Shown here piece after piece: positions 1-64,000 of a stretch of DNA of 64,000 nucleotides. Both the position numbers and the translations under genes were made by a program. How positions within the stretch are numbered: position 1 is the stretch's first letter; each line of letters begins with the position of its first letter. This DNA comes from Eledone cirrhosa (Eukaryota). The notes below the pieces were generated by a model, which was not told the DNA's origin, did no database searches, and worked only from the letters and a program-made list of their open reading frames with translations. The stretch is taken from the NCBI GenBank assembly GCA_964016885.1, contig OZ024750.1, positions 48,298,001 to 48,362,000 of the forward strand. Direction: 5' to 3'.

Positions 1-29
1 TGTATATATTAGTAAGTCCGGGAGTTTTG

Positions 30-2560
30 TTTATCTACCCGTCTCTGTTATTTTATCATTTTCAAAGCAGCTAATATTGTAGAGACAGTTTTCGTTCGAA
101 TCAACCACACTCGGATTAATTCTCTCTCTAGCTCCTGGAATAATTTCTCCATTTCCTTGCTGGTTATAGTTCTGCTTGTAGGGTGTATACATTGATTAGA
201 AGATATTTTTTTGTTTTCATTGTGTTTCATACTAATACTCGGTCGATTGGGTTTGATCTCCGTCTCAGTTTATATTGGAATATTCCAAAGTATATTGAAT
301 TTGTCATTTTCTTACACCTTTTATAATTTATAATTTTAACACACAATTTATTGGGTTATTTCCAACTGATGATATAACTTCAAGTGTATATGTATATATC
401 GCAACTCTATTATGTCTGTGATTATTAATGTTTGCCTAAGATTGGGCAATCATAGATTATGTGATTAATTCTTTCTTTCTCCTCATCACATATCCTTCAT
501 TTACCGTGTTCTGGTTCATTGTGTATCTTTGGTTTTTCTAGCGGAGAGTCTTTGAAATTGTGCTGCAATTAGAAATCCTTTAGTCTCGGCATTTGTTGTA
601 GTGCTTCATAACAAGCTTTATTTTGTTTACCCCCACTCTACCTACTCACTGTTTTCGAATATTTGCCATGTATGGGGTTTTCTGACCATCATTTTAGCAT
701 AGCAATCTGAAGAACTGTTTTCAGATTGAATTTCCTCTTTTTTGCAGTTTCTCTTGCTGTTTCTTGTGTGTTTTCACGGCCGCCCTACTGCATTTGTTGA
801 CTCTTTGGAAATAGAAAACACATTGTATTGTTCATGATACATGTCTATTTGTATGAATTTTCCATTATTTTTCATTGGATAATTTTGAAATTCTTCATTG
901 GTTATTGTAAAATAGATTTACAGTCGCATGAGGTCTCTTCCTATCTGTGTCATGGTAAGTATAATATTACTACATCTGATTTGATGCTGTGTGTCTAAAT
1001 GCATTCAGTTATCTTTCTTAATGTGACCCTGTCATTTCGTTTAGTATCCCGTTCAAAATGTTGTAGTTTATTGCGAATGTCGTAAGTGTATTGATGTCAA
1101 TAACGTTATTTGTTGTATTTAGTTATCTCTTAATTAGTAATCTAACCCATTAATAGTATTAGGTTCTGATCTTTTCTTTTATTAGTAAGTTTCTAAATGT
1201 GTCTTCTTAATTGATTCTTAAGTATGACTGTGTTTTATCTAATTCTGTTATTTCCGTTTCATTATCTAGAATGATAATAGTTTTTCTCTAGTTCCCCACA
1301 TAACAGCTTTCATTGGAGAATGTTTCTAGTCCAAAATTCATGTTTCTTTCTTCTGTAAATTCATGTAATATCTGCAGCAATGTGTCGAGTTCTTTGTCAT
1401 CTGCAACGTACATGTTTAAGTCATACATAGAGAGGAGATGGTTAATTCCCTTGCCATAACACTATAGCCAAGTACATTCCTGTTTAGTTCAGGTAGAACT
1501 TCACTTGAATTATTAATTGTGATGTGCTTAATTTGTATACATCCATATTTTGGTTGTATCTTTGATTGAATTTTTGATGAATGTCTTTTGGTTGAATGTT
1601 TGATGAATGTCTTTTATTGTTGCCGCTGCTTTCCTATGTCTAGTGTGTTCAGTATCGTCATATGGGGAACTGTTGATCGACCTCTAGACATCAATCTTTA
1701 CTTTTCTTTCACTGTAGTTTTCTATTATGACTTCCATAATTGACCTTTTTAGAGATATGAGACATTGCATCATTCATCCGCCTCTTCTGGATACAGGATG
1801 ATTAATTCAAAGTGCTTGATCAATTTGTATGATAGTATTGCAGTAAACGGTATTGTATGTTGTAGGGAAACATGTAATAATTGTGTAGTTTAAAGGAATT
1901 TGCTTGATTTCCTCTTCGGTAAACCAGCTATGCGTCATTTTGTTTTAGACATTCCTTGCTTCACGTGGTTTCCTTTCTGTTATATTACATTGCTTAAATA
2001 GTTTTATTTTACCCCTTTCAATAGGTGTGTTCTTTTCTTTCCAATTTAATTTTAGTTTGAAAGGTATTTCTTTTTTATTTTCTTAATTTATTGAATCTGT
2101 TATTTCCATAATTGTGTGGGGTTTTTGTCGTAAAGATCTCCCGTTTTATTTCGTGACAAATGTGACTGCTGCGTATATCTCATTGTTGAGCTTTTTTTAA
2201 TTCAGATGACTTTGTTTGTTGTAAGTCTATGCTGTCCAGATTATGGTATTTCACCATTGATTTTCATCTTTGGGAGGTGCATTCTTTCATCCATACATAG
2301 CTTTTCTATTGCTTGGAGATCTTGGATATTTGCATATTGATCTTCTTGTCCCCATTACTTCCCCTTTCTGGGTTTCATCTACTTATATCTCCAATTTTTA
2401 ATTCCTTTATATCTATATGTTTGGCTGTGTTGTCACGAATTAGTTTTATTAGTTACTATTCTGTATGTCTATCGGTGATCATTTCGTTGCAATTTGTTGA
2501 TGTCCGCTTTGGACATGTTGATTCGACCTTCATAGTCATCATAATGGTGTGACACAAGAG
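30..2560 (-). mobile_element. Decayed non-LTR retrotransposon with RT and restriction-like endonuclease (R4/Dong-like)
   Basis: Minus-strand fragments: INHLLSMYDLN (approximating INHLLYMDDLK) at ~1410-1445, MNFGLE at ~1325-1342, CCHC-like INHII..CP at ~440-470, and C-terminal KPNRP...KEMEK...ELERELIRVW (ORF 48-230). Many stops and frameshifts. Confidence 0.7.
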
Positions 2561-3589
2561 GGTAAAAGCCAAGATATTAACCAGATGTAATTCCGAAATA
2601 CCAATAAAATATTACAACGAGACTCGGTACACACAGTCTACCTGACAGTTCACTTCAGTTGTTTTTTTATAGATTTTGGCCTAGTCCACTTTCAGTTCAC
2701 GCGGGTGTTCGGGGTTATTCCCCACGACAACAGTATAGATGTCTTTCCTTTTCCTAAGGGAGGGAACTATTTCAGAGGGGATTGGTACTTTATCAGCCTA
2801 AATGATTTATTGTTTAAATTTTAGCAATTATTTTGCTCAGATCAGTTCCATTTGTTGTCAAATGATTCTCAGATGATTTAGCATGTGTCATGCACAACAA
2901 TTTACATTTGCATGCTAACTGCTATTCACCTTTCATAATACCTGGCATCACTCCATTATTTGAATAAAACTCTGAAACCCCCGTCAAAATGTGTTCCTTT
3001 GCATTAATTTAAACTCTTGATATTAATTATCTCATCACTGTTCAAATTATTTTCTTTTAATCTCGATGATTGTTGAATAATTTGACGTCAGTTGTCAAGT
3101 CTTACATATGATTGAATAAATTGTGAAAGGTTGTGAAGTCATTATGGTAACTCATAAACATGCAAGACTTCAGTGGTTGAAATCATAGTTATCAATGCTG
3201 ATTGGGTCTACATAGAGATACGTATTGTCATTGCTAAGGAATATCATTTGAATATCATTTCAAATTGCCCAACAATTGGTGGCCATATTCTGTAATTAGG
3301 CCGAGACAACAAATCGAAATGAACGTTGACCAGAAAGAAAAGTTTACCGTGTTTTCGTTCCTTCCGTCATACATCGACGAAAGTTATTCTGTGTCTCGAA
3401 AACCAAAGCGCAGGGTGCATAGAGGCAATGTAGAAAGAGGGGCACATCTTATGTAAACGAAAACGTCACATAGTAGAGGTAAACAATTTAGGAAAAAGGA
3501 TTACATCCAAAGAAAATACGAGTATCTATGTTTTAACAGTAAAAGTATAGAGTATAAACACACCCACCCTTCATTCATTCACGAATAAA

Positions 3590-3868
3590 CATGGGAGTTG
3601 CACCTAGACAGTTCCCCTCCGACCAACAAGTCCGGGCAAGGCTCTTTGTGAAAGACAACCAGTTGCCCATGCATACCAGACTCTCCTTTCCATTCCGATA
3701 TAGCTAGGCACCAATGACTTCGCAACTCATTTCTACAACTGAATAAACTGGAGCAACGTGAATTAAAATGTCTTGCTCAAGAACACAACGCAAAAGCCTG
3801 GTCCAAGAATCGAACTCACAACTTCACGAATATAAGCCTGACGCTCTAACCACTAAGCCATGCACCTT
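3590..3868 (-). mobile_element. tRNA-derived SINE (second family)
   Basis: Minus strand has an A box (tggcttagtgg), a B box (gagttcgattc) and a CORE-like tgtgttcttgagcaagaca segment. Confidence 0.7.
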
Positions 3869-4583
3869 GATAACAGTTATACATAGATAAACAATCGAGA
3901 CATCGTAGAAAACATATATTGTCTTTGTCACCCTCAATCTACACTCCTACTACATCATCAGCCATTAATCATGTATCTCCTTGCCCATATCTCTTAAAAT
4001 ATCTTTTAATTCATTTGTTCGTCTGTTATTTTATTACATTTACCGTTTCATTCTAACACCTGTATACCTATATCTATATATTTGTTTTGTTATGTTGTAT
4101 CCTCACTCTCTATTCTTTATTTGTTTATTTCCTTATTAATTTATTTTCAATTCTTACTTTATCTGGCTTTTATCTCATTGTCTTTTCATATCACAATTTT
4201 CCATGTCATTTTGTCATATCACTATTTTTCTTCTTGTTATTGTTCATTTTATTTTTCATGTTATTATCACTACGGCATAAATGCGTTGTACCAACAGTAC
4301 TGAACCAGTATAATAACTTGTATGGAAGTGTTTGGCCGGTGGTAACTGTACTTAAAACCGATTGTCAATGCAGTAATATAGCTAATTCGTGTTATTTTCT
4401 CTCCTTTATTATTAATACTCCAGGAACCACTTAGTTAGGAACTGTCTCAAATCTGGCACCTGGACCACACAACTAAGTACAATCCTGTCGAGTCAAACAA
4501 TACCGAATGCTAGAACCATCCACGGTAGAGATTACTCATAACCTCTACCTGGGTTACCTTAAACAATACCTTTTATAGCATCA

Positions 4584-4673
4584 CCAGTCTCAGGAGCAGA
4601 TCAATATTGGTGTCCGGTTCATATCTATAATGGGTCACCTTGAGCCAATCCTTTGCGAATCGCGCGTAACAGG
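4584..4673 (+). ncRNA. Degenerate type I hammerhead-like motif
   Basis: ccagt-CTCAGGA-gca...tgc-GAATC-gcgc-GTA-acagg. Two core substitutions; the palindromic GCGC loop 3 is retained. Confidence 0.45.
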
Positions 4674-4782
4674 TCGATACGCAATAAATAACTTTCATAT
4701 GTAAACGGAAATTCCTCGTTTGTTTCTATTATGTACACTTTGCCTGTGAATAGATTGCTTTATTTGGTACCAACATACATAG

Positions 4783-4851
<69 letters not shown>

Positions 4852-4853
<2 letters not shown>

Positions 4854-5083
4854 AACATAGTCAGGACCTCGACGGCTGAGCTCCGGCCGTTTGGACAGCT
4901 AGATCCGAAGTAACCCAGCAGTATTCGAAAAATGATGGGTTACTTCGGATCTAGCTGTCCAAACGCCCGGAGCTCAGCTGTTGGGCTCCTGACTCTTCTC
5001 CTGTCACCCACTCCACTACCCTAAGTATCGAGTACTCTGGTGCGTTTTGGTCCACCTGGTTTCTTACCACACTTCCTTTGTTA
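4852..5083. repeat. Family C pLTR-like fragment with ~59-bp-arm fold-back palindrome
   Basis: Arms 4859-4917 and 4936-4994 are reverse complements. Homologous to 48362-48535 and 62500-62545. Flanked by (TA)n. Confidence 0.8.
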
Positions 5084-5179
5084 TATATATATATATAACA
5101 TACCGAGAGGTTGTATCCTTAGTAAGTTGAGCACCCAGTCCAGCACTTCAGTATGAAGTTAGTTCAACATCACATTAGC

Positions 5180-5800
5180 AAACCATACTCGAGGACGTGT
5201 GTTTAACCAACATGATTTTCAACGTATGTGAGGTTGTGATAATAACGGAAGTGTATAAGATCTGACTGGTCTTTGCGATTGGACGTTGACTAGGCATACA
5301 ATTCATGTACCACAATTGAAAGAAAGACAAGTGAGTTAATTCTTGGAAAAACTAGTCGGGCTCCTTGTCGTTATGTAACATGTATTTTGAAGCGAGGTGG
5401 CAGTGATTAAAGGAATACGATCTTCTATTGATACAAGTACCATTACATAATCATTGCCAGATATGTATTCGCTCAGTCCACAAAAAAATGGGAATGTTTA
5501 GAACATTGCAATGAATGGAGCAATCCACGTCTGAATATTTGATTGACCATAAGTGTCTTGCCAGATGCATGGACGTTCGCTTATTCGAGTGTCTAAGGAA
5601 GCTTTCTTTAATGCATACCCACACATGTTTGACCTTCCAATGTTGGCTTGGTCGAGTAGATGTAATTTCAGGCTCATAGACTATTGCGGGTATGTAGCAT
5701 TGCTGTTTGAGAGGAGATGGTTCTGGCTTTCTCCAAGAGCATTCAGGAAGGGGTGAGCTCTTCGGATTGATGGTGATGTGGGCTTTCATACTTTTGGCTC
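5180..5800 (-). mobile_element. Naiad-type PLE 3' remnant (GIY-YIG region)
   Basis: ORF 5451-5789 (ECSWRKPEPSPLKQQC..IVYE...HLARHLWSIK) aligns by eye with CNCKKRDECPLNGEC..IV...KLAYLIWDLK of the element at 58049-59140. Confidence 0.6.
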
Positions 5801-6166
5801 AGGAATAACCATGTATCACCTTGTCTCTTTTGAAATATTAGCTGTAGGGAAGTGTTTATCTGTGAGTGCTAAGCATGTCCTACCTACATTGGTTCTAACA
5901 TTCATCATGCATCCATCCATGAACTCAGCCTCATCGGGATGCTCTTGCAGAAGGCCAGAATGATGTCATTTGTCTCCCACAGCAGTCTCACTTCAGTTGC
6001 CTCTCTCGTAGACGTCCATGCGCAAAGACCACTCAGTTCATATATACTTCGGTTTCTTTATTTAGGACAACCTCGCTGGAGTTGAGAATCCGTTGGTCAA
6101 AACGTAGGTCCCCGTGTATGACAAGCTAATTCGTTGTGAAACTAACTAACATTATATACACACAAG

Positions 6167-6555
6167 GGCGGCGAATTGGCAGTATCGGTAGAGGGTTGGA
6201 CGCCATGCTTTCTAGCATAGTTACGTCCCTTTACGGTTTGAGTTCAAATCCCGCCGAGGTTGACTTTGTCTTTCATCCTTACGGGGTCGATAAAATAAAG
6301 TACCAGTAATGTACTGGGTAATTGTTGGCCTTGTGCCTAAAGTAGAAACAATTACATACACACAAGATGATTGATGGGCAGTATCGGTAGAGGGTCGGGC
6401 GCCATGCTTTGACGCATAGAGTTACGGCCTTTGCCATTGTGAGTTCAAATCCCGCCGAGGTTAACTTTGCCTTTCAACCTTACGGGGTCGATAAAATAAA
6501 GTACCAGTAATGCACTGGTTAATTGCTAGCCTTGTGCCAAACGTAGAAACAATTA
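6167..6555 (+). mobile_element. Two tandem copies of the main tRNA-derived SINE
   Basis: ggcggcgaattggcag head, B box gagttcaaatcccgccgagg, and ctttcatccttacggggtcgataaaataaagtaccag. Units ~6167-6350 and ~6377-6555. Confidence 0.85.
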
Positions 6556-6584
6556 CACAGACACACACACACACACACAAACAC

Positions 6585-6637
<53 letters not shown>

Positions 6638-6699
6638 GTAAGATGCGTGTGTCAGTGCGTATGTCGAAGTGCATGTACACCTATGCAATGTTATATTAG

Positions 6700-7440
6700 A
6701 GAGGAATAGATAGATACACTAAACCTGCTGTTTTGTTGTAAATTTCCGTGAGCGACTCGTCTGAGGACATCATGTTGGAAAGATACAGATGTTTGTGTTC
6801 TTTGTAGAATTTGAACAAGCTGAGGGGTGGGTCGTAATGGATCTAATGTGAGGTGTGTACACTAGGATTGTGAAGGCTAACATATTAGAATGTTCGAATC
6901 CCACTGGGTCGTTTTGTCTTTGATCAAAACATTTTATTCCGAGGTGAAATAAATGTTCAGCCGTAATAAATGTGTTGAACCTGCGATTCAAATGTCCAGT
7001 CTTGTAACATATTATGTCAGGTTAAATCACACAGAGACAGTATCATGTGTATGCTCATGTGTAAGGAATATACATTATTTACACCAACAGTTTTGTCTGC
7101 TGGTTTGAACACACGCTGTCAGTAGCAATGTAGGTCCAGTGTGTTTTCTTGATGAGATATTGCTTGGAATGATTCATGAACGCAAAAGTATCTTAATGCA
7201 ATGTTTTGTTTTATTTTCGATTTGTATTTTCCATAGATGTTCTTCCTTACGTCACACTTGTCATGCTTGTACTTTATTGTATATTGATGGCATTGAGTAT
7301 GGCAGTTTGTTGTATTCGTGGAGTTTACAATGAGAACGAGGGCGTCGCCATTTCTATGTGTTACATTTAATCCATCAAATCCGTCATTTTCTTCTATTAT
7401 TTAATGTTCATTCTTTTCAAGAGGATTTGAATTACTGAAT
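6700..7440 (-). mobile_element. Possible old PLE 3' remnant
   Basis: KLPY-like segment near 7300 and KTGHLNRRF (GIY-YIG-like) near 6990-7010, both highly decayed. Confidence 0.3.
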
Positions 7441-8535
7441 GCGTTATCCCCTTAAAAGTTTGTTCAAGTTAAGAGATAAAAAAAAAATACGTCTCCAAAT
7501 TAAAAGTGATTTTGAATTGTGTTAATGTAAAAAGTCGCTTTTGGTTTCCTTGTTTATTCTTTATTGAAAAATCAATACACGAACAAGTATACTCTATTCC
7601 GTATACTTTTATAAATATCAATTCCTTAGTTGTCTGCTTTATTTTATTTTCTAGTTGTTCGCTCATTTATTTAACGCCTTCCTATCTCAGAGAATAACAG
7701 TGGTTTATGTGACAGAGCAATCATTCTCGTTTAGCTTTATCTCAGGAACGTTTGCTCCATTGCAAATGGAACAATGGCGAGAATGAAGATAAAATATAAA
7801 GACGTGGTCCAGGCAGAATGAGATTAAAATGACGTAAATTAGAATTTAGTTAACGTGTAGACATCTATTGTTTTGTCATCTTTTTTTATTTGTAAATTTC
7901 TATCTTAACTTTCTTTTATTTTTTTCCTTTTAACTTACTTCTAAATTTCAAAACGGCGTTATTGTATTACGAAACAGTTAAAAATGCCAGGGAATGTCTA
8001 ATTCCTCAGTCAAATATTCTTTGAATATTTCTGTGTCATGAATGACTATTAATTATCATTGAGATATTACATAAAAAACAGAGACAAGAAACATAGAATA
8101 TTCATAAGTTAATTTTCACTGCGACTTGTCATGTAATTTATGATGTATGTGATTCTCGATAGTGTGGAGTTGTAAACATTTTCTGTTCAACATTTCACTC
8201 CAATCTCTCAAGTAATTGCATCTATTATTTGTTTCTCGTTTTTCCTCATTTTCTCCGACAGACTGCAACATAATTTGCTGTCTGTTATCTTAAAATTTGT
8301 ATTGTAACATTGTTCGTTTTGTGGTGTTGTTGTTTTTTTCGTTTTCATATTTGTATTGTGGTGTTTCCTATTGCTGTATAACTTGCAAATGTTTTTATAT
8401 TGTCTCAATATATCCATAACTACTAATCTACAACAATCACATTATTCACCCTACTGTTTATCCTTTACGCATGTGTATGTATGTATGTATGTATGTATGT
8501 ATGTATGTATGTATGTATGTATGTATGTTTGAATG

Positions 8536-8569
<34 letters not shown>

Positions 8570-8588
8570 TGTATGTATGTATATATGT

Positions 8589-9065
8589 CAGGTCACCAGT
8601 TGGTGCTACTGGTAACATTATATCCCAGAACAACCTGTCTTATGGTCGGGTCGTTGGCGACAAAACTTGCAACCCCACCAAGGTTTGTTGGAGAGGAGGG
8701 TGACTTTGGACATCCTGCAGGACAAAAAACAAAACCTGTCAAAGGGCAAAGGAGCTCTTAAGAGTCAATGGCCATCCAAAATCACCGGGAGGGATGACCA
8801 CTTAGCCTTTGTCAAGGCAGAATTCTATAAAAGCTTCAGGGCACAGGCATTGCTTTATATCTGGAGCTCTCTCTGCACTTGTCGTCACATGGTAACATGG
8901 GCCCAGCACTATGTGTCAATAATTGTCACAAGTGTAGTGTTTGTACCAGAGTTTTCAAGTCGCTGGCTGGACAAAAAAGTCACAGTCGTTCAGGGCATCG
9001 GTAGGAGTATTCCGACATGGATATAAAGTAGTGGCCGTACTCGAAAACGAGTTGGCAGCCACCAT
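8589..9065 (+). repeat. Family B dispersed non-coding repeat (internally deleted copy)
   Basis: Near-identical to 35485-36090 and the reverse complement of 33640-34225, but lacks ~135 bp after gaattcta. Flanked by (TATG)n and (TA)n. Confidence 0.9.
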
Positions 9066-9133
9066 GTATGTATATATGTATGTATATATATATGTATATA
9101 TGTATATATCTATATTTATACATCAGTGGAGAT

Positions 9134-9294
<161 letters not shown>

Positions 9295-9696
9295 TTGTGT
9301 AGGATCGTGCGTGTGTGTGTTTGTTTGTGTCTATGTGCCCGAATATTTGCAAATGTTTTCATGTGTACACCTTCGAAGAAATAGTTTTAAATAAATAGTA
9401 TATTCAATTTTTAATACGGATACATCAAATATAGCCCCAATGAAATACAAAAAAATATATATACACGCAAAGAAGCGCGCACACATAAACCTACAAGTAG
9501 ACACACACAAATATATATATATAAGTAACTGTTTCTTTGTTTATTCATTATTTTTTTAATAATTTATCTTGACTCTGTTTTCCGTTTATCTTTCACCGAA
9601 AGTGATTTTTGAATGCATCTCTTCTTTTCATGATATCCGGATTACATTGAGTTCTTCATACGGATTGGACACTACCGTAAACGTTTGGTAGATTTA

Positions 9697-9738
<42 letters not shown>

Positions 9739-10160
9739 GTTATGAAATGAGAGGAGCTGTGTGGTTACTAAAAACAAGGTTTAGGACGGTGGTTAGGACG
9801 GAACAGGAGGATAAATGAAGAAAGGAGTTTCCATCGCCAGCTGTAAATGTATCCCGAATCGATGTTTGGGCGCTGAATTACAGGACATCGGTGTAGTTCG
9901 GTTGCGCCCGAGGCCTTTTATTAATCAAAAGGTCAGGTGGAAAAGGAGAGAGAAAGAGAGTAAAAAAGGAGAGAGAAAAGGAAAGAGAGGGAAAGGAGGG
10001 AGAACAGGGGGTGGAAGATGAGGAAACATGAAGAAGGCGGAAAATAGGAAAGGAATAGAAGAAAGAAAGTGTACAGATCCCATCGTGGGAAGACACAGGT
10101 GAAAGAAACATGCAAAAACGTAACCGTGGAAAAATAGGGAAAGTAAGTTGTGGCGAACCT

Positions 10161-10216
<56 letters not shown>

Positions 10217-10261
10217 AGAAAAAAAGAGAATCAGTGTTGTGACGAATGGAATGTATTGAAC

Positions 10262-10353
10262 ACGTCACAATCGTTTCTCATGCGACAAGTTCGAGGCAGG
10301 ATCGATGTGATGATCGAACCTGACTCTGAATATCGCAAGGTCCTCAGATACGT
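10262..10353 (-). ncRNA. Degenerate hammerhead-like motif with long stem II
   Basis: acgtat-CTGAGGA-..tgcga...tcgca..-GAAAC-gatt-GTG-acgt. The cleavage triplet is defective. Confidence 0.45.
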
Positions 10354-10555
10354 CTTGAATCTACGAAGCAGGAAAATTGCCGAACAAGATAGAGTAAACC
10401 CCAGCTAACATAGATGTACCTCTTTTCTTTTCCTTTCTATTTTCTTATTCCCTTTGTCTCGTCATATCACCTCCTTCCACTCCCTATCCTCTTCCTTTTC
10501 CCTTTTCCCATTTCGCCATTTCGCCTACCTAGAGGCAGCCCATCGGGCCTTTGTA

Positions 10556-12792
<2,237 letters not shown>

Positions 12793-12813
12793 TATGTATA
12801 TATATACATATAT

Positions 12814-12878
<65 letters not shown>

Positions 12879-12975
12879 TATATACATATATATATATATA
12901 CACATATATATACACATATATCTATATACATATATATATACACATATATCTATATACATATATATATACATATAT

Positions 12976-13046
<71 letters not shown>

Positions 13047-13074
13047 CCCATATATATATATATATATATATATA

Positions 13075-13695
13075 CACAACATGTTGAAAATGTAACACAC
13101 TAGAGAGAGATACAGTGCGATATCAATAAAACAGGGACAAACCACCAGTGTATGGAATCTATAACCTATGAAAGGCAGACTATAGACACGATAATTAAAA
13201 ATATAAATTAAAGCGTAAATAAATACCTCTATAACTATATAACACAGGTTCAAATACAAAGAGATCGGTTTAGCCAGTAAGTTGTTGGCAGAAATGGAAT
13301 AACCCGCTTCTTCAGCGTGTGTAAGGCTATACATTTCAGACAACACTAAGAGAATTTTAAAGTGGCTGTCTAGCTACAGGTGAGAGACTGAAGTCACAGC
13401 GTGTTTAAGTGCAGTGAACCAGTGGCCTCTGAGGGACGAGCTGCTCGAAAGGGCAGCCCAAAACCTCTTAGAGAATTGTGCTCAACTAAACAGAGAGAGA
13501 GGAAAGACTGTTCGAAGGAGCGAAATATCACGATATATTAACGGAGCCATAGACTCTTGCCATTTCCTGTAAATAATGCTCTCAAAGGAGGGAAAGTCCT
13601 GAGCTCTTTAAAATACAATATCTTGAAAAAGTAACACACTAGAAAGATATACAGTGCGCTATCAATAACACAGGGAAAAAACCACCAGTAAATAT
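13075..13695 (-). repeat. Family D (~540 bp unit), diverged inverted copy of slightly more than one unit
   Basis: Reverse complement of 31943-32810. Degenerate hammerhead (acacacg-CTGAAGA...) at ~13241-13322. Terminal ~70 bp repeated at 13080 and 13620. Confidence 0.8.
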
Positions 13696-14144
13696 ACATA
13701 TATAAGGGATAACAAAGTATCGTTATAGGTAATCCAGTTAGAGGTTGTGAATAATTCTTATTATGGATAGTTTTAGCGTACGGCGTTGTTTGACTCAGCA
13801 AGAGGTTTACGTAGATGACGAGTTTCTTATTTCACTTGTATTCCTATGTCAGTTTATCTTGGAGTAAGAAAGAGAGTTGATTTGGCTCTTGTGTAATATC
13901 CACGTTTCACATCCAAACATCAAATCAGTCAATCATATCGGTGGTCTCCCCACATCCCCGACGGACAGAATAGAGAAGGCGTTTTCACGGAGCGTGGCAA
14001 GGGAGACGCGCTGGAAAAGCCATTCCAACTCGCGAAGCTCACACCTGCGGCAGGCCAGCTCCGCCAATGGTCGCGTGTAGGGCGGTAGCCCTAGAGTCGA
14101 AGACACCAGAAGTCTCCACCCTATATATACATATATGTATATCT

Positions 14145-14175
<31 letters not shown>

Positions 14176-14399
14176 TAATATATATATGCGTGTGTGTGTG
14201 TCTGCGTGCGCGCGCTGTGTGTGTCTGTGGGTATGTGTGTATGTGTGTGTATGTGGGTAGGTGTGTGTGTGTGCATGTGTGTGTGTATGGGTGCGTGTGC
14301 GTGTGTCTGTCTGTGGGTATGTGTGTATGTATGTGTGTGTATGTGGGTAGGTGTGTATGCGTATGTGTGTGTATGAGTGTGTGCGCGTGTGTGCCTGCA

Positions 14400-14445
<46 letters not shown>

Positions 14446-16658
14446 GAAAACTGAAGTAACAACTCTGAAGTATGTGAATCGATATGCAAACTCGCCGAGA
14501 AGCATATTTAGTTTCAAGATGTATATTTCGTGATAAATATCTCATGAAACGAATGGAATCTCCAGCAAAGGAAAATGGAGCGGAAGAGGGAGAGTAGAGC
14601 GGAAGAGGAAAGTATTTCGGCAATGATGGATTCACTTTATTTGGAAAAATATATGAAGTAAAATGGTGATAGAAAACAGTATATGGAACACAGATTATGC
14701 CAGCAAATTCTACGTAGATAAATAAAATGTAGTTACCGAAAGAAAAGAGAAGATAGAAGAAAGGTGATCGATAAAATAATGTATAAGAAATAAAAATAAA
14801 ATCATCATCGATTTGTGTATAATATGTGAACAGTGTTTGTACCCGAGGAAGAAATATTGCCCTATGATACATTCATCTTCGTGACAAATGATATAAACGT
14901 TTATAGTAACAGACAAATTAAAGATGACCACAGATTGTCATGTATATCGAATGTTTATATAAACAATATTCTGCCTAATTCATAACACTCAATAGTTCAA
15001 ATAAAGTGGGTGGAAAAGATGAATTAGTTTATAACATGATATATCCATGTATATATAATTATTGGAGAGCTTCCTGTGGAGATCAGGTTTTAACCACAGT
15101 TAAAATAGGTACCGAAAATATTTGTCAAGTATAGCCTTTGATTATATATAGAACATATTTCATACGAATGAAAGAGTTCTTTACTTTTAGAAGTACGTTG
15201 ACATGGAAGCTGTGATAGACGATATTAGAAGTCAGGAATGAAAAGTTGGAATGTAATATGAAACATTGACAGTTACATGCGAGAAGGAGTGACGACATTT
15301 TGTTTAGATTAAATTGCTGTGTATCCGTTTTCAGTTCTAGTGACATTAATTTATTAGATGTGAACAACTTTGGTTCAGCGAATAAACTTCCATGTGCTCC
15401 ACCACAAACTGGTTAAATATATAATTAAAAATTATGAAATTGAGAAATAATCAAAAATATATGTTTAACTAGAAAAGTAACTATTTTGAAAAAATAATAT
15501 AATAACGTTTAACATTTAAAATTTTAAAGAAAAATTAATCTGCCAAATCACATTAAAATAATTAAAAGAGTTGTTTGCTGAAGCAAAGGCGATATTCACT
15601 GTTACATAATACCCTATATAAAGAAAATAAAAATATTTAAAATATAAAAACAGAAAAAGAACTTAGTTGATTAAAAAGGGAGCAAGTCGAAAGTTAATTA
15701 GATATCGATGAAAGTTATTAGGTTAGAAGGTGAGAGAGGAAAGGTGAAATGTGTGGATGAAATGGGAGATAAATTAAACAACATATATGTTTAATATCAT
15801 GGCAACATTCTAGAATAAGAATATAGATGTGTAATGAGTAGAATGCGTGAATAAACGGCAATAAACATGATTATAAAGTCCAAAATGTGACCAAAGTTTA
15901 GGATAAACATAGGTGGATCATATAAAGGAAATAAATGCTGAAAACACAAATGGAAATAAATGCTGAAAACACAAATGGAAATAGAAATAAATATTATGTG
16001 ATATTCGTCAAGAATAATGTCAATATATAGTCGACAAGAATAAAATACACATACATAGAAAATCTGGTTAGAAAAAGCGAAGCTAGATCGAACCGTGAAA
16101 CTGCACCACAATTAACTCTTCCATTCCTGATACATTTTAGTGGACACTTCCCTCGCAGAATCATAAACACTTTTATATAGAATGAAGTGAGTCCCCGACT
16201 CGTTGGAATATTTACTTCAGTACTTAATAACCCTTTCCATGGACTCCTACGTTATGCTTTCAGCCTGAAAAAATAACATTAAATAACAACTCCAATGTCA
16301 ATTTTAAAACAAAACCGGAAAAAAATAACAAGGTATCTATTGCAATGCAGTAACACTTCTGCGAATTCACCTGAACAAATTCTTAGGTACGGAAAATAAA
16401 TGGCCAGCCTCCATTCCATGTAGGTGAACCACTATGCGAAAAGTCTGGAATCTGGTCCTTTATTGTATATCCCTAAGAACGTCTTACGCGATCTTTTGCC
16501 GCTATTATAATTCTAACACATCTGAGTATTTGCATTTATAAGCTTTTCTGAATTATGTACTAAACGATATAATGCGATGCAATAAAGATTACTAACTAAT
16601 TATATTTTATATACACACAGACACCGCCACACACACACACACACAAACCCACAGACAC

Positions 16659-17520
16659 GCCGACTTGGTACGAGTGATGAAGAACGTGTCCCGCATGTGC
16701 GACCCAACAGAAATGGAAAGACGCATCCAACACTTCATCAACCACATTCAGTTCTCTGGCTACAACCAAAGAGACAGAATCAGAGTATACGAAGGAGCCA
16801 GGGAGAAGTATAAGATCCTCATAGTACTGGACATGAAAGGAATTTACCCATTATATAGGAGTAAATCATGGAATAGCTTAGATAGGAGTAGAGATAAGAT
16901 AGGGAAAGCCACCTCATAGTACGACAACCGGAGATGCAAGAGTGACATGTCGTGGCGGCTACGCCTGGGGGGAAATTAGCTAACCAATGTAGAAAGGCCT
17001 TGAGAAAGAGCCACTTAAATATTAAGGTGGTAGAAAAGCCAGGAACTACCATAAAATCCCTAATCAGCAAAACTTACCCTTTTAAGAAAACCCACTGCAC
17101 TAATTTGAAATGTAGTATATGTAATGTAAACCCCCGGATAAACTGTAAAACTAGAAACGTAGTCTATAGCATAAGATGTACAAAGGGTACTTGAAGAAAC
17201 ATGACAACAAAATACATAGGCGAGACAGCTCGTAGCATAGGAGAAAGGATAGACCAACAATGTGGGAAACTAAAAGGACGAAAAAATGGTTCAGTACTAT
17301 ACGAACACGCCTGACAACATCATGACGGTAACATAGACAACATAGAAATTAAAATAATATCTAAACATTGAAATTACCCAGCAGATAGGCAAATCAGAGA
17401 GGCAAGTAAAATAGAACTTAGAAGGCCAAAGCTAAACAGAAAAAATGAATGGAATAACAACAACACCCAAACAAACAATACTGACCTAAGAGAAATATAA
17501 ATGAATAAATAAATAAATAA

Positions 17521-17585
<65 letters not shown>

Positions 17586-18069
17586 AGAACAATAACAACA
17601 AACACATATAAGCACACACGAGTAAACTAAGATAGAATACAATAACCGAAACACAGTCACCCAAACGCGAACACACGCCAAACACTATACACATGCACAA
17701 ACCCCTGCGCAGAGAAGACAAAAATAAATAATTAAACACATTAAATAAAATGGCCTAAATGTACAAAAAAACAGAAGGAACATAATAGCAAACTGACGAT
17801 GTTGCAGATGTGCAACGAAATAACTTCGTTAGACTATATATGTGTGTGTTTATATCTATATTATATCTGTACTTTTGACAGTTGTTCAGTCAATGGTAAA
17901 CATTGAGGACCGAATGAATTAACTAATATAAAAGATACAGATGCGAAAAGCAACCAAACAGTGAGTGCGCTCTGTTATTAATTCTGTTAATATTATTACA
18001 ACAATATGACCCTCCCCAAGTATAACAATATTTGTTTCGACACACGATTTCATATAGAAAACCTCGCAA

Positions 18070-18075
<6 letters not shown>
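16659..18075 (+). mobile_element. 5'-truncated Penelope-like element (family P, non-Naiad): RT C-terminus, GIY-YIG, 3' region with hammerhead
   Basis: LVRVMKNVSR..., CKTRNVVYSIRC...YIGETARS, with stops and frameshifts. Homologous to 55410-56340. Confidence 0.85.
17784..17838 (+). ncRNA. Hammerhead-like motif in family P 3' region
   Basis: CTGACGA-t-gttgca gatg tgcaac-GAAA. Stems I and III are imperfect. A mutated copy lies at ~51232-51280 (minus). Confidence 0.6.
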
Positions 18076-18140
<65 letters not shown>

Positions 18141-18182
18141 AAATATGATAATAATGGGCCTGCGGCGTTGCAAATGGGTTAC

Positions 18183-18527
18183 ATATGAAAATGTAAGTCC
18201 TTCATCAGTGGCCTTCCAACCGTCCTAGGCATTTCATCGCTTTAAAGGCCATATACCTCAGGTTGGTGCGAACAACGGCTAAAAAAAGTCGTTGGGACAC
18301 GTAAATAAAGGGGACGCTAGGGTGAACAAACAAAATATCTGGGACTTGTCTCTTTCTTCTCACTTTCTGTTGCTTAAACCATTTTGTTTGTTCACCCTAG
18401 CGTCCCCTTTATTTACGTGTCCCAACGACTTTTTACTAGCCGTTGTTCGCACCAACCTGAGGTATATGGCCTTTAAAGCGATGAAATGCCTAGGACGGTT
18501 GGAAGGCCACTGATGAAGGACTTACTT

Positions 18528-18534
<7 letters not shown>
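18183..18534. repeat. Long inverted repeat, ~154-bp arms, 44-nt spacer
   Basis: 18183-18336 is the reverse complement of 18381-18534 with very few mismatches. Each outer end carries ctgatga-aggacttac. Confidence 0.95.
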
Positions 18535-18559
<25 letters not shown>

Positions 18560-18828
18560 TCGTGTGTGTGTATATGTGTGTGTATGTGTGGGTACATAGT
18601 CTGGAGTGTCAACAGACGTATGAGATACCGAACCCAGCATGACTCCATTGAAGTGTGTCGGACGGAAACTGTCTGATGACCCGTGTAGAAGTAAATAGTG
18701 ACCAGAACTTAAGATGACAGCCAAGGGCATGACAAGAGTAGAAGAAGTATTTTGAAGGTGTTTTTTTTACGATAACCCCCCAGAAAGAAAATTTGCTCGG
18801 AACGAACTGCCCGTGTCTAGGGGAAACC

Positions 18829-18905
18829 TGCAGCCGTAGAGTCAGCCAGATGCATAGAGTGATCATGTCTCGAGCTACCTGCCGGCGAAACAATTGTAAC
18901 CCGCA
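18829..18905 (+). ncRNA. Hammerhead-like motif with CCGTAGA core
   Basis: CCGTAGA-gtcagc...gccggc-GAAAC-aatt-GTA, followed by AATAAA. Stem I is weak. Confidence 0.5.
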
Positions 18906-19034
18906 ATAAATTGAGTCCAGATGCATCACTGATTTTTCGTTCTTTTATACTATCCACACTCTGCTCTGCATGAATATTGAGTGCTAATTTTGGCATACAA
19001 CCTATGGAAGGACCATAGCTACCATTATACACAA

Positions 19035-19085
<51 letters not shown>

Positions 19086-20279
19086 TAAATAAAATATATA
19101 ATTATATATCTATATATATATATATATATATATGCGCGTGTGTGCGTGTATGTGTGTGTGTCTATGTGTGTTTATATGTGTGTGTATGTGTGTTTATCTG
19201 CGTGTGTATGTATATCTGCGTGTACATCTCTGTCTATCTTGTTAATTATTCGCTGCCATAGCAAGCCTGCTAATCTATCATATACAGCTGAATTTAATTC
19301 ATGAAATGTGGAACATTTAAGAAATGTTTTCGTGTACAAGGCTGCGAGAAAACAAAAAAAAATACGTTCCTGTGTTCTGACGATGGCTTTTGTAACAATA
19401 GATATCTCAAAATATTAGTTGTCTTTAATATTATAATTAAAGTTAATAACACATCGTGTAATTATATATATATATTTTTCGGAATTTGAAATATCCAATT
19501 TCATTAGTGTTAGTTATTGACCATATTCTTGTTGTTATATCTGTTAATCTTTTTGATAAATCTATTTGGTTTTGTAATTCTGTTGATATTCATATAGTTA
19601 TAATGATGCATACTTATAAAATGAACAATATATTGAGTAAGAGAAGCGAAATATTTAAAGAAACACAATTGATTACATTTCCAAATGGCTGTTGTTATTC
19701 TTCTTCTTCTTCTTATTATTATTATCATCATTACTATTGTTATTGTGATTATAACAATACTAATAACAACAAGAACAAGAGCAACAACAACAATGATATT
19801 ATCATTATTATTATTTTTATTCAATCCCTCATCAACTTCTTCAAGTTTCACCTGGAAAGGAGGGTGAGGGTGGAGAGAGAGGTGCTGCCCCCAGTACATT
19901 TGCTAAAAGGTGGGTGAATGTGGCGAGAATGGCTGGTGTGAATGGGCCTACTCTGACCATGCGCCTATAGGCTGGCTAACTTGAGGAGAGGGGTGCTCTC
20001 CTGGGTGCCCTAGAAGCGCAGGGTGTTTCAGGATTGGTGGGGTACCTGAAGCACCCCAGGGTCGTACACCCCCTATCGGGGAATTTATTTTGTTATATTT
20101 ATGCATAGTTTATTTTATATTTTTATATTTTCATTGTTAAATTAGTCTTGCCATTGTGTACTTTTACTCGACCTTATTGTAAATACCCACTGTCCCTGTC
20201 TTTGTATTGTCCCCTACATGTCGGCCCTTGTGGCTAATAAATGAAATCATTATTATTAAGATTATTATTAAGATTAGGT

Positions 20280-20386
20280 TTACTTTACGCCGAGGTTTAC
20301 TTTGCCTTTCATCCTTACGGGGTCGATCAAATAAAGTACCAGTAATGCACTGGGTAATTGCTGGCATTGTACTTAAAGTAGAAACA
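20280..20386 (+). mobile_element. tRNA-SINE 3' fragment
   Basis: cgccgagg...ctttcatccttacggggtcgatcaaataaagtaccag. Confidence 0.8.
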
Positions 20387-20492
20387 CTTATTATTATTAT
20401 TATTATTATTGATATTGGGGTTGTATTGATCTTGGTGATAATTGTATTGTAAATGTATCTTTGTTTACTTTCACTTCATCCTTGTTGTCATA

Positions 20493-20527
<35 letters not shown>

Positions 20528-20773
20528 GTTTATGTTGGTTGTATACCAACACCTCAGTATGCAGGTGGGAGCACTCGACGAGGTGCGCAGGTTGGTTGGT
20601 TACTCCGGAGTAGTGTAAAATAAAGTTAAATAAAAGTCAAATGATTAACATTTAGCATATGACTCCAGTTCCTCAGTTAATTAACAACCAAACAAGGAAT
20701 TGGGCATATCAGAGTATTGACAATATTATTCACCTAAACAACATATGTACTTGTCTATACCATACTAATTCAA

Positions 20774-20828
20774 ACTGCCTGAAGACGTCACAGCCAAAGA
20801 TGGCTGTCACTGAAACATATATAGCAGT
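20774..20828 (+). ncRNA. Type I hammerhead-like motif within a short element that has ~40-bp inverted repeats (~20618-20656 / ~20838-20878)
   Basis: actgc-CTGAAGA-c gtcacagcca aaga tggctgtcac t-GAAAC-atat-ATA-gcagt-AATAAA. Confidence 0.65.
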
Positions 20829-20873
20829 AATAAACGAAGCTATATTTTAATCATTTGACTTTTATTTAACTTT

Positions 20874-20925
<52 letters not shown>

Positions 20926-22659
20926 CAATATTGTTCATACTACTTGTTTACAGCAATACAAATTTATATTGAACATTATATTTCACCAATTATAAGAAAG
21001 AAAAAAAGAAATATGACATTAATCTAAGAATACATTTGTCGGTATCATCCAAACCTCTTTAATAATTTAACTTCTAGTTCTTATCTCTGATTATCTATTT
21101 TCAAAGAAAACCACGAATCATAATAATAAAACTGTAAATTCTTATTTTATGTCATCAAAGCTTTTGTCCTCTTCATTGTTTTCTGATCAAAAAATACTCA
21201 ATCAGACTCTCTATAATCTAAAACGGTAAAGCTACCTGTTTATATGTTAATTAACTTCTTATTTTTGCTCAATAATTTTGATTCAAAACTATTCAAAATT
21301 CAACATTATATGTGTGTAAGCTAATTAAAACTTAGTGATATTCACAAACTTTTCCACCATTGTCATCTCCTCCAAATAACGTTTTACAAAGAGTTTTTCG
21401 TTCGTTTAAAACCTAAAGATATGTTAATATCCCTCTCAGTTATAATTTCTTTTATGTTCAGCAATCTGTGTCTTAAAATCAATATATTTCATTCTAGTCT
21501 TTTGACAAAAACAAGCAATTATAATCTCCGTTGTTTATTGTATTTTTTATTTAAGTATTTATCCGTATTCAGTAGTTTTACCTACCGTACTACTAGATTG
21601 GACTGTTTTTTAACTGTTTTGATTTCATTGGAATCTAAAAATAACACTGTATATACTAGACAATAGGAGTGGCGGTGTTGATGTGCTTGTTCAATACAAA
21701 CACAAACACTATGCGATTAACTTATTTCTAATAAAGACGTAACTAAACATAGATGTATATGGTTAGGAATGTGTTTGTGAGAAAGGACTGCCAGGAAGAG
21801 AAGGAAATAGTTTCAATCATCATCGATCTTTAATATGTGTACACTTTAGTTCAAACGGGTTTCGATAGAGAAATATAATAAGAAAATTATGAGTAGGAGA
21901 AACAAAGAACAAGTGAAAATAGAAAAGAAGACAACGAAAAATAAGTCATAGCATGATGTGGAGGGGATAGAGAAAGAGGTAGAATAATAAACGACATAAT
22001 AGAGTAGACACAAAATGGCGATAGGTAGGATATGTCATTTATTTGATAAATCTATTTAGCTTAGTTACGAATGATATTTAGGAAAATATTAACAGCAAAA
22101 ACATCGGAAACTGAACATCGTCAAGCATTATCTAGTGAACATATAGTTTAAACACTTGAAATCAACGTTTGTTCTTGGTAACATAATATTGTTTTATCTA
22201 TTTGATATTTGACAGAAGCATAGACGTTATAATAGAGGTTGTTCTTTATAGGTAACAATTATACCTTTTAATAGTGGCATTCTTAAATAATACAAACTAC
22301 TTATTACAATACATTTCCTGTGTTTTATCTAAATATTGGTAACGAAGATGTTTTCAACACTATTTGTTCAATTATGCCTCAAGCGAGGTGAGAGAGAGTA
22401 CATAATTAATAGACTGTTGTAAATATCTTCTAAACATTCATTTCATCATTTGCATAGATGATATACGTAGCAAATGGTGGCATTAGAAGTTTTAATCCAG
22501 CAGCTTAAGAGACAAAGATTACTGTTTTAGCGTCTATTCAGATCTCTCAATTTAGAGAATTAGCCGCTCAACCTTCAGTGACTCTCTGATCACCGAGCAA
22601 CGCACTGTTTGGAGTAAAGTTACACTAAAGACCTTTCGGAGGAACCCCTTTCGACCGCA

Positions 22660-24330
22660 CGTATTTCGCGATCATAATATTTCGGACATTACCCCAGATT
22701 CCTACTATAAGTAAGGTTTGGCACAAGTACTAAATTGAATATATTAAGTCTGGGTTTGATCCCCACCTCCCTTCTTCTAATTTATGAATGCTGAAGCTGC
22801 CGCATCACTGCATCAGCTCCTGCAATTCTTAAATTCATTTCAGGCTCTTGCCTTCCAACACATATCAACATAGCTCCGAGATACTTGAACATCTCTACCT
22901 GCTTCAGTGGAACTCCATTTACATGTATAGTTCATTGCGCAGAATTCCTTGAGAGGACAAGCATCTCAGTGTTCGTAGGACTGACTTTCACTCCTATAAA
23001 GTGTAAGTCGGAGATCACCTTCTGTTGATTTAGGTAACACCATGTCGTCTGCATATTCCAGTCGACTGATTTTACACCCGCCAGTCATGACACCACACCC
23101 AAACCGGCTGCTCATGTCAAATCCGTAAACAATGAATAGAAGAGGGGAGAGTACGCACCCTTGGGGGAGTCCAAATCTCACATTGAATGGTTTCTATTTA
23201 GCACCATGTATTTGAACACAAATACTTTGGCATTTATACAGAAACATAAGGGCAGAAATGAACTGACTATCAATCCCATAGTCCTCCTGATCCTTGCACA
23301 GCAGGTCCCGAGCAACGCGGTCGTATTTCTTTTGAAGGTCGAAGAAACAAGAATATATATTATGGCAATGTTCCAACGATTTCTCGAAGACCTAGCTTGT
23401 ACTTGACAATCTCCCTGCATCTCTTTGACATACGCTTAGCATTGAACGTACCAGGGAGGATTAACAAGGAGAACCCACTGTAATTGGAACGATCTCTCTT
23501 GTCTCTGTTTTTGAAAATTGTTATCATCACTCCCAATTGCCATTGCTTATCTGCCTTTACAGAGATCTAGGCCACTCGGATTTCATGTTCCCCAGTGACA
23601 TTGTAACTTTTAAGCTGTTGTGAACTCAGCCTCTGAAAGATTAGTCACCACTCCCGGAGGCACCTTGCTGTTGTGGTCGGCTTTAGGAGATCACCAAAGT
23701 ATTATCTTTAACACGCGAGGATGCAGCTCTCCGAAGATAGGAGTACTCCAGACGCGTTCTTAATAGCAGTTGTGGAGTAGGGCTTCTTATTACGAAATTG
23801 GTGGATGGCCTGTCAGGACAATTTATTTGCTGATCTTTAGTCCTCCCATGTCTCTGCTGCGATTCTTCGTGCCTGCTTGTACCGCAAGTGCCAAGATTGT
23901 GCTTATTTCCAAGCAAATCTGTGTAAGCTTACTTCTTTGCTCGGGTGGCATCTTTCACCTCTTGATTGAACCTCGGGATCCTCCTACCATTCGGCGCCAC
24001 ACAAAGTCACTTTCCCTCGCAGCATTTAATTGCTGAATAAGAGACTGCCGCGCTGAACAATCTACACACTGTCTCAATGTTCTCAATTTGCCAAGGGAGT
24101 TCTCTGAATGTGGATGCTACAGTATCTGCATACATAGTTCTGACCTCCTGATCCAGAAAGCCTCCCAGTTTAGGTCGCCTTGCCAGTTTTGTGAGGTCAC
24201 ATAAAATAGTATTGTATTGCCTTGCTTCTTACTGCTCTGGATATCACTTTAGCTGTCGTCAGACACTGTGGCTCCGGGTGAACATACAGTACCGTTTGTT
24301 GTGGTCGAAACTGCCAAAGTTCATTTCAAC
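22660..24330 (-). mobile_element. Decayed RTE-type LINE ORF2 fragment
   Basis: FFDLQKKYDRV, GLPQGCVLSPLLF, LEYADDMVL and QVEMFKYLG motifs, disrupted. Confidence 0.85.
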
Positions 24331-25149
24331 GGCCGATGACCCTGGATTTCTGTATCTATCGTATGTATTTTTATTTTTTAAATACCATTTCTTTAATGCC
24401 CTCCTTTTGTTTTGTTCTTGTTGGATTGTTTTCGTTCGTTTTCTTGTCCTCTCTTCCTTAATATTCTCGTTATTAATCTGTGACGAATGTTTTATCTTTT
24501 CCCCCACATTTTCAATTAGTTTTTTAATACTTTTTTCCTTTGATTTATTGAAGAGACTTTCGTACCAAAAAACCACACCCTCTCCCTCACGTCACATAAC
24601 ATTATATGCGTATTTTTTATAGATTCATATTTTGTCTTTCCTCTTACTCCATTGCATAGCGTTTGGCGTGTTTCAGACGCTGTGAGACCGGGGAAACAAG
24701 CAATATCGTTGGTAGGCGTCAAAGCTACTAAGAGCCATCTCAAAACCGTATGACACAGATGTTTTCTGTCTTTCGTTTGTATTTTTATTTCATTTTAATA
24801 ATTCCTAAAATAATTGTTTATCCTTTTACCCTGATTTCGTTTGTTGTCTTGTCATCTCTTTGTTAATTTTCTTTGAAACTCTGCTAGGTTATTGTTCGCT
24901 GCAATAAGGCATATTACAATTACGTATTATACTTTTAAATACATACATACATATAAGTATGCATATCAGTCATCGGACAAGCTTGTATTTTCTATCAAAT
25001 GTCTAATGTATCTAATGACTTAATTTGTTTTAAGCCATTACAGATTCGAGAAAACAGCTTTCATATGTTTTATTCCACATCCATTGGTAACAACGTGGGT
25101 GTTCGTGAAAGAATATTCATTTCATGCCAAATATAAAACATGAGCTAAC

Positions 25150-25485
25150 ATCGTTGATAGTTTATAGGTATAGAGAAATTTTTTAATGGAATATATCAAG
25201 TAAATACAGTTCAATACAGACAGAAAAGAAAGACAATTTAGATTGAGAAGAAAGAATGGTATGTGATATAAGAAAATATAAAGAAAAATATGTAAAACGG
25301 GAAGAGGACGGAATGGAAAGCGCTCTAGTGACATAAATGAATGGGGACGGAGGGGTGGGGGTGAAGGATGATTCAGCTCAGGGCCTAGGGTGTGGCGGTA
25401 AAGGGACTGCGCCCTGCGGACAAAGCCGCAAAAAGCATTTCCGCGGACTATGGCCAGCGACCTCCGCTGCAACAGCCACGCCACC
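25150..25485 (-). mobile_element. 3' tip of a CRE/RLE-type non-LTR element
   Basis: WLLQRRSLAIVRGNA resembles the C-terminal QRxSxAxxRGNA motif, followed by a pyrimidine-rich UTR. Confidence 0.5.
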
Positions 25486-27614
25486 TGAAATTCGTGTAAA
25501 ATGTTGATGAAATTTCCTGACGTAATAAAATAATGCTAGCTGAGCCTCAATCACTCACTGTTATCCTTAATACTGTTTAGCCACTTTTCAGCCCAGTTAG
25601 ATGGTCATTTCCGATCGGATTTTTTTTTTGTTCCGTCTAATTCGTGAAATACAGAGGGTTTTTTTATCTGTTTCTAGCAGAGTGAACAACTGCATAGAGC
25701 ACCTTCTGTTCACCCAATATTTACATGCCACACATGATATAATAAGGACAACTATAGAATGAAGTTTAAGTGGTGAATATACTAAACACTTTAAATTGTG
25801 TTCGCACTTTTATTTCTTATACTAACAACCATAATTTGAACTGATACTTCCAGCCCAACATGGTGGATGTATGGTGATCATATTTATCTGAAATCATTAC
25901 GTCATAATTTTATCTAATAACATAACTTTTTCCCAAATTGCACTTAAATAATAAGTTAGTTATATTACTATATCCTTCCCAAAGCTTTAATTGTAAAATT
26001 ATTTGAAAATCTTCAACAATTCATTTCATTAGAATTATGGCACAAATATTGTTAATGCATGTCACATTACACAACCTACTAATGTGAATGTTTCTATCTC
26101 TCAAATGCCCTTCCCGCAAATATGGGATATATTACTATTATAGAGAAATCTCATTTATATTTGCCATTAGACTATTCATAATTACATAACAGTAGCATTG
26201 TTGTTTATGCTCAAATGAGAAATCAATACATTTCGTGTACGGCGTAAAACATGAAATATGGAATAGAATTCTATTCCTTTTAAGTAAAGTTACCAAGTCC
26301 GAGATTCTATATCAGAGACATATATATATAACATACACACTTGTAATCCACTAAACGCCAAATTCAAAATATTACTAATTCAAAAATTGTTTTTCTTCTT
26401 AATTAAAATCCTTATTAGTCCAAATCTCCCTACGGTTATTCGGATTGTAAATCTAATATTATATCCCATTATTGAACTTCATCTAATGGAATAAGTTATA
26501 TCCAGCTAAACCAAATATATGTGAAACGTATTGTTATGAGCCGCGTAACAATAGCTCGAAATGAAGGAATTAGAGTTGTGTGAAATTTGTATTTTCCTCA
26601 AGAATTCCAGCTGAAATTACAGTGCTTCAACTACCACTTGAATTTAATTTAAAATCTCGTTTGTCTGGAAAATTGCTACTTGCTCTATTAACACTTCGAA
26701 CAGTAAATTGTTATAACTATATTAAATGAGAATTAATTCATATTTATAGATTGTTTGGTAATGAGCGCCATGAGTTGAAATGGAAGGTACTTGTGATGTG
26801 AGTTTGTAATGCAGTTTTCATAATACTTTAGAGCAAATTGGTTTAACATTTTCTCACATAACGGGCGAAGGCAATTCCCGTAATTAAGAAATTCCCTTCG
26901 CATCTCAAACGTTTAAAGTTCAATGTCACTGTGCATGTGTATTCAAGCAATGAGTGGGATCGGGCAAGTTTTTTGGTGGAAAATATCGTAGCTGGTAACT
27001 TCAATGAAGTATGTCAAAAGAAAGTGCCACTGTTTATGGGAGGTAACTTCAATCTCTCTCTTGGGTGAATTTGATATCGTATATTTTGTTGAACGCACGC
27101 GGAAAATGTATCCTGTCTGAGGAAGTATATTGTTTCTCTTCCTTCAAGTTAAGGACATTGCGATAACGAGCTAATATCTGTTTTCTTAAGATTAATCTCT
27201 TAAAACTCAAACAATTCTCAATACTTTATCCAAAGTTCAGGTTAATCGCATAGCTAATGAAAGGTGAATGAGCATTCCATAGCCACGTGAACACGTGACA
27301 TAGTTTTTAATGAGATTGAGCATCATATTTTTATGACATGACCGGCTCATTAAACCACAGGTATATTGATTTTGATGGGTTTCGAAACAAATTGCCTCAA
27401 CGGAAGGAGAATCACGAGGCAATAGTCGAGTCGAAGATATAGTAAATGAGAAATGCTCAAACCATCGACTGGGAGCCAACGACATGCATAATGATTCCGA
27501 AGTGAATCGAACATACTTCACCCACAGTAGAATAATGGTTTCTGATTTAAGGAAAAGGACAATAATTTTAGGAAAAGGGAAAGTAGTTTGACTTGATCCC
27601 ATTGCATTGCTATT

Positions 27615-27710
27615 ACTTTATGTTATCGACCGCGTAAGGATGAAAGGCAAAGCTAACCTCGGCTGGATGTGAAATATGAACGTAAAGGGCCAATCACTAT
27701 GCCTCTAACG
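27615..27710 (-). mobile_element. tRNA-SINE fragment
   Basis: Plus strand tcgaccgcgtaaggatgaaaggcaaagctaacctcggc is the reverse complement of the SINE body. Confidence 0.7.
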
Positions 27711-27771
27711 AATGTTATCTATCGCCCTTCCACGGTGGGATAACATTACCCGAGCAGAGTCTATAAAAAAC

Positions 27772-27905
27772 AGTCAACTAACCAATCATATGCTTCGTTT
27801 CATCTCTGACATTAGTCAACTAACCAATCGTATGCTTCGTTTCATCTCTGACATTAGTCAACGAACCAATGGTATGCTTCGTTTAATCTCATTAATGACA
27901 TTAGT
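27772..27905. repeat. 42-bp minisatellite, about 3 copies
   Basis: agtcaactaaccaatcatatgcttcgtttcatctctgacatt starts at 27772, 27814 and 27856. Confidence 0.9.
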
Positions 27906-28479
27906 AGACAATTATTTTATAATACCAGTAATTATATCTCACATATTGATGGCAATTACATTTTCATGGATCTATGGGTAAAAGTAATCGACGCAGCCTT
28001 GTTGTTTTCGGTCCAATGTGTGTTTGTGTGTAGGAGGGAATATAGCAGCGACAGAAGAAGACAAGAGAATATAGTTACAATGTAAGCTACGAATTAATCA
28101 AAATGTAACGAACATATGCCACAAAACATAGAGAATTTGCGGGACAATGGAAATATTTCCAGCGAATAGCCGAATAGTAAGTTATGGGGGATCTGTCATG
28201 TCGCGTTAAACTCTCTATGAAAGTAATAAGAAAAGGTTTAGGAATGATAGCAAGTTGGAGAGTACATGTAGTCTATATAGCTATATGCTTGATTCACACA
28301 CACACGCACATACACGCACACACTTGCACCGCCCCCATACATATATATGCATTTGTTATGGACGACTGAGAATGATGGTGGCGGTCCGCAAGGTTCAAGG
28401 AAATGAAATATAAGCAAAACTATATTATTTCAAAAATGTTTAGAAATATATTCGTCAGTGAATAACAATAATATTATAA

Positions 28480-28665
28480 TTGTTTCTACTTCTGGCACAA
28501 GGCCTGCAATTATACAGTGTATTACTGGTACTTTATGTTTTCGACCCGGGAAGGATGAAAGGCAAAGTAGACCTCGGCGGGATTTGAACTCAGATCATAA
28601 AGGGCCGTAAATCTTTGCTGCAGATCATGGCGTCAGACCCTCTACCGATACTTCCAATCCACCAC
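28480..28665 (-). mobile_element. tRNA-derived SINE
   Basis: Reverse complement of the 6167-6350 unit. Confidence 0.85.
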
Positions 28666-29572
28666 ATTATTAACATTAGGTTTAATTAAAAGTAAACAGC
28701 CTCGGAAAACGCCACACGGTAGATGAACGCCTTCAGCCTTTTTTTCCAGCGGTAGCTGAGAGAAAATAGTTGACAATTGCTTCAGAGTGTGTAGCTCGTT
28801 GTCAACATTGTGTTTTCTGCTCGTTAGCTCAACAAGTAACTATGTTGTTTTAAAGACGGAAACATTTAAATCTCCCTAATTCAATGTAAACTAAAGCGCT
28901 TAACTATAGAGCTTGATTTCAAAAAAAAAGGCCTGTCTTTAGCAAAAATAGAGCAACGGTGACATTTGAATATACTTCATACTTTTTGACAATTATTTAT
29001 TAACAATTTATATTCCTGATACGAGACTAATATTTCCATATTAATGTTACAATTATGCATCAGATTATGTTAAATGTGTTTTGTAATTAATTATAGAATC
29101 ATTTATCGGATTTAATATTTTAGAGATGTCGTTTTAATATTTATTATCAGTAGTGTTTATGGAAATATTTCTCAGCAAAACATGAGTTATTTTATTATTT
29201 AACGTTATTCAATGATCTAATTATATAAACATACTAACTTATTTCATTAAATATACATATAATGGAGTTGTGTAGAAATAAAAGGAAAACAAAATATTTA
29301 AAATTCAACAAATCGCAAAATTAAACCAAATTTGTTTCAAGAACTTAATTATATTTCGAATTTCTAAATAACGAATATAATAGATATATAGTGCTTTCAG
29401 CTGTTTGAACGTGACGAAACAAGAAGCATAGATATACTAATAAACGGCAAGCTACAGACACTGGGTCACACATAAAAGCACACAAACAAAGACATTAACA
29501 CTCGCGCCCACATACACACACAAATGTATATTTATATATACATAAATATATATGTATATATACAGACACACG

Positions 29573-29604
<32 letters not shown>

Positions 29605-29651
29605 CATATATATATACATACATATGTATATATACATATATATTTACATAC

Positions 29652-29740
<89 letters not shown>

Positions 29741-29793
29741 TATACATACATATATATAAACATACATATATATATATATATATATACATAAAC

Positions 29794-29825
<32 letters not shown>

Positions 29826-29863
29826 CTCTATATATATATATACATACATACATATATACATAA

Positions 29864-29902
<39 letters not shown>

Positions 29903-29919
29903 CATACATATATATATAC

Positions 29920-29988
<69 letters not shown>

Positions 29989-30004
29989 CATATATATACG
30001 TACA

Positions 30005-30044
<40 letters not shown>

Positions 30045-30059
30045 CATATATATATATAG

Positions 30060-30102
<43 letters not shown>

Positions 30103-30121
30103 GATACATATATATAGATAC

Positions 30122-30157
<36 letters not shown>

Positions 30158-30158
<1 letters not shown>

Positions 30159-30512
30159 CGATATTAAATAAATGGAAACTATATTTATAAAACCATATTT
30201 ATTTCATTATATATATTTCAGGGATATCATATTAAAAATATGTTATGCCTTCTTCAGACAAAATACAATATAAACAGTCTTATAAATAGATAGATTCGAC
30301 ATACCTTTCAACTTCGACTTCTATTTGAAAAGAAGTCGAAATCAAATAGAAGTCGAAGTTGAAAGGTATGTCGAATCTATCTATTTATAAGACTGTTTAT
30401 ATTGTATTTTGTCTGAAGAAGGCATAACATATTTTTAATATGATATCCCTGAAATATATATAATGAAATAAATATGGTTTTATAAATATAGTTTCCATTT
30501 ATTTAATATCGT
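30158..30512. repeat. Long inverted repeat, ~171-bp arms, 13-nt spacer, one hammerhead per arm
   Basis: 30158-30328 is the reverse complement of 30342-30512. Confidence 0.95.
30405..30470 (+). ncRNA. Type I hammerhead-like motif (mirror copy ~30200-30264, minus)
   Basis: tattttgt-CTGAAGA-agg...cct-GAAAT-atat-ATA-atgaaata. Confidence 0.6.
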
Positions 30513-30671
30513 AAATATACTCCAAATACTTGTTGAGTGCTTTTATATCAGTTATAAATATTTACTCGTTGTTAACCCAACAATTTAAATAAAACTTTGC
30601 ATATATATATATGTATGTATATATATAGATACATATATATAGTACATATATATACATATATATATATATAC

Positions 30672-30776
<105 letters not shown>

Positions 30777-30811
30777 CATATATATATATACATGCATATG
30801 TATATACATAC

Positions 30812-30850
<39 letters not shown>

Positions 30851-30998
30851 CGCTCATATATATATATACATATACATATACATATACATATTCTGTAGTT
30901 ACAGGTTCGTAATTAAAAAATTGTGCGAGCGATTAATCTGTGATAATTATTTGGAATAAATTCAAAGTATTTATGCCGTATTTATAATAATTAAATAT

Positions 30999-31141
<143 letters not shown>

Positions 31142-31589
31142 CTGTCATTCCACACACCCGCACGCACACGCATAGACGCGCACACACGCACACGCACATA
31201 TTTATATATATATATATATATACACACAGGTAAATTTAATTTCAATTTAATATGTGTGATACGTAGAAATTGGAAATCAGATCAAAAAAACTTAGGACGA
31301 GTATTAACATTATGTAATCTCCTTTACTTAAGAGATCTTTGTTATGTAATAAAAAAAAAACAGAAGAGCCGGTGTTTTGGGGAAACAACAATTTGCTACA
31401 AAGTAATAATTTAATACTTTACCTGGAAATTATAGACACTATTAATAATAAATACACTAAATAAATGTGTGTAGACAGAGAGGCACAGCTTAGATCACAA
31501 ATTATTGGAATTATCATTAATTTCGCAATCAATTTAACTAGTTTATATTTTCCTTGTTAAGTATTAGTAATATAGTTAAATTATATATA

Positions 31590-31886
31590 TATAAACGGAA
31601 AAAATGAAACGAAATTTCATTTCTCACTCTTATTACGGCTGTTACATAAATATAAGTATGTATACGTACATACATATATGTATACATACGTACAGTATTA
31701 TGAATATATATATATACAAACATGCACACATATATATATATGTACGTATGGATGCACCGAACTTTTATTATAATGCTCGGTGTGTTTCTAAGCAAACATC
31801 CCGAATGAACCCGTACAGTGTCTAGCAACCATCGTTGCTCATTTGTTCAAGACTGAAAAAGGAACGTTGTATTAGTTTCAAGCTTA
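31590..31886 (-). repeat. Family A fragment, truncated within hammerhead stem II
   Basis: Matches family A and ends at ...tagtttcaagctta followed by (TA)n. Confidence 0.85.
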
Positions 31887-31942
31887 TATATATATATGTA
31901 TATATGTATATATGTATATATGTATATACATATATATATATA

Positions 31943-32810
31943 TGATGAACCGAGACTAGACCATTTCGTTCAACAAATTGTTTGGTGAAACATATCTTTG
32001 GATGTGACGTGTGTTATATAGTTATAGAGGTATTTATTTACGCTTTAATTTATATTTTTAATTGTCGTGTCTATAGTCTGCCTTTCATAGGTTATAGATT
32101 CTATACACTGGTGGTTTTTTCCCTGTATTATTGATAACGCACTATATATCTCTCTCTGGTGTATTACCTTCTCAACATATCATATTTTAAAGGGCTCAGG
32201 ATCTCTCCTCCTTTGAGCACATTATTTACAGGGAATAACGACGGCCTATGCCTCCGTTAATTTATCGTGATATTTCGCTCCTAATAACAGTCTTTCCTAT
32301 CTCTATTTGGTTGAGCACACTTCTCTGAGTGGTTTTGGGCTGCCCTTTCTAGCAGTTCGTCTCTCAGAGGCCACTGGTTCACTGCCCCTAAACACGCTGT
32401 GACTTCTCTCTCCCATGTGTAGCTGGACAGTCAATTGTAAAATGCTCTTAGTGTTGTCTGAAATGTATGGCCTTACACACGCTGATGAACCGAGACTAGA
32501 GCATTTATTTCAACAAATTTGTTGGTGAAACATATCATTGGATGTGACGTGTGTTATATAGTTATAAAGGTATTTATTTACGCTTTAATTTATATTTTTA
32601 ATTATCGTGTCTATAGTCTGCCTTTCATAGGTTATAGATTCAATACACTGGTGTTTTTTTCCCTGTATTATTGATAACGCACTGTATATCTCTTTCTGGT
32701 GTGTTACCTTCTCAACATATTATATTTTAAAGGGGTCAGGATTTCTTCTCCTTTGAGCACATTATTTACAGGGAATAACGACGGCCTATGCCTCCGTTAA
32801 TTTACCGTGA
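31943..32810 (+). repeat. Family D tandem, 540-bp period, ~1.6 units, hammerhead-like motif per unit
   Basis: tgatgaaccgagactaga recurs at 31943 and 32483. The motif at 32475-32554 is acacacg-CTGATGA-acc..ggt-GAAA-catatc attg gatgtg-a-cgtgtgt. Confidence 0.85.
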
Positions 32811-32828
32811 TACATATATATGTATGTA

Positions 32829-32933
<105 letters not shown>

Positions 32934-33138
32934 ATATGTATATATATGTATGTATATATATATATGTATGTATGTATATATGTATATATATGTATGTATA
33001 TATATATATGTATGTATGTATATATGTATATATATGTATGTATATATATATATGTATGTATGTATATATGTATATATATGTATGTATATATGTATATATA
33101 TGTATGTATATATGTATATATATGTATGTATATATGTA

Positions 33139-33199
<61 letters not shown>

Positions 33200-33411
33200 T
33201 TATATATATATTGGTAAACGGAATAGAAAATGCTGACAAATTGTTCACAGTTGAAAAATGGTTTAATTAGGAATAAAAGAGTATTAGTGATTGTATGGGT
33301 TAGTATCCAGTTGTGGTTTTAAGTTTTTAAGTTTTTACCGGTTGCGCATTTCTAAATGCTTTTCAAAAATAATTTTGAGATAGAGTGTCCGTGCTGTTTG
33401 CTCTGATCTGA

Positions 33412-33490
<79 letters not shown>

Positions 33491-33522
33491 ATATATATAT
33501 GTGTATATAATATGTGTATATA

Positions 33523-33585
<63 letters not shown>

Positions 33586-33608
33586 TATATACACATATAT
33601 ATATATAT

Positions 33609-33639
<31 letters not shown>

Positions 33640-34225
33640 TGGTGGCTGCCAACTCGTTTTCGAGTACGGCCACTACTTTATATCCATGTAGGAGAACCCC
33701 TACCGATGCGCTGAACGAGTGTGACTTTTTAGTCCAGCCAGCGACTTGAAAACTCTGGTACAAACACTACACTTGTGACAATTATTGACACATAGTGCTG
33801 GGCCCATGGTACCATGTGACGACAAGTGCAGAGAGATCTCCAGATATAAAGCAATGCCTGTGCCGTGAAGCTTTTATAGTGAGCAAAGGCACTGCACAAA
33901 GCCAGTCCCACTCTCTTAACCAAGATGATATTTACCAAAAAGAAGAACAAGTCAACATCATTGGATACCATCAGGGTTGCAGGTGTTATATCAGAGTTTT
34001 CCTTCTCCTAGAATTCTGCCTTGACAAAGGCTAAGGGGTCATCTCTCCCGGTGATTTTGGATGGTCATTGACTCTTACGAGCTCCTTTGCCCTTTGACAG
34101 GTTTTGTTTTTAGTCCTGCAGGATGTCCAAAGTCACCCTCCTCACCAAGAAACCTTGGTGGGGTTGCCAGTTTAGTCGCCAACGACCCGACCATGAGACA
34201 GGTTGTACTGGGATACATGTTACCA
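33640..34225 (-). repeat. Family B copy (inverted)
   Basis: Reverse complement of ~35505-36090. Confidence 0.9.
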
Positions 34226-35295
<1,070 letters not shown>

Positions 35296-35422
35296 TCAGG
35301 AAAGAAGGTTGACATGGTTTGCTTTACAAAAAAGGTTTTTAATCTCATAGCTGCCAATTATTTCTCTGAACTGGTAGATCTAGAGATCGCTATTCGCTTA
35401 TTTTCGCTTATTTTGTTACCCC

Positions 35423-35464
<42 letters not shown>

Positions 35465-35484
35465 AGATATGTATATATTATCTC

Positions 35485-36958
35485 AGGTCACCAGTTGGTG
35501 CTACTCGTAACATGTATTCCAATACAACCTGGCTCATGGTCGTTTCATTGTCGACTAAACTGGCAACCCCACCAAGGTTTCTTGGTGAGGAGGGTGACTT
35601 TGTTCATCCTGCAGGACTAAAAACAAAAACTGTCAAAGGGCAAAGGACTCTTAAGGGTCAATGGCCATCCCAAATCACTGGGAGAGATGACCCCTTAGCC
35701 TTTATCAAGGGAGAATTCTAGGAGAAGGAAAACTCTGATATAACACCTGCAACCCTGATAATATCCAATGATGTTGACTTGTTCTTTTTTTTTGGTAAAT
35801 ATCAGCTTGGTTAAGAGAGTGGGACTGGCTTTGTGCAGTGCCTTTGCTCACTATAAAAGCTTCACGGCACAGGCATTGCTTTATATCTGGAGATCTGTCT
35901 GCACTTGTCGTTACATGGTACCATGGGCCCAGCACTATGTGTCAATAACTGTCACAAGTGTAGTGTTTGTACAAGAGTTTTCAAGTCGCTGACTGGACTA
36001 AAAAGTCACACTCGTTCAGCGCATCGGTAGGGGTTCTCCTACATGGATATAAAGTAGTGGCCGTACTCGAAAACGAGTTGGCAGCTACCATGTAAATATA
36101 TATGTGTGTATGTATGTATTATGTGTATATATATCCGGGAGAGATGACCTCTGAGCCTTTGTCAAGGCAGAATTCTAGGAGAAGGAAAACTCTGATATAA
36201 CACCTGAAACCCTGATGGTATCCAATGATGTTGAGTTGTTCTTCCTTTCGGTAAATATCATCTTGGTTAAGAGAGTGGGACTGGCTTTGTGCAGTGCCTT
36301 TGCTCATTATAAAAGCTTCACCGCACATGCATTGCTTTATATCTGGAGATCTCTCTGCACTTGTCGTTACATGGTACCATGGGCCCAGCACTATCTGTCA
36401 ATAATTGTCACATGTGTAGTGTTTGTACCAGAGTTTTCAATTCGCTGACTGGCCTAAAAAGTCACACTCGTTCAGCGCATCGGTAGGGGTTCTCCTACAT
36501 GGATATAAAGTAGTGGCCGTACTCGAAAACGAGTTGGCAGCTACCATGTAAATATATATGTGTGTATGTATGTATGTATGTGTATATATATCCGGGAGAG
36601 ATGACCTCTGAGCCTTTGTCAAGGCAGAATTCTAGGAGAAGGAAAACTCTGATATAACACCTGAAACCCTGATGGTATCCAATGATGTTGAGTTGTTCTT
36701 CCTTTTGGTAAATATCATCTTGGTTAAGAGAGTGGAACTGGCTTTGTGCAGTGCCTTTGCTCATTATAAAAGCTTCACGGCACATGCATTGCTTTATATC
36801 TGGAGATCTCTCTGCACTTGTCGTTACATGGTACCATGGGCCCAGCACTATGTGTCAATAATTGTCACATGTGTAGTGTTTGTACCAGAGTTTTCAATTC
36901 GCTGACTGGCCTAAAAAGTCACACTCGTTCAGCGCATCGGTAGGGGTTCTCCTACATG
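35485..36958 (+). repeat. Family B tandem array, 457-bp period, about 3 units
   Basis: gggagagatgacc at 35680, 36137 and 36594. Confidence 0.95.
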
Positions 36959-36977
36959 TATATATATATATATATAT

Positions 36978-37462
36978 AAACGAATAACGAAACGAAATTA
37001 AATTTCGTTTCGCTTCTAACTCACTTTAGTATGACTGACGCTTAAACAATTAAGTTAAAGTGTACATCTATATATGTATACGGAACTATTAGTATGCATA
37101 TAAATACACATATGTATACATATGTACATGTACCGAGCTTTTCACTAGACACTTTACAGTGAGTGTCCAGCTAGTCTGTATGTAAACAGACGAACCGGGT
37201 TTTAGAGTCATACGAGTTTTCAAGGAAACACATTTCCTCTATTCTCCAGAGAGCCAGGCAGGAATATTGGACTAGTTTCGATGTTATTACATCTCATCAG
37301 CAATATATACCTATCTTTCCGGCTTCTCTGGAAATGTGTTTCCTTGAAAACTCGTATGACTCTAAAACCCGGTTCGTCTGTTTACATACAGACTAGCTGG
37401 ACACTCACTGTAAAGTGTCTAGTGAAAAGCTCGGTACATGTACATATGTATACATATGTGTA
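36978..37462 (-). repeat. Family A-related element with fold-back palindrome (arms ~37108-37237 / ~37330-37460) enclosing a hammerhead
   Basis: The arms are reverse complements, and the motif order resembles family A. Confidence 0.85.
37264..37306 (-). ncRNA. Canonical type I hammerhead ribozyme
   Basis: atattg-CTGATGA-gatgt aata acatc-GAAAC-ta-GTC-caatat. Stems I and II are perfect. Confidence 0.9.
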
Positions 37463-37484
37463 TATATATATACATATATATATA

Positions 37485-37515
<31 letters not shown>

Positions 37516-37815
37516 CATATATATATATATGTATATATGTAAATATATATGTATATATATATATATACATATATATATATGTATATATGTAAATATATAT
37601 ATATATATGTAGTATTAATTATACTATTTATGGTTATGTAAATACAAACATTTTGCATATATATATATTTTTATACAAACCCTAAATAGTGGTAGGCAGT
37701 AATATATTACTACCTTATTACCAGTAAGTTAAGTAGCTCAATGTAAAACCATCAGATGATTTACAGAGCAGTTATATAAGCTATAAGAATCAAAGTACGG
37801 TTCAAAACATTTTTA

Positions 37816-37862
37816 TGCTTACAACTGTTTCCTCCAAACCGAGGTTTGGTTTCTTCGGAGCA
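37816..37862 (-). ncRNA. pLTR hammerhead, CCGAAGA core
   Basis: tgct-CCGAAGA-aaccaaac ctcg gtttggag-GAAAC-agtt-GTA-agca. Confidence 0.7.
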
Positions 37863-39248
37863 ATGTATTAATGAATGAACACTTATATGACCTCCTTTTC
37901 ACCCAAGAGACATACAGATACATATGCAAATATTGTGGGTCAACATTCATTACAGCATTTAGAGTGGCAGTACACACTTAGAGATTACATTGATATTAAA
38001 AGATACAATCAAAAATACAGGTTAAAATACACCATGAAAATAAGCGGTTATATAGTGCAAAGGTTATATGTGTGGCAAGCACGTGGGTCTTGTTTATATA
38101 GTGTGGCAGAGAGTTACGTGTAGTAGAAGCACTTAAGTAGGTAAACAAGAGTGCTAGATTGGTTGATCTGGTGACAAATTCTTTATATGATTGTTATAGT
38201 CTGTGTGTGGAGAAATAATATAAGCATTAAAAATAGTGCAAGCATTAAAAATATTGGAAATGCGAAGGGATGATATGGACTTCTTGTACTTCGACATTTT
38301 CATAGTCTGGGGAGTGTATTTTTCAGATTATATGCCCCTCACATAATCTACGACGATTCGATATTGAGCGTTTGACAATCCAGTTAGAGAATCGTAGTCT
38401 GATGTTCTTTAGTTCAATACAGGAGGATGTTACGTTTCGAGAATCGACTTCGAAATACTACCCGGAAGTGTGTGGTTAAGGATAGTTAAAGCATGAGGGG
38501 AGGTAACTCCGAGGTTTCTATTACTAACTATTGAAATGTGTCTCAAAATAGACCGTAGCTTCTATGGTTATGCGCAATTTCTAAAAAATTTCTAAAATTT
38601 AAAGTGATTTAACTATAGAGTAGTCTATTAAGTTGTGCTGAAGGTGTTCGTATTATTATGGTGATTAACCCCCATCGTAGAGTACCACAAATGAATATTA
38701 TAGACGACGAGCGAGGATTCTAAATTAATGATCTCTGTGGTTGTAGTCTACTCAAAGGACCAGGCGCGGTGATTGCAGAATCACTTCAACACACAATGAT
38801 CTCTGGTAAGTTCTGGGTCATCGCTTGCTACATTGGATGTCGAAGGATAATCATCACCAGGGCCGACCAGAGGCCAATCCGCAGTCCTCATGACCCCAAT
38901 ATGACCATCAAATCATCCATATATGTACAACCCATACGCCACTTGCAATACATTCGTTCCCTGCACTCAGAGTACCGGTCATACTGCTTATCAGCGTTAC
39001 TAGATTAATTCGTTTTTCATCTGTCCAACGATGGCACTTCCTCCGCACAACACTAACAAGACAATCAATTCATGCTTAAATTACCTATAGAGCGGTGTAG
39101 TGCAGTTCAAGTGGGTGGATGTTGCGAAGGGTTCTAGAGGGATGTCGCTGTTTGTGTTATATTAGATCCGTTAGTGTTGGGTAGGTGGTATAAGGTGTGC
39201 CCCTGGTGTTTGATGCTAGAGGTGGTGTTTGGTTCAAGTCCGACATTG

Positions 39249-41636
39249 CTATATATTGGGCTTAAAGTTTTGGAAGGAATGTCTGAAGCGGTGCTGGCAC
39301 GTTGCAAACACTTCAGATTTTTTGTTAAGTAGGTTCCGGCTAGAGAAGATAATATTGTGGGTCTCTAGTATACAGAGGTTACAAAATTTATTAGGTGGTT
39401 TGTACGAAGTCACGGTACCTATCACATCCCATTTGAGTGCGTAAGGTTTATTTTTAGTTTTTAGATGGTGTATGTAGCTAGATATTGAGGTGGAGTTGGC
39501 TAGACTGTGCTTTTTGAACGAGTGGATGTGCGAATTATATCTGATTTTGAAGCAGTTAGAAGTGGAGCCTACATAGGTTTCTGAAGAGTTGCTAGTTGTG
39601 ACGGTGCATGAGTATATGATATCCTTGGTTAGGCATTTTTTATCTAAAGGGCAGGTTCTATTAGCTTTACAGTTACAATTACCCTGTGTGTTAGTCTGCT
39701 TGTTATTATGCAGTGCAGAAGTCTGGGTGGTAGCTATAGGATTTTGGACATTCGGGTTTTCGACCCCGGTGTTATTTCTTATACTAGTGTTATTTCTATT
39801 GTTACTGCCGTTACTACGGTCTGTTGCTACAGGGGTATTTAGAAGGTTTACCTCCTGTTGTAATTTCGTTTGTTGGAAGTAAGAATTACTTTTACTTTTA
39901 TTGCTGCTAGCTATGTGGTATGCTAAGTTAGGCGTCGTAGAGTATGAGATTTTAATAGTGTTTTTGTTTAAAAGTTTGTGGTACTTGTGTCCTAGAGTGA
40001 AGTTTTTATCTAGTAGTGAGAAGAAAGCCCTAGGTATGTTGGTGGAGACATTTAGGTTGGAAGGAGGGTTGAAAAATGTATTATTTCTTCTTCTATTTTT
40101 GTTTTTAGTGTCTGGTGTGTTGTTTCTTCCTAAGGCACTACGGTAGTTTCCGTGGTAATGGTTACTTCTTGTGGCACCCTCCGCTTTGTTGTACTTGTGG
40201 TTGCTATTCCTATTATTAGGTTTCCTCATGGACATGTTGTGCGAGATGATGTTGTAGCTATGCGTTTTCTTAGGTAGGAACTCAATTTCTATATTATGGC
40301 CGGATCTAGCTAATGCTTGATTATAATATTGTGAGTTTTTGCTAAATATGTTTGCGTCATAGGAAAGATTAGAGATTCTATTGGATACCCCCTTAGAGAT
40401 AGAGTTTAATATTGATCTAGGGTGATTAGACTTGGTATCTACGTAAATGAGTTTTTCGTTAGGCTTATGGAAAGGTGTATATATTTTTGAGTATAGGTAT
40501 AGTGTGGCGCCTAGGAAGTTAACATTGTTAGTGTTTTTGTCCATGGTGATACAAAGGTTAAAGTATTTGAATGTCTTGTGCAATAGTTTTCTAGTTCTTT
40601 CTATATTAATTTTTTTATATTCTATAAGTAGAAGTGCATCATCGCGGTACAAACCACCGTTGAGGTAAGGGAGGTCCTTATGGATTTCATTAAGAAGGTA
40701 TAGGCCGACCAAATCAGTGACCTGCGCCGAGTCACTAGCTCCCATGGTTATGTCGAAGTTGTTGTGCGTATCCTTGCGTGTCCATAGTTGGTCCTCGGAG
40801 GTGATTATGGTTTTACGGGCCGCAAGGATGACATCAATCTGGGCTCTAGTCAGGTGGCTATTGTTCATGGCCATGATTAGTGCCTTATTTAATAGGATAG
40901 GGGAAATAGAGGTGTAGTATGAAATGATATCAAATTGAATACATTTTTGGTCCTTATTATTCTTGATATCTTTGAACCATTCAATAACTTCACCCGTATT
41001 TCCCCATTGTTTAAGGTGTATCTTGTGTTTAATTTGTGGGATGATTTTATCTAAAATGTTCTTGCTGATAATACCAATGTCGGACTTGGAAGGGCAGATA
41101 AGTCTTATCGAGAGGTTGCTGATGAAGTCCTCCTTATGATCCTTCAGAGAGAATCTAGGGGTGTTTGGGGTGAATGGTTGTGTATGCCTCTGAAGTCCTA
41201 GTTTAGACAGTATATTATATCCCTCTATATTAATATCTTCTAAGTTGTTCAAGGTGGTCTTCTTGTAGCTTTTATGTAGTTCATTATATATAAACTTTCT
41301 ATAAGTATTATAATCTAGGCTGTATATGTTATTAGTTTTATCTGCGTGTACAATAATTTTATTACTAGTTTTGAATCCATTAATAGAGGTGTTAAGTTTG
41401 TTTAAGAAGGTGTTGCTTCTATTATGGTGCTTATTGTATTTAATGTTCTTAACTAGTTTAACTAGATCATTTTCAAAGGAGTTAAATAGTGTGTTATGAG
41501 GGGGGCTTTTAAAGGTTTTAAAGCCGAAGGAGTCAAATTTGTTAGTATTATTCACATTGTTAGATCTGTTTCTATCATAATGGAATGTCCTCCATCTCAC
41601 TCTATTGATAAATGAATTTACACTGTTGATCAGCAA
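39249..41636 (-). CDS. PLE reverse transcriptase + GIY-YIG endonuclease (795 aa as called; true start probably 41707 across a 1-nt frameshift)
   Basis: ADKT, LKDHK, RLICPSKSDIG, QFDI..YY, FDITMG, GLYRDD, CNC..CPL..C, IIY...YVG, CNLC. Confidence 0.93.
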   Translation of the reverse strand: MLINSVNSFINRVRWRTFHYDRNRSNNVNNTNKFDSFGFKTFKSPPHNTLFNSFENDLVKLVKNIKYNKHHNRSNTFLNKLNTSINGFKTSNKIIVHADKTNNIYSLDYNTYRKFIYNELHKSYKKTTLNNLEDINIEGYNILSKLGLQRHTQPFTPNTPRFSLKDHKEDFISNLSIRLICPSKSDIGIISKNILDKIIPQIKHKIHLKQWGNTGEVIEWFKDIKNNKDQKCIQFDIISYYTSISPILLNKALIMAMNNSHLTRAQIDVILAARKTIITSEDQLWTRKDTHNNFDITMGASDSAQVTDLVGLYLLNEIHKDLPYLNGGLYRDDALLLIEYKKINIERTRKLLHKTFKYFNLCITMDKNTNNVNFLGATLYLYSKIYTPFHKPNEKLIYVDTKSNHPRSILNSISKGVSNRISNLSYDANIFSKNSQYYNQALARSGHNIEIEFLPKKTHSYNIISHNMSMRKPNNRNSNHKYNKAEGATRSNHYHGNYRSALGRNNTPDTKNKNRRRNNTFFNPPSNLNVSTNIPRAFFSLLDKNFTLGHKYHKLLNKNTIKISYSTTPNLAYHIASSNKSKSNSYFQQTKLQQEVNLLNTPVATDRSNGSNNRNNTSIRNNTGVENPNVQNPIATTQTSALHNNKQTNTQGNCNCKANRTCPLDKKCLTKDIIYSCTVTTSNSSETYVGSTSNCFKIRYNSHIHSFKKHSLANSTSISSYIHHLKTKNKPYALKWDVIGTVTSYKPPNKFCNLCILETHNIIFSSRNLLNKKSEVFATCQHRFRHSFQNFKPNI

Positions 41637-41961
41637 TTTCTCATATGTATTCCTGGATGGTATTGGTATTTCTTGGTTGACATGGGGAGTTGGTCTTTGA
41701 TTAGCATATTGGTAATTTATTGTATGTCAGCTCAACAATATGGAGCAGTTAATAGTATTAATTATACTATTTATGGTTATGTAAATACAAAAACTTTTTG
41801 CAGTTATATATATTTTTTATACAAACCCTAAGTAGTAGTAGTCAGTAATATATTACTACCTTATTACCAGTAAGTTAAGTAGCTCAATGTAAAAACATCA
41901 GATGATTTACAGAGCAGTTATATGAAATATAAAAATCAAAGAACTGTTCAAAACATTTTTA

Positions 41962-42008
41962 TGCTTACAACTGTTTCCTCCAAACCGAGGTTTGGATTCT
42001 TCGGAACA
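41962..42008 (-). ncRNA. pLTR hammerhead, CCGAAGA core
   Basis: Same motif, in the 5' pLTR. Confidence 0.7.
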
Positions 42009-42165
42009 ATTTATTAATGAATGAACACTTATATGACCTCCTTTTCACCCAAGAGACATACAGATACATATGCAAATATTGTGGGTCAACATTCATATTT
42101 GCATATGTATTTGTATGTCTCTTGGGTGAAAAGGAGGTCATATAAGTGTTCATTCATTAATACAT

Positions 42166-42212
42166 TGTTCCGAAGAATCCAAACTTCGGTTTGGAGGAAA
42201 CAGTTGTAAGCA
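42166..42212 (+). ncRNA. pLTR hammerhead in the inverted arm
   Basis: tgtt-CCGAAGA-atccaaac ttcg gtttggag-GAAAC-agtt-GTA-agca. Confidence 0.7.
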
Positions 42213-42455
42213 TAAACATGTTTTGAACAGTTCTTTGATTCTTACATTTCATATAACTGCTCTGTAAATCATCTGATGTTTTTACATTGAGCTACTTACC
42301 TTACTGGTAATAAGGTAGTAATATATTACTGACTACCACTATTTAGGGTTTGTATAAAAATATATGTAACTGCAAAAAGTTGTTCTATTTACATAACCAT
42401 AAATAGTATAATTAATACTATATATATGTACATATATATATATGTATATATATAT

Positions 42456-42570
<115 letters not shown>

Positions 42571-42609
42571 AGTATATACATATATACATATATATATACA
42601 TATATATGT

Positions 42610-43283
42610 ATTATTTCAGAATATTAATAAATGAAGACATTGACATACTCAAAATATATGGTTTATTATATTACTTCGAAGTTACCGTGCTGTTTTTTCA
42701 GTACGTCCTCGTCAGATAAAATACATGATTTAATGTATGACCTACTCAACGGTCTTGATGGTTCAATTCCAGTATTGGAAATGCTTTATTACAACACATC
42801 TCAAGATTTATATACCATAAATAATAACATGATACACTTAAATTTAATGTAGAAGAAGGTGTGGAGCAAAATATCGGTATAAGGAGGGAGTGAGTATGGG
42901 GAAATACAAGAAGAAAATAAATAAATACATACATACATAAATATTTTAATGCGTAAATAGACGTATTAGAGTAGAAAAAGGAAGGGAGAGAGATAGAGAT
43001 AGAAGAGAGAAGAACTAAGAAATAAAAGCAAAAAAAAGAGAAATGATGTGTGACCGTGGCTTTCAAATATTAACTCAAATCTAGGCGACCAATTAAATAC
43101 CATTAAATTGTTTAATATCTTTTTTTATTTGGATATCTTTAAGCTAATTATACTAATATATTATATCAAAATTAAACAATATAGAAATATTTGTATAGCA
43201 ATCAGAACCATAGTTTAATTAAGTAGTATATTTACTAAATATTTTGTTACAATATTCAGAAACATTTTTATCTTTAAAGCATG

Positions 43284-43290
<7 letters not shown>
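42610..43290 (-). repeat. Family E non-coding element with degenerate hammerhead (~42660-42722)
   Basis: attttat-CTGACGA-ggacgtac is shared with 49381. GAAA is changed to GAAG. Confidence 0.5.
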
Positions 43291-43354
<64 letters not shown>

Positions 43355-43561
43355 ATATATATGAATATATATATATATATATATATGTATGTATATACAT
43401 ATCTATATGTATATATATATATATATGTATGTATATACATATCTATATGTATATGTATATATATATGTATGTATATATATATGAATATATATATATATAT
43501 ATATGTATGTATATACATATCTAGATATATATGTATATATAAATATATGTATATATATATG

Positions 43562-43631
<70 letters not shown>

Positions 43632-43690
43632 CATATATATATATATATATGTATGTATATATATACACATATATATATATATATATATAT

Positions 43691-46600
43691 ATACCATTAA
43701 AGGATTCAATACAAATAATAAAATTGTTGTACATGCAGATAAAACTAGTAATATATATATCCTAGATTATGATACATATAGAATATTTATATATAAAGAG
43801 CTACACAGGAGCTATAAGAAGACTACTACTAAAAGCCTAGAATTTATTAATTCTGAGGGCCATAGTATAGTATCTAAACTGGGACTTCAGAGGCATACGC
43901 GGCTATACACCCATAACCTCCCCCCCCCGAAAAAAAATATTCTCTCTGAAGGACCATAAGGAAGATTTCATTAATAACCCTTCGATAAGACAAATCTGCC
44001 CTTCCAAATCTGACATTGGCATTATCAGTAGTAACATTTTAGATAAAATCATCCCGCAGATTAAGCACAAAGTATTCCATAAACAGTGGGGGAATACAGG
44101 TGAAGTTATTGAATGGTTTAGAGAAAGTAAAGAGAACAAAAATAAAAAATCCATTCAGTTTGATATCAATTCATACTACACCTCTATTTCCCCCATCCTA
44201 TTAAATAAGGCACTCGTTATGGCCATGAACAACAGTGACCTGACAAGATCCCAGATTGATGTCATACTTGCGGCCCGTAAAACCATAATTACATTTGAGG
44301 ATCAGTTATGGATCCGCAAAGATACGCATAACAACTTTGACATAACTATGGGGTCTAGTGTCTCGGCGCAGGTCACTGATTTGGTGGGCCATTATTTACT
44401 AAATGAAATCCATACGGACCTACCATACCTGAACGGTGGTTTATACCGCGATGATGCACTGCTCCTTATAGACTATACAATCTTTAATATAGAAAGACCA
44501 ACGAAACTGTTAAATGAAACCTTCAAAAATTATAACTTAACTATCACCATAGACAAAAACACTAAAAATGTTAACTACCTTGATGCTACCCTTTACCTAG
44601 ACTCTAAAGTATATACACCTTACCATAAAGCTAACGAAAAACTGATTTATGTAGACACCAAGACGAACCACTCTAGATCCATTTTAAACTCTATCACTAA
44701 AAGTATTTCTAACAGAATCTCTAATCTATCTCATAACGAAACCATATTTAGCAATAATTCACAGTACTACAATCAGGCATAGCTAAATCAGCTCATAATA
44801 ATGAGATTCAGTTCCTACCTAGAAAATCATATAGTTCCAACATTATTTCTCACAATATGGCCATGAGGAATAGCGGTAGTAAGAATAATAACCACCCCTA
44901 CTCTAATATGAAGGGTAGTATCAAGCCCAACTCGCACCATAGTAGACACCAAAATAGTATAAACAGAAATACCTCAATAGATATGAAAAACAAATAGAAG
45001 AAGAACTAATACATTTTTCAACTCTTCGGAAACCTATATAGGTTCCAATTCGAACTGCTTTCAATCTAAACGTCTCTACCAACTTACCTAGGGCCTTCTT
45101 CTCAATCCTAGAAAGAAACTTCCCGTCAGGCCACAAGTATCATAGGCTTTTTAATAAAAAGACCATTAACATCTCCTACTCTACCACACCTAACATAGCA
45201 TAACATATAGCTAGTAGTAATACAAGAAAACTTAATACTTATCTCCATCAAATTAAAACACAAGAGGGAAACTTTCGAAACAACATAATAACTACTAACC
45301 CTAATAGCAATAGTAATAATAGTAGTAACAATATTGAAATCAATAACATTGGGACCGACGACCCTCATAGCCCTACTGCATTACCTATCAACCAGACTTC
45401 TACGCAGCATAATAACCGACGAGATATAACCCAACATAAATGTAACTGTAGATCTAATAGAACCTGCCCTTTAGGTAACAACTGCTTAATCAAGGACATC
45501 ATTTACTCATGCACGGTCAACACTATCAACTCTTCTAAAACCTATATAGGCTCCACTTCGAACTGCTTCAAGACGAGATACAACTCACACCTTCACTCTT
45601 TCAGGAAGCATAATTGAGCCAACTCCACTTCACTAATTAGCTACATACACTATCTGAAAACTAAGAAGAGATCATATACACTTCAATGGGAAGGAGTAGG
45701 TAGGGCAGTATCGTATAAACCACCTAATAAATGTTGTATCCTCTGTCTTCTAGAGACCCATACTATAATATGTTCGGACCTTATCTCCTTAATAAAAAAT
45801 CGGAAGTGTTTGCATCGTGCCAGCACCGCTTCCGACACTCTTTCCAAAGTTTTAAACCTAGTATACAGCAATGTCAGTTTTGAACTGAGCACCTCCATTA
45901 GCTCTACACCTTTAGGGCTTGCATTGCGCCACTGCACCACACTCTTTGATCCACCCTTTCCACTATACAATTCAGCCGACCTATAACTCTATACCCTTAA
46001 TATAGTAAAATTAGATTACTTATAATTATATAGTGATGGAAATATAATTTGGATAAACTTTAAATATTAAAGGTAACAGTGAATTATATATACATTTTCA
46101 ATTAAGTGTAAACATTAATATCATTGTATATACAGGATAAATGTAGTAACATAAGGGATTTATCTAACTTAAATGCAATATGGAACAATTAATTATGTAT
46201 AGATATATAATCAAATGTATGAATTAACATTAATAACATTGTATATAAGGGATGTGTTTATTTACTCTAGAGATATATCTACTTTACCATGCAAGCAGCT
46301 ATACGTTATTACATAGCTTACCATATACTAGGTAGGCAGCAATCTAGTAACACCTTTGATATATTTTGGGAGGGTAGACTGTATCCTAGATTAACTTAAT
46401 AAAAATATATAACAATTTGTATGGGAAACTCAATTATGGTACTTTATAATAAATGATAGGCAACTTTATAATCATACCTTAATGTATTAAGAGAGAGTAG
46501 ACCGGGTTTAAATTAAATTAAATATAAATATATAGTTTCTATATTAGGCCCTCAAGTATAACACTATATAAAGTCTCTTAGAACAATGAATTTACTTATT

Positions 46601-47438
46601 ATTATAATTAGCTAGTTACCTCTCCTTACGCATTATCTCCCCTTAACTCCATTCCCACTTCCGGGTATTAAACAGTAGTAAATTCTCCCAGCACTTGGAA
46701 TGTAATATACGATGCGGACTAAATAACACCAAGTTACTTTACTTTACTAGTCATTACTATAGCATACACTCAATACAAATATATCGTGACAAATGTAATG
46801 GATGTGAAACCTGGAACTGTCTTATTCTACACACGCACATATTTGATCAACAGAGAAAATATCTCTGCATTGCAACCACCATAATATAATATCACACCCG
46901 CTTTAAGTGCTTGTATTTTGTATGCAACACCCAGCATTCATATATGCTTGATACATTTGTTTGTTCAATTGTTTTATATATGACTAACGCACGTACTTTC
47001 TCTTTAATTTTATTTATTTACTAAACGCTCTTGTATTATCTGTCACATGTGCTCCACCAAAAGCTTTTAATTTTAATTTTGAATCTTATTGTACAATTAT
47101 AGTATAACATAATATATGTCGCATCCATCCCACACTGTTGTCCACAGTATGTATCTGTATGATTCTTAAGCGGAATAGGAGGCTGATTATATGTACAAAC
47201 ATTATTAATAATGCTCCGAAGACTCCAAGCCTATGTTTGGAAGAAACAATTGTCAGCAATTAAATGTCCTAACATAGCTTTGATTCTTGTGTATTCTATA
47301 TTACTGATCTGTATAAAAGATGATGCTCTTACATTGAGCTATTTATCTTACTGGTAATAGGTAGTAATAAATTACTGACCTTAACTGTTTATAGTTGTAT
47401 ATAGTATATACATAACTATGAATAGTATCCTTAATGGT

Positions 47439-47440
<2 letters not shown>
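43691..47440 (+). mobile_element. 5'-truncated, disrupted Naiad-type PLE with 3' pLTR and hammerhead (47212-47258)
   Basis: ORF 44219-44782 closely resembles the 39249-41636 protein (FDITMG, GLYRDD). Stops and frameshifts elsewhere. pLTR at ~47120-47440. Confidence 0.92.
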
Positions 47441-47469
<29 letters not shown>

Positions 47470-47476
<7 letters not shown>

Positions 47477-48312
47477 GTACATACATATATGTATACAGAC
47501 GTACAGTAGTATGTATATATATATATACATATATGCACACATATATATATGTACGTATCGATTCACCGAACATTTATTATAATGCTCGGTGTGTTTGTAA
47601 ACAAACATCCCGTATTAAGCCATAGTGTCTAGCAACCACCGTTGCTCGTTTGTTCAACACTGACAAAGGAACGCTGTACTAGTTTCAAGCTTATTAGCTA
47701 TCGTCAGCAACGTATACCTTCCTGCCAGATAGTTGAACGTATATATTTACCTTATGCATATTAACGGCTGAGTAGCCCAATGTGCATATCGAGTGGGTTA
47801 ATCGGCCGGGTGTACCGAAGACGATAAACGGAGAAAAATAAAAACGAAATTTCATTTCCCACTCTTAGTACGGCTGTTACTTAAATATAAGTGTGTACAT
47901 GTTCACACATATATGTATACAGACGTACAGTAGTATGTATCTATATATACATACATGCACACATATATATATGTACGTATGGATTCACCGAACATTTATT
48001 ATAATGCTCGGTGAGTTTGTAAACAAACATCCTGTATTAAGCCGTAGTGTCTAGCAACCATCGTTTCTCGTTTTTTCAACACTGACAAAGGAACGCTGTA
48101 CTAGCTTCAAGCTTATTAGCTATCGTCAGCAACGTATACCTTGCTGCCAGATTGTTGAACGTATATACTTGTCTTATGCATATTAACGGCTGAGTAGCCC
48201 AATTTGCATATCGAGTGGGTTAATCGGCCGGGTGCACTGAAAACGATAAACGGAAAAATGAAACGAAATTTCATTTCCCACTCTTAGTACGGCTGCTACT
48301 TAAATATAAGTA
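47470..48312 (-). repeat. Family A tandem dimer, 422-bp period, one hammerhead per unit
   Basis: acgctgtactag at 47671 and 48093. Confidence 0.92.
47672..47712 (-). ncRNA. Type I hammerhead (family A), intact
   Basis: cgttg-CTGACGA-tagc taataa gctt-GAAAC-ta-GTA-cagcg. The second copy at 48094-48134 has GAAG. Confidence 0.85.
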
Positions 48313-48361
48313 TATATATATATAGGTATATATATATATATACCTATATATATATATATAT

Positions 48362-48535
48362 ATAACGGAGGAAATGTGGATAAGGAACCAGGTGGACCAT
48401 AACGCACCAAAGTACTCAATACTTTGGGTAGTAGAGTGGGTAATAGGAAAGAGTAGGACCCCGACGGCTGAGCTCAGGCCGTTTCGACGGCTAATTCTGG
48501 ACTAAATTTAGTCGAAACGGCAAGAGCTTTTTCCT
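48362..48535 (-). repeat. Family C fragment with hammerhead 3' half and a small inversion
   Basis: Minus strand GAAAC-ggc ctgagctca gcc-GTC; inverted gccgtttcgac / gtcgaaacggc. Confidence 0.7.
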
Positions 48536-48540
48536 ATATA

Positions 48541-48599
<59 letters not shown>

Positions 48600-48616
48600 G
48601 TATATATGTATATATG

Positions 48617-48647
<31 letters not shown>

Positions 48648-48713
48648 GTATATGTATATATATATAAGTATATATATATATATATATAAGTTTATATATA
48701 TATATATATATAC

Positions 48714-48939
<226 letters not shown>

Positions 48940-48949
48940 ATATATATTT

Positions 48950-49580
48950 CAATAATTCAATGAACTGAATGTTTTCCTTTTTCCTAAAGCTAAGCCGAAA
49001 TGTTCTTGTAATTTAATATCTCCCTATATGATTACACCATGTAAGTTATTCCTCTTTATCTCTCTCTCTCTCTGTAATCATCTTTTATTTTCTAGGCTCC
49101 TACTAGCTATATTATCCCCTCATCTGTTTCTTCCTCTATGCCGCTCTTTACTTTCCTCTTTCTTAAATAATTTAAATGATTTGAATATGTAACATATATA
49201 TTGCTGCCATGTATATTTTAAGCTTTCTCACACACACCCTCTCTATTATATGTATTATATGTAGTTATTGTCATGTTTTCAATATTCAGGTATATAAATA
49301 TTGTGTTTTGTCATATATTACTCACTACTATGACTGAATCTTAACCATCTACTAGGTCAAGGTATGCCATGCATCATCTTATTTTATCTGATGAGGACGT
49401 ACAGTTGAAGTTAACTCAGTACCTCTGAAATATGTATAATCAAATATACTTGATCACAAGAATATCTATTTTGTTAAAATTTTGAAGTAATATTAATAAC
49501 CATGGAAAACCAATATTGTTGAGTGCTTCCAATCTATTGTAAAACTCATTATTTGATTTATTCATTGTATCTTCTTTAAA

Positions 49581-49582
<2 letters not shown>
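48950..49582 (+). repeat. Family E element with hammerhead-like motif at 49381-49446
   Basis: attttat-CTGATGA-ggacgtac...gtacctct-GAAAT-atgt-ATA-atcaaat. Confidence 0.55.
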
Positions 49583-49668
<86 letters not shown>

Positions 49669-49698
49669 CATAAATATATATGTATATATATACATATA

Positions 49699-49738
<40 letters not shown>

Positions 49739-49769
49739 GTATAAATGTATATATATATATATAAATTTT

Positions 49770-49833
<64 letters not shown>

Positions 49834-49875
49834 TACGTATATATGTATATATATACATATATATATGTATATATG

Positions 49876-49926
<51 letters not shown>

Positions 49927-49971
49927 ATATATATACATGTAAATAAGTATGTATATATATATATACATATA

Positions 49972-50014
<43 letters not shown>

Positions 50015-50029
50015 ATAATTATGCATATA

Positions 50030-50096
<67 letters not shown>

Positions 50097-50150
50097 ATAA
50101 TTATACATATATATATATATATATGTATATATATGTATATATTTATATAC

Positions 50151-50203
<53 letters not shown>

Positions 50204-50301
50204 AATATATATGTATATATATACATATATATATGTATATATATACATATATATATATATATATGTATAAATGTATATATATATATATATATATATATGT
50301 T

Positions 50302-50344
<43 letters not shown>

Positions 50345-50397
50345 ATATATACATATATATATGTATATATGTATATATATATATATATGTATATATG

Positions 50398-50432
<35 letters not shown>

Positions 50433-50495
50433 ATATATATATATACATGTAAATATGTATGTATATATATATATATGTATATATATATACATATA

Positions 50496-50544
<49 letters not shown>

Positions 50545-50660
50545 ATAATTATACATATATATATATATATATGTATATATATGTATATATTTATATACAT
50601 ATATATATATGTATATATATACATATATATATATGTATATATATACCTATATATATATGC

Positions 50661-50706
<46 letters not shown>

Positions 50707-50760
50707 GTATATATTTATATACATATATATATATGTATATATATACCTATATATATATGC

Positions 50761-50806
<46 letters not shown>

Positions 50807-50884
50807 GTATATATATACCTATATATATATATATGTATATATATACCTATATATATATGCATATATATACATATATATATATGC

Positions 50885-51003
<119 letters not shown>

Positions 51004-51029
51004 TATATAAATATGTATATATATATATA

Positions 51030-51582
51030 TTGTTATACTTGGGGAGGGTCATGTTTGTGTAATATTGCCAGAACTAATAACAGAACACACTCACTGTTTG
51101 GTTGGTTTTCGCTTTTCGCTCCTGTGTCATTTTTACGGTAATCTAATTTTTTCGGTCCACAATGTTGCCATTGACTGACCAACGGTCAACAATAATACAG
51201 ATACAATATAGACACAAACACATATATATAGTCCATCAAAGTTATTTCGTTGCACATCTGCAACATCGTTAGTGGTGCTATTGTTTCCTCCCGTTGCATT
51301 GTATTTTCTACGCCATCTTTAGTATGTTTATATATTTATTTGTTTATTTATTTTGTCTCCTTTGCGCATGCTTTTGCGTGTGTGTTTAGTGTTTTCTTTG
51401 ATGTGTGTTCGTGATTGGGTGACTGTATTGGTTAATGTATTCTCACTTTACTAGTGTGTGTTTATATGTGATTGTTGATATTGTGCTTGTGTATGTATCT
51501 ATTTATTTATTTATCTAATTTATTTATTTATACTTCTCTTAGGTCAGTGTTGTTTGTTTGGGTGTTGTTGTTATTCCATTCA
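51030..51582 (-). mobile_element. Family P PLE 3' region (pLTR-like) copy
   Basis: Reverse-complement match to ~17443-18030. Confidence 0.8.
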
Positions 51583-51667
51583 TACTTTCGACACGCAATT
51601 TCATATCAAAAACGTCGCATAACTAATTCATCGCCGTTATGTATATATATACAGTGGTGTATATAAA

Positions 51668-51852
51668 CGGTCGTGGATTGGCAGTATCGGTAGAGGGTCG
51701 GACCCATGCATTCGAGCATAGTTACGTCCATTTACGATCTGAGTTCGGATCCCGCCGAGGTTGACTTTGTCTTTCATCCTTGTGGGGTCGATCAAATAAA
51801 GTACCAGTAATGCACTGCGTAATTGCTGGCCTTTTGCCTAAAGTAGAAACAG
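51668..51852 (+). mobile_element. tRNA-derived SINE
   Basis: Same family as 6167-6350. Confidence 0.85.
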
Positions 51853-51939
51853 TTATGTATATATATATACACACACACACACATATATATATATGTTTAT
51901 ATATATATAGACATATATATATATATATATATATATATT

Positions 51940-52695
51940 AGCATTGGAACTCTGAAATAGCAATATATATATGGATGTATATATAATGTATTTTGCAATA
52001 AACTTTATGCTTAATTGAAAGCATTTTGAAGACCGCATGCTATTGTTTTAGAGTAGTGACAAATTCACTTACTTCAATCTCAGCAAACAGGGGAGATAAG
52101 CCGACAAGGGCCTTGTTTCGCTTTTGGTGAATCTTATCAAGGCTAACTACCCCTCCTGTCTACTGAGATTACTGATGTTATATTCTTATAGAATTCTAGT
52201 AAATAATCAGGAGCTGATTATACAGAGCGATTGTTGGTCAGGCAGAAATTTAAAATTAGAATTGGAGCTCTGAAATAGCAATATATATATGGATGTATAT
52301 ATATGTATTTTGCAATACACTTTATGCTTAATTAAAAGCATTTTGAAGACCGTAAGCTATTGTTTTAGAGTAGTGACAATTTCACTTAATTTAATCTCAG
52401 CAAACAGGGGAGATAAGCCGACAAGGGCCTACGTTTGGCTTTTGGTGAAGCTTATCAAGGCTAACTACCCCTCTTGTTTACTGAGATTACTGATGTTATA
52501 TTCTTATAGAATTCTAGTGAATAATCAGGAGCTGATTATACAGAGCGATTGTTGAAGACCGTATGATATTGTCGGCTTATCCCCCCTCTTTGCTGAGATT
52601 AAAGTAAGTGAAATTGTCACTACTCTAAAACAATAGCATACGGTCTTCAAAAAGCTTTTAATTAAGCATAAAGTGTATTGCAAAATACATTATAT
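51940..52695 (-). repeat. Family F: ~318-bp tandem dimer plus inverted partial copy (52569-52695); hammerheads at 52099-52144 and 52416-52462
   Basis: attgga(a/g)ctctgaaatagc at 51943 and 52261. Minus strand agcc-TTGATAA-stem II-GAAAC-aag gcc ctt-GTC-ggct. Confidence 0.85.
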
Positions 52696-52878
52696 ATACA
52701 TATATATATATATATGTATATATGTATATATATACATATATATGTATATATATACATATTTATATCTGTCTCTCTCTATATATATATGTCTATATATACA
52801 TATATATTTATATGTATATATATACATAAATATATATATATGTATATGTATATATATATATACATATATATGTATGTA

Positions 52879-52937
<59 letters not shown>

Positions 52938-52942
52938 GTATA

Positions 52943-52973
<31 letters not shown>

Positions 52974-53011
52974 ATATGTATATATATGCATATATATATA
53001 TATATATATTG

Positions 53012-53082
53012 ATATGGCCATCCAAAATCACTGGGAGAGATGACTCCTCAGCCTTTGTCAAGGCAGAATTCTAGGAGAAGGA

Positions 53083-53152
<70 letters not shown>

Positions 53153-53572
53153 GATGGTTGCCCCCTCGTTATCGAGTATGGCCATTGCACGATATACCAT
53201 TATAAATAAAAATGTAATTATTCTATCGTGCAATGCCTGTGCGGGAAGAAATATTTTAAAGTGACGAAATACTGTGCACTGAGCCAATCACACTCTCTGA
53301 GCGACAGGAAAGAATATGTGTCCTTCACTCCCAGTGGTTTAACCGCGCGATCATCGGGTGTCTAGCCCGGGTATTTCTATGTTCCCGCGCATATACATAC
53401 ACATGCACCCATGCATATACACATATATACACTCACATGTACATGTGTATATAAATATTTACACACATTTGGTTGGCCGTTGACTGGCATGTGTTGTTCT
53501 GCCCGTTGGCAGGTTTTGTTTTATGTACTGCATGGTGGGGTTGCCAGTTTTGTCGCCGACGACCCGACCATG
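53012..53572. repeat. Family B fragments and a diverged relative
   Basis: 53012-53087 (+), 53150-53300 (diverged, minus) and 53470-53572 (minus). Confidence 0.7.
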
Positions 53573-53583
53573 CATACATACAT

Positions 53584-53670
<87 letters not shown>

Positions 53671-53691
53671 TACATATATATATACATATAT

Positions 53692-53768
<77 letters not shown>

Positions 53769-54180
53769 CATATATACATATATATATATAAACATACATA
53801 TATATGTGCAAGAAAGGCACAGAAACGAAGAAAGAAATCCCCAGTCACTGAAGAGGTCACAGAGTGTGTGACGAAAGAACTATGACTATATATATATAAA
53901 CAACTATCTGGTTGTGGAACCAACCAACCAACCAGAAATTTATAAATTTGTAAATTTATAAATATATATTAAATTAAATTGAAGTGAAAGCAACTGGTGC
54001 GTGTGTTTCTTATTGGCAACATGACCCTCCCAAAGTATAACAATATCGGTTTCAACACACGATTTCAGATAAAGAATCTTGCTAAACAAATTCAGAAACG
54101 ATATATATACATATATATACATATATATATATGTATATATGTCTATATGTACACACACACACACACATATATATATATAG

Positions 54181-54431
54181 AAATTGCTCCGAAGACTCCA
54201 AACCTCGGTTTGGAAGAAACAATTGTAAGCGAATAAATGATTTGAACAGAACTTTGATTCATGTAATTTCTATATAACTGCTCTGTAGAACAACTGATGT
54301 TATTACATTGAGCTATTTATCTAACTGGTAATAAGATAGTAATAAATTACTGTCTTTCACTGTTTCGGGTTTAAAATATATATAACTATAAAAGAATTTA
54401 GTATATACATAACCATAAATAGTATCCTTAA

Positions 54432-54436
<5 letters not shown>
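54181..54436 (+). mobile_element. Solo Naiad pLTR starting at the hammerhead (54184-54232)
   Basis: Matches 42165-42420 and 47211-47440, with (TA)n flanks. Confidence 0.85.
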
Positions 54437-54485
<49 letters not shown>

Positions 54486-54489
54486 GAAA

Positions 54490-54670
54490 AGTATAGAAAT
54501 TATTATGAGCAAGAAGCACATTGTATGTTTAATTAAAAGCATTTCGAAGACCTTACGCTAGCAATTGTGTTAGAGTAGTGACAGTATCACTTACTTTAAT
54601 TTTCCGCAAACAGGGGAGATAGAGCTGACAGATGTCTGTTTCGTACTTTGTTGTGCTTATTAAAGCTAAT
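54490..54670 (-). repeat. Diverged family F fragment with hammerhead-like motif at 54623-54667
   Basis: agct-TTAATAA-gcac aacaaa gtac-GAAAC-aga ca tct-GTC-agct. Confidence 0.65.
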
Positions 54671-55140
54671 ATATGTATACATATTACTGTACGTATGTAT
54701 ACATATATGTATGTGCGTATACATACTTATATTTAAGTAAAAGTAACAGCTGTACTAAGAATGAGAAATGACATTTCGTTTCATTCTTTCCGTTTATCGT
54801 TTTTGGTACCCCGGCCGATTAACTCACTCGATATGCGATTTAGGCTGCTCAGCCGTTAATATGCATAAGAAAAGTATATACTTTCAGACGTTCTTTCGTC
54901 TGGCAGGTAGGTATACGTTGCTGACGATAGCTAATAAGCTTGACATTTGTACAGCGTTTCTTGAACAAATGAGCAACGATGGTTGCTAGACACTGTACGG
55001 TTTAATTCGGGATGTTTGTTTACAAACACAGCGAGCATTATAATAAATGTTCGGTGAATCCATACGTACACATATATATGTGTGCATGTATGTATATATA
55101 TATATACATACTACTGTACGTCTGTATACATATATGTATA
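54671..55140 (+). repeat. Family A unit (hammerhead 54916-54956 with mutated GAAA)
   Basis: Matches family A. Confidence 0.88.
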
Positions 55141-56340
55141 AGACTACTAACAAATTCGATTTAGAACGTAGCCGAATGGAAAGCATAGAGCAGGTAGCTA
55201 ATTCCATACACCATAGTATAACTGTAACTATCGACTACCCTTCCAAACACCCTAAGAATAGACTATCTGTATTAGACACGGAAATCTGGAATAACATTAT
55301 AGGCGAGAGAGCCCCAATTCTCCACTCACACTATACTAAACCCATGGACTCCAAATACCTGATACTCAAATCTCAACGATGTCAAGTAGTGCTATATTTA
55401 ATATTCTCATCGCCGACTTGGTACGAGTGATGAAGAACGTGTCCCGCATGTGCGACCCAACATTAATGGAAAGACACATCCAACACTTCATCAACAGCAT
55501 GCAGTTCTCTGGCTACAACCAAAGAGACAGAATCAGAGTATACGAAGGTGCCACGGAGAAGTATAAGACCCTCATAGAATTGGACATGAAAGGAATTTGC
55601 CCATTATATAGGAGCAAATTATGGAATAACTTAGATAGGACTAAACATAATATAGGGAAAGCAACCTCATGGTACGACAACCAGAGATGCCAGTGTGACA
55701 TGTTCGTGGACGCTACGCCTGGGGGATATTAGCTAACCAATTTTGAAAGGCCCGGAGAAAGTCCCACTTAAAGATTAATGTGGTAGAAAAGCCAAGAACT
55801 ACCATAAAATCCCTGATCAGCAAAACGTACCCTTTTAAAAAAAAACACTGTACTAATAGGACATGTATTATATGTAAATATAAACCCCCGAATAAACTGT
55901 AAAACTAGAAACGTAGTCTATAGCATAAGATGTAAAGATGGTACTTGCAGAAACATGACAACAACATACATAGGCAAGGCAGCTCGTAGCATAGATGAAA
56001 GTATAGACCAACACAGGTGGGAACCAAAAGGACGAAATAATGGTTCAGTACTATACAAACACGCCGAACAACAACACGAAGGTAACATAGACAACATAGA
56101 AATTAGAATAATATCTAAACATAGAAATGACCCAGCAGATAGGCAAATCAGAGAGGCCAGTGAAATAGAACTTAGAAGGCCAAAGCTAAACAGAAACAAA
56201 TACATGAAATAATTGAACACCCAAACAGACAATACTGATCTAAGAGAAGTATAAATAAATAAATAAATAAATAAATATATACACAAGTACAATAAAAAAC
56301 AAACACATATAAACACACACTAGTAAACTAAGATACACCC
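55141..56340 (+). mobile_element. 5'-truncated Penelope-like element, family P (RT palm/thumb + GIY-YIG), frameshifted
   Basis: VTIDYPS...LSVLDTEIW, HYTKPM, LVRVMKNVS, NVVYSIRC...YIGK. ORF fragments 55141-55430, 55379-55732 and 55955-56212. Confidence 0.85.
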
Positions 56341-56639
56341 TTGCCCTCACATATCGACACACGCTCATACACAGCCATATGTATATGTACACACAAGTAT
56401 GTGCATGCGCGCATGCGGACAGACATATGGAGAGTGTGGGAGTATCGGTGGGGGTGGCGAAGGACAAAGATGGAGGGAAGGTGAGAAGCAATGGAGAAGG
56501 TGTTATACATATATACATACACATACATATACTGATACACACATATGGATATGGGCACATGCACGCACACGTACGTATACAACATATACACATACACACT
56601 CACACGTATACTCACACATATATATATATACACACATAT

Positions 56640-56680
<41 letters not shown>

Positions 56681-56929
56681 TATACACATACATGCACATA
56701 TACGAGCCCACGTACACATACACTCAGATTCACCTATATACATATATGTAGACATACACATACATACACACATACATACACATACATACACACATACACA
56801 TACATATATATACACATAAATATATATGTGCACATACACATATATATATACATATAAATTTGCGTACACGCACGCATATTTATACGCCCGTATATGTAAA
56901 AAATACTTACACACAGACACACACACTTG

Positions 56930-59900
56930 CGTTGGTTGGGGAGTGGAGGTATGTGTTGGCGGTGTTGATGAAGTATGGAGTTGCGTCGTGTGGCGGTGGT
57001 GGTGGTGTTGTGAGCGACAAAAAAAATACAAGATCGAACGGTGCGATGGGTTACCGGTTAAAAGGTGACATAGGGAACGCGGGGGAGAAGAGTTTATGGA
57101 CGTATGGCGATGTGTTGTGGTGGTGGTGGTGGTGGTGGTACTGGGATGATATCTTCGACAAGATGATTACATGATCAGAAGTTACGGTGTGTTACAGGGT
57201 AAGGCAGACTGGGAGGGGATATAATACAGTCGATCTGTGAGCGAGGGATAATATGTGTTGATGATACTAATGATGTTAATGATTGTTGAAGTATGTGGAT
57301 GTATCTAGTGGTGGCGGTGGTTGTGTGTGCGTGCGACAGTACATTTACAGGGTCGAATTTAGCGTGGGGTTGTAGGTAAGGGAAGACAGAGGGAACATGG
57401 GGGGATAAGGTTGTAGGTGTGTATGGTAGACATATGACGATATGTGGTGTGGTGGTAGTGGCGATGGTGTGATATGATCGACATTGTATTTACAAGATCC
57501 CTTGTTATTATGGATTGTAAGGTAAAACCTATTATAGGAGACCGATCTAATACGATGTTGCAACGATGAGGGTGTATGGTGATGTGAATTTTGGTGGGGG
57601 TGATGTATGCGGTATGATATACAAATGCGGGCTTAGAAATGGTTACATGTAGTACAATAAAATAAGTTCACTGAGATGAGCGATGGTGAGACGGGGTAGA
57701 GGTGGTTATTAATATGCTGGGTCATGGTTAGTGTGATTTTTGGTGTGGGTGATGTATGCGGCATGATATACAAAATACGGGTTTACAGATGGTTACATGC
57801 AATACAATAAAATAAGATAAAATAAAATAAAATTAAAATTAAAATTAAAATTAAAATTAATAAATTCGTTGAGATGGGCGATGGTGATACGGGGCAGATG
57901 TGGTTATTATTATGGTGGGTCATGGTTAGTGCGTGGCCCTCCCCCGAATATTTGTGCAGAAAAAGGTGTTCATCCTGGTGTGTCTGCAATTGACAATTAT
58001 GTCCGACCTATAGTTTATGGCGGATTTTAATTTAATTATTTCCCCGCCTCAGACATGGCATAATCTGCAGTGGTTTCTGTCACTGGGAATATATGCCACG
58101 CGTCTTGTCAATGACCATGAAATCTGGGGTTCAATATTCCTCTCCTTGAGGTCCCAGATCAAGTAGGCCAGTTTGGTTTGGGGTCGTTTCAGTCTATGTT
58201 TGAAGGAGCTTCTGTGGTTATACCAGCGCTCATTAAACGTAGTGGATGTCGCACCTATATATGAGTACTCCTTATTGCCGGCTGTGACATCACACCGGCA
58301 AACAATATTCTTAACGAGGCACTCCCCGTTTAGTGGGCATTCGTCCCGTTTTTTGCAGTTGCAGTTGGGTGTAACCGGTGTGGTGGCACGTTGGTGGTTG
58401 GTGTCATTCGGTGTGGGTGTGGTGTGTGGGTTGGTGTGTTGTGTTGTGTGTGTGGTTTCGTTCTGGATTGTGGTGGTGGTTTGTTGCGGGTAAACCATGT
58501 GTTTTCGTATTTTTGCCCTATTAATGTGTGCTATTGTGTGGCCTAGGTTTGGTGCTGTGGAGGAAGAGAATTTTACGGTGTGTCTATTGAAGAGCTTGTG
58601 GTATTTGTGTGTGCGTGGAAAAGATTGTTCGAGAGCCCTGAAGAAGGTTCCCGGTATGTTAGTGGCGACGTGTATAGAAAAGGGGGAGTTATACCATGTG
58701 ACAGGTCTACTTCGGTTTATGCGGTGTTTAGTGAGGTTTCTGTGGTTGGGTGGTAGTTTGTATGTGTTTTGGTCAGGCGTATGTTTCATAGTGCTTCCAA
58801 GTAATCTATTGGCGTTGTGTATTTTATCTCTATTGGTACGCAAACGTGTGCGATAGTCGGAGTCGTTATTGGGGTTATAGAGTATGGCTTTATCTCCTAG
58901 ACAGTTATGTGTGGTGGTGTCTGCACTGCCGGCTAGGGAGGGTCTTAGGTTATTGTTTGTCCTAGATGTGGATATGTCTTCTATGTTCGTTTCTAAAGGT
59001 CCGGTTATGTTTAGCGGTGTTACGGTTCTATTTGGGTCGATATAAGAAATCTTCTCAGTATAACCAGCGTGTATAAGTTCGGAGGCGTAGTATTCCGCGT
59101 GCTGCTTGAAGATGTTTTCATTAGCCGACAGGGTGGACACTCTGTTGGAGACGCTTTTAACTATTGAGCTAATTATGGTCCTAGGGCGGTTGGAGTGTCT
59201 ATTGACGTATCTAAGATGTTCATTAGGTTTGTGGTATGGACGGTAGAGGCCTGAGTCTAATTCTAGGGTGACCTCTAAAAAGTTAACTGTCCTATTGTTA
59301 AGTTCGATTTCTACTGCTAAACTTGGGTCTTAAATATGTACCTAAGTCGTTTGTGTAGTCTATTTAATTGGCTATTATTAAGTCCACGTGTCAATAGTAA
59401 AGCATCATCCCGGTATAAGCCACCGCCCAAGGAGGGGATCTCGTCTGTTAATATATTTAGGAGGTATATGCCTACTACATCTGTAACCTGCGCGGAGTCA
59501 GTCAATGCCATGGTGATGTCGAAGCTATCTCGTCTATTCTGTCGTTCCCACAATATTCCGTCAAATTCTAGTAAAGTTTTGCTAGCTGTTATTATTATGT
59601 CCACTTCTTTTCTAGTGAGGCTTGATGTTTTCATGGCTGAGATCAGTGCCTTGTTAAGGATGATTGGGGATATAGATGCGTAGTAGTTCGTAATCTCCAA
59701 TTGGACTAATCGAACATTCGACTTAGTTTCAATGGCACAAAACCAGTCTATTACATCCTTTGTACAAGACCATAGGCTGAGTTTAGTTCTAATCCTAAGT
59801 TCAGGTATAATTCGGTCAATGATTGATTTACTAAGTCTACCTAGGTCCGATTTGGAAGGGGCTATGAGCCTGACCGGTAGCTTTGACTGGAAGTCCGGTT

Positions 59901-60835
59901 TATGGTCTTTAATGGATAGTCTCTTTGTCCTAGGGTTGTAAGGATAGGTCCTGTCGTCAATACTCAGTTCGGTCATTATTGTTTTCGCTTGTTTGTTAAT
60001 ATGTGCTAGGTTTTCTCGTGTTGATGTTTTGTATATTTTAGCGTAATTTTAGTTTGTAATGCATTTATTGTAGGTTTTGTACTCCAAATTATATAGGTTT
60101 CCTGTTTTATCAGCTGGTACGATAATGACAGTGCTATTCTTGATCTTTTTTATGGTTGAGGCGAGCCAGACAGGAATGCACATCTGTCAGGGTTTCGCGG
60201 TGGTTTCCTGAATCTAATTTCCTGAATCTAATTGATCCTGCTCTCAAATCCATCTAGGAGTGGGTTGTGCGGTGGGTTTTTCGTTGATTTAAAAAATCTT
60301 TTTATGTGGTTGGTGGCATTGTCAATTGAACCAGGGGCCCTCCTGTTGTTGTAGTGGTAGCCCCTCCAACGGATCCTCCTGATGAAATTATTAGTCGCTT
60401 TAGTAATAGGTCCATGTAGACATCTTCCGAAGGTATAGGAATGTCCTTTAGGGAGGAAGTGTTGTAGAACAATTCCATGGTGTTCCAGGTAAGCGCTCGA
60501 CAAAGAAAGGAGCAAAATATCCAGGGGTGTTTAGGTTAACGTCTGTGATGAGGTGTAGAGCTATACAGAGTGTAATATATTGAAAGGATAACAAGGACGA
60601 TTGATTATTCCTTCATTGCATTTATTGATAGGTGACGCGCGTTTCGCCACTGATCAGCTCAAGGTTCGATCTATATCGATCCTACCCGACTCAATAATCG
60701 GCAGCTCGACGGACCCTCTTAAAATGCTATACTGAAATGTAATACTTGCTATGTGGTAAAGATAGAGTTTCAAGAGTTTGACAACATGAGTTGTTTTGAT
60801 TGGTGGGAAGGATCAAGGCGATGTGCTGGCCTGTA

Positions 60836-60840
<5 letters not shown>
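56930..60840 (-). mobile_element. Third, more divergent Naiad-type PLE, disrupted; 5' hammerhead at 60631-60715
   Basis: FIRRIRW, IKDHK, RLIAPSKSDLG, GLYRDD, CNC..CPL..C and YIG in ORFs 60228-60515, 59317-59976 and 58049-59140. Confidence 0.9.
60631..60715 (-). ncRNA. Hammerhead-like motif, CCGTCGA core, long stem II
   Basis: ggt-CCGTCGA-gctgc...gtggc-GAAAC-gcgc-GTC-acc, then AATAAA. Confidence 0.65.
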
Positions 60841-60878
<38 letters not shown>

Positions 60879-61392
60879 ATAATACATATATACACACGTA
60901 ATACACACATATACATACACACATATATACACGCATACGCAAGCACAAATATAGATATATGTGCACACACCTACATACGCACACACACAATTAATTATAA
61001 GAAAAAAATATAATAATAAAAATACCGTCACATGAGAAGAAAAAATAAATGTAAAAATTATTATAAAGTTGACAGCGAAACACGCAACAAATAAATGAAC
61101 AAACACACGTGGTAAGCAATACACACAATTGCACATACACATACATACATAAAAATAAATGCATACACACACACACATACATATATATACACATACATAC
61201 ACATACACATATACATACACACGCACACACACACATATATATATATATACACACACATATACATACCTACATATACACACACACATACATACAAATACAT
61301 ACACACACATGTATGTGTGTAAAACTCATTCTTAGTTGTATTCATTGAACCTTTTTTAACTCTGAAATATATATATATATGTATATACACAT

Positions 61393-61499
<107 letters not shown>

Positions 61500-61539
61500 C
61501 ACACACACATATATAAGAAAATACATAAATATTATATAT

Positions 61540-62230
61540 AAATACAAATAAATTATTGAGAATCGGAACTTCGGCCCACGAAATAACGAAAAACAATCTT
61601 CGAAATGTGCGGCAAAGTGCTCAATGGTTTGGATAAACCAGAGCTACAACTAACGTTTAATACCAACACACTGAGACGATGCTTAAACAAACATTCGCAC
61701 AGCCAAAAATTCGATCAAGTAATTCAGGTCAAACAAATAAAAATATATATGATTGAAAAATTTACCCGGAGCTCCTGGAAAGATGGTAAAATCCAGCATT
61801 TGGGTTTCTGCGGCTCCTAAATCAGGTACCGTCCGCCTACATAACAAATGTCCGGCTTCTGGTAAGATGATGAACAAGGTAATCGCTTTTTCAACAGGCC
61901 TTTAGTTCAATAATACAGGGGAAGACCCTTACTAAAACCACGTGGGGATCAGCAAGGGAGGCAACACCTATATTAGGCGAATGAATTCAGTTGTGTATAT
62001 TATTGTAATAATACAAAATAACACAAATCGAATTAGAGTTCTAAAGAGAAGGGTTAAAGTTAACATGAGCTATTCATCAGTCAATAGGATCAACTAAAAA
62101 ATCAATAAAATTAACTGATCAACATCTAGAATCTGGAGATAAATACAAATAAATTATCGAGAATCGGAACATCGGGCCACGAAATAACGAAAAACAATCA
62201 TCGAAATGTGCGGCAAATTGCTAAAAATGT
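61540..62230. repeat. Unclassified element with ~85-bp direct repeats about 600 bp apart
   Basis: gagaatcggaac...cacgaaataacgaaaaacaatc...cgaaatgtgcggcaaa at ~61558 and ~62159. Confidence 0.7.
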
Positions 62231-62715
62231 GAAAGGGGTAAACAAATAGTTGGGAATACGATAAATAATAAATAAATAAATAATTAGTAAAGGGTATAAA
62301 TTTGTATAGCTGATATAGAGAACGCAACAAGTTCCTGGAGCAAATGATCAATGAAAATAAGCATTCAATCACAGTATGTAATTATGCATATACATACATA
62401 TATACATACATATATATACAGACACATACACACACAACCATACAGATATATACACATATAGATACATACACATACATATACATATGTATATACATATAGG
62501 AAAAAGTATGACCCCGACGGCAGAGCTCGAGCCGTTACTGAGGCTATTATATATATACACACATAAACAATTATATAAAAATACACATATACACACACCC
62601 ACACATATCTACAAAAAGTAACGCCACCACCTTAATAAAAATACACACACACAATTATAAAAAACACACGCACACACAGATATATATATTTATATATACA
62701 CATACATATACATAC

Positions 62716-62841
<126 letters not shown>

Positions 62842-62846
62842 GTATG

Positions 62847-62922
<76 letters not shown>

Positions 62923-62927
62923 CATAA

Positions 62928-63335
<408 letters not shown>

Positions 63336-63370
63336 AACAAAGAAGCCTTCAATTCAACAAACACTTTTAT

Positions 63371-63415
63371 TTGCTGACAATGTTTCGTCCCATTAATAAG
63401 GACTCATCAGAGCAA
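63371..63415 (-). ncRNA. Canonical type I hammerhead ribozyme
   Basis: ttgct-CTGATGA-gtcc ttattaatg ggac-GAAAC-att-GTC-agcaa, overlapping and followed by AATAAA. Confidence 0.92.
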
Positions 63416-64000
63416 TGAAAAAGACAAGAAGTATTAACGGCCAGAACAAGCCAACACTCAGAAGAACAGTTAATGGTTATTTATGAAAAGTTGGGAAAAT
63501 TATCATGGAAAGACATGCTAAATCTAATAGGGTGCATTTGTAAATAAAGACTATAGGGCAAGAGAGCAGGCAAGACATTAACCAAACCCACGTTAAAAGT
63601 ACAATATAAGTCTAATACTAGAAATACAACATGGTATTACACTGTGAGAATTATAATATACAATACAATACAATAGATAATACAGAAATAAAACTTAATA
63701 TATATATATATATATATATACATCCACACCCACTCTGACATATATATACACATTTACACATACACATCATAACACGAATATAAATATAAGCATTATAATA
63801 GAATAATCACCCTGACGGTGTGATTAAACAATACCAAAATCAATGAAAATAATATATTGACATTAAAAAATATATAAAAATTCATCCTACGTATCATGTA
63901 AAGTCAACTAAATGTGTATAAAAATATAATGTATTTCACAGGGTAAATAATAATAATAATACCATATAATAATATAAAGTCTGGTGGAAAAATATATATA

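What the first reader, a model, noticed from the sequence alone, without database searches (positions are those of the whole stretch)
51940..52695. Family F hammerheads with a compensatory U3:A8 core (UUGAUAA)
Both ~318-bp tandem units have TTGATAA in place of CTGATGA, and the diverged copy at 54623-54667 has TTAATAA. Established: C3 and G8 form a tertiary Watson-Crick pair, so a simultaneous C3U + G8A change preserves it. The diverged copy has different stem I, II and III sequences that still pair, which argues for selection rather than decay. Standard CUGANGA searches would miss this family. Individual copies carry extra lesions (CAAA in unit 2, G5A at 54623).
Basis: partly seen in the sequence, partly recalled or inferred. 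Interest (0 to 1): 0.75.

Follow-up and report, generated by a model that had tools for sequence, protein, structure and literature searches.

The report
Retrozyme family with swapped hammerhead core
This is one copy of a young, genome-wide family of ~318-base non-coding jumping elements whose predicted self-cutting RNA carries a compensated two-base swap (U3:A8) already described in other animals; its insertions bear the footprint of Penelope-type retrotransposons, which likely paste it in.

Summary
Observation confirmed. Both units carry a minus-strand type I hammerhead with core UUGAUAA. The core is family-wide: 1,904 exact genomic matches (control 0). With the core left free, 90 of the first 100 matches read UUGAUAA and none CUGAUGA. 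Across subfamilies the stems covary (16 of 25 pairs change on both sides) while the core stays fixed, so selection on the fold is supported. The three window copies are themselves damaged; G5A at 54661 is decay. Homologous sister families D and E keep C3:G8; another (G) has U3:A8, so the pair may have switched twice (not resolved). The element is a non-autonomous, non-LTR retrozyme with Penelope-like insertion marks: head-to-head arms, two fixed 3' ends 26 nt apart, (TA)n targets. The swap is not new: natural U3-A8 was published in 2011, and a ~1,300-copy U3-A8 set tied to Schistosoma Penelope elements in 2014. This scan also noted it before, in this genome and others. Cleavage and expression are untested. 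Verdict: real, new member of a known kind, modest interest.

The parts
51937..52254 (-). Full 318-nt monomer of subfamily A (9 substitutions from the subfamily majority sequence); its 3' end is the 'tail' end, followed by (TA)n
52078..52168 (-). Type I hammerhead of unit 1 with extended stem I; core U3 U4 G5 A6 U7 A8 A9 at 52140-52134; predicted cleavage 3' of C17 (52103); private C-to-A lesion in stem II at 52132
   Evidence: Logan contigs show the family letter at 52132
52255..52554 (-). Second, 5'-truncated unit (monomer positions 19-318) in head-to-tail tandem
52416..52462 (-). Hammerhead core region of unit 2: TTGATAA, G12C lesion (CAAA), altered stem III; predicted dead
   Evidence: G12 is a conserved core base (established knowledge)
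52555..52568 (.). 14-nt junction filler between the two head-to-head arms
52569..52713 (+). Inverted, 5'-truncated arm (monomer positions 148-292) ending at the internal 3' site, 26 nt short of the tail end, in (TA)n
54472..54669 (-). Separate older insertion of subfamily B, 5'-truncated inside stem I; core TTAATAA (G5A decay) at 54663-54657

Best explanation
The locus is one insertion of a non-coding ~318-nt repeat family whose type I hammerhead carries a U3:A8 pair in place of C3:G8 in about 1,900 intact-core genomic copies; it is likely a non-LTR retrozyme that is predicted to cut itself and is likely copied into (TA)n tracts by a Penelope-like element's enzymes. Shown: the core, its family-wide fixation, stem covariation across subfamilies, C3:G8 in homologous sister families, and the insertion geometry (tandem partial units, head-to-head arms, two fixed 3' ends 26 nt apart, TA targets). 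Inferred: transcription of the strand that carries the ribozyme; self-cleavage after UC, helped by the long stem I and, for the palindromic stem III, by pairing of two neighbouring ribozymes; ligation into monomeric circles; reverse transcription from two internal start sites that runs round the template past the cleavage site, giving arms longer than one unit. The three copies in this window are probably catalytically impaired by later mutations.
For: 1,904 exact U3:A8 matches, control 0. With the 7 core bases free: 1,748 matches, 90 of the first 100 listed are TTGATAA and 0 of 100 CTGATGA. Only 9 of the 1,748 have C or G at 3 with A/C/G at 8 (6 C3:A8, 3 G3:A8, 0 C3:G8). Sister family D: 78 of the first 100 of 256 matches CTGATGA, 0 U3:A8; family E also CTGATGA. 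On 17 hand-picked rows, 97% of cells pair, 16 of 25 pairs change on both sides, and slid controls pair 33-49%. In 77 loci taken from the list, 42 are head-to-head, 27 of those 42 have one arm at the unit end and one 24-28 nt short, 103 of 123 arm ends fall at these two sites, 91 of 123 abut TA repeats, and 61 of 123 arms exceed one unit. This matches the PLE structure in PMC8557442 and the two RT start sites that define the PLE tail in PMC11167929. Unit size and layout fit non-LTR retrozymes of PMC7229834. Near-intact PLE RT-GIY-YIG frames up to 1,217 codons exist in G000. Ribozymes covarying at 3 and 8 were active in vitro according to PMC3088659.
Against: No cleavage, transcript or circle was observed here. 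No autonomous element sharing sequence with the monomer was found among 35 PLE loci checked, so the driver is unidentified. None of 123 arm 5' ends lies within 3 nt of the cleavage site; this fits circles but fits uncut multimers equally well. For the anole PLE, hammerhead cleavage was not needed for insertion in vitro (PMC11167929). The predicted lowest-energy folds of the A, B2 and C domains are 2.8-4.5 kcal/mol below the fold with the core held open. The structure was drawn from these same sequences, and related rows inflate the counts.
Confidence: 0.8

Rival explanations
1. The element is PLE-mobilised, but the U3:A8 ribozyme is weak or dispensable: copies are made from uncut multimeric transcripts and the long hairpin is kept for another reason, such as protein binding or RNA stability.
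For: No pile-up of 5' ends at the cleavage site (0 of 123 within 3 nt). HHR mutants did not affect insertion by the anole PLE in vitro, and metazoan PLE ribozymes cleave poorly. Families D and G have a mismatch at the base of stem II.
Against: All catalytic bases (U4, G5, A6, A9, G12, A13, A14, A15.1, U16.1, H17) are the same in every subfamily majority sequence while stems and flanks differ by up to 35%. Positions 3 and 8 change together, never singly, at subfamily level.
Confidence: 0.12
2. The units are the 3' pseudo-LTR of an autonomous Penelope-like element, and the copies are its 5'-truncated ends.
For: Same insertion geometry as PLEs; U3-A8 is known from PLE pseudo-LTR ribozymes.
Against: Going 5', monomer position 1 is joined straight to position 318 of the previous unit, in runs of up to five units, with no coding sequence between. 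No consistently adjacent PLE frame in 95 loci. The ribozyme has a long stem I and 4-bp stems II and III, unlike the minimal PLE type. The near-intact PLE checked has an unrelated 3' end.
Confidence: 0.06
3. An ordinary satellite or palindromic repeat spread by DNA-level mechanisms, with a hammerhead-like look by chance or decay.
For: Short tandem arrays are present.
Against: Copies are dispersed over many chromosomes as 1-7 unit insertions with fixed 3' ends and variable 5' ends; full hammerhead core with covarying stems.
Confidence: 0.02

Closest known systems
Metazoan non-LTR retrozymes (coral, mussel, axolotl; Cervera and de la Pena 2020, PMC7229834, parts 2-3 of 6 read)
   Same: 150-450-nt non-coding unit, low GC, type I hammerhead with full-size stems, tandem copies, thousands per genome, self-paired monomer (circular fold -72.4 vs -52.6 +/- 4.3 kcal/mol for 60 shuffles)
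   Different: U3:A8 core; mostly short dispersed head-to-head insertions rather than long arrays; circular RNA and cleavage not shown here
U3-A8 minimal hammerheads of Cercyon Penelope-like elements, Schistosoma mansoni (PMC4209133, parts 1-2 of 4 read)
   Same: Same core covariation, about 1,300 genomic hits there, found because the standard descriptor missed it; PLE link
   Different: Those are minimal ribozymes in pseudo-LTRs of coding elements; this one has a long extended stem I and sits in a non-coding monomer
Natural U3-A8 hammerheads (Perreault et al. 2011, PMC3088659, passages read)
   Same: C3-G8 to U3-A8 covariation seen in nature and described as compensatory
   Different: Scattered examples; no homologous C3:G8 sister families analysed in the passages read
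EN+ Penelope-like elements (PMC8557442 passages; PMC11167929 parts 1-2 of 4)
   Same: 5' truncation, partial tandems, inverted 5' copy, optional 3' tail defined by two start sites, microsatellite/AT-rich targets
   Different: No ORF; tail is 26 nt rather than 30-40; the partner PLE was not identified

Membership tests
Type I hammerhead ribozyme | Core U4 G5 A6 N7, A9, G12 A13 A14, A15.1-U16.1, H17 with three helices, stem I open | tested here: met
   Met in subfamily majority sequences; window unit 2 (G12C) and the 54.6-kb copy (G5A) fail
Type I hammerhead ribozyme | Watson-Crick pair between positions 3 and 8 | tested here: met
   U-A in A, B, C, G; C-G in D, E
Type I hammerhead ribozyme | Helices supported by covariation | tested here: met
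   16 of 25 pairs with both-sided change on 17 rows
Type I hammerhead ribozyme | Match to an Rfam hammerhead model at gathering score | tested here: not met
   Best is HH9, 13.6 bits, E 3.4; 0 hits in 7 loci, including three with C3:G8 cores, so the models do not cover these families
Type I hammerhead ribozyme | Site-specific self-cleavage | not testable with these tools
   Needs an in vitro assay
Non-LTR retrozyme | 150-450-nt non-coding unit with a type I hammerhead, in tandem copies | tested here: met
   311-320-nt monomers, head-to-tail runs
Non-LTR retrozyme | Expressed as linear and circular monomer RNA | not testable with these tools
   No suitable data; needs northern blot or divergent RT-PCR
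PLE-mobilised element | 5' truncation, partial tandems, inverted 5' copy, 3' tail, microsatellite target | tested here: met
   42 of 77 head-to-head; 103 of 123 ends at two sites; 91 of 123 TA-flanked; 24 of 27 head-to-head in the similarity-picked set
PLE-mobilised element | Sequence shared with an autonomous PLE partner | tested here: inconclusive
   None among 35 loci of one PLE group; other PLE families were not searched
Autonomous Penelope-like element | RT and GIY-YIG ORF between pseudo-LTRs | tested here: not met
   Units join directly without an ORF

The most novel reading that the evidence does not exclude
Within one retrozyme lineage the tertiary 3-8 pair switched between C:G and U:A at least twice (two origins of U3:A8, or one origin and a reversion in family D). 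That gives a natural series of homologous, once-mobile ribozymes that crossed the same two-step compensatory gap repeatedly, all copied by PLE enzymes from a circle at two fixed start sites.
Probability: 0.4. Interest if true: 0.5.

Novelty: new member of a known kind. Interest (0 to 1): 0.3.

Why it matters
Ribozyme censuses built on strict CUGANGA descriptors undercount animal retrozymes: here about 1,900 intact-core copies of subfamilies A-C, plus family G, would be missed. The homologous C3:G8 and U3:A8 families offer a ready natural comparison for how a tertiary base pair is swapped and what it costs. The insertion ends give direct genomic support for PLE enzymes mobilising retrozymes. 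None of these overturns current knowledge.

Tried and rejected
RNA evidence: no RNA holder listed. The three runs laid (X1-X3, one sample, kind not recorded) are contigs; they list no other letter at the core positions 52134-52140 at 10% or more and no joint removing a splice-like segment. Ribozyme-cut linear templates: no pile-up of 5' ends at the cleavage site (loci were chosen to hold the core, and values at the unit boundary are artefacts). A fixed U3:G8 or C3:A8 intermediate subfamily: not seen; in family D 4 of 100 U3:G8 and 1 of 100 C3:A8, the same order as other single changes. G5A as a subfamily trait: TTAATAA copies sit beside TTGATAA units in the same arrays and were enriched by the query; 0 of 100 in the unbiased list. 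snRNA-type promoter in the monomer (lead from e1-8662458): 48 comparisons with U1/U2 upstream regions gave 3 weak AT-rich matches at p under 0.05, at inconsistent offsets; not supported. Autonomous partner: not found. Pfam did not confirm the window's PLE fragments (GIY-YIG E 0.042 in 1 of 6); they are called PLE-like from motifs (recalled) and from their relatives. Rfam whole-window scan returned only microsatellite-driven miRNA noise among the 150 rows shown. Papers not held: Lunse 2017, Przybilski and Hammann 2007, Nelson and Uhlenbeck 2008, Martick and Scott 2006, so measured rates for U3:A8 were not seen.

Full report
Setting. The window lies in G000, a 3.0-Gb assembly, and is rich in (TA)n tracts and fragments of Penelope-like elements. 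No call names the organism; the repeats recall a cephalopod genome (recalled, untested).

Observation. The finding covers one insertion, 51937-52713: a full 318-nt unit and a 300-nt 5'-truncated unit on the minus strand, then an inverted 145-nt arm on the plus strand. Both minus-strand units hold a type I hammerhead with core TTGATAA (52140-52134; 52458-52452). The copy at 54623-54667 reads TTAATAA. All three are damaged: unit 1 in stem II, unit 2 at G12 and in stem III, the 54.6-kb copy at G5, in stem II and by truncation inside stem I.

A DNA search gave 1,488 first-look candidates. The U3:A8 pattern has 1,904 exact matches, control 0. With the core left free there are 1,748 matches; 90 of the first 100 listed are TTGATAA, the other 10 carry scattered changes, and none is CTGATGA. 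Genome-wide only 9 have C or G at position 3 with A, C or G at 8, and none is C3:G8. The six matches to a C3:G8 version of the pattern belong to a different-looking family. So the consensus is UUGAUAA.

Selection. The U3:A8 copies fall into subfamilies with different paired stems II (GCTT/AAGC, GCAT/ATGC, GCAC/GTGC, GTAC/GTAC) and III. The 54.6-kb copy is a decayed member of subfamily B, whose intact members read TTGATAA. Homologous families with the same backbone were found beside these copies. D (75-78% identical; 256 pattern matches, 78 of the first 100 CTGATGA) and E (about 65% identical) keep C3:G8. G (1,014 candidates) has U3:A8 in all 19 segments printed from 25 loci, picked by similarity to a U3:A8 query. 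On 17 hand-picked rows of A-E, 97% of cells pair and 16 of 25 pairs change on both sides, including 8 of 13 in the distal stem I; slid controls pair 33-49%. The structure was drawn from these rows, so the counts lean towards it. The catalytic bases are the same in all subfamily majority sequences.

History of the swap. Without G, the C3:G8 and U3:A8 rows split at one branch, support 100/99 (44 of 168 monomers used). With G added and positions 3 and 8 masked (34 rows), the best tree rooted on E is (G,(D,A-C)) at 94/94, which needs two double changes. A-C plus G formed one side of a branch in 14 of 1,000 bootstrap trees, but the AU test does not reject it (p 0.34). Two switches are favoured, not shown. 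No subfamily fixed for a single mismatch was seen.

How it moves. In 77 loci fetched from the list (two already-held loci left out), 42 are head-to-head pairs of arms; in 27 of these one arm ends at the unit end and the other 24-28 nt earlier; 103 of 123 arm ends fall at these two sites; 91 of 123 abut TA repeats; 61 of 123 arms are longer than one unit. The window insertion has this form. These are the marks described for PLEs (PMC8557442, passages), and the optional tail corresponds to two internal RT start sites in the anole PLE (PMC11167929). The ends lie 140 and 166 nt downstream of the predicted cleavage site, and 5' ends do not collect at that site. The template is therefore likely a circle or an uncut multimer rather than a cut linear monomer (inference). 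Stem III is a perfect palindrome in B, C and E and near-palindromic in A, which would allow dimeric cleavage (mechanism from PMC4209133). Young PLEs with open RT-GIY-YIG frames and TA-flanked ends exist in G000, but the 35 loci checked share no sequence with the monomer beyond inserted family copies.

Comparison with what is known. Natural U3-A8 covariation is reported in PMC3088659 (passages). PMC4209133 (parts 1-2 of 4) describes a U3-A8 variant linked to Schistosoma Cercyon PLEs, missed by the standard descriptor, with about 1,300 hits. Non-LTR retrozymes are defined in PMC7229834 (parts 2-3 of 6), and their PLE origin is argued in bioRxiv 10.64898/2026.07.22.740005 (part 1 of 5 and passages). 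I saw no paper on this family or on C3:G8/U3:A8 sister retrozymes in searches. Supplements of PMC4209133 and PMC7229834 were not opened and may list similar families. Also read in passages: PMC7151607, PMC6765202, PMC3884650; a term look-up in PMC6155905 found nothing. Earlier notes of this scan describe the same kind of element in this genome and others; my reading was formed before that look-up.

Verdict. A real, well-supported hammerhead variant family in a PLE-mobilised retrozyme; the swap itself is published. Cleavage, expression and the driver remain untested. Interest 0.3; new member of a known kind.

Noticed in passing
window 63410 (-), 37300 (-), 53848 (+), 47707 (-), 30413 (+): Other hammerhead motifs of unrelated families with C3:G8 cores; the 53848 type also lies downstream of a PLE endonuclease frame in L034, so it is likely a pseudo-LTR ribozyme.
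   Followed up: partly
monomer positions ~183-188 and ~298-303 (window 52072-52067 and 51957-51952, minus strand): A 5' splice-site-like GTAAGT (GTGAGT in some copies) just after stem I in A, B, C, D, G but not E, and an acceptor-like TTTCAG in A-E, about 120 nt apart; PLEs are known to carry introns. No spliced copy among the loci held.
   Followed up: partly
families D (L076-L095) and G (L230-L254): The base of stem II is a U-U mismatch in D and an A-A mismatch in G instead of the usual G10.1-C11.1.
   Followed up: no
window 55047-56212 (+); L225-L229: Broken PLE RT/GIY-YIG fragment whose relatives include near-identical young copies with open frames up to 1,217 codons and an asparagine-rich insert.
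   Followed up: partly
window 43871-45617 (+) and 58049-60048 (-): Two further broken PLE-like RT/endonuclease fragments of another type.
   Followed up: no
L002, L004, L010: Copies of different retrozyme families sit next to each other in the same TA-rich stretches, consistent with a shared target.
   Followed up: no
L173-L194: U1 and U2 snRNA genes lie in tandem arrays (2.2-2.7 kb period) and share upstream AATTAA and TCAGT boxes.
   Followed up: partly
window 35680-36964 and 6178-6565: Other tandem repeats (457-nt and 201-nt periods) not examined.
   Followed up: no
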